Part shown: one piece after another, positions 1-64,000 of the stretch
How positions within the stretch are numbered: position 1 is the stretch's first letter
Layout: every line of letters starts with the position of its first letter
Virus record (IMG/VR): IMGVR_UViG_3300014205_000214
Location: 8,628 to 72,627 of that record
Strand: one strand, 5' to 3'
Length of the DNA: 64,000 nt
Origin: a virus
Taxonomy: Duplodnaviria; Caudoviricetes
The notes under the pieces: model-generated
What the model saw: the letters and a program-made list of their open reading frames with translations, nothing else
Databases searched by the model: none
What the model was told of the DNA's origin: nothing
Position numbers and translations under genes: made by a program

Positions 1-70
1 TTATCTATATATTTATCAAGAATGCTATCAATTTCTTCTAAAGAAATATTCTCATTCATGATAGCAGCTT

Positions 71-460
71 CTATTTTATAATTTTCATCTTTAGACATTT
101 AAAACCCTCTTCCGTAGAGTAAACTACATTAGTGATATCGTGATGCAACAACAAGTTAGTACAGTGGCCACAAGGGCGAGACATAAGAAGATTATTATCT
201 TTATCTATTCTAATGTTTATCATAAATGACCTTTTATCAATTTTGGAACAGTTTAACAAACAGGCTAGCTCACTATGAATTGCTTGTGAACTATAATTAA
301 ATTTTAAACACAAGGGGTGCGTTTTAAGTGTTTTATTATACCCAAAGCTAATAATTTTATTTTTTCTAACCAAAAAGCTAAAATGTTTTGACCTGTTTGG
401 TACAAGATGTTTTAGATTAATAGCTGTTTGGACTGTTTTATTTATGATTTTTTGATTCAT
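71..460 (-). CDS. Zn-dependent cytidine/dCMP deaminase-family protein
   Basis: HSE (AIHSELACL) and PCxxC (RPCGHC) motifs of the CDA fold. Confidence 0.8.
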   Translation of the reverse strand: MNQKIINKTVQTAINLKHLVPNRSKHFSFLVRKNKIISFGYNKTLKTHPLCLKFNYSSQAIHSELACLLNCSKIDKRSFMINIRIDKDNNLLMSRPCGHCTNLLLHHDITNVVYSTEEGFKCLKMKIIK

Positions 461-466
461 GGTTTA

Positions 467-494
467 ATTATACTTCGTAAATAAAATTTGTCAA
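467..494 (-). promoter_or_regulatory. sigma70-type early promoter (first of the array listed in findings)
   Basis: Minus strand TTGACA-N16-TATAAT; deaminase ATG lies 6 nt after the -10 box. Confidence 0.85.
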
Positions 495-522
495 TTAAAA
501 ACTTTATATTTTTTCTTAAAAA

Positions 523-533
523 GAGTATTTATA
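523..533 (+). promoter_or_regulatory. putative late promoter
   Basis: GAGTATTTATA, recurring upstream of structural genes and endonucleases. Confidence 0.65.
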
Positions 534-569
534 TATAGGAACACTTACTATACCTTTAGGAGTTAAAGA

Positions 570-731
570 ATGAGAAAGTTAACAGACCAACAAAAAATTG
601 ACATTGTAAACCGTTATATAAATGGTGAGTCATCAGTTAAATTAAGTAAAGAGTTTGAAGTATCTAAAAGATCTATTCTTAATATTTTAAACGTAAGAAA
701 TGTAGAAATGAGAAATAAAAATGGAAAATAA
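570..731 (+). CDS. 53-aa HTH-like protein overlapping the GIY-YIG start (not in ORF track)
   Basis: AGGAG RBS, then MRKLTDQQKIDIVNRYINGESSVKLSKEFEVSKRSILNILNVRNVEMRNKNGK; 33/53 identical to the copy at 19676. Confidence 0.8.
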   Translation: MRKLTDQQKIDIVNRYINGESSVKLSKEFEVSKRSILNILNVRNVEMRNKNGK

Positions 732-1524
732 AGAAATTTACGGTTATATTTATTTAATTACAAATTTAGTAAACGGAAAACAATATGTAGGAAAAACCGT
801 TCAAACTATTAAAGCAAGATTTGGCGGGCATTGTAATCCTGGAGAAATGAATAAAAAATGTTTAATATCTAAAGCCATTAAAAAATATGGAAAAGAGAAT
901 TTTAAAATTAAAGAAATAGCAGTAGCATATAATCAAAAACAATTAAAATTTTCTGAGGGGTTTTATATTTCATCTTTTAATACTTTAACTCCAAATGGAT
1001 ATAATCTAACCAATATTATTAATGGGTACAGTAAACACTCAGAAGAAACTAAAGAAAAAATGAGAATAGCCAGAAATAAACCAAAAAATTTAAAAATATC
1101 ATCTAGTGTTGGCATTAAAACCAGAGGTAAAAGTTTAGGAGGAACATCTAAATATTGTGGAGTTCATGTTAATAACAATAAATATATATGTCAAATAATG
1201 TTTAATAATAAACCAATATATATTGGTTCTTATAACCTGGAATCTGATTCGGCAAAAGCCTATGATATCGCTGCGATAAGATATTTTGGTAATGGTACAA
1301 TTTTAAATTTTCCAGAACTAAGAGAAGACTATATTAATGGTAAAATTACTGTAAATAAAAATACAAGACAAAACTATTCAAAATCAGGAATAGAGGGCAT
1401 ATTGTTTAAAACGAAAAATAATAAATGGCAAACTAAATATTTTGATAAAACACTAAATAAAAATAGACATAAGTTTTTTAACACTCTAGAAGAGGCTATT
1501 AAATTTAAAAATACTAATTATTAA
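721..1524 (+). CDS. GIY-YIG homing endonuclease with AP2-like DNA-binding domain
   Basis: GYIY...YVG; AP2-like SKYCGV...YIGSY...AKAYDIAAIRYFG...LNFP; antisense to neighbours. Confidence 0.9.
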   Translation: MENKEIYGYIYLITNLVNGKQYVGKTVQTIKARFGGHCNPGEMNKKCLISKAIKKYGKENFKIKEIAVAYNQKQLKFSEGFYISSFNTLTPNGYNLTNIINGYSKHSEETKEKMRIARNKPKNLKISSSVGIKTRGKSLGGTSKYCGVHVNNNKYICQIMFNNKPIYIGSYNLESDSAKAYDIAAIRYFGNGTILNFPELREDYINGKITVNKNTRQNYSKSGIEGILFKTKNNKWQTKYFDKTLNKNRHKFFNTLEEAIKFKNTNY

Positions 1525-1525
1525 A

Positions 1526-2425
1526 TTATTTTAAGTTTTCGACATATTTTTTCCCGTCTTTACTTAGAATTCTTCCACTAGTAATAATTTCAATAAGATT
1601 AAGTTTTAGTAAATAAGGTTCAATGATTTTACTAACAGATTCAACATCAACCTGTATTTTTGAAGCTATATTAGCTAGACTAATTCCGGATCTATTTTTA
1701 TAAAGCGTTAATAAATAATTTCTGTCTTCAACCGTTAACCCGTTTTCATCAGTACCTTGTAAAGCTATTATTTCTTTAACTTTATCAGCATTAATAGATT
1801 TAAGTTTATTCCCTACCATAAACATATAAATGAATTCTGTTCTTGTTACCATAAGTCTTGGTATACCTCTGCAAGTCTTAGCAATTATAGTAGCTAATTT
1901 ATCATTTAATTTAAAACCCCGTTCTTCACAGATACCTTTACAGACTAATACTAATTCATCTTCTGAATATTCTTCTAAAGCTGCAATATATCTAAAGCGA
2001 TTTTTAAAAGGAATTTTTAAGCTTCCTGGATTAGTCGTTGCTCCAATAAATGTAACTTTTGGTATCTCTTCTCTATATCCGCTATTAAATACGCAATGTT
2101 CTTCAATAGCGGAATAAAGATTCTCTTGTATTTTATTTTTTAAAGCATGACACTCTTCAAGAAAAATTAAATCTTTATCACTAGCATCTGATATAACTTG
2201 ATATATTTCTTTAAATGATGCACTAGAACAATCTAATGTATAAAGCTTGCTATTAATTTCTGATGCTATAACATTAGCAATAGTTGTCTTTCCAAACCCA
2301 CTAGGGGCCGTTAAAAGAAAGGAAGGTATTGGTAAATCCTTTTCATTAGAGAAATTAATCAGGGTTTTTATAATAGCTTTAGCTTTCTTTTGCCCAACTA
2401 TATCCTTAAGCTTTCCAACACGCAT
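1526..2425 (-). CDS. ruvB: Holliday junction branch-migration helicase RuvB-like AAA+ ATPase
   Basis: VGQ, Walker A PSGFGKTT, IFLEECH, IGATT..G.L..PF..RF, YSEDEL, CRGIPR, C-terminal IEPYLL. Confidence 0.88.
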   Translation of the reverse strand: MRVGKLKDIVGQKKAKAIIKTLINFSNEKDLPIPSFLLTAPSGFGKTTIANVIASEINSKLYTLDCSSASFKEIYQVISDASDKDLIFLEECHALKNKIQENLYSAIEEHCVFNSGYREEIPKVTFIGATTNPGSLKIPFKNRFRYIAALEEYSEDELVLVCKGICEERGFKLNDKLATIIAKTCRGIPRLMVTRTEFIYMFMVGNKLKSINADKVKEIIALQGTDENGLTVEDRNYLLTLYKNRSGISLANIASKIQVDVESVSKIIEPYLLKLNLIEIITSGRILSKDGKKYVENLK

Positions 2426-2439
2426 TAATCAGTCCTCAT

Positions 2440-2811
2440 TTAATCTACCCATTCACCATCTGCTCTTAGTACATTAAGAATACGATTAGTAGCAATTTTA
2501 GTAGCAAGCTTCCTATTAAATTGATCTTTATCAGAACAAATAGATTCTGCAAAATATTCTTTACCACTAGGAGTAGTTACTTCAACAGTAGTAAAACCAC
2601 CCTTTGGCAAAGCATATCTTAAACTAGGAGATTCGTGACTTGGTAATTCTACAATATCTGCTGCAACAAAATCTGTTCTCATTAACGATGGAACGTTTAA
2701 ACTAGTAAGTAGCTTAAGCTTATTTTCCCAGCTAATATATCGTCGGTAATGAGTTACCTTGACGCCAAAGTTGCGGTCACGAAGTTTTTGGACTAGATTT
2801 AAATTTTTCAT
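2440..2811 (-). CDS. conserved phage hypothetical protein
   Basis: Packed ORF after an early promoter; GGFT..V...C...D.FNRK.A motif. Confidence 0.65.
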   Translation of the reverse strand: MKNLNLVQKLRDRNFGVKVTHYRRYISWENKLKLLTSLNVPSLMRTDFVAADIVELPSHESPSLRYALPKGGFTTVEVTTPSGKEYFAESICSDKDQFNRKLATKIATNRILNVLRADGEWVD

Positions 2812-2930
2812 ACTGATCTCCTAAAAATTTTCCAACGAATTGTTAATAACTTATCAAACACGAAAACTATCAAGGCTATACAGCCTAGCACTTCCAGCAT
2901 TATAGCACGCCTTTAAATTTTGTCAATTAA

Positions 2931-3314
2931 TTATTCTACAAATTCTATTAATTTAACAGCGTCACAAAATACAGTATTATTAGGGATATTACGCGATAAT
3001 AAATATGTAAACCTCTTTTTTTGTTTTTTAAGTCTTAAAACATCTAATAAATCTTCTTTCATACCTTTACCGGTTTCTACAAAAATCCCATCTTCTGAAG
3101 GGTTTAAAATTTCACATTTAAAAATCTTTATTCCCCAGCTACATCTAAATAACCTAGCACTTGAAAGATCTGAGAACACCATTAATTTAGAACCTAAAAT
3201 ATTTGGATAAACAAATTGATTAATTTTATATTTTACAACAATATCTTCGGTATTAAAATATAAATTACTAATATATGCAGAACTTAAATCACTGTTTAAT
3301 ACTTTATAATACAT
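2931..3314 (-). CDS. YYKV paralog family protein
   Basis: MYYKV...Y...LMVF...CE...VKLI shared with 3324, 9069, 32108. Confidence 0.7.
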   Translation of the reverse strand: MYYKVLNSDLSSAYISNLYFNTEDIVVKYKINQFVYPNILGSKLMVFSDLSSARLFRCSWGIKIFKCEILNPSEDGIFVETGKGMKEDLLDVLRLKKQKKRFTYLLSRNIPNNTVFCDAVKLIEFVE

Positions 3315-3323
3315 ATCTTCCCT

Positions 3324-3713
3324 TTATACCCTTTTAATAAGTTTAACAGATTTACAAAATACTGTTCCTTGCGGAGGAGTTAAACATCTATTCATAAATT
3401 TACTCTTTTTCTTTTTTAGATTAAGAATTTGTACAAGACTTTCTCTGAAACGATGCATGGAGGTATTAACGAAAATTCCTGTTTTTCTTGGATATTTAAC
3501 TTCGCATTCATAAATATAAGTACCCCACATATTATCCCATGACCAAGTTTTAGCGTCTAAATGGGATTTAAAAACCATTAAATAGGTTCCTTCAATAACT
3601 GGTTCAACCCATTCACCTTCTTTATAAATTACTTTAGCAAAGTGCATTGGTTTACGATCACTACTACCGACATAAGCAGAACTCATATCACTATTAACAA
3701 CTTTATAATACAT
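3324..3713 (-). CDS. YYKV paralog family protein
   Basis: Tandem paralog of 2931..3314. Confidence 0.7.
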   Translation of the reverse strand: MYYKVVNSDMSSAYVGSSDRKPMHFAKVIYKEGEWVEPVIEGTYLMVFKSHLDAKTWSWDNMWGTYIYECEVKYPRKTGIFVNTSMHRFRESLVQILNLKKKKSKFMNRCLTPPQGTVFCKSVKLIKRV

Positions 3714-3722
3714 GTTATTTCC

Positions 3723-4400
3723 TTATAAAACAAAACCGGTTAAATCTTTTTTACCACGACCTTTTGGGGTTAACCCAATAATTCTATTCTTAGGATCTAA
3801 AAATCTTAAATCTGTTTTATCTCCGTTATAAACTATGGTATCTAAATATCTTCGCGGTCTTTTGTTGAAAACTACAGCAACATTACCACCCAATTTAACA
3901 ATTTCGTCAACCTTTTTCTGGTTTGATTCACTTCTAGAGAAAGTTAAATGATAATTTTTAGGTAGTTTACCCTCAAGAAACTGTCTCATTTTACTAGCAA
4001 CTTTAGTATAGTCATAATACTGAATATCTAAGTTGAAAATATCTGGACATAGAATATACCAATCTAAGTCACTTGTCCCATTTAACCTAGCGGCAGGCTT
4101 TAGACCGTTTTTCTTACAACTAGTCATAAATGATACAAGTTCTTTATATAACTGAGCTTTTGCTTCTAGTGGTTGCTCGAAAAAGAATTTTGTTTTATTA
4201 ACTCTGGCGATTTGAACACTATTCATTTTTCCTCTACCAGAAGTATTTAAACAAGCAATTGTACAACCTTTACTCCTGCCTCTACAAGTTTCATATCCAG
4301 ATAAATTTGCTGGAGCTAGGTGCAAAATAGCGGTCTTAAAGACTCCTAATTTATCACCTTTAGCAACTTTATAATTGCCACCAATATTTAATAGTTTCAT
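3723..4400 (-). CDS. Gp88-like protein (Cys cluster, radical-SAM-like)
   Basis: C-x6-C-x3-C (CRGRSKGCTIAC), RLNGTSD, YDYTK, NYHLTFS, D..D.RFLDP. Confidence 0.65.
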   Translation of the reverse strand: MKLLNIGGNYKVAKGDKLGVFKTAILHLAPANLSGYETCRGRSKGCTIACLNTSGRGKMNSVQIARVNKTKFFFEQPLEAKAQLYKELVSFMTSCKKNGLKPAARLNGTSDLDWYILCPDIFNLDIQYYDYTKVASKMRQFLEGKLPKNYHLTFSRSESNQKKVDEIVKLGGNVAVVFNKRPRRYLDTIVYNGDKTDLRFLDPKNRIIGLTPKGRGKKDLTGFVL

Positions 4401-4438
4401 AACGAGTCCTTTTGGGTAGCTTTTATTATAAGCCAGAG

Positions 4439-4705
4439 TTAATCTTTGTCAAGCTTTTTATTAAAGCTATTTCCGAAATTATAACAATATAAAATAATAT
4501 TAGTGATAATATATACTGGTAAAGCAACTATTATTAGTGCTAGTATTATCAAAGGCCAAAAAAAGAAAAGAAAAAGATATGTTGAAATCATAGAATCTTC
4601 TTCTGTGTCTTGATACCACTCAATTTTATAAAATCCATCAAAAAATCCTAAAATACATACTAGAATAATACTAATAGTAAAATATAAAACGGGATATAAT
4701 ATCAT
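4439..4705 (-). CDS. small two-TM membrane protein
   Basis: Two hydrophobic stretches, FFWP motif. Confidence 0.65.
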   Translation of the reverse strand: MILYPVLYFTISIILVCILGFFDGFYKIEWYQDTEEDSMISTYLFLFFFWPLIILALIIVALPVYIITNIILYCYNFGNSFNKKLDKD

Positions 4706-4724
4706 TGTAATAGCTTTCTAATTA

Positions 4725-5261
4725 TTAAGCTTTAATTTTATCGAGAGCTTCTTGTAAATCTTTTACTATTGAATGTGGAAATAATTGACAGCCAACCTTA
4801 ATATTATCCTTAGTAACTTCAGCGGTATATTCATTATTTAATACTACTGTAAATTTAGGATTATTAAAATCTAAATACTCTTTTTCTGTAATTTCTTTTA
4901 TATTTTTAACATTTGTGACATGTATACTGTTTACGGTATATTTACGGCCCGCAAAAAACCCATCTATAAAATATAGACTACAATTTTTAAATTCAATATT
5001 CTTGCAAACAAAATCGTCATTAATTTTATAATATTTCATAATATTTTCCCAATAAACCTGTTCTTTATTATCATCATTTTCAAAGTTATACCACGAAGCT
5101 CTTAAAATCTTTTTTGGATTTGTTATATTTAAATAATTGTATGTTCCATCATGTCTTAATAAAAATTCTTGTTATCTTTCTATAGATTCTCCAGATATTT
5201 TGCTTACATTTGAAATTAAAGTATCTAAAGATAGATTATCAACATAAACATATTTATTCAT
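4725..5261 (-). pseudogene. VGCQ-family gene interrupted by an in-frame TAA (5172-5174)
   Basis: ATG at 5261 coupled to the upstream stop and in frame with the 104-aa ORF; similar along its length to 30062..30622. Confidence 0.65.
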
Positions 5262-6141
5262 TAAGAATTTTCCTTATTTGTTCCAACATTTGTTTTTCTT
5301 TATTTGGATTAACGAAACAGTTTTCAAGAGTTCTATAATGATGTTCCAAACAGTCAATAAGTAATTGTCTTACTTCATCTTTTGCTGGAACTTGTCTTAT
5401 TGTACTTTCTCGATAAAGTTTTTCAAGTGTTAATTGTTTTTCTGAGAACCAATTTCTAATATCTTTTTCAGAAATTTCGCCGCGACGAATTGCTTTAAGA
5501 TGTTCTCTATGTCTTTGTAAATCCATAGAACCTTCTGTTAATAACATTTCACACTCATAAGCTAATCTTACTAAGTGCATTGCATATTTAACATCAAATC
5601 CGAATTTATCAAATATTTCTTTTCTATTACCTTCTCGTTTTTGAGAAGCCATTTTATGAAGTTGGGATACGGCGTATCTAATCATTTTTTGATAACATCC
5701 TTTATGAATAAACAAATCTCTACTTTCTCTAACCATACTACCTACAGAATTTATGTAGATAACACAGTTTTGAGGAACATAGAGAGTATCTAACATATTA
5801 GGATTGTTCTCTAAACAAAGCTTAAAGTATTTAATAATAGAATACATCGTTAAATCGTATTCTACATCTTTACCTTTATTAGATTTCTTATCTAGGATAT
5901 GATGCTCTTGAAATTGTTCAAAGACCTTTATATCGTCAAACCCAGGAATTGACCCTTTTAAGTTGGGAAATACATCTTCTTTTCTAGGAATAGCAAAACC
6001 TAAAACGTCAATATCTGAAGTCTTGTTTGAAACTCCATAAGCAACGCTTCCAACCATCACTTCATACATAACATTAGAGGATAACCAGTCAGGCGGACTA
6101 ATTAGCCTCTTATTAATTAATTGAGTTGTTATTGAAGCCAT
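5254..6141 (-). CDS. Pol-beta superfamily nucleotidyltransferase (RlaP-like)
   Basis: GSVAYG...SDIDV, ENNPN, K.AMHLVRL; lies near an RNA ligase. Confidence 0.8.
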   Translation of the reverse strand: MASITTQLINKRLISPPDWLSSNVMYEVMVGSVAYGVSNKTSDIDVLGFAIPRKEDVFPNLKGSIPGFDDIKVFEQFQEHHILDKKSNKGKDVEYDLTMYSIIKYFKLCLENNPNMLDTLYVPQNCVIYINSVGSMVRESRDLFIHKGCYQKMIRYAVSQLHKMASQKREGNRKEIFDKFGFDVKYAMHLVRLAYECEMLLTEGSMDLQRHREHLKAIRRGEISEKDIRNWFSEKQLTLEKLYRESTIRQVPAKDEVRQLLIDCLEHHYRTLENCFVNPNKEKQMLEQIRKILNE

Positions 6142-6148
6142 TTTACTC

Positions 6149-6577
6149 CTATTTTAAAAGTGACTTATTGAAATACTCATGAACCTTTTTATCTAATTCG
6201 GCTAGAATCTCTTTATTCTTTTCCATAAACAAGATTACTTCATTAAATTCCTGCTCTGATAAACAGATATTATACAATAAACAAGGAATCCTAACAAAGT
6301 TCTTATTTTGTTCATCAATAGAAATAGATCCAATAAGACTTTTAAAATTAACTAGATCATCTATTCTAAGATGAATTGGTCCAATATCTGTATATTCAAG
6401 CTCATAAACAATTTTAAAATTTGGAGAAGAATAAAGTAAACCCTTTTCTTCTTCTTGTATTGTAACATCTTCTTGATATTTGTCAATTAGATAATTTTTA
6501 ACAACTTCTGCAACTTCTAAATTAGAACAATGATGTTGTTTAATATTAGATTCTTTAACTGGCTTTACAATAAACAT
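6149..6577 (-). CDS. hypothetical protein
   Basis: Packed ORF; next gene has an AGGAG RBS. Confidence 0.6.
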   Translation of the reverse strand: MFIVKPVKESNIKQHHCSNLEVAEVVKNYLIDKYQEDVTIQEEEKGLLYSSPNFKIVYELEYTDIGPIHLRIDDLVNFKSLIGSISIDEQNKNFVRIPCLLYNICLSEQEFNEVILFMEKNKEILAELDKKVHEYFNKSLLK

Positions 6578-6600
6578 AATACAATCCCTTAAGATTAATT

Positions 6601-7884
6601 TTAATTTTCCTCATCTAATTCTCCTTGTTGTGATTCTAAGTCTTCAATACCAGCGTCTAAATCTTTAGATTCTTTTTCCAAAAACTTAAATGACTTCAGT
6701 TTAAAAGCAATTTTATTTTTAGATTCATTTCTAAAGCAAACCCCTTCGGAAAAAACTTTGTTTACGCAAAACTCACAATCTTTTTCAAGATACTTCTCTT
6801 TTAATTGTTCTAAAGTGAAATTAACTGGACCATAATAATACTCTGGAACATGTAAAATACTATGATGAACACACCAGTTTTTAATACTAGCCCAATCCCA
6901 TTCAAAAACGTCTCCGTTAGTATTAGTGCTAGTAATTCTATATATTAGAAACTTATATTGCCCTTCTTTACAGCCATAATCATAATCCTTTTGAACCATT
7001 CCACCACTTGGTAAGTATCCTACAATTTCTCCATAAACAGACATTCCGTTTTGAAGATGCTCTTTAATATCATTGTGAACCAACTTCCAAATATCTTCTT
7101 TATAATAGTGCTCGTTAGAGTTTTCTTTTTCCCCAACAGCTTTAATTACTTTACGAGAAGAATAAACATAATCATATACTGTTTCTTGGACTTTACAACC
7201 TAAAAACTTAGTTATTTTTTCTAATAGAGAAAGTTTACGATTTACAAGTAGTTTGGAAGATACAAAACTTGTACCATGCCATTTGCTTGTAATTACACAA
7301 ATATCATCTTTTTCAAGCATATAATCATGTACTGCCAACTTAGCAGTATCATAGTGTAACCTGAACTGATTCTCAACAAGATTTAAAGCTTTTCTCTTTT
7401 TCTTATTAGATCCTGGTCCTTGATTAGCATGAATATGGCGAATAACATATTTCTTACAGATTTGAAAATCTCCATAAGAATCAAAGACTTGACCAATTTC
7501 GTAAGTTAAATCTTTGTTAAACTTATCTTTAATAAATTCTTGTAAAGCTTCTATTCTTAAAAGAAAGCCTTCTGATGGTGCTCCGCGTAATTTCAATGCT
7601 TTTACGCGACCCTTTAGTTCAAAGAATCCAGTAGCACTTTTATTTTGGTTATATTCAGACTTACGGAATAAAGATAGGTAAGAAATTAATTCGCTAGAAA
7701 TTTGAGATTCTAGTGGAAAAAATATACAAATATCACCTTCTTTATAATCTGAACTAGTCCAGACATTACATCCTTGAACGGTCCACCCAATAAGCCTATC
7801 TGCGTTAGGATGCTTTATTTGCTTATTTAAAGAAACTACTTGAGCAGAATAATTCAGATTGCAATTTTTAGACTGGTTTAACAT
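6601..7884 (-). CDS. RNA ligase (Rnl2/DRB0094-like, N-terminal OB domain)
   Basis: HPNADRL OB domain; motif I KWHGTS, YGEIVG, SEGVCF, FKLKS. Confidence 0.85.
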   Translation of the reverse strand: MLNQSKNCNLNYSAQVVSLNKQIKHPNADRLIGWTVQGCNVWTSSDYKEGDICIFFPLESQISSELISYLSLFRKSEYNQNKSATGFFELKGRVKALKLRGAPSEGFLLRIEALQEFIKDKFNKDLTYEIGQVFDSYGDFQICKKYVIRHIHANQGPGSNKKKRKALNLVENQFRLHYDTAKLAVHDYMLEKDDICVITSKWHGTSFVSSKLLVNRKLSLLEKITKFLGCKVQETVYDYVYSSRKVIKAVGEKENSNEHYYKEDIWKLVHNDIKEHLQNGMSVYGEIVGYLPSGGMVQKDYDYGCKEGQYKFLIYRITSTNTNGDVFEWDWASIKNWCVHHSILHVPEYYYGPVNFTLEQLKEKYLEKDCEFCVNKVFSEGVCFRNESKNKIAFKLKSFKFLEKESKDLDAGIEDLESQQGELDEEN

Positions 7885-8299
7885 AATATTCTTTTAACCT
7901 TTGTTTATCTTCTTCAATCCAAGTATCAATTTCTTCTTGTTTAAAGTTTTCTAACTTAACAAGCTCTTTCTTTTCTATTCTTAATGTCTTTTGTAAGTTT
8001 TTAATTTCGTTTTTAACCTTCTCAATTTTAGACAACTTATTATTATAAGTATCGTGGTTTTTAGAATTTAAAAGACTAATTAAAGTTTTACAATTTAAAG
8101 AATAAACCACGTCAGCTTTAATAGAATTATTTTTTCCATAAAATGGTATAATACCAGAGTCTTTCAATAATAAAATTAAAACAGTTTTATTTAATACCGT
8201 TTGATCAAGAACTTCTACTTTCTTGATTTTGTTATTACTATAAGCATAGATAAAGTCAAGTTTTGGAAAATTATTAAAGTCTTTTTTGCTCATTTTCAA
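7868..8299 (-). CDS. hypothetical coiled-coil protein
   Basis: Overlap-coupled ORF. Confidence 0.6.
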   Translation of the reverse strand: MKMSKKDFNNFPKLDFIYAYSNNKIKKVEVLDQTVLNKTVLILLLKDSGIIPFYGKNNSIKADVVYSLNCKTLISLLNSKNHDTYNNKLSKIEKVKNEIKNLQKTLRIEKKELVKLENFKQEEIDTWIEEDKQRLKEYYVKPV

Positions 8300-8498
8300 T
8301 CTTTTTTCTAAGTTTAGTTAATGCTTCTTTAGGAGTTTTACCATAACAATAGAATTTAATAATTTTACTATCAGCAGCTTTAGCAATCCATTCTCTACCG
8401 CCCTCATAATCACAATGGATTAAATGAATATTAAAATCCCAAAACTTTGATAAGTCAACTATATAATCTGAATTATTCATTTTTAGCATACTCTCCAA
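8274..8498 (-). CDS. small HicB-like fold protein (tentative)
   Basis: WIAKA...CYGKTPKEAL..L resembles the HicB N-terminal motif. Confidence 0.4.
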   Translation of the reverse strand: MESMLKMNNSDYIVDLSKFWDFNIHLIHCDYEGGREWIAKAADSKIIKFYCYGKTPKEALTKLRKKIENEQKRL

Positions 8499-8847
8499 AA
8501 AATTCTAATTCATAAACATCTTTAAAAAGTCTTTTAAGCTTCTGTTCTTTTTGCTTTGGAGTTGTTTCTTGATTGTCGTTAATCAGAACGGCTTCTTTTG
8601 CAAGATCAGTATTAACTAATCCACTATTACTTCTGACAGAAAGATGTTTAACAACAAATGTTAATTCATAAGGCATTCCACAACTATGTAGATCGTTAAC
8701 TTTACAATGAGAAACTTGTTGAGCTATGAATCCTAAACAACATTTATAACCATCACTATTAATTAATAATGTAGGACCAATTCCGGTTTTATTATCTGAA
8801 TACTTACCAGTTCGCCACTTAGCCCTATTAATTCTAATCTTTTTCAT
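8473..8847 (-). CDS. hypothetical protein, CCLG family
   Basis: GYKCCLG and ..ND...T...KE motifs shared with 38311..38718. Confidence 0.6.
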   Translation of the reverse strand: MKKIRINRAKWRTGKYSDNKTGIGPTLLINSDGYKCCLGFIAQQVSHCKVNDLHSCGMPYELTFVVKHLSVRSNSGLVNTDLAKEAVLINDNQETTPKQKEQKLKRLFKDVYELEFFGEYAKNE

Positions 8848-9067
8848 TGTTTTTCCTTAAAATAATCTTTGTTGAAGACTTGTGTTTTATCTTGAAACCT
8901 CTATACCAATTAGAAGGATCTTTAATTATCTCTTCATTTCTGATAAGAGTAACATTATAATCTGGTAGGTCTACTGCTCTAAGTATATCAGAGTAATTTA
9001 AATTGTCAATAACAAACTCTAGAATATTATTTTCTATGTTAGACAGAATAAGTTCTTTAAGGTTCAT
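8834..9067 (-). CDS. hypothetical protein
   Basis: Packed ORF. Confidence 0.55.
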   Translation of the reverse strand: MNLKELILSNIENNILEFVIDNLNYSDILRAVDLPDYNVTLIRNEEIIKDPSNWYRGFKIKHKSSTKIILRKNNEKD

Positions 9068-9068
9068 T

Positions 9069-9449
9069 TTAATAATAGCATACTTTTTGTGTTAATTTAA
9101 TAGAGTCACAAAAAACATAACTAGCCTTATCAAGTAAGTGAGTAAATTTCTTTTTAGATTTTTTAAGTTTGCTAATTTTTTTAATAAAATCAAGAACATT
9201 ATATGTATCTATATTACCTTTTAATAAGAATATAGGTATACTTTTTGTTTTAATAACTTCGCATTCCCAAATTTCACCATTCCAATTATCGGACCATCTT
9301 TTCGCTTCTATTAAACTATCAAGACAAATTAATTGAGTTCCTTCTAAAGGTTTAGTCCATTCATCAACTTTATATTCTACACCAATTGCTGGATGAACTA
9401 AAGGGAAAAGTTTACCACCATGATTTTGAACAACTTTATAATACTTCAT
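9069..9449 (-). CDS. YYKV paralog family protein
   Basis: MKYYKVV...Y..DEW..P.EGT...WECEV...FCDSIKL. Confidence 0.7.
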   Translation of the reverse strand: MKYYKVVQNHGGKLFPLVHPAIGVEYKVDEWTKPLEGTQLICLDSLIEAKRWSDNWNGEIWECEVIKTKSIPIFLLKGNIDTYNVLDFIKKISKLKKSKKKFTHLLDKASYVFCDSIKLTQKVCYY

Positions 9450-10452
9450 TTAGTCTACTCCGAATTTCTGAAAGGTTTGTTTCTCTCACCATTCTACCAT
9501 CAACGAATACTTCTGTCAATAATCCCGTTTGTTCTTTTTCTGAAGAAACTTGATCTTCTACGAATAGTTCTCCATTCTTTTCTCCGACATAGAGTAGACC
9601 TTTAAGGGATTTCTTTTTATGGTCTGTAACTGGATCTTTAAAAATTTCAGTTGGTAAACCATTCTTTTCTACCCAAACTGCTTTTATAGCTGCTCCAAGA
9701 GCGTCTCTACTGTAATTCCTAAGAATACCACCAACTCCAATCACAAGGTTTTCAGCAGAATATCCCATAGACATTAATCGTCTTTGTGTTCTTTCGTATT
9801 TTTCATAGTACATCCCGTCACCATATATTAACCCGACAGATTCGTTTAATACTTTATAGCCTTTAGAATTAATAGTATGACCAAAAACTTTATCTAATAA
9901 TCTTAAACAACCTAACCATTGCGGAGAATTTAATTCCATATTTTCGTCGCCACAAATAACCGTTTCTTGGTCACCACTATCTGGTCTAAATACAGTTTTA
10001 CCTTTTCTAGCTAAAATTTTATCTTTAAGTCTAACAGTATATTCTGAAAATACTTTATAAACATCGTATTGATCGGAAACAATACTAACTATTCCTTCTG
10101 GATAAACATTAAGCATATTTTCAAAATAATCAAACTCATTGTCTTTACCAAAGGAACAAGCTACTGAATGTTCCGATGCCGGGACAGATAACATAATTGG
10201 CTTACTAGTATCTGCATAATAATTTTTAATAGCTAATCCCAAAGCTGGTACAGTATCACTACCAGTAAAATTTAATAAATGAGATACACCAGATAAAGCC
10301 GCACCTTCTTCTGAAGAATCTCCGCGAAATCCGAAGTCGTGTACCATAAAATCTTTTAGAAAAAACTTATCTTCGTCAACAGATTCTTCAAAAAGCTTAT
10401 TAACTAATTGTCTATACTTATATGAAGCCGTAGCTACAGTATTTAATACCAA
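9436..10452 (-). CDS. NAMPT-like/Namat, C-terminal part
   Basis: NTVAT, HDFGFRG, GSDT, ASEHS, SIVSD.YD, FRPDSG, GLIYGDG, K.SLKG. Confidence 0.85.
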   Translation of the reverse strand: MVLNTVATASYKYRQLVNKLFEESVDEDKFFLKDFMVHDFGFRGDSSEEGAALSGVSHLLNFTGSDTVPALGLAIKNYYADTSKPIMLSVPASEHSVACSFGKDNEFDYFENMLNVYPEGIVSIVSDQYDVYKVFSEYTVRLKDKILARKGKTVFRPDSGDQETVICGDENMELNSPQWLGCLRLLDKVFGHTINSKGYKVLNESVGLIYGDGMYYEKYERTQRRLMSMGYSAENLVIGVGGILRNYSRDALGAAIKAVWVEKNGLPTEIFKDPVTDHKKKSLKGLLYVGEKNGELFVEDQVSSEKEQTGLLTEVFVDGRMVRETNLSEIRSRLNEVL

Positions 10453-10871
10453 ATTTTTAAAAGTAAAGACTCAACCATTCCAACAACCCAATGATATTCT
10501 GGAATTGTATTAGTAATAGTAAATAATGGTACGCCTTTAGTGGTTACTAACCCTTCTGGCAATGACTTAATTTTTAAAGGAAAATACCCAAGATTACATA
10601 GATTATTAATTTTTTCTACCACGCCTTTTTCTGGTTTTCCAAGAATTAAAGATCTATGATAAAGAAATTCCTCTCCCATTTCTTTTGTAATCTTAGTAGA
10701 AAGATATTCTTGGAGATAGTATTGTAGCCCAAAGAATATATGTTTATCAAAATATTTATCAGACCTATTACAAAAATAGCTTGAAACAAAAGTTGTTCCA
10801 GGAGCATATTGTGACATGTGGCCCATTTTATATACATCTAGGGCTAAAAGTGGATTGTTTTTAGTTATCAT
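10443..10871 (-). CDS. NAMPT-like/Namat, N-terminal part (split by a frameshift)
   Basis: LLALDVYKMGH..QY, FFGLQY, LPEG, ends ESLLLKIWY-stop where the fold continues. Confidence 0.85.
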   Translation of the reverse strand: MITKNNPLLALDVYKMGHMSQYAPGTTFVSSYFCNRSDKYFDKHIFFGLQYYLQEYLSTKITKEMGEEFLYHRSLILGKPEKGVVEKINNLCNLGYFPLKIKSLPEGLVTTKGVPLFTITNTIPEYHWVVGMVESLLLKIWY

Positions 10872-10897
10872 AAACTATCTCCGGTTTTAGAAAAAAA

Positions 10898-10908
10898 GAG
10901 TATTTATA
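10898..10908 (+). promoter_or_regulatory. putative late promoter
   Basis: GAGTATTTATA about 40 nt upstream of the endonuclease GTG. Confidence 0.6.
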
Positions 10909-10950
10909 TATACACCCTAATATTATAATACACATACAAGGATAATACAA

Positions 10951-11934
10951 GTGAATAAAAAAGAAAGATTTAATTTATTTTTAAAAAGGGCAAATGAAAA
11001 ACATGGTGATAGATTTGATTATTCTCTGGTTGAATATAAGACTCAAAAAGATCATATTAAAATCATATGTAAAAAACACGGAATTTTTCAACAAACACCT
11101 GATAAACATCTTCAATCTAAGTATTGTTGCGATAAATGCTCTAATTTAAATAAAGGTACATACGACAGATCTAATATTAAAAAAATAAGTAAGTACAATT
11201 TGCAATACAGTAAAGAGTGTTTATTAAAAAAATTTAAAGATAGATTTACTTATGATTTTTCAAAATTTAATAATACGCATGACGGTATTGTTATATGTCG
11301 TTGTAATATACATGGAATTTTTGAGCAAAGTTTAAAACGGTTACTTTTTCATAATAATAAAAGTGGTTGTATAAAATGTGCTAATAAAAAAAGATCTGAA
11401 TCAAAAACTAAAAACTATCAAAATTTTATTAATAAAGCAAATACTATTTATGATAACCTATATGAATATCCATATAACGACTACTTTAATAGGAAAAGTA
11501 TTATAACTATAATTTGTAAAAAACATGGAGAATTTCAAAAAAGAGCACAAAAACATTTATCTGGTCAAGGATGCTTTAAATGCTGTATTGAAAAACTCAT
11601 AGAAGAAAATAAATTACCTGGAGGATATTGTGAGCAAAATTTTAAAAATAATGAAAAACTAAAAAATAAAAATGGTTGTTTATATTATTTTAAAGTGGGA
11701 AATCTTTATAAGATTGGTATTACTACTAACTTAGATAAGCGAATAGAATCTATTAAATATAAATCTAAAAAACAAATTATAAAAATATTTCTTAAAAACG
11801 ACACATTATATGACTGCTATATTTTAGAACAGGAAATATTACAAAAGTTTAACTACTGTAGGGTATATAGATCTTGGAGTACCGAGCTATTTAATGAAAA
11901 CATATTTCTAAATAAAAATTTGTGGAAATATTAA
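10951..11934 (+). CDS. putative homing endonuclease: three C-x2-HG Zn-ribbon repeats plus a C-terminal GIY-YIG/T5orf172-like domain
   Basis: CKKHG.F / CNIHG.F / CKKHGEF repeats with CxxC; LYYF...YKIGIT...R, LEQEIL, TELF. Confidence 0.7.
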   Translation: MNKKERFNLFLKRANEKHGDRFDYSLVEYKTQKDHIKIICKKHGIFQQTPDKHLQSKYCCDKCSNLNKGTYDRSNIKKISKYNLQYSKECLLKKFKDRFTYDFSKFNNTHDGIVICRCNIHGIFEQSLKRLLFHNNKSGCIKCANKKRSESKTKNYQNFINKANTIYDNLYEYPYNDYFNRKSIITIICKKHGEFQKRAQKHLSGQGCFKCCIEKLIEENKLPGGYCEQNFKNNEKLKNKNGCLYYFKVGNLYKIGITTNLDKRIESIKYKSKKQIIKIFLKNDTLYDCYILEQEILQKFNYCRVYRSWSTELFNENIFLNKNLWKY

Positions 11935-11986
11935 AATTTCTCTCCTGTTTTCTTATGAATACTACATATAATTAATCGGGAATAAT

Positions 11987-12391
11987 TTATCTACCTTCTC
12001 GGAAAGTAATAATACTTTTCCCGCCAATAACAAGATCATCACCATATATACCAAGCATTAGATCTTTTTTCAAAAGCATTTTCAGTAAAACAAATTTGAC
12101 TTCTGGATAAGTTATTTTAAAACGATCTAGAAAATCAGTAGCAGCACTTTTTTCTATAAATCCGCAAGTTCTACCAACCATATTTTCTATATAAGAATAA
12201 CTATTTTTATCTAAGAGATCGTTAACAATATCATACGGAACATAATTTTTTTGAACCTCCGGAACTTTTATTTCCGAATCCATAGCATATTCAACACCAG
12301 TGGTTGGACTATAATATTTACCATCTTCTAATACAGCAACTTTATAAACGTGAACATAATCTAGGGTTATCTTATCAACTAATTTACACAT
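11987..12391 (-). CDS. hypothetical protein, distant YYKV-like
   Basis: VYKVA...Y.SP..GVEY. Confidence 0.55.
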   Translation of the reverse strand: MCKLVDKITLDYVHVYKVAVLEDGKYYSPTTGVEYAMDSEIKVPEVQKNYVPYDIVNDLLDKNSYSYIENMVGRTCGFIEKSAATDFLDRFKITYPEVKFVLLKMLLKKDLMLGIYGDDLVIGGKSIITFREGR

Positions 12392-12401
12392 TTTTATCCC
12401 T

Positions 12402-13301
12402 TTAATAGTTTGCTAAAAATTGACTTGTATGAATTGCGTTTACACCAATCTTTTGAAGATCTAGTAAAATAGTATGATCGTCATCAATCATTGTAACATT
12501 TGAAGGATGAATAGATTCCTTTTTTAAGATATTTCTAAGCATAACAGCCTTATATTTCTTGTTTCCGATAAAATATCTATTTTTAACCTCAATATTAAAA
12601 TGTTTATCTAGCCACTCGTTTTTATCATTTAAACAGAGATTATCAGGCATTGCTGACAAAACCCTCAACTCTGCCCCATTATACTGTAGCTCTAGAAGTT
12701 TGTCAATAATTGGTTTAACAGGTTTGGTATATTTAAAGTATTCTCCAGAAATAAAATCTATACAACCATTTTCATCAATCGGTAATTGCTGGTAGGATGC
12801 AATAGTACCATCCATATCAACAAAAACATACTTATTGGTAAAATAATTAACAAATTCTACTTCGTCTACTTTAGAAACAAGATTATGTAAACATTTATTA
12901 AACTTAATAGCTTTATCAATAATGGCTTGTTCTGGTACTTTTCTAGCCCTTTCTCTATTCCTATTAAGGCAAACTTGAGCAGGAGTATCTAGAACAACTA
13001 ATTTAGTAAGATATTTATGATCCTTACAATGTTCTAAAAGTCTTAAATTATAAGAATTATTAATCCCTCCACCATCAAAGATAATATCTTCTGTATTATA
13101 CTCCATATAATTAATAAGTCTTGCTTCAGCTTGTTTTACACTCCATTCGTGAAGTATTTCTGGATTATTTGGATTATAATCTTTATGAGATTCTTTAATA
13201 GAGTCAGCACTAATTACATGAGAATGAACCTGTTTATTATTAGCAATCCAGGTACTTTTACCACTTGCTGGTAAGCCAAACATAAAAGTTACTTTATTCA
13301 T
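12402..13301 (-). CDS. polynucleotide kinase / HAD phosphatase fusion (PNKP-like)
   Basis: GLPASGKST P-loop, RN..R.RKVP lid, DMDGT HAD motif I, MIDDD. Confidence 0.85.
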   Translation of the reverse strand: MNKVTFMFGLPASGKSTWIANNKQVHSHVISADSIKESHKDYNPNNPEILHEWSVKQAEARLINYMEYNTEDIIFDGGGINNSYNLRLLEHCKDHKYLTKLVVLDTPAQVCLNRNRERARKVPEQAIIDKAIKFNKCLHNLVSKVDEVEFVNYFTNKYVFVDMDGTIASYQQLPIDENGCIDFISGEYFKYTKPVKPIIDKLLELQYNGAELRVLSAMPDNLCLNDKNEWLDKHFNIEVKNRYFIGNKKYKAVMLRNILKKESIHPSNVTMIDDDHTILLDLQKIGVNAIHTSQFLANY

Positions 13302-13546
13302 TCCTGTTTCCTAACATAAGGATCGTTACCAAAAAATATTACTGCTCCATCTTCTAAAACGTAAGAATTTGGTGGCCACTTATTAATCTTAGCATTATTA
13401 TAAACTTTATCTTTATACTCAAGAGTATATTCTATATTAGCTTTTTTAGCGTTTATTTCTTTAAAGTGATAATCTAGCCATATATGCAAACCAGTAAATA
13501 AGACTATAACCAGAATAACAAAAGTAATAAAAGTTTTAAAACCCAT
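13298..13546 (-). CDS. small N-terminally anchored membrane protein
   Basis: Single hydrophobic N-terminal helix. Confidence 0.6.
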   Translation of the reverse strand: MGFKTFITFVILVIVLFTGLHIWLDYHFKEINAKKANIEYTLEYKDKVYNNAKINKWPPNSYVLEDGAVIFFGNDPYVRKQE

Positions 13547-14307
13547 TAAAATACCTTAAATTGAGTTACTATCTTATCTTCAATATCTTTAACAGAATTA
13601 GTACAATAAATACGGTCTAATCCCAGATCAAACCCATTTAAAAAATGTCCGTGAGAAACATATAAAAATACCTTATTAGCACCTTGTTCTCTCAATTTCT
13701 CAGCCAAAATCTTAAATGTTCGTCCTCCAAGTGCAATATCATCTACTATTAGACAATTAGAGCCTTTTACATTACCTAAGACAACAAGGTTAATATTACC
13801 TTCTCTATCCCTAAACTTATTAGCAGCAACTAATTCATGATTCCATTTTTCTGCTAATTTAAAAACCTTCTTATAAGCACCAGCATCAGGGCTAACAAGA
13901 GTAACTCTACTTCTATCTTCTTTGTCAATAATATCTGTTATACTGTTATATATAAAACTATCCGGCAACATTTTAACAAAGTTATTAAGCAAAGCTTCAG
14001 GAACATCTGAGTGTGGGTCAAATACTTCAACTTGAGAAAAATTACAAGAATTAATAAACTGACAAATATTCTTAAGATCAAAAGATTCTCCTACTGAAAA
14101 CCTACGATCTGATAGTTGTCCAAACAAAGATGGAATAGTAACGCTGCAATTATATCCAAAATAATTTTTATGAGCGTCTGAAATACTTTTTAATAAAAAT
14201 AAATCTTCATATGACGAAACTCTAACAGTAAATGCTGAGCTTGATTCTGGATCAATTTTAACACTAATTTGTCCATCTGGGTATCTAGTAACTTCATAAC
14301 CTACCAT
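13546..14307 (-). CDS. ribose-phosphate pyrophosphokinase-like protein (Adps-like)
   Basis: YPDGQ..VKI, DRRF, FDPHS, VSPDAGA, K.RD..G, LIVDDIALGGRTF, SHG.F. Confidence 0.88.
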   Translation of the reverse strand: MVGYEVTRYPDGQISVKIDPESSSAFTVRVSSYEDLFLLKSISDAHKNYFGYNCSVTIPSLFGQLSDRRFSVGESFDLKNICQFINSCNFSQVEVFDPHSDVPEALLNNFVKMLPDSFIYNSITDIIDKEDRSRVTLVSPDAGAYKKVFKLAEKWNHELVAANKFRDREGNINLVVLGNVKGSNCLIVDDIALGGRTFKILAEKLREQGANKVFLYVSHGHFLNGFDLGLDRIYCTNSVKDIEDKIVTQFKVF

Positions 14308-14702
14308 ATTGGATTCCTAAATTCTTCTGGAAATAGTTTCTTGTTTTCACGTTCTAAATCTCTATCCATAGAAAAGGTTTCTTTAAAGATTTTAGTTTTA
14401 ATAGTAATTTTCTTATCTATGTTTTTACCAATTGATTTATCAAAGACGCTAACAGAGAAAGTAAAAATATCATATCCACCAGACTTTCTATGAACCGTAA
14501 TCATATCTCTTTCGGTTTCACCATTAACAAATAACCAATTTCTAACATGGTGTCTTTTATATTGATGATTGTATTCATAAAAGATTAACTGATCAAATGA
14601 ATGAACAGTTTCACCATTAACAGTTGAATATAAATGGTCATAAACAACCATATCGCAGTAAGTTGCAGCTTCCCCAATAAACATAAACAGTAATAGAAAC
14701 AT
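14301..14702 (-). CDS. hypothetical protein resembling a bacterial conserved family
   Basis: DH.Y...G...FDQLIFYE...VR.W...ETF..D.E motif. Confidence 0.5.
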   Translation of the reverse strand: MFLLLFMFIGEAATYCDMVVYDHLYSTVNGETVHSFDQLIFYEYNHQYKRHHVRNWLFVNGETERDMITVHRKSGGYDIFTFSVSVFDKSIGKNIDKKITIKTKIFKETFSMDRDLERENKKLFPEEFRNPIW

Positions 14703-14948
14703 TTAATTATCACTTGGGGTAAGAGACTCTTGAAATCTATACTTTAAATATTCCATAATAGAGCAACAAAGAATCATAATTGATCTATTTATTTCTGGGA
14801 TAAAACCAATTAATAGTAGATATCTTGTTAAAAATTTCGTAACATCAATATCTAGATCATAGATCTTCTGAGATAACTCAGATGCCGAAATATTTATATT
14901 ATCATTAACAAAGTCTTTAAAGGTTTTGGTTGGACACATAAAGTTCAA
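14703..14948 (-). CDS. hypothetical protein
   Basis: Packed ORF; start may be the ATG at 14939. Confidence 0.45.
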   Translation of the reverse strand: MNFMCPTKTFKDFVNDNINISASELSQKIYDLDIDVTKFLTRYLLLIGFIPEINRSIMILCCSIMEYLKYRFQESLTPSDN

Positions 14949-15078
14949 CTTCTTCTTGAGAAAATGTAATACCAGATTCTAAAACAATAAAAACTCCATC
15001 GTTCTTACTATTTAAGATTTGCTTTACAAAAGAACCCATCATTGGGGAATTAATACCAATTAGCAACATGTTATAACC

Positions 15079-15492
15079 TTAATAAGAGTAATCCGCATAA
15101 CCAAAATCTACCAGAACTAACTTACCGTTCTTAATACCAAAATTCTTCAAGTTTTCATCTACTACGAAATCAGAAGAATTATAAAGTTCGTCTACCAAGG
15201 AATCAATCTTTTTAGAAAACTTCTTATCAATTTCTTTGTGAGAATAAAGATTATGAAGCATTTCAACTGATTCTGTTACATATCCGTAAAACCCATCAGA
15301 ATAAACATCTTCAAAAGCTTGTGGTGCTAATCCCGACAGGAAAGCTAAATGTTGATTTCTTTTTGAATAGTCTCTTTCCGATTTGTTTTTAAACCATTTA
15401 ATTCCACGGTTTTCATTTATAGGATAAAAATAAGAGGATATACCATGTGGGCATCCCTTAATTTCAGAACTAGTAGGCAAAACTTTCAGCAT
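15079..15492 (-). CDS. minimal protein-kinase-like protein
   Basis: GIK, GLAP, D-x4-N (DENLKN), VDFG. Confidence 0.6.
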   Translation of the reverse strand: MLKVLPTSSEIKGCPHGISSYFYPINENRGIKWFKNKSERDYSKRNQHLAFLSGLAPQAFEDVYSDGFYGYVTESVEMLHNLYSHKEIDKKFSKKIDSLVDELYNSSDFVVDENLKNFGIKNGKLVLVDFGYADYSY

Positions 15493-15679
15493 TCTCTAAT
15501 TTCCGGAAAGAATATGTTTTAAGTCCATAAGTTAAATTAGAAGCTTCTCCAACGACCAGATATTCACTGTCCATGTCTGGTTCTAAAGCTTCAAGAACCG
15601 CTTGAACTTCAGCCATTGTATCACAACTAATAACCTTTTCAACTACTAAATAGTCATTTTGTACTACAACACAATACAT
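15470..15679 (-). CDS. hypothetical protein
   Basis: Packed ORF with RBS. Confidence 0.55.
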   Translation of the reverse strand: MYCVVVQNDYLVVEKVISCDTMAEVQAVLEALEPDMDSEYLVVGEASNLTYGLKTYSFRKLENAESFAY

Positions 15680-15786
15680 AGTATAATCCTTATAAGTTTT
15701 TTAGTTTAAGAAGAAAATGAATAACGAACATAAAGCCGCTACTAAGTAATATTACTGAGGCTTCAATAATCCCGAAACAAATACAA

Positions 15787-16269
15787 CTAAATAACATTAT
15801 ATTCATTTTTATTAATTGTTATCCTACTAATATTATCAATAGAATAATCTCGAAGAATTACTTCTTTACTAACCTCTTGACGACTATTATTAGCATAGTA
15901 AAACGGTTTAATCTTCTCTGAGTCTACTCTTACATTATTATCAAAGTACTCTGAATCAGCAGACTGAACCTTAAGCTCCAGATAAAACTTATCATTATAC
16001 TTTACTAAAGGACTATGAAGAATCCTTTCTCCCCAAGCTCTCTTTTCTGGTTCAAAATCTTTAGCTAAACCTTCACGTTCTCTTTGGTTATTTACAGAAT
16101 TACCATAAATAAAACCAATAAGCCCAGCTACTTTAGAAACCTTCTTTAGACTAGTAAAAGGATTACCAGCCTTAATTTTAGGAACCGTAGTAGTTTCAAT
16201 CGAAATTGTAGTAGTTCCCTTTACTTTACTTAGTAAATCAACCAGTTCTGTTTTAGTAAGTGTTTTCAT
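15787..16269 (-). CDS. conserved phage hypothetical protein
   Basis: First gene after promoter 16299-16326; Y.NSVNNQREREG...WG motif. Confidence 0.7.
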   Translation of the reverse strand: MKTLTKTELVDLLSKVKGTTTISIETTTVPKIKAGNPFTSLKKVSKVAGLIGFIYGNSVNNQREREGLAKDFEPEKRAWGERILHSPLVKYNDKFYLELKVQSADSEYFDNNVRVDSEKIKPFYYANNSRQEVSKEVILRDYSIDNISRITINKNEYNVI

Positions 16270-16306
16270 AATAATCCTTTTGGGTGAGTGATAGGTATAT
16301 TATACT

Positions 16307-16783
16307 CTAGGCTTTAAGTTTGTCAAATTTCTTTTCTAGATCTTTTTCCATATCCTTTAAAGATTCTCGTTTATCAAACATTCGCTGAATTGTGGCTAAA
16401 GGAACATTATGTGAATTTCTTTTAGCACATTCTTCTGGATCATTTCGCCATTTAGTTTTTGGTTCGATTAATTCGAATTCATAACCATTTTTAATAGCTA
16501 ATTCCACATACTTATAAAGAGTCCAAGCATTAAGATTACAATTTCCAACGATTAATACATTCATTCCATTAAACATTGCGAGAGCAAATCTACCAAAATT
16601 CCATTCATGAGCAGCGGTAAGATAATCAAACTTCCATTGATATTGTCCATCCTTAACAAAAAAATCATCAGTAGTGAAAATTTCACAGGTTAAACTGTTA
16701 CCTAGATGTTCTTTTTTAAGCTTTTCTGCTAAAGTTGTCTTACCCGATCCTGGTAGCCCAACTGTAAATATTACTTTTTTCAT
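16307..16783 (-). CDS. P-loop kinase, N4BP2/AAA_33-like
   Basis: GLPGSGKTT, DDFF, W.N..EE...RN.HNVP..TI.RM. Confidence 0.8.
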   Translation of the reverse strand: MKKVIFTVGLPGSGKTTLAEKLKKEHLGNSLTCEIFTTDDFFVKDGQYQWKFDYLTAAHEWNFGRFALAMFNGMNVLIVGNCNLNAWTLYKYVELAIKNGYEFELIEPKTKWRNDPEECAKRNSHNVPLATIQRMFDKRESLKDMEKDLEKKFDKLKA

Positions 16784-17148
16784 GATACTTTTACTCTTTC
16801 TGATCCATTTTTGTTTATATTTACAACTACTGTATTAGTCTGATCTAGCGAAAAGATTTTTAAGAAAATATAATTTAAAATTTGAATAATAAAATATACT
16901 CTGTAAGAATGTTCTATACCTAAATTATTCATATCTAGATAACATAGATTACCTAAATACGTAATGCCACAAACAATAGAAATAACACTGAAGAATCTTT
17001 CAAGAAATCCTTTTGTTTTACATAATTGTGTAAGTAAGAGGATTAAAGAGCAAAATATAAAAGGTAGAATTAAATTACTCATCGTCTTCCTTAAAAGTTT
17101 CTTCCCACTCTTCTTTAGTAACACCAGTTTTAATAAACTCTCGTTCAT
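16780..17148 (-). CDS. membrane protein
   Basis: Three hydrophobic segments; true start probably internal. Confidence 0.5.
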   Translation of the reverse strand: MNESLLKLVLLKKSGKKLLRKTMSNLILPFIFCSLILLLTQLCKTKGFLERFFSVISIVCGITYLGNLCYLDMNNLGIEHSYRVYFIIQILNYIFLKIFSLDQTNTVVVNINKNGSERVKVS

Positions 17149-17278
17149 CTGCTGTTAAATTTGGCATAGCTACTTGAATAAGTTCGCCTTTATTCCATTT
17201 GTCAAGTTGTTCTTGAGTTACTGGAATATCTAAAGTATGGGTTTTACCTGTAAACATCGAGGTTCTTGTTATTAACAT
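17075..17278 (-). CDS. conserved small phage protein
   Basis: LIQ.AMPNL..DEREFIKTG.T.EEW. Confidence 0.7.
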   Translation of the reverse strand: MLITRTSMFTGKTHTLDIPVTQEQLDKWNKGELIQVAMPNLTADEREFIKTGVTKEEWEETFKEDDE

Positions 17279-17286
17279 AATTTTTC

Positions 17287-17598
17287 CTATTCTTCAATTA
17301 CAGATTCTGGAAATACCATATAATACCATAGCGGTAAACCGTTATATTTTTCTAGTAAAACCGCATAGTCTAACTCTGGATTGCCATCCTGAAATTGTTC
17401 AAGAGTTACATTTTTACTAGGATCTTTTAACTTAATCACATAAACAAATTTTTCAATCCATTTTGGATCTTCTTTATCCCAATTATTATAACTATAATTC
17501 GGATTTGTCATTGCATAAAAATTCCCAGAATACACAGCACAAACAGTTCCGTTAGAAACTTGTTGCCCTACTTCAAACTTTGGTTTTGTTTTTATCAT
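17287..17598 (-). CDS. hypothetical protein
   Basis: Packed ORF. Confidence 0.55.
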   Translation of the reverse strand: MIKTKPKFEVGQQVSNGTVCAVYSGNFYAMTNPNYSYNNWDKEDPKWIEKFVYVIKLKDPSKNVTLEQFQDGNPELDYAVLLEKYNGLPLWYYMVFPESVIEE

Positions 17599-17799
17599 TT
17601 ATTCGCCTATATAAATTTCTATAACTTCATCTGTAATAGTGTCTACTTCAATAGTTTTAAGTAAATAAAAAACATATCCTAAACCAAATCTACTTTCAAC
17701 TTGTTTCAATGCGTGTTCTTCATTCATAGAGACTATAGCAACAATTGTACTTAACCATTCATCTTGAGCTTCATATATATAAACTTTTGGATAACTCAT
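17599..17799 (-). CDS. hypothetical protein
   Basis: ATGA-coupled ORF. Confidence 0.55.
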   Translation of the reverse strand: MSYPKVYIYEAQDEWLSTIVAIVSMNEEHALKQVESRFGLGYVFYLLKTIEVDTITDEVIEIYIGE

Positions 17800-18029
17800 A
17801 GCATTTTCCCTATTATAACATCATCTTTAATTTTGTCAAGAAACTTTTTAGATTTACATTTGATCTTATTAGTTGTTTCAAACCAGAATATTGTAACCAT
17901 GCCAAATTCAGATACTAAGAATATTCTATGAGAAGCTTCTGTATAATGATTCTTAATTTTATACACCGAAGGAAAACCAATAGAATACTTTTTAAGTTCT
18001 TTAATTACAATGGTTAAAGAATCACTCAT
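17796..18029 (-). CDS. hypothetical protein containing an embedded promoter
   Basis: Packed ORF. Confidence 0.5.
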   Translation of the reverse strand: MSDSLTIVIKELKKYSIGFPSVYKIKNHYTEASHRIFLVSEFGMVTIFWFETTNKIKCKSKKFLDKIKDDVIIGKML

Positions 18030-18192
18030 TAAAATAACAAATCAATAATAATAGAGCAACAAAAACAAACAAACCAAATAGGCCAGAATACAGGACCAAT
18101 AAAACTATAAACAAAAAGTGCTATAAGAGCTAAAAGAGAACCTATCGTTGCTGGCATTCTACTAAATAATATATTACATACAGACTTCATAT

Positions 18193-18417
18193 TTAGCTTT
18201 CGTCAAAAGGAAATTTTCCATGTTCAATATATGGACTAATTTTTCTAATAGCTTGTAGTTGTCTTGTGGTTAGTTTCTTCCAAAAATTATGAATCCATTT
18301 TGCTTCAGCTAGATTGAGAACAATAATCATAGCTTCTTTTAAAGACATGTGTGGGTTTTTAGAAGCTATTTTAGACTCTTCTAAATGAATTTGTTTTAAT
18401 CTACATTCTGTATTCAT
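18193..18417 (-). CDS. hypothetical protein
   Basis: ATGA-coupled ORF. Confidence 0.5.
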   Translation of the reverse strand: MNTECRLKQIHLEESKIASKNPHMSLKEAMIIVLNLAEAKWIHNFWKKLTTRQLQAIRKISPYIEHGKFPFDES

Positions 18418-18839
18418 GAGAACATATCCGTTTTTCTAATATTACGAAAGCCACCACTAACAGCCCAAGTTAAATCTGGTTGTTTTCCCTTTGGGTATCT
18501 TATTGGATAAGAAATAGAAAATATAGAATACTTATTAGTCTTTTCGCAATCAAATTCTTGAGTAGAAGGTTTAAATTTTAGAAAAGTATCTTTAATTAAA
18601 CATTTTACCAAGTCTGGAACAGCATAATTCTTATACTTATCCTTAATAATCTTTCTAATAATTCTACATTTATAGTCTGAAAATGGAATATCTTGTGGCC
18701 AAATAGACTTTAATTTATTATTCGTCCACAGCATGATCTTTTCTCCAAGATTTTTCTTGCTTTTCTCGCGTTCTTTCGCGCTTTGGTTTATCGCTATGAG
18801 TCCCGCTTCCAGAGCGATGCTCAATATGTCCATAAACAA
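18414..18839 (-). CDS. hypothetical protein
   Basis: Packed ORF. Confidence 0.55.
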   Translation of the reverse strand: MFMDILSIALEAGLIAINQSAKEREKSKKNLGEKIMLWTNNKLKSIWPQDIPFSDYKCRIIRKIIKDKYKNYAVPDLVKCLIKDTFLKFKPSTQEFDCEKTNKYSIFSISYPIRYPKGKQPDLTWAVSGGFRNIRKTDMFS

Positions 18840-18868
18840 TTCTCTTTTTCTCTGTTTTACCCATCTTT

Positions 18869-19561
18869 CTAACCTAGAATTGAAACTTGATCACTTGAAG
18901 CCATACTATTAACTACTCTTTTTTCGTTTGTAAGTTCATAACTAACTACAATAGAAATAGGCTTAGAGCATAAATCATAGTTTTTAGCACATTTTTCACA
19001 AAGTAATCTTCGCACAGTTTTTGGATATTCTTTTCCAATATCAACTAAAGTACGATACTTTTGAGTCTGAGGAAAGCTACAATCTTCACATTTTGACATA
19101 GGATCAATAAATCCAAGTTCACTTTGAGCAACTAAACAGTCAGCTACTTTACAAGCTTCAATAAACTTATCAAGAGTTAAATGAGCACCGCTAAAAGTAT
19201 ATCCCTTTTCAAAAACTTTTGGGTCATCTGTTAAAGAAACATTAACAGACCTCATAAAGCCAGCTTGTTCCATACCTAGAGAATTACCTGACCAAGGCCC
19301 TTCTAATACTTTAGTAGAACCGTCTTTCATTATAATAGAAAATTTACTACCACCATATCCTTCACCTGGACTGGAATAATAATAAAAATCTACTAAACCA
19401 TCCTTTTCAGCGAAATAACAACATCCCTTTTGTTCATATACTAAAGATTTATAATCAGGAATTTCATCTACTAATACTTCAAGAGTAGGTAGATTATCAA
19501 ATTCTGTACTATTTCGAACTTTTGCTTTAAGAATTTTCATTTTTAGATCCGTAAAAGACAA
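18869..19561 (-). CDS. hypothetical protein with CxxC pairs
   Basis: First gene after promoter 19579; likely start at internal MKILK. Confidence 0.65.
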   Translation of the reverse strand: MSFTDLKMKILKAKVRNSTEFDNLPTLEVLVDEIPDYKSLVYEQKGCCYFAEKDGLVDFYYYSSPGEGYGGSKFSIIMKDGSTKVLEGPWSGNSLGMEQAGFMRSVNVSLTDDPKVFEKGYTFSGAHLTLDKFIEACKVADCLVAQSELGFIDPMSKCEDCSFPQTQKYRTLVDIGKEYPKTVRRLLCEKCAKNYDLCSKPISIVVSYELTNEKRVVNSMASSDQVSILG

Positions 19562-19624
19562 CTGTGATTGATTCTTATATTATACTATGAGAACAAAATT
19601 TGTCAATTAAATTTTGTTTAAAAA

Positions 19625-19635
19625 GAGTATTTATA
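19625..19635 (+). promoter_or_regulatory. putative late promoter
   Basis: GAGTATTTATA. Confidence 0.65.
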
Positions 19636-19675
19636 CTTAGAGACAAATTTAAATTAACTCTAACTAGGATTTTAA

Positions 19676-19837
19676 ATGCGAAAATTAAGTGATCAAGATA
19701 AAATTGATATTGTATTAGCATATCTTAAAGGTGAATCTTCTCTTAAACTAGGGCAAAAATATAACGTGTCGAAACAGGCTATTTTAGCTATTTTACGAAT
19801 AAGAAATATTGAAATCAGAGGTAAAAATGGAAAATAA
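19676..19837 (+). CDS. 53-aa HTH-like protein overlapping the GIY-YIG start (not in ORF track)
   Basis: MRKLSDQDKIDIVLAYLKGESSLKLGQKYNVSKQAILAILRIRNIEIRGKNGK; AGGA RBS. Confidence 0.8.
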   Translation: MRKLSDQDKIDIVLAYLKGESSLKLGQKYNVSKQAILAILRIRNIEIRGKNGK

Positions 19838-20675
19838 AATTTACGGTAGAATTTATCTTATTAAAAATTTAACAAACGGGAAAATGTATATTGGGCAAAC
19901 CGTTAAAAAAATAAGTTTGCGATTTTCAGAACATTGTAGTAATGCAAAAAAGGAGAAAGATCTTGGTATGATAATAACAAGAGCTATTAAAAAGTATGGA
20001 AAAGAAAATTTTACTATTGAAGAAATTGACGTAGCTTATAATCAAAAACAATTAAATTTATTAGAAGGTATATATATTTCTTGGTTTAATACGTTAAAAC
20101 CTAATGGATATAATCTAACGCATATAATTAACGGAAAAGGAAAACCAAATAAAACTATTATAGAAAAAATAAGAAAAACAGCAAATAAACCAGAAAATTT
20201 AATAAAATCTTCTGAAAATGGTAAAAAAAGACGCGGAAGAAAAACTAATTTTAAATCTAAATACGTCGGAATATCTATTAGTGGTAGTAAATATAGAGCT
20301 ATTATAGGACATAATCATAAAAATATTAAAATCGGAACTTATAATACTGAGATTGACGCTGCTAAAGCTAGAGATATTGAAGCTATTAAATTATATGGTA
20401 ACGATGCTATATTAAATTTTCCAGAGTTACGTGAAGATTATATAAACAATAAAATTTTTATAAAAAAGAATTCTATTAATCATCAAATAAAATCTGGAGA
20501 AAAAAATATTTATTATTGCAAAAGGGATAAACTATGGCAATATAAATGGTATGATAATATTGAAAGTAAAATGAAATCTAAAACATTTAAATTATTAAAC
20601 GACGCCATTAAATTTAAATATAAAAGATGTTCCCTTGATAAAAATTTCCATTATGATCTAAACAAGCAGAATTAA
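19827..20675 (+). CDS. GIY-YIG homing endonuclease with AP2-like domain (paralog of 721..1524)
   Basis: GRIY...YIG; SKYVGI...IGTY.TEIDAAKARD; start at MENK by homology. Confidence 0.9.
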   Translation: MENKIYGRIYLIKNLTNGKMYIGQTVKKISLRFSEHCSNAKKEKDLGMIITRAIKKYGKENFTIEEIDVAYNQKQLNLLEGIYISWFNTLKPNGYNLTHIINGKGKPNKTIIEKIRKTANKPENLIKSSENGKKRRGRKTNFKSKYVGISISGSKYRAIIGHNHKNIKIGTYNTEIDAAKARDIEAIKLYGNDAILNFPELREDYINNKIFIKKNSINHQIKSGEKNIYYCKRDKLWQYKWYDNIESKMKSKTFKLLNDAIKFKYKRCSLDKNFHYDLNKQN

Positions 20676-21285
20676 TAAAAGTAGTATCAAAACATGGACT
20701 ACTAAAAGTTCCAAAATTAAAAAACCCTTTACTTGGATACGCATGAATGTGTCCATGTAGCATATACTTAGCCTTTACTTCTAAGACTCTATTAAGCAAA
20801 CTTTTACAACCCGCTCTAACAATATTTCCAGTATCTACATCATCAGTAATATCTAAGATGTTTTTACAAGGCCCGTGAATAGCTAATATAGAAATATTTT
20901 CCGGTATCATATCCCAAATAACTTTCATTTTATTACGTTTTCTCATATAGGCCCATCCTTGACCATAAGAACAGGTCCACGGAGAACCATAAATTGAGAC
21001 TCCTTCTACATTAGCTAATTCATCTATTAGGAATTTAATTCCTGGATAATCTTCCTTGCGAATTAAACCCTTTTCTATACTTAAATCGTGGTTTCCTGGA
21101 ACATATATCTTGTGTTTAATAGGTAAAACCGAATACCATTCCATAAATCTTCGAACTTCGTGTTCGTTAATATATGGATTCTTATTATTAGAACAATCTC
21201 CAGTGTGGATAACTATATCGCATTCTGGAATATTAAATTCGTTATGTCTACAATGAGAATCAGATATATGCCAGACGGTTTTCAT
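20614..21285 (-). CDS. calcineurin-like metallophosphoesterase
   Basis: SDSH, GD, GNHD, HGP, HGHIH. Confidence 0.88.
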   Translation of the reverse strand: MKTVWHISDSHCRHNEFNIPECDIVIHTGDCSNNKNPYINEHEVRRFMEWYSVLPIKHKIYVPGNHDLSIEKGLIRKEDYPGIKFLIDELANVEGVSIYGSPWTCSYGQGWAYMRKRNKMKVIWDMIPENISILAIHGPCKNILDITDDVDTGNIVRAGCKSLLNRVLEVKAKYMLHGHIHAYPSKGFFNFGTFSSPCFDTTFINSACLDHNGNFYQGNIFYI

Positions 21286-21755
21286 TTTAAAAGTTCTCTA
21301 ATCTCTTTTTCTCTAGCTTTAATTTGATCAAGTTCTTTTTTAAGTTCTTCTATTTTTTCTTGTGAAAGAACCTTATTATTTAATGGAACAGTCATATAAC
21401 AATATCCATTATAATGATAAATTCCATCATAAGCATGACAAAATTTCTGTTCGCTACCCAAAATACCACTCTGAGACATAATATAATCATGAGCTAGGCT
21501 TCTAGAAAGAAAAGCTTTATGAAAAACATTAAAGCCATTACCTGTTTGAAAATCAGTATTCTGTAATACTACTACTATATCCATATTAACTTGACCCTTG
21601 CTTAAAGATTTTATCTCTGCTACCGCCCAAGCTAATTCTTTCCAGGAATTTTCTGAAGCAACCACGAATGATTCTCCAAATTTTTCATAAACAGTAAAAC
21701 TATTACCGGTTTCAACTATTAAGTAGTTTGGATTATTAGTTGTTCTGATAATCAT
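21282..21755 (-). CDS. hypothetical protein
   Basis: ATGA-coupled ORF. Confidence 0.55.
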   Translation of the reverse strand: MIIRTTNNPNYLIVETGNSFTVYEKFGESFVVASENSWKELAWAVAEIKSLSKGQVNMDIVVVLQNTDFQTGNGFNVFHKAFLSRSLAHDYIMSQSGILGSEQKFCHAYDGIYHYNGYCYMTVPLNNKVLSQEKIEELKKELDQIKAREKEIRELLK

Positions 21756-22089
21756 TATACTTTTCCATTAGTTTTTCATAATGTCTCTCTCCTGTTGGAG
21801 TTAACCCATTATTATCCCAGTTTTGATAACGATCATGAAATTGTTGTAAATCTTGCCAAAAATAAATAGAATGGCCCTTATATTCATTTTTTAAATAATC
21901 TTCAATATTAAGTATCTGATGAACAAAAGCATGTTTTGGTAAAGTTTCTGGATTATTACAACATCTTCCAACAGCACACATATTACCTTTTCTATTGATA
22001 TATTCGCAACCACCAGATGGGCTTAATGATCTTTTTGTGACATCTTGATAAGTGTTTTTTGTTTCGTTAATAATTTGTACTTTTAGCAT
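21736..22089 (-). CDS. hypothetical Cys-motif protein
   Basis: C.Y......CAVG.C...LQ.FHD. Confidence 0.6.
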   Translation of the reverse strand: MLKVQIINETKNTYQDVTKRSLSPSGGCEYINRKGNMCAVGRCCNNPETLPKHAFVHQILNIEDYLKNEYKGHSIYFWQDLQQFHDRYQNWDNNGLTPTGERHYEKLMEKYNDYQNN

Positions 22090-22298
22090 TACAATCTCCT
22101 AATTTTATTAATATCTATGCCATAAATCTTTAATAATTCAGCTACAACAGTTCCATAACATGGTAATCCAACAACCGTACCATTTCTTCTATATTCTTCC
22201 CACATACAAATAAAACCAATAGCGTCTTTTAAAGATTCTTCATTTAAAGCTTCTTGAATAGCTTGGCTTAGGGTTTTTATTTCGTTAAGTGGTTTCAT
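22089..22298 (-). CDS. hypothetical protein
   Basis: TAATG-coupled ORF. Confidence 0.5.
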   Translation of the reverse strand: MKPLNEIKTLSQAIQEALNEESLKDAIGFICMWEEYRRNGTVVGLPCYGTVVAELLKIYGIDINKIRRL

Positions 22299-22310
22299 TA
22301 TTTTCTTCAG

Positions 22311-22401
22311 TCAGGGTATGAGAAATCGAATCTCTACTACGACCACCAGCTATTTTAATATGTAGTAAATGCTTATAAGACATTTTGCTGGTAATACCCT
22401 G
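22311..22401 (-). ncRNA. non-canonical tRNA-like RNA
   Basis: 7-bp acceptor CAGGGTA/TACCCTG, T-arm GAGA-TTCGATT-TCTC, anticodon-like loop CT-TAT-AA, no D-arm. Confidence 0.55.
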
Positions 22402-22406
22402 TTATA

Positions 22407-22643
22407 CTAACACCTAGTAATAAAGCTACTACTTTCTGTTTTTTCACAAAAAGTAATTTCAATATATGGACCTGAATAAGCACCTTTAATCATATTGTAA
22501 AACTTTAGCCATTCAGGAGATTCTTGCAAATTAATATAATGACTAACATTTAGTTTTACTTCCATCCTAGCAACAAGCTTATCAGCATTTCTTATATCAA
22601 AATTCTTATCACTAGTATCCCAAATTTCTACTTTAATATTCAC
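22407..22643 (-). CDS. hypothetical protein
   Basis: Packed ORF. Confidence 0.5.
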   Translation of the reverse strand: MNIKVEIWDTSDKNFDIRNADKLVARMEVKLNVSHYINLQESPEWLKFYNMIKGAYSGPYIEITFCEKTESSSFITRC

Positions 22644-23059
22644 TTTTTATTCCAAACCTTACGATTAATAATATTATTAAAATGATCCTCGTTAAAACTA
22701 AGCTTTTCAGCCATATATGAAAAATATGTTCTAGGAGAACTACTACCCACATAAGAGTTCATATAGCCAACATATTTAACATTTTCTAAACAAACAGGAA
22801 GAATAATAAGATTCTTTTTAAGATTCCAATATTGATCTCCCCATCTATCTAAATCTTTAATTACTGATTCACAATCTTCTTCAAGAGCAAGGGCATAAAA
22901 ACACTCACTATTATTAATATTGTTGATTAAATAAGGAAGATTATTATCATTCAATGGGAACGTTTGAAACGCCGAATATAATTTCCCGTCATTAACATGA
23001 AAAATCTTCCAAGCATCTATTTTTTCAACTGATACTTTAAATTTTCTATATAAGCACAT
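22640..23059 (-). CDS. hypothetical protein, distant YYKV-like
   Basis: AWKIF...KLYS.F. Confidence 0.55.
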   Translation of the reverse strand: MCLYRKFKVSVEKIDAWKIFHVNDGKLYSAFQTFPLNDNNLPYLINNINNSECFYALALEEDCESVIKDLDRWGDQYWNLKKNLIILPVCLENVKYVGYMNSYVGSSSPRTYFSYMAEKLSFNEDHFNNIINRKVWNKK

Positions 23060-23060
23060 A

Positions 23061-24344
23061 TTATGCGTTCCATTCCTTTACAAGTCTAACGGCAACATTA
23101 AAAGCGAACTCTTGAAAATCGCTACAAAAATCATCTGCTCCGGTAATATAATGAGATAATTCATGTAGTATTGTATTAAAATTACTAGAATCGTCTACGT
23201 TAATATAAACACAACCATCTTGATAATATCCGTGAGTATACCCACCATTTTGAGCAACACCAGTAAAATTCTTTACTTGCGGCTTAGGTTTATTCATTGT
23301 TAAGCCAATTCCTTCAAGCTTACGCCAAACCTTATTGAAATTCTTAATACAAGTATTACTGGCTTCTTGGATAGTATAACCAGAACTTTCTACTTTGGAA
23401 ATAAAATTCTCTGCAACTGGTATATCAAGAGCCTTAACTAGATCAAGACACCTAACATATACAACTTGCTTACCCTTAGCTTTTGCAGCATTCCCAATCT
23501 TTTCATTATCTGCTGCAACAGCATTACCGAAAATTTCTTCCCAAACTTCTTTTACTAGACTCTTATTAAAGGACCAGTAGTAAAACTTATCTTCCCAATA
23601 CTTAGTAGTAAGATCAGTAAAAGTATTGAAATACTTCTTAAGATATTCTTTATTACGACCAAGAATCTTTCCGCAATAGTCGACACAACTAGAGTCAGAC
23701 ATATTCCTGGACTCATCAATTTTAGTATCATCGCCAAGATTATAATTAAACATACTTTGGGGATTATATTTATTAGCTTCTCGTACAAAGACTCCTTTTC
23801 TATAAATCTTTGCTAATCCATCATTATTCTCGAAAATATCCAAGTCTTGCTTATTAACAAAGTGAAGAAATTTCTGAGAAAGATTATTATAATACTTTTG
23901 AACTTCAGGTGTCAAAGGAATATAAATAGAGGTAGCATTATCATGAGCTTTTGGTGCTTCGACAATATCTAGAACAACATTTTCAACACCAACAGCATCA
24001 ATAGCATTGCTAATAAATTCTCGTAGAGTCATTTCTACAGAATCCCAGTCCATTTCTCCATATTCAAGAGAGAAACCTGTCTTTTCTATTTGACCCTTAT
24101 AGGAGTAACAAACCCTATTATATTGTTTATCTCCCATAAAATCAGGCTTAGAGAAAAACTTTAACTCGTTTTCTCCAAGAAAAATAATAGGATTAAGACC
24201 AAATCTTAGTAAGATATTTACTCCATTTTTTGAACCCGTTCCAAACATTCCAATTTTTTCAGCGTTTCCCCTAGCAGTAGAAACACCCAAAACAGTAAAA
24301 GCTTCAACTGGAGCAATACTAGAATTTTGAATCAAAAGATACAT
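23061..24344 (-). CDS. GHKL-like ATPase fused to a HExxH metallopeptidase
   Basis: IGMFGTG.K, LREFISNAID, C-terminal ILHELSHY. Confidence 0.6.
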   Translation of the reverse strand: MYLLIQNSSIAPVEAFTVLGVSTARGNAEKIGMFGTGSKNGVNILLRFGLNPIIFLGENELKFFSKPDFMGDKQYNRVCYSYKGQIEKTGFSLEYGEMDWDSVEMTLREFISNAIDAVGVENVVLDIVEAPKAHDNATSIYIPLTPEVQKYYNNLSQKFLHFVNKQDLDIFENNDGLAKIYRKGVFVREANKYNPQSMFNYNLGDDTKIDESRNMSDSSCVDYCGKILGRNKEYLKKYFNTFTDLTTKYWEDKFYYWSFNKSLVKEVWEEIFGNAVAADNEKIGNAAKAKGKQVVYVRCLDLVKALDIPVAENFISKVESSGYTIQEASNTCIKNFNKVWRKLEGIGLTMNKPKPQVKNFTGVAQNGGYTHGYYQDGCVYINVDDSSNFNTILHELSHYITGADDFCSDFQEFAFNVAVRLVKEWNA

Positions 24345-24410
24345 TTTTCAAACCTTAAAGAGTAACTGGCTAGATGACTAAATTATACCAGAAAGACTTA
24401 GTTTGTCAAA

Positions 24411-24575
24411 TTAAACATCCATGTTTTCTAGTGCATATTCTTGACCATCACAATAAGCATTACACTGATCCCAGTTTTTATAAGGTGGATCATAAATACT
24501 ATCTAAAAAATCGTCAATACCACGAAAATAACAACAATCAAGACAATCATAATCTTCTTCGTTATGCTGGCACAT
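24411..24575 (-). CDS. 54-aa acidic Cys-rich peptide (not in track)
   Basis: MCQHNEEDYDCLDCCYFRGIDDFLDSIYDPPYKNWDQCNAYCDGQEYALENMDV fills the gap. Confidence 0.5.
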   Translation of the reverse strand: MCQHNEEDYDCLDCCYFRGIDDFLDSIYDPPYKNWDQCNAYCDGQEYALENMDV

Positions 24576-25077
24576 CTGTTACAAACCTATCATCAATAAT
24601 ATCTTGCATAATTTCTAGAAGTCTTTCTTTTTCATCTTCTGAATATTCTTTGACATAAAACTTTCGCAGTTCTTCAAGTCTTTCATATTCTCCAATTGGT
24701 GATTTACTGTTATAGGACCAGGAAAAAACTTCAAGCTCAAAAGCTATTTCAATTGCGTTTAGTAGTTTCTTTCCAAAAATATTTTTAATTTCTATTGGAC
24801 ATGAACCTTCATACTCAAGATCATAATTAAAATCTAAAACCTGTTTTGTGGTATATTTATTATTAGTCCCAACCCAGCTTAAAAAGATAGAGCCTTTAGC
24901 ACATACTTTACAAACATTATTATTAATAGTTTCCTTACAGGATTTGTTACTAACCATATTAGCAAAAATCTTTTCGGTATCTCCACAGAGAACACTTCCT
25001 CTGTTCGGAACTAAGCTACCAGAACGAACCCTATTAATAACATCTTGACAAACTTCTTTAACTTCTTTTGAAAACAT
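24562..25077 (-). CDS. hypothetical protein
   Basis: C.VCAKG; TAATG coupling. Confidence 0.6.
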   Translation of the reverse strand: MFSKEVKEVCQDVINRVRSGSLVPNRGSVLCGDTEKIFANMVSNKSCKETINNNVCKVCAKGSIFLSWVGTNNKYTTKQVLDFNYDLEYEGSCPIEIKNIFGKKLLNAIEIAFELEVFSWSYNSKSPIGEYERLEELRKFYVKEYSEDEKERLLEIMQDIIDDRFVTDVPA

Positions 25078-26210
25078 TAGACTTTCTCCGCAATTACTTT
25101 GACACGATTAACAATAGTTTGACGAGTATCATTATAAACCTGATGCTCTATAATAGTAGCTTTTACTAGATAATTTTCACCAATTTTAAAGTCTACTTCT
25201 CCAGAAGCAAACCACACAAGAACATTACCATTAGAGTTAAACCTTACCATTGTTTTAAGACCATAATCAGTCTCAAATTCTTTCTTGAAAGTACATTGAA
25301 TAGGAATATCAATCCTTTTCTTTATTTCCCCAATAAATTCCGATTGAACAGTATTAGCCTTTTCTAGTTCAACCGAAAGAGCTTTTTGATAACACGGAAT
25401 AATAGCTGAAATATATCCGATTTGCTTATAAGTAACATAGGGTTGATTAACTATGTTCTTAATATTATTTTCAAAATCCGATTTTCCATCTAGATTTTTA
25501 GCCCATTCCATAGCTTTAACAGCTAATTCTTTATCAGAATCTTCTACATATAGTTCTTTTTCTTGAATAAACTTTTGAGTAAAATAATCCGGAAATGTAA
25601 CTTGCCAAGCTGTTGATTTAGTAGGAATTAAACCTGGATCATCCCAAGCAGCTTTACTTGAAACATAACCAATCTTACGAACAACTACAGAAACCCTTTG
25701 TAGAAAATATTCAATAGAACAAACCTTTTCTTCTCTTGGGCCATATTCTTCAGAATTACAATTCTCCATTAGTTCATAGATATAGGAAAATTGACTAACA
25801 AGATTTTCTAGACTTACACCTAAGTAGTCTTTAAGACATTGTTTACCTAATTGGATATACTTATCGCCTTCGCGGACAATAACAACTTCTTTTCGATATC
25901 TATTAGTATTACAATGATCACAATAAAATTCAGAATTTCTAAATTCTACTGGGGTTTCTTCTCCCGGTACACTATTAATTAGATTAGTACCATCTGGAAG
26001 CTTGCTAATAACAGATACTAATTGATAGTTTCCAATCTTAGGAACACAACCAGAAACTTCAATATCTAATTTTTCTAGTCCGTTTTCTTCATAAAACTTT
26101 AAAATAGAAAAAGAAAGCTCTGGATTACCATATTTAATACATTTCTTATTAAGTTTATCAAACTCAGATTGAAGTAGATCTTTAAATTGAGCAAGAATAG
26201 TAAACAGCAT
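25077..26210 (-). CDS. Zn-ribbon plus C-terminal OB-fold phage protein
   Basis: CDHC...R.R, G..CLKDYLG; FIGE.K.R...KATI.EH..Y...QT. Confidence 0.65.
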   Translation of the reverse strand: MLFTILAQFKDLLQSEFDKLNKKCIKYGNPELSFSILKFYEENGLEKLDIEVSGCVPKIGNYQLVSVISKLPDGTNLINSVPGEETPVEFRNSEFYCDHCNTNRYRKEVVIVREGDKYIQLGKQCLKDYLGVSLENLVSQFSYIYELMENCNSEEYGPREEKVCSIEYFLQRVSVVVRKIGYVSSKAAWDDPGLIPTKSTAWQVTFPDYFTQKFIQEKELYVEDSDKELAVKAMEWAKNLDGKSDFENNIKNIVNQPYVTYKQIGYISAIIPCYQKALSVELEKANTVQSEFIGEIKKRIDIPIQCTFKKEFETDYGLKTMVRFNSNGNVLVWFASGEVDFKIGENYLVKATIIEHQVYNDTRQTIVNRVKVIAEKV

Positions 26211-26250
26211 CTTTTATTTTCCTTTGGTGAAGTGATGCCTCTATTATAGC

Positions 26251-26739
26251 TTAAGAATCAATTTTGTCAAGAACTTTTTTAACAACTATCGGACAATTAA
26301 CATAAACTCTATTCGAATCTAGATTAACGACATAATTGATAGCATATGTAAAATTTACAAGGTAATTGTGAAGATCAACTACTAAAACTCTATCTCCTAC
26401 TGAATATTTCGGATTAAAACAATCTCTAACCACTTCATAAAGTCCTAGATCTACTTTATTTACAGAAAGATTATAGGTTTCTTCTAAAACATTTAACCAT
26501 TCTTGTGTAAGCTCTTTTGCTTCACGCCAATCATCAGGATCAATAAAACCATAATCTTCACAAAACTTTCGGCCTAATACTTTTTCAGCATTCTCATAAT
26601 CATCAAACATTTGACCAAGAATACAACTATCGTACTCTGTCATATCTAAACGCGAAACATCTACTTCTTTTTTCCAGTTTGGATGATTCTCATTTAACCA
26701 TCGAACACCTTTAGCAACTTTTTCTTTAAGAGTTAGCAT
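26251..26739 (-). CDS. CxLGQ paralog family protein
   Basis: GVRWL....PNW...LDM...CILGQ. Confidence 0.65.
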   Translation of the reverse strand: MLTLKEKVAKGVRWLNENHPNWKKEVDVSRLDMTEYDSCILGQMFDDYENAEKVLGRKFCEDYGFIDPDDWREAKELTQEWLNVLEETYNLSVNKVDLGLYEVVRDCFNPKYSVGDRVLVVDLHNYLVNFTYAINYVVNLDSNRVYVNCPIVVKKVLDKIDS

Positions 26740-27181
26740 GTTTTTTACCTAGTGAATAAGCTTTTGCGAATAAGGAAGCGTTTTGATAACCAGTACAAGA
26801 ATACACTTGCTGAACACCACGGAAAAAAGCATATTTAACACTTTTTTTAGTTTGTTTAGCTTTTACAAGCAATCCAGTTTGAGTAGATAACGGAATACAC
26901 TTTTTAGTTTTAATCCATCCAGGTTTTTTATTAAGACAAACTGTTTCTGGTAATAAACCTAAAAAAGCTAGTAAAGAACTATTAGCTTTTTTATTATTAC
27001 ATTTTGAACAACAAGCAATAATATTATTATTTAGTCCAGAATCAACATTAAAAAACAAATCTGAAAATCTTGGAATAACATGATCTCTAGTAAGATTTTC
27101 GCTTGTTAATATTGTTTCACAATAACAGCATTGTGTTCCAATAAATATTTCCCATTTTGGAAGATTAACGAAAATATTCAA
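26726..27181 (-). CDS. HNH endonuclease
   Basis: CCYC...TRDHVIP...N...C..CN..K. Confidence 0.8.
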   Translation of the reverse strand: MNIFVNLPKWEIFIGTQCCYCETILTSENLTRDHVIPRFSDLFFNVDSGLNNNIIACCSKCNNKKANSSLLAFLGLLPETVCLNKKPGWIKTKKCIPLSTQTGLLVKAKQTKKSVKYAFFRGVQQVYSCTGYQNASLFAKAYSLGKKHANS

Positions 27182-27370
27182 TTACTTGCCCTGTTCCTTC
27201 TTAGCTTTCCTTCTAAGACCTCTTTTAGTAGATGGTTCTTTATTTTCTTGCGGTGCTGGATTGTAAACACTTTTACTTTGTTTTCCAGAGCTATCGCGGC
27301 CATGAATACTGTAGCTGGTTTTCTTTTCTTCTGACATTTTGTTTCCTTTAAGAGAACTGAGTAACAACAT
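27182..27370 (-). CDS. small basic protein
   Basis: Likely start at MSEE after an AAGG RBS. Confidence 0.45.
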   Translation of the reverse strand: MLLLSSLKGNKMSEEKKTSYSIHGRDSSGKQSKSVYNPAPQENKEPSTKRGLRRKAKKEQGK

Positions 27371-27391
27371 GATTTATTATACGTTAAGAGC

Positions 27392-27706
27392 TTAGTTTGT
27401 CAAATTATTTATTAACACTTTAACTTCTTTATAAGTTTTTGGTCTTTCGGATTTACTTAAAAACATCATATCAAAGATTATACTATGAGTATTATCAAAT
27501 TTTAAAACCTGTTCTCTATTACCATTAACAGTAGAATAAACACCATTTAATCCACACGTAAAATTATCATAACCTAGATCTTTTGCCATATGAACCATTA
27601 AACAACCGCAAGAATCTCTAGAAGAATTTTCTGAAAAGTTTACTTGTCGATCATCTGGTTGATTATTAATAAAATCTAAAAGCTGTTGTTTTGAAATACT
27701 AATCAT
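27392..27706 (-). CDS. hypothetical protein
   Basis: Packed ORF. Confidence 0.55.
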   Translation of the reverse strand: MISISKQQLLDFINNQPDDRQVNFSENSSRDSCGCLMVHMAKDLGYDNFTCGLNGVYSTVNGNREQVLKFDNTHSIIFDMMFLSKSERPKTYKEVKVLINNLTN

Positions 27707-28346
27707 GATTCGGTATATTCCTTGTTAATTTTCTTGGAAACATTTCCCAGTTATAATCTAGTTCGTAATTATGAGAATTTCCCTCTAAATTATATCTATT
27801 TTTACTAAAACTAACCTTAGCAAAACATCTTAAACCTTCTTCAATAGGTCCAACTTTATGAATAACATATTGATCCAGCTTAAGAATAGTATTATTAGGA
27901 TAGATTATGTCATTTTCTGGTTTAGCTTGTTCACTAAGTTCTTTTAAAGAACGGGTATCATCTTGAGATATATTAAAGGGGCTATTATTAAAAATGGTTG
28001 GCTGTTTATTTGCCCAAATGTAATTAATATCTGAACTTAAAAAACCATCACTATGCCAGCCACTTCTATTAAATCCATTACCATTTTTCTGATATAGATT
28101 TTTAGAAGTTAAATAAACATAAGTATACCACCATTCTCTTTCCGTGATATTCTTTTTATAATCTAGACAGCAAATTCTGATTAATTCTCTAAAAGGTTCA
28201 AGTCTTGGTTCTATTTCAAATCTTTGTAAAGATCCTAAAGTTGTAGTATCAGGATACGCTAATTTAATAGGTAAGTATTGATAGTAGATATATTCTTTAC
28301 AATTTACTTCAACTGAACTAATAACCTCGGGAAGTTTACCGTACAT
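27699..28346 (-). CDS. 2OG-Fe(II) dioxygenase-like protein
   Basis: R.GWHSDG (HxD), distal H (YVIH), R.F. Confidence 0.55.
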   Translation of the reverse strand: MYGKLPEVISSVEVNCKEYIYYQYLPIKLAYPDTTTLGSLQRFEIEPRLEPFRELIRICCLDYKKNITEREWWYTYVYLTSKNLYQKNGNGFNRSGWHSDGFLSSDINYIWANKQPTIFNNSPFNISQDDTRSLKELSEQAKPENDIIYPNNTILKLDQYVIHKVGPIEEGLRCFAKVSFSKNRYNLEGNSHNYELDYNWEMFPRKLTRNIPNHD

Positions 28347-28828
28347 TACTTATTTACTCTAAAGAAATAAACACCAAGTTCCTGAAGAATCCATAATTTA
28401 CAAAATCCAATATACTCTAGATCATCTATATTATCAAGTATTTCCTGACCAGTTTTATAACCTTTAATGCAAACTCTTTGTAATCCATAATCAGCTATTG
28501 GAGAAGTATAATCTAACCAGAACATTCCTTCGGCATCATAAACACGATTGATAGTACAATCAACAGGAAGAAGGATAAACTGCTTTTCAAGAACAGCAAT
28601 TTGCTTATTATTTCCGGTTTGGACGGGAATATTATTAATCCACGCAATTTTTCTTTCTTTAATATCCTTATCTTCTGGGTCTACAATTATCCAAACAAAA
28701 TGTCCTTTATAGTATCCGTCATCAACATAATCTGTACGAATTACTTTACCTTTTGGACAATGAGCAAAAAAATATTGATATTCACCAATATCGTGGATTA
28801 ATAGCTCATATTTAAATATTTTACGCAT
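28346..28828 (-). CDS. hypothetical protein with internal duplication
   Basis: Two similar halves. Confidence 0.55.
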   Translation of the reverse strand: MRKIFKYELLIHDIGEYQYFFAHCPKGKVIRTDYVDDGYYKGHFVWIIVDPEDKDIKERKIAWINNIPVQTGNNKQIAVLEKQFILLPVDCTINRVYDAEGMFWLDYTSPIADYGLQRVCIKGYKTGQEILDNIDDLEYIGFCKLWILQELGVYFFRVNK

Positions 28829-29139
28829 TAAATATTCTCTCCAAGAAAATTAAACTTCTTTTCTTTATAATATTGCTCGATAAATTGTTCAAGATATTTT
28901 TCCAAGTCTTTATCATAACAGGAAACTCTAACATCCTGCTGTCCAGAACCATTACACCAATCACATTCTCTATAACTAAAATGGTAATCGTAATCAGCTA
29001 ATCTTCCATGACCTTTGCAATGAATACATTTGGTTTTCTTATTTTCTACTGGTTTAGGAAAACAATTAACAGACCAAGTAAATTTATTACCTTCACTATC
29101 TTGAAAAATCATTTTACCACCAGACAACTTCATCAACAT
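28828..29139 (-). CDS. DnaJ-type Zn-finger small protein
   Basis: CIHCKGHG and CDWCNGSG. Confidence 0.6.
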   Translation of the reverse strand: MLMKLSGGKMIFQDSEGNKFTWSVNCFPKPVENKKTKCIHCKGHGRLADYDYHFSYRECDWCNGSGQQDVRVSCYDKDLEKYLEQFIEQYYKEKKFNFLGENI

Positions 29140-29425
29140 TTACATCTAGTTTCTTACCATTTCTTTTTACAACTACTTCAACAGATAGTTCCATATCAGC
29201 ATCAGTATCGTCGTCATAAAGATCTGGAATTTCAAATTCTTCAGTAACAATTCTAATTGATTTACAAACAGGGACACCACAAATTTCAGATAGTGGCTTA
29301 TTAAGATGTTTAGCTAAATCTTTTAGAACTTCTTTTCCATCGCTACAAAGTTCGTCATATAATCCGTTATTAGAAACTTCCTTAAAAATCTTTTCCAACA
29401 TCAAACGATCTTTAGATTTAGCCAT
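29114..29425 (-). CDS. hypothetical protein
   Basis: Start moved to MAKSKD because the longer ORF overlaps the tRNA. Confidence 0.6.
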   Translation of the reverse strand: MAKSKDRLMLEKIFKEVSNNGLYDELCSDGKEVLKDLAKHLNKPLSEICGVPVCKSIRIVTEEFEIPDLYDDDTDADMELSVEVVVKRNGKKLDVNVDEVVWW

Positions 29426-29464
29426 AATATATCCTAATAAGAAAACAATACAGAAATGTATAAG

Positions 29465-29538
29465 TGAAACCAGAAGGATTCGAACCTTCAACCTACAGAG
29501 TAGAAATCTGTGACTCTATCCATTTGAGTTATGGTTCC
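29465..29538 (-). tRNA. tRNA-Arg(UCU), CCA not encoded
   Basis: GGAACCA/TGGTTTC acceptor, ACTC D-stem, ACAGA-TT-TCT-AC-TCTGT, GAAGG-TTCGAAT-CCTTC. Confidence 0.95.
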
Positions 29539-29545
29539 ATAAATT

Positions 29546-29657
29546 AAGAGTATCTGGGAAAGATTCTATGAGTGACTGCTGAATAAACCCTTCCCGAGAT
29601 ACTCTTAATAATCTAGTTTTTAAGCTAAGTCTTTCGACCGGCGTATTCAGCTAGATT
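29546..29657 (-). ncRNA. candidate structured RNA 5-prime of the tRNA
   Basis: Two long inverted repeats plus an 8-nt complementarity between them. Confidence 0.4.
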
Positions 29658-30033
29658 ACAAACTTACAGTATCTTCAACAACCTTCTTTTCAGGCAAACT
29701 TAAGTTATTCTTCTTAAGAACTTCTAAGGCAAAGACAGTTCCCTCAAGAGAATTCCTTTTACCTTGAACAACACTTGAAACAGGTGTCCCTTTTTCTGCC
29801 AATAGCTTAGCTACTGCTGAGAAAACCTTATTTTGACTCTTAAAACCAGATTGTTCGTGCATTTCCTTAAGATTCTTAAAACCTCCCTGACCTAGCTTAT
29901 CGAGAGCATCAAAGATATTTGAAACCTTGATATTTCTGCCAGCGTCCAAATCTAGAGCACTAGCAAATTGTTCCTTAACAGCCTTCAAATTTTCAGCAAA
30001 CATAATTAAACCTCCAAAAAAGTAGTGAAACAA
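29656..30033 (-). CDS. hypothetical protein
   Basis: GGAGG RBS before internal MFAEN; first gene after a promoter. Confidence 0.65.
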   Translation of the reverse strand: MFHYFFGGLIMFAENLKAVKEQFASALDLDAGRNIKVSNIFDALDKLGQGGFKNLKEMHEQSGFKSQNKVFSAVAKLLAEKGTPVSSVVQGKRNSLEGTVFALEVLKKNNLSLPEKKVVEDTVSL

Positions 30034-30061
30034 ACTATACTAATATTATACACCGAAACTA

Positions 30062-30622
30062 TCATTTGTCAAGAAACTTTTCTATCTCTTTTGCTAGATT
30101 TAGAATTGAATCATGAGTAAAGTGCTGACAACCAACCACAACATCATCTTTGTTAATTACTGCGGAATATTCTAAATTTAATTCAACAGTAACATTACCT
30201 TTTTTAAATTTATTAAATTCTTCTTCAGAAGATTCTTCAATACTTGTTATTTCTAACATTTTACCAAGCGGCTTAAGATCTTTATTACCTTTTGCTGTAT
30301 AAGCTTCATCAGCGGTAATATGATCTCCATGAAATTTCACATTCTTTAAACACCAAACCAAACCAAAAGAAGTAACTTTGTGATATTTATCCATTTTATC
30401 CTCTATATCTAGCCTTGGATAACCTTTATTGATATAATAGTCATTATCACACCAACCAAAACGATCCTTTTCATAACTAACAGCACCATTTTCTGGATAT
30501 TTATTTACAGCAAAAGAATGCTGATTCATACAACGGTCATAATCTGGATAATACTTTTTAACCTTTTGAAAAGCTTCTTCTATAGTTAAACCACCAACAA
30601 AAACATAAGTATGCTCATTCAT
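30062..30622 (-). CDS. VGCQ-module family protein
   Basis: C-terminal LN.EY.A......VVGCQ.F. Confidence 0.65.
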   Translation of the reverse strand: MNEHTYVFVGGLTIEEAFQKVKKYYPDYDRCMNQHSFAVNKYPENGAVSYEKDRFGWCDNDYYINKGYPRLDIEDKMDKYHKVTSFGLVWCLKNVKFHGDHITADEAYTAKGNKDLKPLGKMLEITSIEESSEEEFNKFKKGNVTVELNLEYSAVINKDDVVVGCQHFTHDSILNLAKEIEKFLDK

Positions 30623-30818
30623 AACTTTTCACCCAATTAAAATCCTTATCATTAGTTTTATCTATCCATCTGACAGATTTAGCAGACCAAGAACATTCTT
30701 CTATTATAGACACAATAGCAAATTTGTCAATTTTTTCTTCTAGAACTTTCCAAATGCTTCCAAACTGATTAATTCTATTTTTAGCTTTAAGGGTTTTGGG
30801 TTTTAGCTTTAAGTTCAT
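30615..30818 (-). CDS. hypothetical protein containing an embedded promoter
   Basis: Packed ORF. Confidence 0.55.
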   Translation of the reverse strand: MNLKLKPKTLKAKNRINQFGSIWKVLEEKIDKFAIVSIIEECSWSAKSVRWIDKTNDKDFNWVKSYE

Positions 30819-31092
30819 TAATTTTTTCTTTCCAAAGTTCTTCTACTTCATCACCACCCCAAAATTTATAAGTACCATACCCAGAATCACCTTGAAGTTC
30901 TTCATAAACATCAACAGCATACTCATAATCACCAAAAACTTGATCTAAAATACAGTTCATAGTTAGATCAAATTCTTTAAGATTAATCTTATTAAGCCAA
31001 TTTGGATCTTTGCTGTTAAGCCACTCGACAGAATTATTAATTCGCTTATTAACTTCTTGAAGTTCTTCTTTACTATAATTACTCATGTACAA
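30787..31092 (-). CDS. CxLGQ paralog family protein
   Basis: VEWL...PNW..KINL...CILDQVFG.Y. Confidence 0.65.
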   Translation of the reverse strand: MYMSNYSKEELQEVNKRINNSVEWLNSKDPNWLNKINLKEFDLTMNCILDQVFGDYEYAVDVYEELQGDSGYGTYKFWGGDEVEELWKEKINELKAKTQNP

Positions 31093-31238
31093 CCCAACCT
31101 ATTCCAGAAATAAATTGTTCTAATCCGCCACCACGGCCCTTTAAAACCATTAATTGATAATAGAATTCAGCCTCACATGACTCCAAATTATCAAATTCAG
31201 AAGAAGTTAAAGAATAATCTTGTAAATAAATCTTAAAT

Positions 31239-31568
31239 CTATACATTCCAAGTAGCCCCGTTTTTCAAAACTTCTTTACCCAATTTAATAATAGTCTGTC
31301 GAGCTTCTTCAGCTTCTAAACATATATTATTATAATAGTATTCTTTAAAAGCTTCAATATCAAATTCTTTATTTTGAAACAATTGGATTGCCCCAAAATT
31401 AGCAATTTCGTCATAAACAGCACTAGAAAGACCTGCTAAACAGGCTACATAAGTACTCGATAAAGGAACGCCTTTATTTACCCATTCTATTTGCTGTTGT
31501 TCTAAAACCTTGGAAATAGCCTTAGCTATATGTTGACCCTCTAATAGGGTATCGAATTTTCCACTCAT
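31239..31568 (-). CDS. hypothetical protein
   Basis: Packed ORF. Confidence 0.55.
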   Translation of the reverse strand: MSGKFDTLLEGQHIAKAISKVLEQQQIEWVNKGVPLSSTYVACLAGLSSAVYDEIANFGAIQLFQNKEFDIEAFKEYYYNNICLEAEEARQTIIKLGKEVLKNGATWNV

Positions 31569-31600
31569 GCTGCAAACCCTTTTTGATTAGATTGTACGTG

Positions 31601-31840
31601 TTATGTACAACTGCAATGATAACAAAAGTTTTGATCTATCTTTCTACTACAATTTTCACAGAAAAATATCAGCTCTTTTTTACTTGTAAATATCAAACCC
31701 TTATCATAGTCTAATTGAATAGAATCTATTGGAACAAACCTCGAACTATTATTTTCCCATTCCTTAAAATAAGCTTCTTGTTCAAGGTCTGCTTCACTAA
31801 TTATTTTAAGTAGAGTAGCAACAACTTCTTTTCCGGTCAT
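31601..31840 (-). CDS. hypothetical Zn-ribbon protein
   Basis: C-terminal CENC...CYHC. Confidence 0.55.
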   Translation of the reverse strand: MTGKEVVATLLKIISEADLEQEAYFKEWENNSSRFVPIDSIQLDYDKGLIFTSKKELIFFCENCSRKIDQNFCYHCSCT

Positions 31841-32046
31841 ACTTTAACCTTAACCTTCTTAGTCTTTTTAAGAATAGCACCAAAAGATCTTAAATCGTTT
31901 GAGATATCTATGCCATGAGCCATATCTTCAATTAAATTCATAGCCTGTCGAGTTGTTATGGTACAGTTTTTAGTATCCATTCCGGACTTACCAAGACGAA
32001 ACAATAACCTAGAACTTGCAGGAGAATTACGATCTACATTATTCAT
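31837..32046 (-). CDS. hypothetical protein
   Basis: First gene after promoter 32084. Confidence 0.6.
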   Translation of the reverse strand: MNNVDRNSPASSRLLFRLGKSGMDTKNCTITTRQAMNLIEDMAHGIDISNDLRSFGAILKKTKKVKVKV

Positions 32047-32107
32047 TTTTCTAACCTTTAAGGGATGGTGACTTAACTCTTTTATTATACCAAGAGATAT
32101 TAGTTTG

Positions 32108-32533
32108 TCAAATCTTCTTTCTTAAATAAGATAGTAAATCATAAACAATTTGGTCCCTAGTTTCCCAAGAATATTTATAATCAAGCTTCTCTAATGGTTT
32201 TACCGAGTCAACCAAAAACATTGAATAAGAACAATCTTCTGCTAATTTATGTAATGTTTGCAATGTTGATAAATTAACCTTTTCGTTGCTACAAAATATA
32301 TGAAAAAAATTCTTATATTCTTCTTTTAAGCCTCGATATTCACAAAGCCAAACCTCTCTATTTCTATCAAACTCATTTATATAATCTGATTTTTCTGTAT
32401 AAACAAATAATCCAGTTCCTTCAGGAGCTTTATTCCATTGGTTTCGCCTGTAAGTAATTGGATAAACATTTGATACAGAAGTTAATCTATTATTTACTTT
32501 TTCAAATACTTTTAAGCAATATTGAGTTTTCAT
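32108..32533 (-). CDS. YYKV paralog family protein (divergent)
   Basis: Y...W..APEGTGLFV...VWLCEY...VKP. Confidence 0.6.
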   Translation of the reverse strand: MKTQYCLKVFEKVNNRLTSVSNVYPITYRRNQWNKAPEGTGLFVYTEKSDYINEFDRNREVWLCEYRGLKEEYKNFFHIFCSNEKVNLSTLQTLHKLAEDCSYSMFLVDSVKPLEKLDYKYSWETRDQIVYDLLSYLRKKI

Positions 32534-32793
32534 TACTTATTCCTAAACCACAACAAGGAGATTACAACATAAGATGTTAACATTAAATATAGTGGCCAAA
32601 ACTTTAAAAGAACCTGTGGAGCGGTTAGTTCTGGAAAACTAAACATCCATATTAAATTAATTAATAATACACCAATAACACCAACTATTAGTATTCCTTG
32701 GAAAAATCCATCAAGAAAAGCCTTGGATTTAAATAGTTTAAACATTAATTCTCCAAGCTTCTCCAACAGAATCCCAACCCCGCCAACCAACAT
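32533..32793 (-). CDS. two-TM membrane protein
   Basis: Hydrophobic helices; start probably MFKLF. Confidence 0.55.
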   Translation of the reverse strand: MLVGGVGILLEKLGELMFKLFKSKAFLDGFFQGILIVGVIGVLLINLIWMFSFPELTAPQVLLKFWPLYLMLTSYVVISLLWFRNK

Positions 32794-33079
32794 TTAAAAC
32801 ACGATCTATTTCATTTTGATCTATATTAAGATCTTTGAGAAACTTTTCTAATCCGCGAGGACCAGTTCCGCTATATCCCCAACTAAAATTACTAATTCTC
32901 ATTGAACCTTTATCACCACGAAGTAAAACCGCTACATGATTTACTCCATATTTTCCCTTATAGCAGTACCCTTTAATATACTTAAGCCAGCCAATCTTTT
33001 GGATATGTTTAAAAGCTTTTAATGAACCAGAAGTAGAGCCGGAAGTATCTCTGTAGCGATACATTTTAAAATCTCGCAA
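32738..33079 (-). CDS. hypothetical protein with F.WGY.G.GP motif
   Basis: FSWGYSGTGP..L. Confidence 0.6.
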   Translation of the reverse strand: MRDFKMYRYRDTSGSTSGSLKAFKHIQKIGWLKYIKGYCYKGKYGVNHVAVLLRGDKGSMRISNFSWGYSGTGPRGLEKFLKDLNIDQNEIDRVLNVGWRGWDSVGEAWRINV

Positions 33080-33287
33080 AAGGTTTAATGTAATACTGAT
33101 ATCCGCCGCGTGTCCAAAAATAACAAAGTTTGTTTAGATCATAAAGAGCATCTTTAATCGTTCTTCCGTGAACCCAAATTGTAGATTCTCTTTTGAAGTC
33201 GTTTTTAAAACAAATATATTGAACTTCGTGAAAGAATATGTCGTTAGGATTTTCTCTAGTATAGAAAACACCATGTTCATCAAACAT
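33066..33287 (-). CDS. hypothetical protein
   Basis: Packed ORF. Confidence 0.5.
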   Translation of the reverse strand: MFDEHGVFYTRENPNDIFFHEVQYICFKNDFKRESTIWVHGRTIKDALYDLNKLCYFWTRGGYQYYIKPFARF

Positions 33288-33301
33288 TTAAAAAGCCTTT
33301 A

Positions 33302-33598
33302 TTAGTCTTTGCTTCTAAGTTTTTCAATTTCTGATCGCCAAGTTTCTTTTAAATCATTGAAAGCTTGCGGCTTATCACTTTCATTTAAGTAATAATAATC
33401 ATCATTAATATCAAAACCAAGATCATATTCATAAGTACCAAAATATTCATCGTCGACCATTGATCGAATTTGACCTAAAACACAGTCACCTAAACTTTTC
33501 ATATTAAGACGATCTAAATCAATTTTGTTATACCAATCTTTTGGCACAACTTGTGAATCGTTAAGAAAATCAATACCATTTTGTACTTGCTTCAACAT
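33302..33598 (-). CDS. CxLGQ paralog family protein
   Basis: NGIDFL...W..KIDL..L.M...CVLGQ. Confidence 0.65.
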   Translation of the reverse strand: MLKQVQNGIDFLNDSQVVPKDWYNKIDLDRLNMKSLGDCVLGQIRSMVDDEYFGTYEYDLGFDINDDYYYLNESDKPQAFNDLKETWRSEIEKLRSKD

Positions 33599-33641
33599 TT
33601 TGTTTCTTTCAAATTAACAAACTCATAACAACTATTATACT

Positions 33642-34133
33642 CTAAGAATTTAATTTATCAAGCATTTTATTATGTTTATATATAAGCTTATAAATAGCTT
33701 TTAAACATTCTTTCCTATTAAAAGAAGGAATTACTTCGTTATCAATCAATTTTTGATTTAAAATACTAGATTTATTATTACTGCCAGCACGATCACCATA
33801 TTCTTCAAACATTTCTTCAGCAATCTTCTGAATTATATCCGCGTTTTTAAGTTTTTCTCTTTCTAGTATTTCTTCTTTACTAATACTAGTAATCTCTACT
33901 TGAAAATCATATCTAGATTGCATATTAGCAATAGCTAATTCTTTAGTAAGAACAGTAATAATAACACTATCTTCCAAAATGAAAACGCATCCAATATCTT
34001 CATTAAGCAACATTAACGATTTACCCTTTTGAATACCAAAGGGAATCGCTTTTTTATAAATATCTTCTACATCTTCTGGTAATAACTTAAATCTATTCCA
34101 TAATTGATCTTTAGCGTGGTCAGTAAAAATCAT
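33642..34133 (-). CDS. RelE/DUF4258-like (BECR fold) domain protein
   Basis: FT.HA..Q...R...VF....VIITV. Confidence 0.45.
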   Translation of the reverse strand: MIFTDHAKDQLWNRFKLLPEDVEDIYKKAIPFGIQKGKSLMLLNEDIGCVFILEDSVIITVLTKELAIANMQSRYDFQVEITSISKEEILEREKLKNADIIQKIAEEMFEEYGDRAGSNNKSSILNQKLIDNEVIPSFNRKECLKAIYKLIYKHNKMLDKLNS

Positions 34134-34340
34134 TTAACAAGATCCAAATCTAAGAGAATAAAAACAATCATCATCTTCGTAATATGGCTTAAAACTTAAT
34201 TCTTCTAATCTTTTAATATCTTCTTTACTTACTAGGCTAGGACTAATAAATATATGTAAAATATCATGCTCGCAATAAATTGGGGAAAAGTCATTCTTAT
34301 ATTTTACGAATATTTGCAAAGCTTCAATAAGATCAGACAT
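34134..34340 (-). CDS. small conserved phage protein
   Basis: CEHD.L...ED..RL.EL.F. Confidence 0.65.
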   Translation of the reverse strand: MSDLIEALQIFVKYKNDFSPIYCEHDILHIFISPSLVSKEDIKRLEELSFKPYYEDDDCFYSLRFGSC

Positions 34341-34342
34341 TT

Positions 34343-34732
34343 TTATACATCGCCCATTTCCTCTAAAACCATCTTAGCAAACTTAACCATAACGTCTTTT
34401 GAGAAAGTTTGGCAACCTACTACAACTTCTGTTTTTGAAATTTTCGCTACATAATTACTACTAAGAACACATTCTTTATAACGATTTGGAAGTTCTCCAG
34501 TTTGATACCATTTAATAAAATCTTCTAAAGAAATAACGGTCTTTTCCATACTTTTGGAAATAGAATCTCCATAATAAATAAAACTATCACCATTTTCACT
34601 TACTGATATGAATTTGTAACGAGTATATTTAAACTCTTTTCTACCAGCCCAACTATAATCCTTTTCAAACAATATTGCTTGAACAAGTTTGCTCGTATCT
34701 TCATTAACTTCAATTGTAAATAAATAACTCAT
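34343..34732 (-). CDS. VGCQ-module family protein
   Basis: C-terminal LS.NY.A......VVGCQ.F. Confidence 0.65.
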   Translation of the reverse strand: MSYLFTIEVNEDTSKLVQAILFEKDYSWAGRKEFKYTRYKFISVSENGDSFIYYGDSISKSMEKTVISLEDFIKWYQTGELPNRYKECVLSSNYVAKISKTEVVVGCQTFSKDVMVKFAKMVLEEMGDV

Positions 34733-34877
34733 AATTGTCTTTCAAAGGTTAAAATTTCTTCGGCAAGCATATCAAGATGATTTTCAATAGCATTTACTAA
34801 GCCATAATCGGCATAATCCATAGCATTATCAAAATCACTTGTAGCTTGATCCCATAAGTCTAATAGTTTAGTTATTG

Positions 34878-35057
34878 TCATATTAATCCCGCTCTCTTTA
34901 AAATAATTTTGTGGGTGGTTTTCTGGAAAGAATTGTGCTTTCGTGGTATAATAACAGTATTATTGCCATCGCTCCATTTTTCGTGTTTCTGTGCAGAGAC
35001 TAAAACATATCCCGCTTTAGATAGAATACTAATAACATCTTTTCTTGATTTGATCAT
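34878..35057 (-). CDS. HicA-like mRNA interferase, 59 aa (not in track)
   Basis: MIKSRKDVISILSKAGYVLVSAQKHEKWSDGNNTVIIPRKHNSFQKTTHKIILKRAGLI. Confidence 0.65.
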   Translation of the reverse strand: MIKSRKDVISILSKAGYVLVSAQKHEKWSDGNNTVIIPRKHNSFQKTTHKIILKRAGLI

Positions 35058-35235
35058 TCTTTTATTATACCACTTAAATAGTATTTGTCAATTAAATTCT
35101 ATTGTATATAGTATATAGGCAAATCTTAAAAAGACTGCTAATATAGTTAAATAGAATATTGAGATAAAAGTACCTATTAATACTATGAAGAATTTTTCAA
35201 TCATGGTTATTTTAACTTTAAGGTGTATTAATCAA

Positions 35236-35415
35236 TTATAAATCGTCTAAATCATCGCCTAAATCATTAAAAGAATCATAAACAGATTCCATAAGATCGT
35301 TAACAATTTCAGTTTGAGCATAAATATTTTCAGCCCAATCATTATCATCTGTATAAGTATTCCTACCATTGATAATATCACGAAGTTGCTCAAATTGAAG
35401 ATATAGTTCTTCCAC
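35236..35415 (-). CDS. 59-aa highly acidic protein (not in track)
   Basis: GTG after an AGGA RBS; 17 D/E versus 2 K/R. Confidence 0.6.
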   Translation of the reverse strand: MEELYLQFEQLRDIINGRNTYTDDNDWAENIYAQTEIVNDLMESVYDSFNDLGDDLDDL

Positions 35416-35420
35416 AATAA

Positions 35421-35627
35421 TTAATTCCTATTAGTAGTCCTGGCCCAGCAAAGACAAATAGTAACATCTTCCAATTCAACAAACCCATTATCTAATTCTT
35501 CAGAGTTTGTTTCTCGACCATAGTTTTTATTTTCTTGAACAAATAATTGCTCAGCATCTTCTTGGTTTTTACATATAGTAACAGATTCTGTAACACCATT
35601 TTTGATTATTACAACAGTTGGAGTCAT
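35421..35627 (-). CDS. hypothetical protein
   Basis: TAATG-coupled ORF. Confidence 0.6.
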   Translation of the reverse strand: MTPTVVIIKNGVTESVTICKNQEDAEQLFVQENKNYGRETNSEELDNGFVELEDVTICLCWARTTNRN

Positions 35628-35788
35628 TATTCTCTTTCTATTAAACGAAGTTCTTGATTAAGTTTTTGAATCTTATCCTCAATTTGCTCATATTCTACAA
35701 CGAAATAGCAATCTAGAATTCTTTTCTATAGAACTTCTATCTCAATTATGATCTGCTGGCGTCGATCCTTTTTCTTTTGCTTAGACAT
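35627..35788 (-). pseudogene. 53-codon coiled-coil gene with an in-frame TAG (35726-35728)
   Basis: Both ends overlap-coupled to neighbours; MSKQKKKDRRQQIIIEIEVL*KRILD...LIERE. Confidence 0.55.
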
Positions 35789-35990
35789 TAGATTGTCTAA
35801 TCGCTTCAATAAAAGCATGAAGAATACCACCAAAGACAATTCCAAGAAGAAGAATTGGAAGAGACTTAATTTCTAGTCCCCATCCATAAATCATCATCAT
35901 TAGTCCATTTAGGAAACCTAAAACAATAATAAACAGGATTGCAAGAAACTTTACAAACATTTTACTTTTCCTTATTATCGAAACCGTCAA
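35781..35990 (-). CDS. two-TM membrane protein
   Basis: MMIYGWGL.I.S hairpin. Confidence 0.6.
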   Translation of the reverse strand: MTVSIIRKSKMFVKFLAILFIIVLGFLNGLMMMIYGWGLEIKSLPILLLGIVFGGILHAFIEAIRQSNV

Positions 35991-36035
35991 AAATTACTAT
36001 ATAAGCCATTATTGCAAAAACTAGAAGAAGAAAAT

Positions 36036-36239
36036 TCATTCGTTTTGTTCCACGATTTGAACTGAATATTCTTTTACAGAACCATCACAAGAAATATCTC
36101 CTTCAAATTCAATTCCGTTTTGCTCACAAATCATTTTAGCCACGTTTTGAGCAAGATCATAAGCCAAAACTCCTGGACTATCCATAAAAGGAATAACTTG
36201 CTGAACAACACCTTCTTCTGTTTCAATAACAAATACCAT
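36036..36239 (-). CDS. small acidic protein
   Basis: First gene after promoter 36279. Confidence 0.6.
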   Translation of the reverse strand: MVFVIETEEGVVQQVIPFMDSPGVLAYDLAQNVAKMICEQNGIEFEGDISCDGSVKEYSVQIVEQNE

Positions 36240-36307
36240 TAGACTTAAGCCTTTTAAAGAGGTTGGTTAACTACTTTAATTATACAAGAGACTTAAAGTT
36301 TGTCAAA

Positions 36308-36631
36308 TTATTCATTAGTTAGCTTTTCGTAAAGCTCTTTTCCAAGATTATAAAACTCTTGATTTTCACCGGGATTACAAATACTATCAAAGCCACGATA
36401 AAGACTTTCCATATCTGAATTACTATACCTAGCTTTTATCATATTATAAATATCTTCATCATTCTTCAATGAGGAAAAATCAAAATCTGGATCATAATAC
36501 TTAATAAGTGCTGGTAAAATACAACATCTACCATTAAGTACATTGTCTAAATTAGCTCCAGATGTTTGGTGAGGAGTCCAATTATTATCCTTAAAAACCT
36601 TAACTAGTTCATCAACAGTTGGAATATTCAT
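36308..36631 (-). CDS. hypothetical protein
   Basis: Packed ORF. Confidence 0.55.
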   Translation of the reverse strand: MNIPTVDELVKVFKDNNWTPHQTSGANLDNVLNGRCCILPALIKYYDPDFDFSSLKNDEDIYNMIKARYSNSDMESLYRGFDSICNPGENQEFYNLGKELYEKLTNE

Positions 36632-37178
36632 CTTCTTCTAACTCCTCTTCATTTAAATAAAGATATTCTTCAAAAGAAACACTAGTACCAAACCTACCAT
36701 TATAAGCTTCTTCTACTTCTTGAACAAACTCATAATCTAATTCGTAGCCTTCTTTAAGGAAGATTTCGAAAGCATCTTTTAATCGTTGTAATTCAATATG
36801 TTCATCTACATAAACAGTACAGCCACTTTCATCATTTTGAGCATGTTCCATATCATGAATGGCCCAAAACGGATTAGCATATTCAACATCTACTTCTACT
36901 TTTTCTCCGCTATCTAACAGCCAACTTAAATAAGCTATTAATAGGTCCGCACTACTAGTAGTATAACAGCCCATTTCCTTATTTAAATAGATTTCGCCGT
37001 ATTGATGTTCAAAAATATGTTCCAAATCATGACTTTTAAATTGTGTGTTTTTACTACTTCCACAATTATCCTTAAGAAACTCTTTATGCTTAAAAGGAAT
37101 ATAAAACTGACAGCTTCCGGTAAAGTCGCCATCAGTAATATCAATATTCAGAGTAACATTTTTGACTGTATATTGCAT
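36612..37178 (-). CDS. acidic hypothetical protein
   Basis: WAIHDMEHA; acidic tail. Confidence 0.6.
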   Translation of the reverse strand: MQYTVKNVTLNIDITDGDFTGSCQFYIPFKHKEFLKDNCGSSKNTQFKSHDLEHIFEHQYGEIYLNKEMGCYTTSSADLLIAYLSWLLDSGEKVEVDVEYANPFWAIHDMEHAQNDESGCTVYVDEHIELQRLKDAFEIFLKEGYELDYEFVQEVEEAYNGRFGTSVSFEEYLYLNEEELEEDEYSNC

Positions 37179-37180
37179 AA

Positions 37181-37906
37181 TTACTCCTTTTCCTTTTCTT
37201 TCAATCCAGAATTAAGAATCGTATCAACAGCCTTAAAAACAGCTTTAATCTCTGTTTCTGTAGGTTTATTCTTTCCAAGCCAATTTTGAATATAACTTCT
37301 AGACTCAGAAGCATCAAAACAAGTTAGCTCTAACTCATTCATTAGAATATATGCTACAGATTCAGCTTGAAACTCTTTAATTTCCCTTTTATCATCTGAA
37401 CCAATATGGCCCATAACAATATGAGCCAATTCATGGAACATTACTTTTGTAGGATACTTTGCTACAGGATTAATAGCATATCCTTCACTAGTAGCATAAC
37501 CTTGAGCATTTCCATCAATATGCTCGAAGTTAATCTCTTTAATGTTTAACTTAGATAAAGCCTTAACCTTATCCCAAGTTTCAATTTCAAAATAAATTTC
37601 TTCACCTTCTGTTTGAGACAGTGAAAAAATACAATTAACTGGCTTAAAACCACCTAATATAGTTTTAGTAGGATCTTTCTTATCCTTATAAAAGATTGGT
37701 CTAACAACATAATTAGACCTTTCACCTTTTCTAACCTGTCGGCCTAATTCTTGCCATTTTTTATACGTTGCAACTGGTTCTTTAATTCCCTGAAGCATAA
37801 AATGCATACGATTAATTAACGAATAGTTATAAAAACGATTATAAGTATTACTTGTTGAACCAGGAGTGTTAATTGCTTGAGACAGTAACTCAGTCCAATT
37901 TAACAT
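37181..37906 (-). CDS. ardC: ArdC-like antirestriction protein (ssDNA-binding domain plus zincin)
   Basis: YS..N, ATYKKWQELGRQVRKGE, F.LSQTEG, FHELAH...GH, EF.AESVAY. Confidence 0.8.
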   Translation of the reverse strand: MLNWTELLSQAINTPGSTSNTYNRFYNYSLINRMHFMLQGIKEPVATYKKWQELGRQVRKGERSNYVVRPIFYKDKKDPTKTILGGFKPVNCIFSLSQTEGEEIYFEIETWDKVKALSKLNIKEINFEHIDGNAQGYATSEGYAINPVAKYPTKVMFHELAHIVMGHIGSDDKREIKEFQAESVAYILMNELELTCFDASESRSYIQNWLGKNKPTETEIKAVFKAVDTILNSGLKEKEKE

Positions 37907-38030
37907 TTTTCAAACCTAAAAGAGTGATTGGTGATATAGCTCTATTATACTCAGTGGTATTCTTTTGTCAAGTGAATTATTTGATAACCATGTTTATTAC
38001 CATGCCGGGCGACTCGTTTTTGTTTAGCTT

Positions 38031-38321
38031 TTACCATGCCATTTCATTACAAACAATTTCACGAATCTTATTAGGACTAAGTTCTTTCAAAGCGTCACTC
38101 AATTCATCTTCGGAAAGATTATATAAATCAATATGTTTGAGTAATCCTTTTAATCCAGCTTCAGCATCTTTTTCTCTAGCAAATTGAACAGGAATAACTC
38201 CTCGTTTAGTTTCACATTCAATTAAAATTCTATAAGATGCTTTATTATCATCATTAAAACCTGAAATAGAATCTGAATCTCTATAAGATGTTCCAAATCT
38301 AATTGAGACTTTATTCATCAA
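38031..38321 (-). CDS. hypothetical protein
   Basis: Packed ORF. Confidence 0.55.
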   Translation of the reverse strand: MMNKVSIRFGTSYRDSDSISGFNDDNKASYRILIECETKRGVIPVQFAREKDAEAGLKGLLKHIDLYNLSEDELSDALKELSPNKIREIVCNEMAW

Positions 38322-38718
38322 AATCTCCTAAAGGTAGAAAAGGACTATTATCACCACCCTCAATTACTGATTCAAGATATTCCCCAATTTCTTTATGAGT
38401 CATATTTGTTTCATCATTCATTTCTGTTAGTTCAGTATAAACATTGTCCCCATCAAAATAACCTTGGGGGATATTTCCCATATCGTCTCTTAAGCCTAAT
38501 AATTCAATTAGTTTAGGAGGAGCACAGTAAATACTACCTTCATAAATAACTTGATTATCTACTTCTTTCTGTAGGTTAAAGACATAACAACCATGTCCTA
38601 AACAGCATCTTTCGCTTTGATTTTTAAAACTTTCTAACATACCTTTAATTTTTGGCGGATTAGTCTTTAGAAAAGTAATCCACTTTTTGCGATTTTCGAG
38701 AATTTCTTTACGATTCAT
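38311..38718 (-). CDS. hypothetical protein, CCLG family
   Basis: CCLG...L..MND...TH.EIG. Confidence 0.6.
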   Translation of the reverse strand: MNRKEILENRKKWITFLKTNPPKIKGMLESFKNQSERCCLGHGCYVFNLQKEVDNQVIYEGSIYCAPPKLIELLGLRDDMGNIPQGYFDGDNVYTELTEMNDETNMTHKEIGEYLESVIEGGDNSPFLPLGDFDE

Positions 38719-38995
38719 AATTAATATCCTATCATTGGTCTATTTTTACATTTTGGACACGAATAAGATTCAAAATCCTTCCATTTATATCTACATATAG
38801 AACATTTCTGTTCCTTAAACAAATCCAGGATTTTATTCCATTAGCTTTTTAAGCTCTTTGTTAACAGCTTCAATAAATTCCTGATCAGAATTGAATTTTC
38901 CACGAACTTCTAGTAGTTTCATAGTTTTATCCTAGATAGAGTTGTTTTAACTTCTGTAATTATACTCACGAAATAAGATTTGTCAAGCTAATCGC

Positions 38996-39439
38996 TTAAA
39001 ACAATTCAAAATTATCAATAAAATCATGAATCTCATTCCAATCTGCTGGAATTTGTTTCCAATTATTAATACCATCTTCAACAATAATTCCTGGAGTATC
39101 TAGTTCATATCGAGCCCGAGTAGGAATTGAAATTTTAATAAAATTCACCATTTTTTGGAGTCTATTAATTTTCTTTTTTTCTTTTAATTCTTCAATTGCT
39201 TCTTGAATAGCTGGAATAATTTGTCCAGTAAAACTAGAAACACACCAAGTAGAACTATTCATAGCTTTTTCAGTAACTTCTTTACCAAATTCTTTGATTA
39301 AGAGGTTTTTCAACGCTTGATAAGCACAACCATAAACTTGATCTAGTGATTGTCCACAACTATATCCAACCTTATTGGAGATATAAAGAGTGTTAACAAG
39401 GTATTCGGCAATAGCTTGAACAGAAGCGGAAGAAAACAT
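38996..39439 (-). CDS. hypothetical protein
   Basis: AGGA RBS; first gene after promoter 39477. Confidence 0.6.
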   Translation of the reverse strand: MFSSASVQAIAEYLVNTLYISNKVGYSCGQSLDQVYGCAYQALKNLLIKEFGKEVTEKAMNSSTWCVSSFTGQIIPAIQEAIEELKEKKKINRLQKMVNFIKISIPTRARYELDTPGIIVEDGINNWKQIPADWNEIHDFIDNFELF

Positions 39440-39571
39440 ATTATATTCCTATATTGAAACTGGTTGAACTTCTAACATTATACGCTAAGAATATGTTTTG
39501 TCAAGAGATTTTAATATCTTTATATAATTCTTCTTTTTGTTCATTAGATAGTTCTTCAAAATTCATTTTAT

Positions 39572-39850
39572 TCACCATTCTCCCTTATTAGCTTTATTTT
39601 GCTTTTCTCTAATTTCCCTAATCTTTTCCGCAACAACTTCTTGGCCCTTTTTCCACATTAAACCATCACGACAAAGTTCTTTAAACATCCAATAAGGAGT
39701 TTGCTCTTTTCCATTCTTAGAGAAAAAACCAATTTCATAGTTTCCAGATTCAGCAATATAAACACAAATATCTTCAATTACATATTCTTCAATAGTATTG
39801 TGAACAGTTAGTAAACAAAGAGTATCACCAATAGAAATTACTTTATTCAT
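39572..39850 (-). CDS. hypothetical protein
   Basis: TAATG coupling. Confidence 0.55.
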   Translation of the reverse strand: MNKVISIGDTLCLLTVHNTIEEYVIEDICVYIAESGNYEIGFFSKNGKEQTPYWMFKELCRDGLMWKKGQEVVAEKIREIREKQNKANKGEW

Positions 39851-40305
39851 TATAGAACTTTCTTAATAAATTCTTCTAATACTTCTCGACCAGATTTTCC
39901 ACATTGACCATTTAATTGATTTTGACGTAGAGTCATTCCAAGATTCATTACTTCTAGAAGCAATTCCTTAACTTCATCCTTAGAATAAACCTTTTCAGGA
40001 ATATTATCCAGGATATTATCTTGTCCAGAAGAAACCATTTGAAGGTTTTTAATTCTTTCTTTCCATTCTTGATTGATTTGTTCTGTGAAGGGATATTTTT
40101 CACAGCTTGTAAAACAGTAGCTAATTCTTTGGTCATAATCAATATTTAAATTAGTTACAGCTTCAGAATATGAACCATATACTTGACCAAGAACACAACA
40201 GGTATCACTATTTATACTAAATTTTTCCAGATTAATCTTGTTATACCAACCAGGATTAACCTTATTAAGGAATTCGACACCATTAGAGATTTCTTTTTCA
40301 AACAT
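39850..40305 (-). CDS. CxLGQ paralog family protein
   Basis: NGVEFL...PGW..KINL...CCVLGQVYG.Y. Confidence 0.65.
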   Translation of the reverse strand: MFEKEISNGVEFLNKVNPGWYNKINLEKFSINSDTCCVLGQVYGSYSEAVTNLNIDYDQRISYCFTSCEKYPFTEQINQEWKERIKNLQMVSSGQDNILDNIPEKVYSKDEVKELLLEVMNLGMTLRQNQLNGQCGKSGREVLEEFIKKVL

Positions 40306-40806
40306 AATAAGCTATTTTCATCTTTCTTTCCCTTTTTGTTTTCTTTAAAGGGTTTTAAGGGTCTTGAAGGAACTTTGAACAGGAAATATTACATTATACG
40401 CCAACAACAATCAAATGTCAAATAATTTTCTGAATTTTCTTTTAACTATCGAGAATCACGTAAAACACTCCTTAAAACAGACCTAACTATCCTTAATTGA
40501 GTATAATTCGGTTTTCAATAATGTCAATTACCTATTTTCTAATATAAATCCTGATAAATAAAGGTAATAAGATAAAAATAGTTAGGATAGTTAAAACATC
40601 AATAAACAGATAAAGCAGGTAACTCTGCGGCGAACGCTTTTTGTTTAGCATTAACAATCCATTTTTAAGAGTATTCAAAAGCAATCAGCTTTCAATTTCG
40701 TTTTTAAGGCCCTAGACTTCAATCCTAACGAGACTTTTTAATAGATAGGTGGTTTGAGTCGATCTAAAAGAAAACTCGTTAGAATTGATTTACTGAGATT
40801 TTAAGA

Positions 40807-41181
40807 CTAGTCAATTCTTCCAGCACAGATTGGGCCTATTCCACTAGAAATTGATTCAGGAGTGCTTAACGCTCTGTCACATACTCTACATTTTGTACTA
40901 AATTGGGAAACTAATCCTAACTCCTCAATCTTCAAAAGACAGTTAGCAGTTTTTTCGTACAAAGTTCCCTTGTGGCGATTCCAAATATTAATTCCGGATT
41001 CATCAACAAAACCAATTCCAAGATAATCTTCTTGGTTATTTGGCCCGATCAACATTGAAAGAATTCTTTTTCCAGCAAGCTTACCGGATTTGACTGTTTT
41101 GATTTGAAAAGTTCTATGATTTCCTGTTGCTGGATTACTAATTGTCAAAATACCATTGTGAGTCAAAATAGAAGTAGTCAT
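40807..41181 (-). CDS. DUF6011-like Zn-binding protein
   Basis: CRVC.R.L.TPESI..GIGP.C. Confidence 0.7.
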   Translation of the reverse strand: MTTSILTHNGILTISNPATGNHRTFQIKTVKSGKLAGKRILSMLIGPNNQEDYLGIGFVDESGINIWNRHKGTLYEKTANCLLKIEELGLVSQFSTKCRVCDRALSTPESISSGIGPICAGRID

Positions 41182-41203
41182 TAAAAACCCTTGATTTTAT
41201 TGG

Positions 41204-41761
41204 TTAATATTGATAGGCAAACTGTATATATTCGCAGTTCGCGGCCTTATCAAAATCTATACAAACAATTTTTCCGTCTTTAATTCCAATGTTTCCGATA
41301 TGATTATCAGTAAAACTATAGTCACATTTACTTTCAAGATCACTTACTAAGTCAGCAACATCTTCACAAATAGATCTATACAAAAATTCAATAAGATTAT
41401 TATCATAAGAATTTAGATTCTCAATAACATAAACAATTTCGGTAAAATATCCATAGTATTTCTTCCCGAGATATTCAACTCCATCAATTTTTCCAAAAAC
41501 TTCAGGGCCTAATCCAAATTTTGCTGCTTTTTCTTGGTTTTTATAGTTAGAGTCTCTTTGTTTTTCATTAGAAGAAAGCTTAATACCGATCTTATCATTC
41601 AATTTGAAGAATAGATTAAATGATCCATTCTTGCGGGGTGAACTTGAAATAATGTTTTGAACAGCTTCAACATCAAATTTCATCAAATTATCCCGATATA
41701 AGTTAGTATAAAAAACAATCAATTTTTGTTGTAATAATAAGTCTTTATCAAGATTTGACAA
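41204..41761 (-). CDS. minimal protein-kinase-like protein (paralog of 15079)
   Basis: GIK, GLGP, DNHIGN, IDFD. Confidence 0.65.
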   Translation of the reverse strand: MSNLDKDLLLQQKLIVFYTNLYRDNLMKFDVEAVQNIISSSPRKNGSFNLFFKLNDKIGIKLSSNEKQRDSNYKNQEKAAKFGLGPEVFGKIDGVEYLGKKYYGYFTEIVYVIENLNSYDNNLIEFLYRSICEDVADLVSDLESKCDYSFTDNHIGNIGIKDGKIVCIDFDKAANCEYIQFAYQY

Positions 41762-41836
41762 AATTGTATCAGATTATTACCTACGACTTTTCAACCGTAT
41801 GCTTATCTTGTGGTGCTTAATTTGTATTGATTGTTT

Positions 41837-42136
41837 TTAAGCGTGACAAAGTTCTTCAAGAATACCATTGAAATAGATAGCTAACAAACCTTCTTTATCA
41901 AATTTCTTTTCAATTTTGTTAAGCATTGCTTTAGAAATTCCTTTATTACTATGACAAGTAATCAATCCTAAATCTTCAGAATAATATCCGCGAACAGGAT
42001 TTTGATAAGCATCATCACCCCAAATATCTGAATGATAATGTTCGTGGTTATAAGATTCTGCTATTTTAATTTTTCCGGCAATTTCAATCCAAATATGAGA
42101 CATTTTTACAATGTTTTGATTGGTTTTCTCTAACAT
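41837..42136 (-). CDS. hypothetical protein
   Basis: First gene after promoter 42177. Confidence 0.55.
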   Translation of the reverse strand: MLEKTNQNIVKMSHIWIEIAGKIKIAESYNHEHYHSDIWGDDAYQNPVRGYYSEDLGLITCHSNKGISKAMLNKIEKKFDKEGLLAIYFNGILEELCHA

Positions 42137-42848
42137 TTTAAATTATCCTGATTTAGAGGCTTGATTGAACTCTTTCATTATACTGTAAAAGAGAAGTTTG
42201 TCAAGCGTTTTAAAGAGTGATTTTTTAGAGGAAATACTTAGAATATTCAATAAATAGTAAAGCAAATCAAGTAAAGATTAAAAAGCTATTAGACAAAAAC
42301 ACCAAAGCAATAAAGCAAAACATAAAAAGGTTTAAAGATAAGGAAAATATTGGGAATATATGAGTGAGACAAACAAAATACATATCTTTTCTCATCAAAA
42401 TTCGTTCAAAACATCCAAAGATATCTCATATTACTTAACTAGATAACCTCAAAAACACCCTTTCAAACATAAAAATGAGAAAGACATGCAATAGACAACC
42501 TAACAGAAAACTTAAAATAATTTTACAATATTTCTTCGTGTGCAACACTCTAAGTCTTTATTTTTCAAGCACTTACAGCAATTTTCCAAAAACTCTTAAA
42601 TCGCCTTACGGCTCCAATTCCCCCTTTAAGCATTTTTCCAAGCTACTTCTATTGAACTTAGCAAACCCTTATTTTAAAAGGACTTTTTTAATTTTTTCTA
42701 AAAGTGGTATCCTGTAGACGGGGGGTAGACCAAAACTACAAAAACACTCTAGTGGGGAAATTTACAACATTAACAAAAGTATTATTTGTCACGCTACAAA
42801 CATACTTTTCAACACATATTTTATCTAGAGATTCTTTAGAAATTAAAC

Positions 42849-42877
42849 TTGACAAAAGCTACAACGTCTGGTAAAAT
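42849..42877 (+). promoter_or_regulatory. rightward sigma70-type promoter with no downstream ORF
   Basis: TTGACA-N17-TAAAAT. Confidence 0.55.
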
Positions 42878-42982
42878 CACCTTTTGATTTAGCTTTTACA
42901 ACAAAATTTATAGTTAGAGATAGATAGCGATAAATAGCCCGAACAAATTTCTTTGAACGGGCTTCAAAATTACTTCCGTAGA

Positions 42983-43339
42983 TTAGCTTAGACAGTGGCT
43001 TCCAAGTTCACCCTTCAAAACATCTTCGTGCATTCCGTGCATAATTTCAATCATATCATCCTCAGTAATATATGATCGAGTAGAAGCATAAGAAAGACGT
43101 TCAGCCCTTATTAAGCTAATCCCAAAACCATATTCAATCTTCTCTACTGTTTTACGAGCACAGATATCCTTCAGGTTAAATCCTGAGAAATCCTTTGAAG
43201 ATATCTGAAAATGCCACAATAATCGAGCCATTTGAACTGTATCAACCAAACCGTCTTCCCAGGCGTTAAACAGAAGATTCTTATGATTATCGTCATTAAC
43301 TAGACTAACAGCAGTTTTCACAAAATCAAAAACACTCAT
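42983..43339 (-). CDS. early hypothetical protein
   Basis: GGAG RBS; follows promoter 43376. Confidence 0.65.
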   Translation of the reverse strand: MSVFDFVKTAVSLVNDDNHKNLLFNAWEDGLVDTVQMARLLWHFQISSKDFSGFNLKDICARKTVEKIEYGFGISLIRAERLSYASTRSYITEDDMIEIMHGMHEDVLKGELGSHCLS

Positions 43340-43436
43340 GAAAATTCTCCAGGAAAGTGGTTGGGAACTTCTTACATTATACGCCGGGAATATCTTTTGT
43401 CAAGCTCTTTTTCTACTTCGTTCATTTTGTGATCCC

Positions 43437-43898
43437 TTAAGAAAGTTTACAAACCTTCTTCTTTTGTGCTCTTTTGGACAATTTCAGAATCTGTTCAGCA
43501 CTAATACGATCTTCATTAGTGAAAGTTATTTCCTCCCAATTAGCTGCCATTGACCTATATCGAGCAATTCGCTCTTTCTTTTCTTCACACAGTTTCCGCC
43601 AAAGATCTTTTCTAGCCTGTTCTTTAGCAGCTAATTTCTGAGCTTGAAAGTTATTTGGAGTAACTGGAGTAGTACAAATATCAGGAACACGAACCCAATA
43701 CTTTACAGTTTTTTTAGCACCTTTCCAAACAACTACTTCTTCACGTTCTTTTTTACCTACCAAATCGGGGTCAAAGTCATAATGATAAACAATCTTGATT
43801 CTTGGAGTTTTTCGTGGACGAAACTTCTTTTTTCCATTTTCATCAACTCCAGCATAGAAAGATAAACTGTAAGTCTCAATTACAACTTGCTTTGCCAT
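43437..43898 (-). CDS. basic early hypothetical protein
   Basis: AAGGA RBS; follows promoter 43935. Confidence 0.65.
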   Translation of the reverse strand: MAKQVVIETYSLSFYAGVDENGKKKFRPRKTPRIKIVYHYDFDPDLVGKKEREEVVVWKGAKKTVKYWVRVPDICTTPVTPNNFQAQKLAAKEQARKDLWRKLCEEKKERIARYRSMAANWEEITFTNEDRISAEQILKLSKRAQKKKVCKLS

Positions 43899-43979
43899 TC
43901 TTATTTCCTTAAAAGTGTCTCAGAACCTACTCCCAGTATACACTAGGAATAGGGAATGTCAAATCAATTCTCTGTGGAA

Positions 43980-44102
43980 TTAAGAAGTTATTTTACCAGT
44001 TGGCAAGATACCACGACGAATAGCTTTAATAAGATACTCCTTACTTTCGTGATGAGTAAAGATTTTGTTTTTCTTACCAACTTTAACAATCAGAAAGTAC
44101 AT
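43980..44102 (-). CDS. 40-aa basic peptide (not in track)
   Basis: MYFLIVKVGKKNKIFTHHESKEYLIKAIRRGILPTGKITS after promoter 44142. Confidence 0.5.
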   Translation of the reverse strand: MYFLIVKVGKKNKIFTHHESKEYLIKAIRRGILPTGKITS

Positions 44103-44247
44103 TTTGTTTCTTTCAAAGAGATTAACTTCTGAACTGCCTCTATTGTACACCACGTTTAAGGAAAGTCAAATACATTATTTGTGGAATATAGAAGTTCATT
44201 TAGAAGCTTGAATAGGTGCTTATTTAGACTTTCTTTAGAGATTTAAC

Positions 44248-44276
44248 TTGACAAAGCTGGAAACGTGTGGTATAAT
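44248..44276 (+). promoter_or_regulatory. rightward sigma70-type promoter with no downstream ORF
   Basis: TTGACA-N17-TATAAT. Confidence 0.65.
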
Positions 44277-44403
44277 CTGAATTTTTTGTTTAGATAGTAC
44301 AAATATTCCCTTAAACATATCCTAAAACACTTCCTTAAACTTATCCCAAAAAATTGCTCAATACCCCGAAAAAAGCTAAAAATAAAAAATCGAAACTTCT
44401 GGG

Positions 44404-44886
44404 TTAGGAGAGACAGCTTATAACATCTTCACAAAGCTTTTTAAATTCGATTATTGTTAAGTCTCTTTTAGCCATATTAGCATCTTTACAAACAATTTGA
44501 CAGTTTTCAATAGAATTAGAACCATTTTTAGTTCTTGGAATAATATGATCTAATTGATAGCTTGAAGAATCTGTTAAATCAATTTTGCGATTAGTTAAAG
44601 CACATTTCGGGAAATCTCCTATTTTTAATAAAAGATCATCAACAGTAAAATTCATTTTAGAACCGTTTTTATCTTTTGAGAAATCTCTTATCTTATAACA
44701 TAGAATCATCCTAATATTGCTTTTATATTTTTGATAGTAATCCCGAGAAATATCTTTAGTGTTTTCTCTAGTATGATATTTAATAGTATTAAAACTAACT
44801 TGATATTCTCTTGATAAGCTCGCTAGGCTTTGTTTTTTAGATTTTTCTTTAATTTCTTTTATTTGTTCTTGATTTAACTTTTTCAT
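44404..44886 (-). CDS. HTH-HNH endonuclease
   Basis: N-terminal HTH; CALT...QLDHIIP...G.N...N.Q.VC...N.AK; late motif upstream. Confidence 0.75.
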   Translation of the reverse strand: MKKLNQEQIKEIKEKSKKQSLASLSREYQVSFNTIKYHTRENTKDISRDYYQKYKSNIRMILCYKIRDFSKDKNGSKMNFTVDDLLLKIGDFPKCALTNRKIDLTDSSSYQLDHIIPRTKNGSNSIENCQIVCKDANMAKRDLTIIEFKKLCEDVISCLS

Positions 44887-44917
44887 AATCTCTCCAGTTT
44901 AATAGATTCTATACATA

Positions 44918-44928
44918 TATAAATACTC
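44918..44928 (-). promoter_or_regulatory. putative late promoter
   Basis: GAGTATTTATA on the minus strand, 32 nt before the HNH start. Confidence 0.6.
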
Positions 44929-45038
44929 CAAAACGCTATTGATTACTAAATCATTATCAAAATCTAAAAATTGCACTTATATTGCACACTAACAGGGCTA
45001 AAACTGCCCTTTTGGGTGCGGTGTGACACCACACCTGG

Positions 45039-45094
45039 ATGGGTGGTTAGGTCAACTCTAGAGAGGTACTCACAATGGGTGGTAGGGTCAACCC
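45039..45094 (+). repeat. two 20-bp direct repeats, 36-bp period
   Basis: ATGGGTGGTTAGGTCAACTC / ATGGGTGGTAGGGTCAACCC (17/20 identical). Confidence 0.75.
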
Positions 45095-45516
45095 AAAGGA
45101 GTGGGTGAACGGGCGTACACTGGTTTTTTGTACACCTGTCAATTCGACCGCAGAGCAACTCGCGTGCCAATATCAAATTGACTTCATTACAAAACATTAA
45201 CTAAAGTCTACTGCGAAGGATGACGATAAGATACTCAGCGGTCAGCTCGACAGCTAAAACTAAGTGTCCCTGCCAAAATGGCAAAACGAAAATTCTTAAA
45301 AGTAATTGACGCCCTTAAAGGGCTCTAAGGGGAAAACATGCGACATAGACTACTGCCTGGCCCATTGTGGGGGTTGACTGGTTCGGATAATGTAAGTGTT
45401 AGAACGCGACGATTGATCGCAGCGGTTGGCTTGTTGCTGACCGCAGGCTGTGCGGGCGGACGGGTGAGCCTCACAACAACCATTCAGAATCACCCGATAA
45501 CAATTGGAGTAGAATT

Positions 45517-45795
45517 ATGGGAGTTAGAACCGTTGCCGCAAGGGACGAAGCTTTGCGACGTATCGTCGCCCACGTCAAAGAGGGATTGACACGCCGCAAG
45601 GTGGTAGAAGTTAAACTCGCTCCGCAAGGTTCAATTACCGTTGCGGATGTTAGGCGGTGTTTGAACGCGGACGGTGTTATCGTCAAGCGTATCGCAGACT
45701 CGGAACGATACGTAGCCGCTAGCATGGCAGCTCAAGACGGCTTCGGAATCAACTTGGAGACCACATGGGAAGCAGACCTGTTAGCGGCTAAATAG
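45517..45795 (+). CDS. hypothetical protein (GC island)
   Basis: GGAG RBS, 92 aa. Confidence 0.6.
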   Translation: MGVRTVAARDEALRRIVAHVKEGLTRRKVVEVKLAPQGSITVADVRRCLNADGVIVKRIADSERYVAASMAAQDGFGINLETTWEADLLAAK

Positions 45796-45879
45796 CTTGC
45801 TGGCAGTGCTGGTAATCGCGTTTTTTGTGGGCGTGTTGCTCACGAAACATTGAAGTAACTTTTTGAAAGAACTCTGATT

Positions 45880-46374
45880 ATGTCGAAGATAGCAATGGTT
45901 CCAGTAGCGTATGCTCAGAAACTCGGCTTGACCGTCACCACCGGCGAGAAGGGCAACGCAGTGCCTCACAACACTGGGCGACCTGTAAAGAAGGTTGACA
46001 AGCTTTGGGTAGCCAAGCTTTTGAAGGCCAACCCGCACTTTGCCGACCTGCCTGTTAGTAAGAACGGAGAAAACAAGGTGGGCGGGCGAGCCAAAACCGT
46101 CGCTCGTTTCGTGGTGGACGCATTCAAGCTTAGCGACGCGCAGGGATACTTGACAATTGGTGACTTGGCTGAGGTTGCCGGACTCAGTAGCGTCAATTAT
46201 GGGGCTGGGGCCAAGGAGTTGTCAGCGATTATCGCCAAAATGTGCCTTGCCGATTGCCTGACCGTCACAGGAAAGGGTCGCACCGCCTCAGAAATGAGCG
46301 ACGAAACGACCTTTAACCTTGACGATATCGAACTCGAAAACGCCGATGATATCGACCTTGACGACCTGTGCTAG
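45880..46374 (+). CDS. basic protein with an HTH-like segment and acidic tail (GC island)
   Basis: YLTIGDLAEVAGLS; C-terminus LDDIELENADDIDLDDLC; followed by a terminator. Confidence 0.7.
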   Translation: MSKIAMVPVAYAQKLGLTVTTGEKGNAVPHNTGRPVKKVDKLWVAKLLKANPHFADLPVSKNGENKVGGRAKTVARFVVDAFKLSDAQGYLTIGDLAEVAGLSSVNYGAGAKELSAIIAKMCLADCLTVTGKGRTASEMSDETTFNLDDIELENADDIDLDDLC

Positions 46375-46404
46375 TGCTCGCTTGCAGTAACCGATAACGA
46401 CCTA

Positions 46405-46439
46405 TTGGGCCAGCCTAAAAACTGGCCCAAAATTTTTTT
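46405..46439 (+). terminator. intrinsic terminator
   Basis: TTGGGCCAG/CTGGCCCAA stem plus T7. Confidence 0.85.
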
Positions 46440-46852
46440 GAAAAAATGAGTACATTTTTTCCTACCGTGTAGACATACTCGACAGGGGATTGAAAAGGAA
46501 TAAGCATAGCTTATCTGTTTATTTTTGCCCTTCGGGCGTTGAAAGGAATAGGCTAAAGCCTATCAGTTTTTTGTTTGTGATCCAGGCGGGTATTCTATTA
46601 GAGAAACTACACTAGTCCCGGCACTCCCTTTTCCTATACCTCATATACTTACAACTCCCACCAAAAATCCAAATAGTCTCTCCCAAACCTTAAAGGTAAT
46701 AAAAGCTAATAAACTTACTAGTCACTTATCAATTAACCTATTTAAGTTATCTTACAAGTTATACATCTAATATATTAAAAGAATAAACTATCCGAAAAAA
46801 TTTAAAACTATGTTCATTAAGATCTAGGTACTCCTAGATATAATAGGTATAG

Positions 46853-46863
46853 GAGTATTTATT
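46853..46863 (+). promoter_or_regulatory. putative late promoter
   Basis: GAGTATTTATT at the head of the rightward operon. Confidence 0.65.
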
Positions 46864-46899
46864 AAATAGTCGCATTTATTTTATTATACGGAGTAGATT

Positions 46900-47142
46900 A
46901 TGAAAAGAGAATTAAACAAACACAATAAATTTTACGTCGATAAGGCTGTAGCTAGCGTAAAAGAAACTGAAGAACTAAAAAAGTCAGTTGAAGAAGACCT
47001 TCAAGAACAACCCAAAGAAGAAGTGGAGAAAGCTCAAGCAAAACTTCTAAAATTTCTAGAAACAGATGTTAAGCAACCAGACAAGAAAGAAGTTGTCCAC
47101 AAGGACTTAAAAGATGTTGCCAAAGGTAGAGATGAAAAGTAA
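46900..47142 (+). CDS. charged hypothetical protein
   Basis: GGAG RBS. Confidence 0.65.
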   Translation: MKRELNKHNKFYVDKAVASVKETEELKKSVEEDLQEQPKEEVEKAQAKLLKFLETDVKQPDKKEVVHKDLKDVAKGRDEK

Positions 47143-47632
47143 ACCGTCTGAAGAACAACTTGAAACTATCTATAAAATAGCTAAACAAATTTCTTCTGAC
47201 AAATGGGTTCCCGGTTACACCAAGGAAGACATTCAACAAGAAGCTATCATTATTGCTCTTAAAGGCTTCTATAGATATAATGGCTCGATTCCCTTTGATA
47301 AATTCATTGGGAATCATATGAGAAATCGTTTAATTACTTTACGCCGGGATAAGTATGTTAAACCTGGATGTTCTTGCGGGAAATGTAAAAAATGTCTTCA
47401 CAATACTTCCCGAATAAATATCATGAGTCCCTCTGATATATCTTCTGAAAATCCTAAACTAGAATATAATGTTGAGGATTCTGTTGCTTCTAAAGAATTA
47501 ATGGAATATTTAGATGATTTTATTCCAGCAGAACTTAGAGACGAATATCTTAAACTTACTCAAGGGTGTTATGTTTCTAAGGAAAAAAAAGCAAAACTGA
47601 AAGTAATTATAACAGAAGCTCTTTATGGTTAA
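47114..47632 (+). CDS. phage sigma-factor-like protein with a Cys-rich insertion
   Basis: Region-2-like EDIQQEA...Y....F..F...MRNRL..LRRD; CSCGKCKKC; weak region 4. Confidence 0.65.
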   Translation: MLPKVEMKSKPSEEQLETIYKIAKQISSDKWVPGYTKEDIQQEAIIIALKGFYRYNGSIPFDKFIGNHMRNRLITLRRDKYVKPGCSCGKCKKCLHNTSRINIMSPSDISSENPKLEYNVEDSVASKELMEYLDDFIPAELRDEYLKLTQGCYVSKEKKAKLKVIITEALYG

Positions 47633-48512
47633 AAAAGCTATTAGTCACAATGGTCAGAAATCTGGACCATATTCTTCCGAAGAAAAGAACTATATTAGTG
47701 ATCAAGCGGGGAAAATATCTCCAGAAATGATTGCTCAAAAACTTCTAAGAAATCCTAAAAAAATAAGAGATTATATGACCAAGCAAGGTCTTATGAAATA
47801 TTATTATAAGGAAGATCTAGAAAAAGATCAATTACAGAATATTAGAAAGAGTAAGTATTGGAATATCTTATGTGAACAATTTTCTAAAGAAGAACTAGAT
47901 TCTTTTGAATATCACTGGCAAAATATAGTTAAGCAATTCCGCGATGATATTTTACATACAGAAGAACTTCAAATAGTAGATGCTATTAAACTTCAATTAA
48001 TGATGGATAGAAATCAGAAAAAGCAAAAACAAGCAATGGACCATATTGATTTTCTTCGAGCTGAAATTACTAAAGAAAGAAAAAGTCCTTCTCCGGATGA
48101 TAAAAGAATACAAAGCTTTAGTCAAGATCTTGCTGCTTGTTACTCTGGAATAGAAGCTTTAGATAAAGATCATATTATGCTTCTTAAAGAAAAAAACAAT
48201 ACTCTTCAAAAGCTAAAAGCTTTAAGAGAACAAAGAGTAAGCCAAATAGAAAACTCTAAAGAAACATTAATTGGTTGGGTTAAACAACTTTATATGAATC
48301 CCAAACTAAGATACGAATTAGGATTAAAAATGGAAAAGATGAGAATAGCAACACAAGTAGAATATAATAGACTTTCTGCTCCTCATACTTTTGCTGATGG
48401 TGTTGTTGATAGACCTATTTTAAATCATGAAACAATATGTATGACTTTGACCCCGAACAATACAAAAGAAGATATCGAAGAGAAAGAACTGATTCCGGAT
48501 TTGAACCAATAA
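47625..48512 (+). CDS. candidate terminase small subunit (HTH plus coiled coil)
   Basis: N-terminal GPYS.EE...I...L.R HTH; position before TerL. Confidence 0.4.
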   Translation: MVKKAISHNGQKSGPYSSEEKNYISDQAGKISPEMIAQKLLRNPKKIRDYMTKQGLMKYYYKEDLEKDQLQNIRKSKYWNILCEQFSKEELDSFEYHWQNIVKQFRDDILHTEELQIVDAIKLQLMMDRNQKKQKQAMDHIDFLRAEITKERKSPSPDDKRIQSFSQDLAACYSGIEALDKDHIMLLKEKNNTLQKLKALREQRVSQIENSKETLIGWVKQLYMNPKLRYELGLKMEKMRIATQVEYNRLSAPHTFADGVVDRPILNHETICMTLTPNNTKEDIEEKELIPDLNQ

Positions 48513-48721
48513 GGAAACAATGTCTTTCTCGGGATAAATATAAATGTAAAATGTGTGGCTCTAAAAAACCTCTACAAGTTCATCATATTATTAGGTACGC
48601 TAATAGTATTGCTCTAAGAAATGAACTATCAAACCTAATTTCTCTCTGTAGAGAATGCCACACTAAAGTAACTGGTAACGAAAAGCATTATATAGAATAT
48701 CTTCATGGATTGATTAAATGA
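48437..48721 (+). CDS. HNH endonuclease, packaging-associated
   Basis: RDKY.C..CG....L.VHHI...NL..LC..CH. Confidence 0.85.
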   Translation: MYDFDPEQYKRRYRRERTDSGFEPIRKQCLSRDKYKCKMCGSKKPLQVHHIIRYANSIALRNELSNLISLCRECHTKVTGNEKHYIEYLHGLIK

Positions 48722-49158
48722 AGGTTTTTATTGATTCCCGAGAACAATATCCATTAAGTTTCTCTTTTTATGGATTTGAAGAAGAAGTCATAAAATTAGA
48801 AACTGGAGATTACTTCTTTGAAGATTATCCTGATCTAGTTATTGAAAGAAAAAGAACTACTGGGGAAATCTCAATGAATCTAAGTCAAAAATGGAAACAG
48901 TTTGAAGCAGAACTAATAAGAATGTCTAAATATAAATATCCTTATCTAGTATGTGAATTTCCTCTTGAATATATTGATATCTTTCCTGTTAAATCCGGAA
49001 TACCAACAAATAGGTTTTCTAAAATAAGAATGCCTGGATGGGTTATTAAAAAGAAACTATTAGAAAATTGTGCTAAATATAATATTAAACTAGTTTTCTG
49101 TAATAATCCAGAAGAAGCTCAACAAAAAATTATTGGGATATTACAAGAATGCAATTAG
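48718..49158 (+). CDS. ERCC4/XPF-family nuclease
   Basis: IDSREQ, L.TGDY, IERK. Confidence 0.8.
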   Translation: MKVFIDSREQYPLSFSFYGFEEEVIKLETGDYFFEDYPDLVIERKRTTGEISMNLSQKWKQFEAELIRMSKYKYPYLVCEFPLEYIDIFPVKSGIPTNRFSKIRMPGWVIKKKLLENCAKYNIKLVFCNNPEEAQQKIIGILQECN

Positions 49159-52100
49159 ACCTAAAGAATTCTTCTCCGGAATATATTGATAAGGTTAGAA
49201 ATGATTATAAAAGATATTCTGGATTAATCTTTAATGATGATACAGTTTATAATCCCTTATTAGAAATTCCAAAAGAAGTAGAAGAACAGCCACACTTATA
49301 TTATACTTGGCTTTTATCTAGACCAGAATATCTTAATTTCTTTTGTTCAGAATTTCTTAATGTTGAACCATTATTCTATCAAGCATGTATTTTAGAAGAA
49401 CTTTGGAATAGAAAATTTCCAATGTTAATTGGTAGTAGAGGTCTTGGTAAAACCTGGATGTTAGCTGTTTATATTATGTTAAGAGCTACTATTCTTCAGG
49501 GTAGAAAGATTGTTGTTGCTGGGGCATCTTTTAGACAGTCTAAATTAGTATATGAATATTGTACTCAGATCTGGAATAATGCTCCTTTATTAAGAAATGC
49601 TGTTTCATCATATCCTGGTGATCAAGGTCCAAAGGGTGGTAATGACGCAGTTCACTTTAGAATAGGTGATTCTACTGTTATTTTTATCCCTATTGGCTCT
49701 GGAGGAACTATTAGAGGTCTTAGAGCAAATGATATAATTGTCGATGAGTTTTCTTGTTTGGGAGAGACAACTCTAATAGAAACACAAAATGGTCTAGAAA
49801 GAATTTCTGATTGTATTGATAGCCCAAATTTAAAACTTTATAATAGATATGGTAATTTAGAAATTCCGGAAAAAAGAATTAAAACACCTCTAATAGATGT
49901 TTATAAAATAGAAGTCAGGAACGGTTATAGTTTTAAATGTTCTTCTATTCATAAAGTATTAACGTCTAATGGTTGGAAATTAGCCAAAGATTTAACAAAT
50001 AAAGACTATCTAGTTTTTGAAAACAATTATAAATTCCCAATAAAAGAAATTCAAGGTTTGGATGAAGATATAGCTGAGTTAATGGGACTTTTAATTTCTG
50101 AAGGGTCTATTAATAATAGAAACTATATTTCTATAACAGGAACGTCTAAAGATTTAATGAGCTATTTAGATAAAAAATATAAATATTTAAATCCTAAAAT
50201 ATATACGAGAAAAGCAAAAATAGATTACAGAGGATGGAATTGTAAAGAGTCTTATAACTTTAATATTCATAATACTAAATTTAGAACAGATTTATTAAAT
50301 TTAGGACTGGATTATTCAATAGTTTATAATAAAAAAATACCTTGGTCTATTTTACAATCCCCAAGAAATATAATTATTAAGTTTTTAAACGGTTTATTTA
50401 ATGGCGATGGTTCCTGTTTTATTTTTAATGCAAGAAATAAAAAAAGACTAGGAGTTGCTTATTATAGCGTTTCAGAACAGTTAATAGATGAACTTCAAGT
50501 TTTATTATTTAAGCTTGGATATTTATCCAATAAACAGGTTAGAAAAAGTAAAATTAGTAATAAGCCACAATGGATGATCAGACTAAACGGAGAATATGCT
50601 TACGATCTAGCAAAAGAATTAAATATACCAAGATTTAATGACATTTTAGATAACGAAGAATACGATGTTCACAAAAGAACTAATTATGTAAATTTTAGAA
50701 ATGGATATTATTGCGTAGATTTGTGTTATCTTAGTAAAAGCTATAATCTTGGAACTAAATTTAAAAATAAAGAAGATGCTTTAAAAGCCGTTGATAATTT
50801 TTTCGAAAACAATAAACAATGTCTTTTAGTTAAATCTGTTAAAAAACTTAAAGAAAAAGAGCATCTTTATGATTTCGTATTACCAGAAACCCATTCTTTT
50901 ATTGGTAATGGATTTGTTCAGCATAATTCACATAGTAAAGAAATCTTTGAAAATGTTATTGCTGGTTTCGCTGCTGTTCAAGGTTCTCCACAGGATAAAG
51001 TATCAGATAGACTAGAAGAAGACTTTAATAAAATGTTTGGGTTTGATATTTTAGAAAGAAAAGATGATCTAAATATATCTAATCAAATTATTATTTCTGG
51101 AACAGCATATTACTACTTTAATCATTTTGCTGAATATTGGGAAAAATGGCATAAAATAATTGTTTCTAGAGGCGATCCTAACAAACTAGAAGAAATTTTT
51201 CCAGATGGTATAGAACCAGGTTTTAGCTGGAAAGATTATTCTGTTATTAGAATACCATATGATATTTTGCCTAGTCAGTATATGGATGAAGGTAACATTG
51301 CTAGATCTAAAGCAACATTAAATTCAACCTTATTCCTTATGGAAATGGGAGCAATTTTTTCTAAAGACTCTGATGGTTTCTTTAAAGCTTCTCTAGTTGA
51401 GTCTTGCGTGGCTTCAGAAAACAATTTAATAGAAAAGTCTTCCGGAGTTGTTAATTTCTTTCCCAGACTAAGCGGGGATAATGATAAAAAATACTATATG
51501 GGTGTTGATACGGCTTCTCAAGTAGATAATTTTGCCATTGTTATTTTAGAAGCCCATAAAGACCACAGAAGAATTGTTTATTGCTGGACAACTAATACTA
51601 AAGAATTTAAACAAGGTAGAAAATCTGGACAAATTGCTGAAACAGACTTTTTTAGATATTGTTCCGGAAAAATTAGAGAACTACTTGTAAGATTTCAAAT
51701 AGAAAAAATATCAATCGACTCTCAGGGTGGCGGTAGAACTATTTATGAGTCTTTACATGATAAATCTTCTCTTAAACCTGGAGAGCAAATGATTTGGGAA
51801 GCTCTTGAGCCAGGGAAACTTAAAGAAACAGATTCAGAAGAGGGTTTACATATTATTGAACTGGTTAACTTTAGAAAACAAGAATATACTGTTAGCGCTA
51901 ATCATGGTCTTAAAAAAGACTTTGAAGATAAGAAATGTTTGTTTCCCGAATATAATCCAGCTATTTTAGCTAGTTATTCAGGCTTAGAAGGTAAATTTGC
52001 AGAGTACATGGAAGATAATATTATCAATATAGAAGAACTTAAAAGAGAATTAACTCTTATAGTTGTTACTTCTACTGCAAATGGTAATGAAAGATTTGAT

Positions 52101-52322
52101 ACTCCAGAGAACAAAATAACTGGTACTGAAAAAGGTGCTTATAAAAAAGATAGATATTCAGCTTTAATCATGGCTAATATGGCAGCTAGACAAGATTATC
52201 ATAATGAAAATGATTATTCTTCCCGCTCAATTGAACAAATGGCTAATAGATCTCTAGAAACAAGTCAAGCTAATTTTATTGGTCCTTCTTGGATTGTTAG
52301 TAAACTCAATGATCTATATTAA
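49149..52322 (+). CDS. terL: terminase large subunit with intein
   Basis: Walker A SRGLGKT, RG.RA..IIVDEF Walker B, RNase-H-like MGVD.A...D, C-terminal D.YSA. Confidence 0.9.
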   Translation: MQLDLKNSSPEYIDKVRNDYKRYSGLIFNDDTVYNPLLEIPKEVEEQPHLYYTWLLSRPEYLNFFCSEFLNVEPLFYQACILEELWNRKFPMLIGSRGLGKTWMLAVYIMLRATILQGRKIVVAGASFRQSKLVYEYCTQIWNNAPLLRNAVSSYPGDQGPKGGNDAVHFRIGDSTVIFIPIGSGGTIRGLRANDIIVDEFSCLGETTLIETQNGLERISDCIDSPNLKLYNRYGNLEIPEKRIKTPLIDVYKIEVRNGYSFKCSSIHKVLTSNGWKLAKDLTNKDYLVFENNYKFPIKEIQGLDEDIAELMGLLISEGSINNRNYISITGTSKDLMSYLDKKYKYLNPKIYTRKAKIDYRGWNCKESYNFNIHNTKFRTDLLNLGLDYSIVYNKKIPWSILQSPRNIIIKFLNGLFNGDGSCFIFNARNKKRLGVAYYSVSEQLIDELQVLLFKLGYLSNKQVRKSKISNKPQWMIRLNGEYAYDLAKELNIPRFNDILDNEEYDVHKRTNYVNFRNGYYCVDLCYLSKSYNLGTKFKNKEDALKAVDNFFENNKQCLLVKSVKKLKEKEHLYDFVLPETHSFIGNGFVQHNSHSKEIFENVIAGFAAVQGSPQDKVSDRLEEDFNKMFGFDILERKDDLNISNQIIISGTAYYYFNHFAEYWEKWHKIIVSRGDPNKLEEIFPDGIEPGFSWKDYSVIRIPYDILPSQYMDEGNIARSKATLNSTLFLMEMGAIFSKDSDGFFKASLVESCVASENNLIEKSSGVVNFFPRLSGDNDKKYYMGVDTASQVDNFAIVILEAHKDHRRIVYCWTTNTKEFKQGRKSGQIAETDFFRYCSGKIRELLVRFQIEKISIDSQGGGRTIYESLHDKSSLKPGEQMIWEALEPGKLKETDSEEGLHIIELVNFRKQEYTVSANHGLKKDFEDKKCLFPEYNPAILASYSGLEGKFAEYMEDNIINIEELKRELTLIVVTSTANGNERFDTPENKITGTEKGAYKKDRYSALIMANMAARQDYHNENDYSSRSIEQMANRSLETSQANFIGPSWIVSKLNDLY
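49755..50927 (+). mobile_element. 391-aa intein with LAGLIDADG endonuclease
   Basis: Begins C (CLGETTLI) after VDEFS and ends HN before S; LMGLLISEG and FLNGLFNGDG blocks. Confidence 0.92.
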
Positions 52323-52325
52323 AAA

Positions 52326-52336
52326 GAGTATTTATT
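52326..52336 (+). promoter_or_regulatory. putative late promoter
   Basis: GAGTATTTATT before the portal gene. Confidence 0.65.
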
Positions 52337-52367
52337 AATAGTATTACCAATCCAATTAGGGAAAACC

Positions 52368-54344
52368 ATGTCTATTCAAGTAACTCCTAAAGATTACATT
52401 CAACTTCCAGAAGATCTTTACCAAGAAGATGACGGTAATCTTATTATGAGATCTACCGCTTCAAGAGCTAGAACTTTTGAAGGATGGAGTGGTGACACGT
52501 CTGTAAAAAGTACGTTTACCAGATCTGATTATGAATATTTCAGAGAACCAAACTCTTTAAAATCAAGAGCTTCAATAACAACTCTTTGTCAAGAAGCTTA
52601 TGAAAAAATTGGTATCATTAAGAACGTTATTGATTTAATGTCTGATTTCGGTTCTAAAGGTATAAGAATAAGACATTCTGATCCAGAAATTGATAAGTTT
52701 TGTCAAAAATGGGGAGACAAAGTTAATATTCAAGAGAGAAGTGAAAGATTTCTTAGTTCTCTTTATAAATCTGGTTCAGTTGTTATTTATGAAACAAGAG
52801 GTAGAGCCAAGAATAGTATAACTTCAAAATATATACCGGTTGGATATACATTTCTTAATCCTGCTGCTATAGAAATTGTTGGAGAAGATAAAGGAATTCT
52901 TCCATCTGATTTTAAATATGTAGTTAAATATTCTCAAAATACCTTAAGATTATTAAGTATGGAAGATAATATTAAGTCTGTTATTCCGGAAGATCTTAAA
53001 AAATATAAGAATACTACTAATCCACTTCCTTCTGATAAAGTATCTGTTTATAATTATAAAAAAGATGACTGGGCCTTTTGGGGAAACTCAATTATTTACG
53101 CTCTTTTGGATGATCTTAAAGTATTAGAAAAATTAAAGCTTTCTGATATTGCTGCATTAGATGGTGCTATTTCTTCTGTTAGATTATGGACTGTTGGTAA
53201 ACTAACAGATAATCCACAAACAACAATTCTACCAACTAGAGCTATGCTTCAAAAGGTTGCAAGGATAATTGCAAATGGTGTTGGTGGTGGCTCTATGGAT
53301 CTTGTTTTTGGTCCAGAACTAGACTTTAAAGAATCTGGAACTACTATTCACCAATTTTTAGGTGAAGCTAAATATAAACCAACACTAGATTCTATTTATG
53401 ATGGTTTGGGTATTCCATCTCCTTTAAGAAGCTCTAATAAAACTAATGCTGCTGGAAACACGGTATCTCTTAAAACATTAGTTGAAAGACTTAATTACGG
53501 AAGAATATTACTTATTGACTTTTGGAAGAAGCAACTAAGAAAAATATTTGAAACCCTCGGATTTAAAACTGATGAAGATCCAATTATTGATTTTGACCAC
53601 ATGGTTCTTACAGATGAAGCAGCAGAAAAGAAATTAATATTAGATATGGCTGATAGAGATATTATTGATGTTGAAACAGTAAGAGAAAGATTTAATCTTA
53701 TTCCCAAAATTGTTAAAAGAAACCTTAAAAAGGAAACTTCTGAAAGAGGTAAATCTGAACCAATTAAAGCCGGACCATTTCATAACGCAAATGTTAAAGA
53801 TGATCTTAAAAAACAACTTCTACAATCTGGCGTGGTTTTCCCAAAAGAACTTGGATTAGATATTGGGGTCACTGATGAAGAAGTCCAAAAAAGAACAAAA
53901 GCTAAAGAAAAAGCTGCAAAACAAGCTAAAAGTCTTGGAAATAAACCATTTACAGATACTCCAGGTAGACCTAAAAATATTACAGAGACTAAAAAAAGAC
54001 AGAAAAAGGCTTCTGCTATAGTTTGGGCTTCTAATGCTCAAAAAGAGATATCTGATATTTTTACTCCAATAGCTTTAAAAATTTATGGAAAGAAAAACGT
54101 AAGAAGCCTATCAGAAGATGAAACTAATAATCTTGAGATATCAAAGGCTAAAATTCTTCTTTCTATAGAACCTTTTTCAGAAATTAATGAAGAAGCTATA
54201 TCTAAAGCTATTGCTATTAAAGTAGATATTTCTGATTTGATATCTTTCTGGAATGATACGGAAAAAGAATTAGGTGAACTTACAGTGGCTCAAAAAAGAG
54301 AAATTAACAGTATTTTTTATTCAGAAAGTAAAATAAATGGCTAA
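52368..54344 (+). CDS. portal protein
   Basis: Follows TerL; I..VID....F...G and later helical motifs typical of portals. Confidence 0.7.
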   Translation: MSIQVTPKDYIQLPEDLYQEDDGNLIMRSTASRARTFEGWSGDTSVKSTFTRSDYEYFREPNSLKSRASITTLCQEAYEKIGIIKNVIDLMSDFGSKGIRIRHSDPEIDKFCQKWGDKVNIQERSERFLSSLYKSGSVVIYETRGRAKNSITSKYIPVGYTFLNPAAIEIVGEDKGILPSDFKYVVKYSQNTLRLLSMEDNIKSVIPEDLKKYKNTTNPLPSDKVSVYNYKKDDWAFWGNSIIYALLDDLKVLEKLKLSDIAALDGAISSVRLWTVGKLTDNPQTTILPTRAMLQKVARIIANGVGGGSMDLVFGPELDFKESGTTIHQFLGEAKYKPTLDSIYDGLGIPSPLRSSNKTNAAGNTVSLKTLVERLNYGRILLIDFWKKQLRKIFETLGFKTDEDPIIDFDHMVLTDEAAEKKLILDMADRDIIDVETVRERFNLIPKIVKRNLKKETSERGKSEPIKAGPFHNANVKDDLKKQLLQSGVVFPKELGLDIGVTDEEVQKRTKAKEKAAKQAKSLGNKPFTDTPGRPKNITETKKRQKKASAIVWASNAQKEISDIFTPIALKIYGKKNVRSLSEDETNNLEISKAKILLSIEPFSEINEEAISKAIAIKVDISDLISFWNDTEKELGELTVAQKREINSIFYSESKING

Positions 54345-54606
54345 AGTAATAGTTACATATGACACAGATACAAAAGAACTTGGAATGACCATAGATGGAG
54401 AAGATAAAGGAGAGTTACAATCTTTTAATGTTTATACGGAAGGTGACGGAGAAGGTAAATATGGTTATTTCTCAGCAGATTTTAAGGGTTCTAAAGAGAA
54501 TGGTGTTAGATATAGAATGTCTGCACATGGTTCAAAAATAGAAGAAACAGACCCTATACAAGACTTTGTTAGAAACAGTTTAGTTTTCGGTTCTAATAAA
54601 AAGTAG
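54337..54606 (+). CDS. hypothetical head-module protein
   Basis: Overlap-coupled ORF. Confidence 0.6.
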   Translation: MAKVIVTYDTDTKELGMTIDGEDKGELQSFNVYTEGDGEGKYGYFSADFKGSKENGVRYRMSAHGSKIEETDPIQDFVRNSLVFGSNKK

Positions 54607-54612
54607 AAATAA

Positions 54613-54623
54613 GAGTATTTATT
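54613..54623 (+). promoter_or_regulatory. putative late promoter
   Basis: GAGTATTTATT before the protease/scaffold gene. Confidence 0.65.
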
Positions 54624-54651
54624 TTATAGATAAGTTTAGTTAAGGTTAAAT

Positions 54652-55953
54652 ATGATAATTTTTGATAAAGAAAAGAAGGATGGATTAGAAGAGATTCTTT
54701 TATCTAAAGCATCTGTTCATCTAGACTGTCAATTAAAACCCCAATTAAACATCTCAAAAGCATCCAAGAATGAAAGCTTAGATATTTATAATCTTGACTG
54801 CATTCTTGTTTCAATTGGTTGGAATGAAAATGACGATGTTTTTGATAAAGTTGAAACGTGGAAAGCAAGGGCGACCCCAATTAATAAACGTTTTAATTTT
54901 ATGCATAATGAAAAAGATATTATTGGACATATTACCAGAGCAGAAGTTATAGATACTGATGGTAATATAATTCCAGATGATACTAAAGAAGAAGATTTAC
55001 CGGATTTTTTCGAAATTTCTGTTGGATCAGTTCTTTATTCATTTTGGGAAGATAAAGAATTACAAAGTAGAGCGAATTCACTTATTCAGGAAATTCCTGA
55101 TGGTAAATGGTTTGTTTCAATGGAAGTTCTTTTTCCAAGCTTTGATTATGCATTAGCTAAAGGTAATGAACATAAAATTATAGAAAGAAATCAGGAAACA
55201 TCTTTCTTAACAAAATATCTTCGAATTTACAATGGTAAAGGCGAATATGAAGGATGGAAGGTCGGAAGGAAATTAAAAAACATGTTTTTCAGCGGGAATG
55301 CTCTTGTGAACAACCCTGCTAATAAACGTTCATTAATCACTTCTTTTAATTTCAACGGAGCGCAAGCTTCTACAAGTATTTTTAACGAGGTAAACATGGC
55401 CGTAGATCAAAAAGATTACGACAAAACGGTTGCTGAACTTGCTGTCTCCCAAAAAGATGTACAATCAGTAACTAGCGAAAGAGACTTACTTAAAGCTAAT
55501 GCTGAATCACTTAAAAATGATTTAGATAGCTCAAAAGTTTTAAATGTTGAGCTTAAGAAAGAACTAGAAGTTCTTAAAGCAGATGCAGCTAAGAAAGACG
55601 AAAAGCTTTCTGAAGTTAATAAGAGTTTAGCTGAAATTTTAGATAAGGTTAAAGAACAATCTAGAGTTTCCACATTAGTATCCGAAGGCGTTGAAAAAGC
55701 AAAAGCTGAAGAATTAGTTCTTAAGTTTTCAAAAGCTTCTGATGAAATGTTTGGCGAAGTTGTTAATCTTTATAAGACTAACAAGCCACAAGAAAAGAAT
55801 TCAGTAGAAACTGAAACAAAGAATTTAGAAGTAACTAAAGCAGAAAAAGCAGAAGCAGAACTTCTAATCGAAACTAAAGTTGATGAATCTGACAAGCTAT
55901 TAGAATCAGCATCAGCTTATATCAAAACTTTTTTCAACAAAGGTGCTAAATAA
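54652..55953 (+). CDS. prohead protease-scaffold fusion (putative)
   Basis: N-terminal globular domain (FNFMH...IIGH, VSME, F.G.ALV..PA) plus a long acidic coiled coil; between portal and capsid. Confidence 0.6.
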   Translation: MIIFDKEKKDGLEEILLSKASVHLDCQLKPQLNISKASKNESLDIYNLDCILVSIGWNENDDVFDKVETWKARATPINKRFNFMHNEKDIIGHITRAEVIDTDGNIIPDDTKEEDLPDFFEISVGSVLYSFWEDKELQSRANSLIQEIPDGKWFVSMEVLFPSFDYALAKGNEHKIIERNQETSFLTKYLRIYNGKGEYEGWKVGRKLKNMFFSGNALVNNPANKRSLITSFNFNGAQASTSIFNEVNMAVDQKDYDKTVAELAVSQKDVQSVTSERDLLKANAESLKNDLDSSKVLNVELKKELEVLKADAAKKDEKLSEVNKSLAEILDKVKEQSRVSTLVSEGVEKAKAEELVLKFSKASDEMFGEVVNLYKTNKPQEKNSVETETKNLEVTKAEKAEAELLIETKVDESDKLLESASAYIKTFFNKGAK

Positions 55954-56408
55954 TGCTAAAGCCTGATCGCAATCTAACCCAATGGGTTTTTAATTATAAA
56001 GCTGGGGCAGCAGCTACTAAAGGCGGTCTAGTTTCAGCTAGTACTTCCGCTTCTGGTGTTGGTGCTAATGGTCCAGCTACTGCCGATTATGTTGCTAATC
56101 CATCTGGAGCATTTGTTCTAGGTGTTCTTTTAGATGACGTAGAAGTTCTTCACGCTATGATGGACAGAAATCATTTTTCTGAAACCGTCGGAGTTGGTGA
56201 TCAAGTCAGTATTGGTTCTGAAGGCTGGGTTGTTACCGATATGGTATATCCTGGTGTTACTCCTACTGCTGGTCAAACAGCGTACTTAGGTCATAGTGGT
56301 TACTTCACTAATACACAAACTCCTGCTCAAGCTCCAAAAGTTGGTCGCTTTGAGACTTCAAAAGATGAAGACGGGTTTGCTAAAATCTCTCTTAATATTC
56401 CTCTATAA
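55953..56408 (+). CDS. head decoration / minor capsid protein (putative)
   Basis: Gly/Ala-rich beta protein immediately before the MCP. Confidence 0.5.
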   Translation: MLKPDRNLTQWVFNYKAGAAATKGGLVSASTSASGVGANGPATADYVANPSGAFVLGVLLDDVEVLHAMMDRNHFSETVGVGDQVSIGSEGWVVTDMVYPGVTPTAGQTAYLGHSGYFTNTQTPAQAPKVGRFETSKDEDGFAKISLNIPL

Positions 56409-56416
56409 GGTGAAAA

Positions 56417-57415
56417 ATGAATTCATTATTTAATAAACCTCCAGCTCACCTTGCAGAACTTATGAAGAAAGCTGGAGATTCAGATCCATATGTAGCATGG
56501 CCTCATCAAAGATTATTTGCTAAAGCTATTAGCCTTCCTTTGGAAGAAGCTCTTTTAGCTGGCGATATTCTTGGTGGTCTTTTTCAAACTATTAACCTAA
56601 CTAATGGTGAAAGTTTAGATTATCCTTTAGATCTATTAAACCCAGGCGATGAAGAAGACTTTATTGCTTATGTTTGTCCAGATCAGGGTAGAATTCCTGA
56701 AAGACAAATCAGTGGAGATTATCTACACTTGAGAACTTACAGAATTGCTAACTCTATTGATATGATTTTAAGAATCATCAGAGATGCAAACTGGGATGTT
56801 CTTGGTAGAGCACTTCAAATTATGCAAGCTGGTTTCGTACAAAAGATGAACGTTGACGGATGGAGAACTATAATTAGCTCTGCTGAAAGTCGCGGTCTTG
56901 AAATTTATGACTCCGCTGCAACTGCCGGTGTTTTCTCACGAAGATTACTTTCTTTAATGAAGATTGAGTTTCGTAGAAATGGTGGTACTTTTACTCACGT
57001 TAATCGTAGAAAAATGACCCACTTAGTACTTTCTCCAGAAGGCGTTGAAGATATTCGCCTTTGGGGTGCTACTGAAGTTGACGATTTAACCCGTAGAGAT
57101 CTTTTCTTAATGTCAGATGGGACTATTCCTACTATTGCTGGTGTTAAGCTTATGGATCTTGACGAATTTGGTGTAGGCCAATCCTTAAATGATTACTACG
57201 TCGAAGTTAAAGGTTCTGCTATTGGTAACTCTAAATTAGAAATTGCTATTGGTATGGACATGAACAATCCAGCACTAGTTATGCCTGTTAGAGAAGCTCT
57301 CATGGTAACTAATGATCCAATGCTTCACAGAAGTCAAAAAGCTGGTTTCTATGGTTGGTTCGAAGGTGGATTCGCTTCATTAGACAACAGAAACTTACTT
57401 GTAGGCGCTTATTAA
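56417..57415 (+). CDS. major capsid protein
   Basis: 332 aa, synteny, followed by a terminator, biased codon use. Confidence 0.75.
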   Translation: MNSLFNKPPAHLAELMKKAGDSDPYVAWPHQRLFAKAISLPLEEALLAGDILGGLFQTINLTNGESLDYPLDLLNPGDEEDFIAYVCPDQGRIPERQISGDYLHLRTYRIANSIDMILRIIRDANWDVLGRALQIMQAGFVQKMNVDGWRTIISSAESRGLEIYDSAATAGVFSRRLLSLMKIEFRRNGGTFTHVNRRKMTHLVLSPEGVEDIRLWGATEVDDLTRRDLFLMSDGTIPTIAGVKLMDLDEFGVGQSLNDYYVEVKGSAIGNSKLEIAIGMDMNNPALVMPVREALMVTNDPMLHRSQKAGFYGWFEGGFASLDNRNLLVGAY

Positions 57416-57447
57416 GCTTATATAGTAATATTATTCTAGGATATAAT

Positions 57448-57485
57448 AAGGATAGAGGTTTTATTACTTCTATCCTTTTTTTATT
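57448..57485 (+). terminator. intrinsic terminator after the MCP
   Basis: AAGGATAGA/TCTATCCTT stem plus T-run. Confidence 0.75.
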
Positions 57486-57506
57486 AAATACTAACATGGA
57501 TATCTT

Positions 57507-60290
57507 ATGTCAAATAATAGTATAATTCCAGGTGTTCAAGGTAACGGAACACTATTTAATAAATTAGGACTTGTTAAAAGGAATTTAACAGAAGATCTTA
57601 ATCAGGGTTTAAAGAACCCTTGGCATTATTTAGATACTGCTGGATTAGCTATTGATGCTAATATTGGTGATGGTTCAACCAATTCTAGAGCAGCTTTAAC
57701 TGCTGCTGATGCAGATGGACCAATAACCCTTCCTCCAGGAACATATGCAGTTGCCACTAATCTAACACTGACGAATAACGTAAAATTTGAACCAGGAGCT
57801 GTGTTCAAACCGGCAAGTGGGGTAGCTCTTACAATTCCAAGTTTCACCGCCGATGATACACAACAGGTGTTTGATCTTAGTGCTGGCGGAACAGTAGTAG
57901 TAACAAACCAAAAATATGTTACAATTAATCACTACGGTGCCGTAGGGGATGGAGTGACAGACAATGTTACTATTATTGATACGGTATTAGAACTGTACAA
58001 AAATTCAGAAGTTCCCATATATGTACCTAAAGGATCATTCCTGTGTTCTGATTCACTAATCACTGGAGGTAGTGGAACTGGGCACATTAACATATTTGGT
58101 GGTGGTAAAGATAGTGAAATATACTTTACTGGAGCAACTGATGCAGCTATAGATAATGGTACTATGGCTTACGTAAAGATTGAAAATCTTAAAATACGTG
58201 GAAATAATATTGATGCTCATGGCATAAGATGTTATGTCACAACAAATGATGTAACAATCGAAAACTGTGATGTATCAGGATTCGGAACAACAACAGGAAA
58301 TGGTGGTCAGATTTACTGTGAGGATGTAGATAAAGTCACAATCATTAGGAATGAGTGTTATGATGGTGGTGGTACTACATCGCTGCAACGAGACATACTA
58401 TTACTAAACTGTACAGACATTACAGTTATTGGTAATAGAACCCTCTCTGAGAACAGTGAGGGGATCTCAATATCCGCTACAACTACCACAAGAATGAATG
58501 GTGTAGTTCTAGGAAATACATCAAAGTATCACCATAGGCATGGAATCATTCTGTCTTATGACGGAGATATCTCTGAGTTATCAGTAGTTGGAAACTATAT
58601 AGATGATTGTTGGTACACTGGAATCTATGTAGCTGCTGGTACATCCGAACCAAACATTTCTTACGTTGGAAATTTATCTATCACATCTAACACTGTTATG
58701 AATTGTGCTGGTGGTGATGCTGGAGATGGTAATGGGAACGCAAGTATACACTTAGGGGGTAGAGCTGGAGGAACATGCTCGGCTAACACAATCATAAACT
58801 CCGGCTACGACACTACTGGAGCCGCAAGGGGAGGTACATCGCTAGGTAGGGGTATACTCCTAGGATATGCCGCCAACTGGTCTCTCACTGGAAATACCAT
58901 CAAGAACTCAATGCGAGCAGCTATTGAAACTCATAGCGGGTCAGACTGTGAAAATACGACAATAGTTGGGAATACCTTAGTAGATGCCGGGCTTGCCCTG
59001 CTCTTCTTTGCTAATTCGGGTGGCACCCCTTACAAGAGAAATATTCTTGTATCAAGCAATGTGCTTCGTCAAGATGAAGTTGATAGCGATGCGATTCGCA
59101 TGTACGAAGATGGTGAAGGTCAGCAAATCACTTTCACTAACAACCTGATCTATGGAAACAAAGCAGGAACATCAAAATCGGCACTACTATTCTCTTTAGC
59201 TGAACGTGCCCATAACATAATCTTCGAGAACAACACTCTTCAAAATTGGGATATCGGTATCAATTTTGATGCAGACTCCGGAACTGAAGAAGATTGGACC
59301 ATAGGTATTGGATTACGACTTGAAAACAACAAGTACTCCAATGTCACTACCCCATTTGGGATTCGAACAGGAGTATACGCAGCTGTTGGTCAGAAAAACA
59401 TATTCACATCTTGCCTACCTGGATATAATGCTTATATACTAGAAGCGGCAATAACCAACAATCGTCTAGACGGCTTTGTAACGACTTTGCCAACTAGAAA
59501 TTGCCGCAACGGGGATAAGCTAGTAACATACGATATTCCAGCGAAAGTTTTTATCAATAACACGGCTACTCCAACAGCAGTTACGATAACCAACTCATCT
59601 GCCGCTAGTGATACCTTAACAATTACGGCTCACGGTTTAACTGTAGGCCAACGAGTAAGAGCTGCCGGAAGTGTACCAGCACCATTGTATGTTAGTGGTG
59701 AATATTATATTCACACAGTGGTAGATGTAAACACTATCAAACTCTGCAATTTCCGAAATGCAACGTCAGCGATAGATATCACAGCGGATGCTGGAACAGG
59801 AACGCTTCAAGTTCTAGAAGCAACACCTAATTGGATAGAAGATCGCCCAACATATCTTGTTGAAGATACTGGTTCAGCCGGTGGAGTCACCAAAGTATTT
59901 ACTTTCACTAATGGACTCGGAACAACTAAAAAAGTTACTGCTACAGGAGCAATAGCTTTACAATTTATAGCTACCCTACCAGGATTCTATAATGTCATTG
60001 TAGAAATGGATGGCACAGGCAGTCACGCAATAACCTATGCAACCACAGTAGTAGGACAAGCCCCTCCGATCTATACCGCTGCTTCAGCAAAGACTTTAAT
60101 TCCACTGTTCTACGATGGAACTACATGGTTTCATGTGGGTGCTCAATCAACTTTGAAATTCGGTACATATGAGACAGCTCCAATAGTACGTCCAGCAAGC
60201 ATTTCTGACGCAACTGGTAGTGTAGATGCACATGTTGTAGTCAACGATGTTTTAACTGTACTACGAAACCTTGGATTAATTGCACCATAA
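57507..60290 (+). CDS. right-handed beta-helix (pectate-lyase-like) virion spike/depolymerase
   Basis: YGAVGDGVTD motif, many I.GN repeats, C-terminal HGL.VG.RV domain. Confidence 0.8.
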   Translation: MSNNSIIPGVQGNGTLFNKLGLVKRNLTEDLNQGLKNPWHYLDTAGLAIDANIGDGSTNSRAALTAADADGPITLPPGTYAVATNLTLTNNVKFEPGAVFKPASGVALTIPSFTADDTQQVFDLSAGGTVVVTNQKYVTINHYGAVGDGVTDNVTIIDTVLELYKNSEVPIYVPKGSFLCSDSLITGGSGTGHINIFGGGKDSEIYFTGATDAAIDNGTMAYVKIENLKIRGNNIDAHGIRCYVTTNDVTIENCDVSGFGTTTGNGGQIYCEDVDKVTIIRNECYDGGGTTSLQRDILLLNCTDITVIGNRTLSENSEGISISATTTTRMNGVVLGNTSKYHHRHGIILSYDGDISELSVVGNYIDDCWYTGIYVAAGTSEPNISYVGNLSITSNTVMNCAGGDAGDGNGNASIHLGGRAGGTCSANTIINSGYDTTGAARGGTSLGRGILLGYAANWSLTGNTIKNSMRAAIETHSGSDCENTTIVGNTLVDAGLALLFFANSGGTPYKRNILVSSNVLRQDEVDSDAIRMYEDGEGQQITFTNNLIYGNKAGTSKSALLFSLAERAHNIIFENNTLQNWDIGINFDADSGTEEDWTIGIGLRLENNKYSNVTTPFGIRTGVYAAVGQKNIFTSCLPGYNAYILEAAITNNRLDGFVTTLPTRNCRNGDKLVTYDIPAKVFINNTATPTAVTITNSSAASDTLTITAHGLTVGQRVRAAGSVPAPLYVSGEYYIHTVVDVNTIKLCNFRNATSAIDITADAGTGTLQVLEATPNWIEDRPTYLVEDTGSAGGVTKVFTFTNGLGTTKKVTATGAIALQFIATLPGFYNVIVEMDGTGSHAITYATTVVGQAPPIYTAASAKTLIPLFYDGTTWFHVGAQSTLKFGTYETAPIVRPASISDATGSVDAHVVVNDVLTVLRNLGLIAP

Positions 60291-60299
60291 TAATACCTA

Positions 60300-60374
60300 C
60301 AGATACTATACCAACTTATGAAAAAAAATATTATCATACTCTTTTATGATGGAGCTACGTGGTTTCACGTATAA
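60300..60374 (+). pseudogene. degenerate duplicate of the spike C-terminal segment
   Basis: ILFYDGATWFHV-stop versus IPLFYDGTTWFHVG in the gene. Confidence 0.7.
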
Positions 60375-60377
60375 TAT

Positions 60378-60773
60378 ATGGCATATTCTTCTACATTTCC
60401 TTATACAGGTGCTAACGATTTATATGTTAAACCTGTTACAGATGGTTCCTTACCAAGTAATACTCCAGATTGGATTACAGATTCTATAGATTTTGTTGCT
60501 GCTGGATTTGGAGCAGTTTCATTTACAGGTTTAACAGATGGTCAAACTTATTGGGTTTTTGAAAAAATAGGTGGAACTAAAGCTTCTACAGATATTCTTT
60601 TAGGTGTTATAAATCCATCTTCTGATGTTTCAAGTCTTTCTTCTCAAATATCTTCTTTATCAACAGAAGTAGGAAAGATACCAAGGTCTTCTGGAGCAAT
60701 AGCTGCTGGTGGACCTTTTACAAGAAATAAGAATTATTCTGATTCAAACACCTTTATAGAATATCTACAATAA
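60378..60773 (+). CDS. virion-associated hypothetical protein
   Basis: S/T/G-rich, within the structural operon. Confidence 0.6.
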   Translation: MAYSSTFPYTGANDLYVKPVTDGSLPSNTPDWITDSIDFVAAGFGAVSFTGLTDGQTYWVFEKIGGTKASTDILLGVINPSSDVSSLSSQISSLSTEVGKIPRSSGAIAAGGPFTRNKNYSDSNTFIEYLQ

Positions 60774-60784
60774 GAGTATATATT
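60774..60784 (+). promoter_or_regulatory. putative late promoter (variant)
   Basis: GAGTATATATT. Confidence 0.5.
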
Positions 60785-60815
60785 AATAGATCAAAATTTT
60801 TAAGTTAGGTATATT

Positions 60816-61097
60816 ATGATTTTTAAAATAACAGCAACCGGTACGGGTACAACTCCAGATAATCAAGTTATTACTTTGTCAGATGGTATTTGGAATATTT
60901 TTCTTTATTCTGCTACTTGGGGATCTGCTACTTTAGAAGTTAGTAATGATTCAGAATGGTTTACTGTTACAGAAGCTGGAGAAACTGTAACTTTTACTGC
61001 AAATACTGTTAAAGAAATTAATGGCGGATTAACTTTAAGATTAAATGTTTCAGCTTATACTGCTGATATTGTTGCAATTGTTAAAAAAGTAATATAA
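60816..61097 (+). CDS. small beta-rich virion protein
   Basis: 93 aa, T-rich. Confidence 0.6.
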   Translation: MIFKITATGTGTTPDNQVITLSDGIWNIFLYSATWGSATLEVSNDSEWFTVTEAGETVTFTANTVKEINGGLTLRLNVSAYTADIVAIVKKVI

Positions 61098-63575
61098 ATG
61101 ATTAGAGATATTATTAGAGATATTACTAGGGATATATTAAGAGATGTTTCTGGAAACAGAGCCGGTTCTACTTTTACTCCAGAAAGTTTAGCAGATTTAA
61201 TACAATTTGCTTTAAATGGCTCTACTCCCTATTACTCAGCTACGAAACTTAATAATTTTGAGTTGCTCAGTTCATTAGAGCCTTACGACGACTATCGAGC
61301 ACCTAGGCAAGGACGATACTGGCTGCTTGATGGTAGTGATGATTACGGAGTAAACGACAGCCTATCAGTGTGTTTGACGGCCGATTTTACTATAGCGTTG
61401 TCTGCGAAAGACTTAACGACTAGCGGCTATTTTATATCGGCCAGTAACAGTAGTTCATTGATGGTTTGGTTTAACAACTCAACCACATTAAACCTTGGGA
61501 ACGCTACTGGTTGGGCGACCTTTCCAATAAACACAACTGCCGCTGCTGATTACATTATTCAGCACGACACAAATGAAGCGGGCTTTAATCGCTGGAAATT
61601 ACTGGTCAATGGCGTTTCTGTCAGCCGTGCATCAACAACCGGCAGCTACCTACAGCCCACCAATGCAACCCCGTTCAATATTGGCCGACGCACAGGTGGC
61701 TCTCTGTACATAGGAATAAAGGCGTGGGGCGTTGGATTCTGGACTGGACTTAAAACGTACGCTCAGGTTCAAGATCGCGACTCCACGAACTTAGTGGCCT
61801 TCTATCCATGCAACGAAGAATCAGGCACTGTGGGCTATGACATTGGCCCCGATGCTCGACACCTGACTTTGACGAACATCACGCAAGCGACGTTCCATGC
61901 GGCGGATACAGGGATCACGAGGAATCGGAATAACCCGGTTGGCTACTCAGCTCTACGGAATTGGGTTAAATACAGTGAGGACTTGACCAACGCAGCATGG
62001 ACCAAGCGCAATGGTGCTGCCGTTACAACGGTTGCGGTTACTGGACCGAGCGGGCAAGCAACAACGAATCGATTGACCACCCCAGGGTCAAATACAACGT
62101 ACGAAGATGTGTTGGAACTCTCATCGACGGGTGAAGTAGCCGCAGACAGCTTCGTAGACCTACGGTTTTACCTACGAGACAATGGATCGGCCAAGCGGAT
62201 CTTGGGTGTAGGCAATAGACTAGATTCGTCACGCGGCGGTTGGAGCATAAACCTTGACCTGCTCGATCCAGGATGGAATCTAATAACGTCAAGCCACCCA
62301 TCCGTTTCCGTTACAAATCAGTTTAGGGCAACGGCCACCGGGACGTTTGGACCTGGGTTCGGAAATTTATCAGCAAGCACGACAGGACACGATGTCTACA
62401 TTGATGAAGTACAGGCAACTCCAGTTGGTTATGCAGACGGGTACGTTAAGACAACCGCTACGAGATTGGTTAATCAGTACATTCCCAAACGGCTCAGTAG
62501 CAGTTTAGCAGCAGACGGCAACGCATTGACGGTGGAGGGCCAAAGCCCATATCCAATTACAGTGGAGACTCCGTGCGTCACTGGGGATGGAAGTACGGTG
62601 TATGCGGATCTGGGAAGTGCGTTGATTCCGGCAACGGCGGATTTTAGTGTCTCGTTCTGGTTGTATGCTGATCCGTCAGGATCACTAAGGTATCCAATTT
62701 CACAATTGTCGGGAACTCTTTGGGGAATGTATCTAAATGGCTTGAATGCAGCACTTTACTTTTCAGATGGCGCAACAACAACGATATCAATTGCGGCAAA
62801 TACATGGTATCTAGTCGTCATTTCGCGTGTTGGAGATTTACATTCATTGAGCATCAATGGAGTAACTCAAAGTCGGACTAAGTCAGGATCAATAGCGACT
62901 GCTAATACTTGGCTCCTAGCCAGGAATGATAATTCTCTGTATTTCGGCGGTCGTATCGCCGACTTCAGCATCACCACCGGAGGCGTCACCACATACTTCC
63001 CGCTCCAAGACGGTCCCGGCTCATCCAACACCAATCGCAACCTAGCCTACTACAAGTCCGATGGCACCTATGGCGTAGTATCAAACGCCATAGTCAACGG
63101 CACGGTAGCAAACATCTGGGCTAATCGTTGCCCTGGCTACGTGAGAGATCATTGCATTGAGTACGGCGGTCGACTGGGAGCTGGCGGAGAGTTTATCCTT
63201 GGCGTTCCAAACACTTCAATATGTGCTGACGGTGCTGCTAAAACCTTGCTTCCAGGATACTTTGCAAATCCATTCTCAAGAGTAAACTTTAATCCTTTTA
63301 CTGCTGCTGAGCTAAACGGTTTAGGATTAGAAACAGCTTATTCAGTAGGACAAGATAGACAATCTGTAAGTCCTGCTAATACTAAATTCAGAAGAGTTGG
63401 TGATGATCGCTTTATAACTCTAAGTCAAGCTGCTACTGGTTCAGCTTTAAACAAACTTAACATATATGTAGGAAATACGTTACCAGTTCTACCTTCAGGA
63501 AAAGTATTTATTATTGATAACGATGGTAACTACTTAATTGATTCTAGTGGTAATTATATAATAGGTGACGAATAA
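61098..63575 (+). CDS. LamG/ConA-like lectin-domain virion fibre
   Basis: Two LamG-like modules (FDGxDDY-like, DFS.S.W, GG.IADF), N...YSEDL..AAW module, C-terminal IDNDGNYLIDSSGNYI. Confidence 0.7.
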   Translation: MIRDIIRDITRDILRDVSGNRAGSTFTPESLADLIQFALNGSTPYYSATKLNNFELLSSLEPYDDYRAPRQGRYWLLDGSDDYGVNDSLSVCLTADFTIALSAKDLTTSGYFISASNSSSLMVWFNNSTTLNLGNATGWATFPINTTAAADYIIQHDTNEAGFNRWKLLVNGVSVSRASTTGSYLQPTNATPFNIGRRTGGSLYIGIKAWGVGFWTGLKTYAQVQDRDSTNLVAFYPCNEESGTVGYDIGPDARHLTLTNITQATFHAADTGITRNRNNPVGYSALRNWVKYSEDLTNAAWTKRNGAAVTTVAVTGPSGQATTNRLTTPGSNTTYEDVLELSSTGEVAADSFVDLRFYLRDNGSAKRILGVGNRLDSSRGGWSINLDLLDPGWNLITSSHPSVSVTNQFRATATGTFGPGFGNLSASTTGHDVYIDEVQATPVGYADGYVKTTATRLVNQYIPKRLSSSLAADGNALTVEGQSPYPITVETPCVTGDGSTVYADLGSALIPATADFSVSFWLYADPSGSLRYPISQLSGTLWGMYLNGLNAALYFSDGATTTISIAANTWYLVVISRVGDLHSLSINGVTQSRTKSGSIATANTWLLARNDNSLYFGGRIADFSITTGGVTTYFPLQDGPGSSNTNRNLAYYKSDGTYGVVSNAIVNGTVANIWANRCPGYVRDHCIEYGGRLGAGGEFILGVPNTSICADGAAKTLLPGYFANPFSRVNFNPFTAAELNGLGLETAYSVGQDRQSVSPANTKFRRVGDDRFITLSQAATGSALNKLNIYVGNTLPVLPSGKVFIIDNDGNYLIDSSGNYIIGDE

Positions 63576-64000
63576 TGGCAACAACTAAGAATATTAATGA
63601 TTTAATTACTACTCAAACAGTTGGTTGGGCAGATGCTTTGTTAACAAGGCTAGGTGCGGGGCATATTGGTAATGCCAACCGAATGACTCACTCTGTAGCT
63701 GGTGCTGCCTCTGCTCCGGCTGTGCATCTATCCGGTGCAATCTTCACGGGTGGTAGTGCAACAACCACCAAGCCGCAATTCTTAGTTGAACCTGCTGGTG
63801 CTACTAGTACGGGATGGGGAACGGCTGGGACGCTGATTGGTGCAAATGCCGCAAGTGGTTTTGCAGGGAACCTATTTGACGGCCAATTGAATGGTGTATC
63901 GAAGTTTAAAGTTGACTACACAGGTGTCGCCACGCATTTTATCAATGGTTTGGCAGTAAAAGTTGGGGATAATGCTGGAATTGGAAACGGAATTGGATCG
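63575..64000 (+). CDS. virion fibre-like protein, truncated at the window edge
   Basis: TAATG coupling; MATTKNINDL... open to 64000; G/A/T-rich. Confidence 0.7.
   Translation, partial: MATTKNINDLITTQTVGWADALLTRLGAGHIGNANRMTHSVAGAASAPAVHLSGAIFTGGSATTTKPQFLVEPAGATSTGWGTAGTLIGANAASGFAGNLFDGQLNGVSKFKVDYTGVATHFINGLAVKVGDNAGIGNGIGS

What the first reader, a model, noticed from the sequence alone, without database searches (positions are those of the whole stretch)
22311..22401. tRNA-shaped RNA with no D-arm and a potential internal pseudoknot
Seen, filling a 108-nt intergenic gap: a perfect 7-bp acceptor stem, discriminator A, and a TTCGATT T-loop on a 4-bp stem. An anticodon-like arm AATGT-CT(TAT)AA-GCATT follows only 10 nt after the acceptor strand. 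Two crossing helices are possible in A-B-A'-B' order: ACCAGC (22392-22387) with GCTGGT (22350-22345), and ACTAC (22366-22362) with GTAGT (22340-22336). It lacks the G3-U70 pair and the length of tmRNA. Inference: a tRNA mimic (decoy for anticodon nucleases or uncharged-tRNA sensors, or an RNase P/Z processing signal), or a remodelled tRNA-Ile(UAU). It sits in a genome rich in RNA-repair genes.
Basis: partly seen in the sequence, partly recalled or inferred. Interest (0 to 1): 0.7.

Follow-up and report, generated by a model that had tools for sequence, protein, structure and literature searches.

The report
Phage isoleucine tRNA with rewired D-arm
This 91-base gene of an uncultured AT-rich phage is most likely a working tRNA for the isoleucine codon AUA whose D-arm is built from two separated strands as a pseudoknot, not a hairpin; tRNA finders miss this conserved non-cloverleaf design and I found no paper on it.

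Summary

It is not a decaying pseudogene.
- It sits exactly where related phages carry a cloverleaf tRNA-Ile(UAU), between the same flanks.
- A true 91-nt homolog in a related phage (L106:5986-6076) differs at 30 positions. 11 of 29 base pairs change on both sides, with at least one such change in each of the five helices, including both pseudoknot helices.
- The same layout recurs in at least 26 distinct IMG/VR phage sequences. These lie inside tRNA arrays, and a few carry Tyr or Arg anticodons.
- ARAGORN and Rfam's tRNA model call none of the 12 members checked.

The strand that normally forms the 3' half of the D-stem follows the acceptor. The 5' half plus a conserved GG lies after the anticodon arm, inside a variable-arm-like helix.

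Decoding of AUA is inferred, not shown: I obtained no expression or charging data.

This scan noted the same layout earlier on other DNA; those were unchecked AI notes, and I re-tested the idea independently here. Four literature searches found no description. The closest published relatives are the (8/4) allo-tRNAs.

The parts
22311..22401 (-). whole rewired tRNA-Ile(UAU) gene, 91 nt, no encoded CCA
   Evidence: Bounded by flanks shared with the cloverleaf tRNA-Ile(UAU) of L108 and L008. CM R1 scores it 115 bits.
22394..22401 (-). acceptor stem, 5' strand (8 nt)
   Evidence: Pairs perfectly with 22312-22319. All 8 pairs change on both sides somewhere in the family.
22387..22392 (-). helix A, 5' strand (the equivalent of the D-stem 3' strand), directly after the acceptor
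   Evidence: Pairs with 22345-22350. Three pairs covary and two C-G pairs are invariant in the 12-sequence set.
22368..22384 (-). anticodon arm: 5-bp stem and 7-nt loop with U33, anticodon TAT (22375-22377), A37 and A38
   Evidence: The loop CTTATAA is kept in all Ile-type family members.
22362..22367 (-). helix B, 5' strand (variable-arm-like stem), directly after the anticodon stem
   Evidence: Pairs with 22335-22340. One compensatory change against L106. Permutation test over 12 sequences: 5 of 20000 reach the observed value.
22351..22361 (-). A/U-rich linker, 11 nt
   Evidence: 9 of 11 nt are identical in L106. The linker is A-rich in the family.
22345..22350 (-). helix A, 3' strand (the equivalent of the D-stem 5' strand), inside the loop of helix B
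   Evidence: It is part of a 10-nt stretch identical to the D-arm of the cloverleaf L-type tRNA.
22341..22344 (-). GGTC, holding a conserved GG(T) that is the likely counterpart of D-loop G18 G19
   Evidence: GGT follows helix A in 11 of 12 distinct members.
22335..22340 (-). helix B, 3' strand
22320..22334 (-). T arm: 4-bp stem and loop TTCGATT
   Evidence: Two of the four pairs are compensated in L106.
22311..22319 (-). acceptor stem 3' strand (22312-22319) and discriminator A22311
24382..24409 (-). consensus sigma-70-type promoter (12 of 12 matches, TG extension) heading the operon that contains the element
   Evidence: No terminator-like site lies between it and the element.
22407..22643 (-). 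78-aa ORF ending 5 nt before the element
   Evidence: Its homologs directly precede a cloverleaf tRNA-Ile(UAU) in L022 (38% identity) and in L108 (49% identity).

Best explanation
The element is a gene for a non-cloverleaf tRNA, most likely tRNA-Ile(UAU) reading AUA. The following steps are inferred. It is transcribed within the operon driven by the consensus promoter at 24409-24382. RNase P cuts it out at C22401, and a 3' processing activity cuts after A22311. CCA is then added. The 8-bp acceptor and 4-bp T stem form the usual 12-bp acceptor branch. Structure shown by covariation: the D-stem is not a local hairpin. The strand next to the acceptor (22392-22387) pairs with a strand that lies after the anticodon arm (22350-22345). 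That second strand is followed by a conserved GG, which would contact the T-loop as G18 G19 do in ordinary tRNA. The second strand sits in the loop of a variable-arm-like helix B (22367-22362 with 22340-22335), so A and B form a pseudoknot. Geometrically, the chain breaks and joins are at places that lie close together in the ordinary L-shape: residues 8/9 lie near 22, 44/45 near 10, and 21 near 46-48. The ordinary L-shape could therefore be kept; this rests on textbook tRNA structure. Charging by the host IleRS and decoding of AUA are also inferred. ATA makes up 25% of the window's Ile codons.
For: (1) Slot. L108 and L109 carry a cloverleaf tRNA-Ile(UAU) between the same 5' flank (end of the homologous 78-aa ORF plus 5 nt) and the same 3' flank. 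L008 and L104 share the 3' flank. L022 shares the upstream ORF. (2) True homolog. L106:5986-6076 gives a 91-nt ungapped alignment with 30 differences; 98.3% of pair cells are paired and 11 of 29 pairs change on both sides, covering acceptor, A, anticodon, B and T. 0 of 500 shuffles reach this, and slid controls give 31-48% paired. (3) Family. CM searches find the layout in 12 and then 26 distinct sequences. Pairing is 95.3% and 88.2%, with 18 and 21 of 23 pairs compensated, against 44-54% in slid controls. (4) Helix B passes a self-versus-cross permutation test: 5 of 20000. (5) Members lie in phage tRNA arrays on the same strand, a few nt from called tRNAs: L383 between tRNA-Gly and tRNA-Asn, and L158 and L329 next to tRNA-Arg. 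(6) The same architecture carries GUA (L341) and UCU (L223) anticodons. L223's 19 canonical tRNAs include no Arg(UCU). (7) Codon use: ATA is 18.6 per 1000 codons and AGA 21.7 per 1000. The window's only canonical tRNA is Arg(UCU).
Against: The published allo-tRNA(UAU) species, the nearest relatives, were inactive in E. coli translation (PMC5389517). The family alignments were fitted to the model's structure and the sequences are related to each other, so the counts overstate independence. The outermost helix A pair (22392 with 22345) is specific to the window. In the short 75-77-nt form helix A has only 3 clear pairs. Helix A plus the anticodon stem may be 2-3 layers longer than the D plus anticodon stack of ordinary tRNA (inference). 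Only about a third of the phage genome is held, so a canonical tRNA-Ile elsewhere cannot be excluded. The host is unknown.
Confidence: 0.65

Rival explanations
1. It is a conserved tRNA-like RNA that is processed like a tRNA but not used for decoding. It could act as a decoy or sponge for host anticodon nucleases or tRNA-binding defence proteins, as a processing punctuation signal in the operon, or as a partner of a toxin-antitoxin-like system.
For: Mukai et al. found six allo-tRNA(UAU) variants inactive in E. coli and two of them toxic, and suggested roles outside translation (PMC5389517). An intact acceptor/T minihelix is enough for RNase P and CCA addition (established knowledge).
Against: It replaces a cloverleaf tRNA-Ile(UAU) in the same slot. 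The anticodon loop is strictly canonical and conserved. The architecture carries at least three different anticodons and sits in tRNA arrays without a canonical tRNA of the same anticodon in the held loci. A decoy would not need a conserved GG, helix A or the 12-bp acceptor branch all at once.
Confidence: 0.2
2. It is a working tRNA charged with an amino acid other than isoleucine, for example serine through its long variable-arm-like helix as in allo-tRNAs. AUA would then be recoded or misread.
For: It has the 8/4 acceptor branch and a long extra arm, as do the allo-tRNAs that SerRS charges regardless of anticodon (PMC5389517, PMC7609411).
Against: The discriminator is A, not the G73 that I recall as typical of bacterial tRNA-Ser. 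The extra arm's loop is engaged in helix A. It substitutes for ordinary tRNA-Ile(UAU) genes in relatives. AUA makes up 25% of Ile codons, so misreading would damage many proteins.
Confidence: 0.08
3. It is a decaying tRNA-Ile(UAU) pseudogene, scrambled by recombination at a homing-endonuclease hot spot. The helices are leftovers of the ancestral stems.
For: ARAGORN and Rfam do not call it. The locus is mosaic, with GIY-YIG genes nearby in relatives. All three anticodon-stem differences from the L-type are GC-to-AT transitions, which mutation bias alone could produce.
Against: The 91-nt homolog in L106 has 30 differences, of which 22 lie in 11 compensated pairs and only 1 breaks a pair. The layout recurs in at least 26 distinct sequences with strong covariation. 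ARAGORN missed 4 of 8 cloverleaf tRNA-Ile copies in relatives, and Rfam matched only 1 of the 6 it was run on, so 'not called' carries little weight in this clade.
Confidence: 0.04

Closest known systems
Canonical elongator tRNA-Ile(UAU) of phages and of the few bacteria that read AUA without lysidine (Rfam RF00005)
   Same: Same genomic slot as cloverleaf tRNA-Ile(UAU) in relatives. Same anticodon loop, T-loop, discriminator A and 12-bp acceptor branch. GG motif for the elbow.
   Different: No local D hairpin. The D-stem strands are separated by the anticodon arm and joined as a pseudoknot, and there is an extra helix B. The acceptor branch is 8/4 rather than 7/5. It gets no RF00005 match even at E<=10.
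(8/4) allo-tRNAs, including allo-tRNA(UAU) (Mukai et al. 2017, PMC5389517; reviewed in PMC7609411)
   Same: 8-bp acceptor plus 4-bp T stem, a long extra arm, UAU as a predominant anticodon, and occurrence in phages and metagenomes. Look-alikes with a D hairpin are abundant in the same IMG/VR scans.
   Different: Allo-tRNAs keep a local D stem-loop (long stem, tetraloop) before the anticodon arm. Here that hairpin is absent and the D-stem is made by long-range pairing. Allo-tRNAs are attributed mostly to Acidobacteria and have Ser or Ala identity.
D-armless mitochondrial tRNAs (nematodes, mammalian mt-tRNA-Ser(AGY); PMC9427863, PMC7609411)
   Same: A short connector (9-10 nt) between the acceptor and anticodon stems, and no D hairpin.
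   Different: Those tRNAs truly lack the D-stem, are shorter than normal, and need adapted mitochondrial partners. This RNA is longer than normal (91 nt) and restores a D-stem and GG from the variable region.
tRNA-Sec (bacterial 8/5) and class II tRNAs with long variable arms
   Same: A lengthened acceptor and a helix emerging between the anticodon and T stems.
   Different: They keep a normal D hairpin, and the loop of their variable arm is not base-paired to the 5' connector.
Permuted or split tRNA genes (Cyanidioschyzon merolae, Nanoarchaeum; from my own knowledge)
   Same: The order of tRNA segments in the gene differs from the textbook order.
   Different: There the mature tRNA regains the normal order through processing. 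Here the outer ends pair directly, and the mature RNA itself would carry the rearranged order.

Membership tests
Canonical tRNA (Rfam RF00005 / ARAGORN cloverleaf) | Score at or above the family threshold (29 bits), or an ARAGORN call | tested here: not met
   No RF00005 match at gathering score or at E<=10 in a 301-nt search. ARAGORN makes no call at default, at ps80/ps60, or in -mt mode at its default threshold; at -mt ps80 it listed 7 low-threshold calls in the 301-nt region, one with a D-replacement loop, which I did not inspect.
Canonical tRNA (Rfam RF00005 / ARAGORN cloverleaf) | Local D stem-loop between the acceptor and anticodon stems | tested here: not met
   Only 9-10 nt separate the two stems.
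Canonical tRNA (Rfam RF00005 / ARAGORN cloverleaf) | Acceptor stem with discriminator; anticodon arm with a 7-nt loop, U33 and R37; T arm with a TTCRA loop | tested here: met
   All three features are conserved with compensatory changes.
Canonical tRNA (Rfam RF00005 / ARAGORN cloverleaf) | Aminoacylation and decoding | not testable with these tools
(8/4) allo-tRNA (Mukai 2017) | 12-bp acceptor branch split 8/4 | tested here: met
   8-bp acceptor directly followed by a 4-bp T stem. The same is true in L106, L118, L134, L282, L350 and L383.
(8/4) allo-tRNA (Mukai 2017) | Long V-arm | tested here: met
   Helix B has 6 bp and starts right after the anticodon stem. Unlike an allo-tRNA V-arm, its loop is engaged in helix A.
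(8/4) allo-tRNA (Mukai 2017) | tRNA-Sec-like D stem-loop (long stem, tetraloop) before the anticodon arm | tested here: not met
   No hairpin is possible in the 9-10-nt connector. The feature is described in PMC5389517.
(8/4) allo-tRNA (Mukai 2017) | Ser or Ala identity elements | not tested
   The discriminator is A and there is no G3-U70. The identity rules come from the literature and were not assayed here.
Rewired-D-arm phage tRNA (the layout defined in this report and noted earlier by this scan) | Connector strand pairs with a strand 3' of the anticodon arm (helix A), with covariation | tested here: met
Rewired-D-arm phage tRNA (the layout defined in this report and noted earlier by this scan) | GG(T) directly after the helix A 3' strand | tested here: met
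   GGT at 22344-22342. Present in 11 of 12 members.
Rewired-D-arm phage tRNA (the layout defined in this report and noted earlier by this scan) | Helix B closes the region and crosses helix A | tested here: met
   one compensated pair; permutation, 5 of 20000.
Rewired-D-arm phage tRNA (the layout defined in this report and noted earlier by this scan) | Occupies tRNA gene positions in phage genomes | tested here: met
   Same slot as a cloverleaf tRNA-Ile(UAU). Other members lie inside tRNA arrays.
tRNA pseudogene | Substitutions indifferent to base pairing | tested here: not met
   Only 1 of 58 pair cells is unpaired between the window and L106, despite 30 differences.
tmRNA | tRNA-Ala-like ends with G3-U70, a tag reading frame, and a length above 250 nt | tested here: not met
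   ARAGORN's tmRNA mode finds nothing. The element is 91 nt and has no G3-U70.

The most novel reading that the evidence does not exclude
Phages encode a whole class of translationally active tRNAs (Ile-UAU above all, also Tyr and Arg) whose D-arm is topologically permuted into a pseudoknot with the variable arm. This would be a second natural solution to the L-shape that works on bacterial ribosomes. It may be favoured because it escapes host enzymes that recognise or cut cloverleaf tRNAs.
Probability: 0.55. Interest if true: 0.9.

Novelty: new variant of a known kind. Interest (0 to 1): 0.8.

Why it matters
[quoted passage not shown] A conserved phage tRNA with the D-arm strands in a different order would be a natural counter-example.

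It would show which tRNA features the bacterial processing enzymes, synthetases, EF-Tu and the ribosome really require. It would also give a ready scaffold for engineered orthogonal tRNAs.

On the practical side, tRNA finders miss these genes. Phage tRNA repertoires, and the codon-usage and host-adaptation analyses built on them, are therefore incomplete, and specifically so for AUA.

The locus also offers a natural experiment: closely related phages carry either a cloverleaf or a rewired tRNA-Ile(UAU) between identical flanks.

Tried and rejected
- **ARAGORN in intron mode at a lowered threshold:** it proposed a tRNA-Phe(AAA) with a 27-nt intron, starting 17 nt upstream of the element. Rejected: two mismatches in the acceptor, no support from homologs, and it ignores the conserved UAU loop.
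- **Plus strand:** it folds less well (z = -1.95) and has no T-loop.
- **BLAST of the 1.4-kb region against GenBank phages:** no match.
- **Exact and near-exact pattern scans of IMG/VR for the window's own T arm, acceptor or D motif:** only chance hits or the L002 contig.
- **Insertion of a small repeated element:** the inserted stretch occurs once in the window.
- **Neighbour-based searches:** homologs of the downstream 69-aa ORF are not linked to any such element. 80 distant relatives of the 427-aa protein from JGI metagenomes rarely have tRNAs nearby, and none has the element.
- **P0005 relatives:** their contigs could not be read because no DNA is held.
- **Alignment quality:** MAFFT alone misaligned the variable region. 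A CM built with helix B in the structure did not align B consistently, so I tested B with my own permutation script instead.
- **Bacterial genomes:** a narrow pattern scan gave a single unclear hit in a Planctomycetia MAG. I do not count it as a member.
- **L009's 179-kb record:** it could not be searched whole.

Full report
**Observation.** The element lies on the minus strand.
- Positions 1-8 pair perfectly with 83-90, and position 91 is an unpaired A.
- A 5-bp stem with the 7-nt loop CTTATAA (anticodon TAT) occupies 18-34.
- A 4-bp stem with the loop TTCGATT occupies 68-82.
- Positions 10-15 are complementary to 52-57 (helix A), and 35-40 to 62-67 (helix B). The two helices cross.
- The element fills the 108-nt gap between ORFs 22407-22643 and 22089-22298.
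- The nested part of the fold is -23.1 kcal/mol, z = -2.36. Helices A and B each add about 5-6 kcal/mol.
- The sequence is identical in three assemblies of this phage, so it is not an assembly artefact.

**Gene finders.** ARAGORN finds only tRNA-Arg(TCT) at 29464-29538 in the window. It calls nothing at the element at default, at lowered thresholds, or in mitochondrial mode at its default threshold. At -mt ps80 it listed seven low-threshold calls in the 301-nt region, one of them with a D-replacement loop, which I did not inspect. Rfam gives no tRNA match even at E<=10 in a 301-nt search.

This says less than it seems, because cloverleaf tRNA-Ile genes of related phages are also poorly detected. 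ARAGORN called four of the eight cloverleaf copies. Rfam matched one of the six it was run on, L021 at 40.5 bits.

**Context.**
- The window is an IMG/VR contig of 72.6 kb with 29% G+C, estimated about 34% complete.
- The element lies in a minus-strand operon behind a 12-of-12 sigma-70-type promoter at 24409-24382, with no terminator-like site in between.
- Relatives were found through the 427-aa protein at 23061-24344. They carry cloverleaf tRNA-Ile(UAU) genes in the same neighbourhood, in three quite different sequence types: L008 and L002; L104 and L019; L021 and L022.
- The decisive case is L108/L109. The homolog of the window's 78-aa ORF (49% identity) ends with the same last codons and the same 5-nt spacer. 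A 74-nt cloverleaf tRNA-Ile(UAU) follows, and then the same 3' flank.

The 91-nt element therefore occupies, to the base, the slot of an ordinary tRNA-Ile(UAU).

**The rearranged order.** I compared the element with that cloverleaf type. It keeps the anticodon arm. It has a 10-nt stretch identical to the cloverleaf's D-stem 5' strand plus D-loop, but this stretch lies after the anticodon arm. A complement of that stretch sits immediately after the acceptor, where the D-stem 3' strand would join the anticodon stem. I recorded this 'permuted D-arm versus pseudogene' alternative before consulting earlier notes.

**A true homolog.** I wrote a structural scanner and ran it over all loci I had fetched. 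It found L106:5986-6076, in a phage whose 427-aa protein is 59% identical to the window's.
- The two RNAs align over 91 nt without gaps and differ at 30 positions.
- On the five-helix pseudoknotted structure, 98.3% of pair cells are paired. 11 of 29 pairs changed on both sides: acceptor 5, helix A 1, anticodon stem 2, helix B 1, T stem 2. Only one cell is unpaired.
- 0 of 500 shuffles reach these values, and sliding the partners by 1-3 columns gives 31-48% pairing.

A decaying pseudogene would not behave this way.

**A wider family.** The first IMG/VR scan asked for the UAU loop placed 22-46 nt before a standard T arm. Its matches clustered at spans of 48-50 nt rather than spreading evenly, which points to a real family. 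Most of them are allo-tRNA-like, with a D hairpin and a long extra arm. Some have the window's layout instead. Two further scans followed: one for the UAU loop, then GGTGGT, then a T-loop, and one limited to TTCAATT T-arms.

A covariance model built from the window and L106 scored 115 and 110 bits on its two seed sequences. It scored 31-51 bits on L383, L242, the L118 group, L304, L134, L350, L282, L341, L223, L158 and L329.
- In that 12-sequence alignment, 95.3% of cells pair and 18 of 23 pairs are compensated.
- In helix A, two C-G pairs are invariant and three pairs covary among CG, GC, AU and UA. Slid controls give 46-54% pairing.
- A second-round model extended the set to 26 distinct sequences, including a shorter 75-77-nt form with a 7/5 acceptor branch. 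There, 88.2% of cells pair and 21 of 23 pairs are compensated.
- Helix B varies in length and offset, so I tested it by permutation. Each sequence's own 5' and 3' B segments form longer helices than mismatched combinations: mean 4.75 versus 3.53, with 5 of 20000 permutations reaching the observed sum.
- GGT follows helix A in 11 of 12 members.

**tRNA company.** ARAGORN and Rfam call none of the 12 rewired elements, but they do call the neighbours.
- In L383 the element sits between tRNA-Gly and tRNA-Asn, with gaps of a few nt.
- In L158 and L329 it abuts tRNA-Arg(UCU).
- In L223 a rewired element with anticodon UCU lies in an array of 19 canonical tRNAs that lacks Arg(UCU).
- In L341 a rewired element carries GUA (Tyr).

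The architecture is thus used for several specificities and is not redundant with canonical genes in the loci I hold.

**Mechanism.** Shown: there is a conserved RNA with an 8/4 acceptor branch, a canonical anticodon arm and T arm, and a covarying long-range helix A followed by GG, which lies inside a covarying helix B.

Inferred: helix A is the D-stem and the GG plays the part of G18 G19. The new chain connections join points that are neighbours in the ordinary L-shape (residues 8/9 next to 22, 44/45 next to 10, and 21 next to 46-48), so the ordinary L-shape could be kept. The RNA would then be processed, receive CCA, be charged by IleRS and read AUA.

AUA makes up 25% of Ile codons in the window's long ORFs, and AGA is the main Arg codon, matching the two tRNA genes present. 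Why the rewiring exists is open.

**Rivals.**
- A tRNA-like RNA not used in translation remains possible at about 0.2. The published allo-tRNA(UAU) species were inactive in E. coli (PMC5389517).
- Charging with another amino acid is less likely, about 0.08.
- The pseudogene reading is contradicted by the covariation, about 0.04.

**Comparison and novelty.** The nearest published relatives are the (8/4) allo-tRNAs (PMC5389517; review PMC7609411). They share the 8/4 branch, the long extra arm and a frequent UAU anticodon, but keep a local D stem-loop. D-armless mitochondrial tRNAs lack the D-stem altogether. Four full-text searches found no description of a tRNA whose D-stem is made with the variable region. 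A 2024 paper states that all known bacterial tRNAs are cloverleaves (PMC11551756).

This scan had already noted the same layout on other DNA. Those notes are unchecked AI reports.

**Limits.**
- No expression or biochemical data.
- The alignments were fitted to the model, and the sequences are related to each other.
- The phage genome is incomplete and its host is unknown.

Noticed in passing
L008:5292-5366, L002:6312-6386, L108:~607-680, L104:3582-3658, L019:~5575-5730, L021:5214-5286, L022:~1913-1985: Related phages carry cloverleaf tRNA-Ile(UAU) genes of three very different sequence types at this locus; L019 also has a tandem tRNA-Ile(GAU). All have G8 G9 instead of U8. Of the six copies Rfam was run on, only L021 got a tRNA match (40.5 bits), and ARAGORN missed four of the eight. 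The locus looks like a fast-evolving or cassette-swapping tRNA slot.
   Followed up: partly
L341:836-924(-) and L223:5452-5535(-): The same rewired layout occurs with a GUA (Tyr) and a UCU (Arg) anticodon, so the architecture is not limited to isoleucine.
   Followed up: partly
L341:727-826(-), L337:6532-6631, L378:1675-1774(-): These 100-nt matches to the rewired-tRNA model (28-38 bits) have a long insertion where the anticodon loop should be. The L341 match sits right next to the rewired Tyr element. Their nature is unknown.
   Followed up: no
IMG/VR loci such as L112, L113, L153, L179: Phage tRNA(UAU) genes with a short D hairpin plus a long extra arm and encoded CCA are abundant. They resemble the published (8/4) allo-tRNA(UAU) group, which was described mainly from Acidobacteria.
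   Followed up: no
L002:5250-6056(-), L021:4152-4958(-); window 19809-20675(+): GIY-YIG homing-endonuclease genes sit next to the tRNA slot in relatives, and a copy lies near the metallophosphoesterase gene in the window. This fits the mosaic gene content between the 427-aa gene and the phosphoesterase gene.
   Followed up: no
window 23886-23915(-): A second 12-of-12 sigma-70-type promoter match lies inside the 427-aa ORF.
   Followed up: no
L106:714-789 and L106:6500-6572: This relative has two tRNA-Arg(UCU) genes, one of them 424 nt downstream of its rewired tRNA-Ile(UAU). Rewired Ile(UAU) and Arg(UCU) are also adjacent in L158 and L329.
   Followed up: no
L341:1479-1578(-): An Rfam wcaG RNA match (47 bits, above gathering score) lies in a phage tRNA-array locus.
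   Followed up: no
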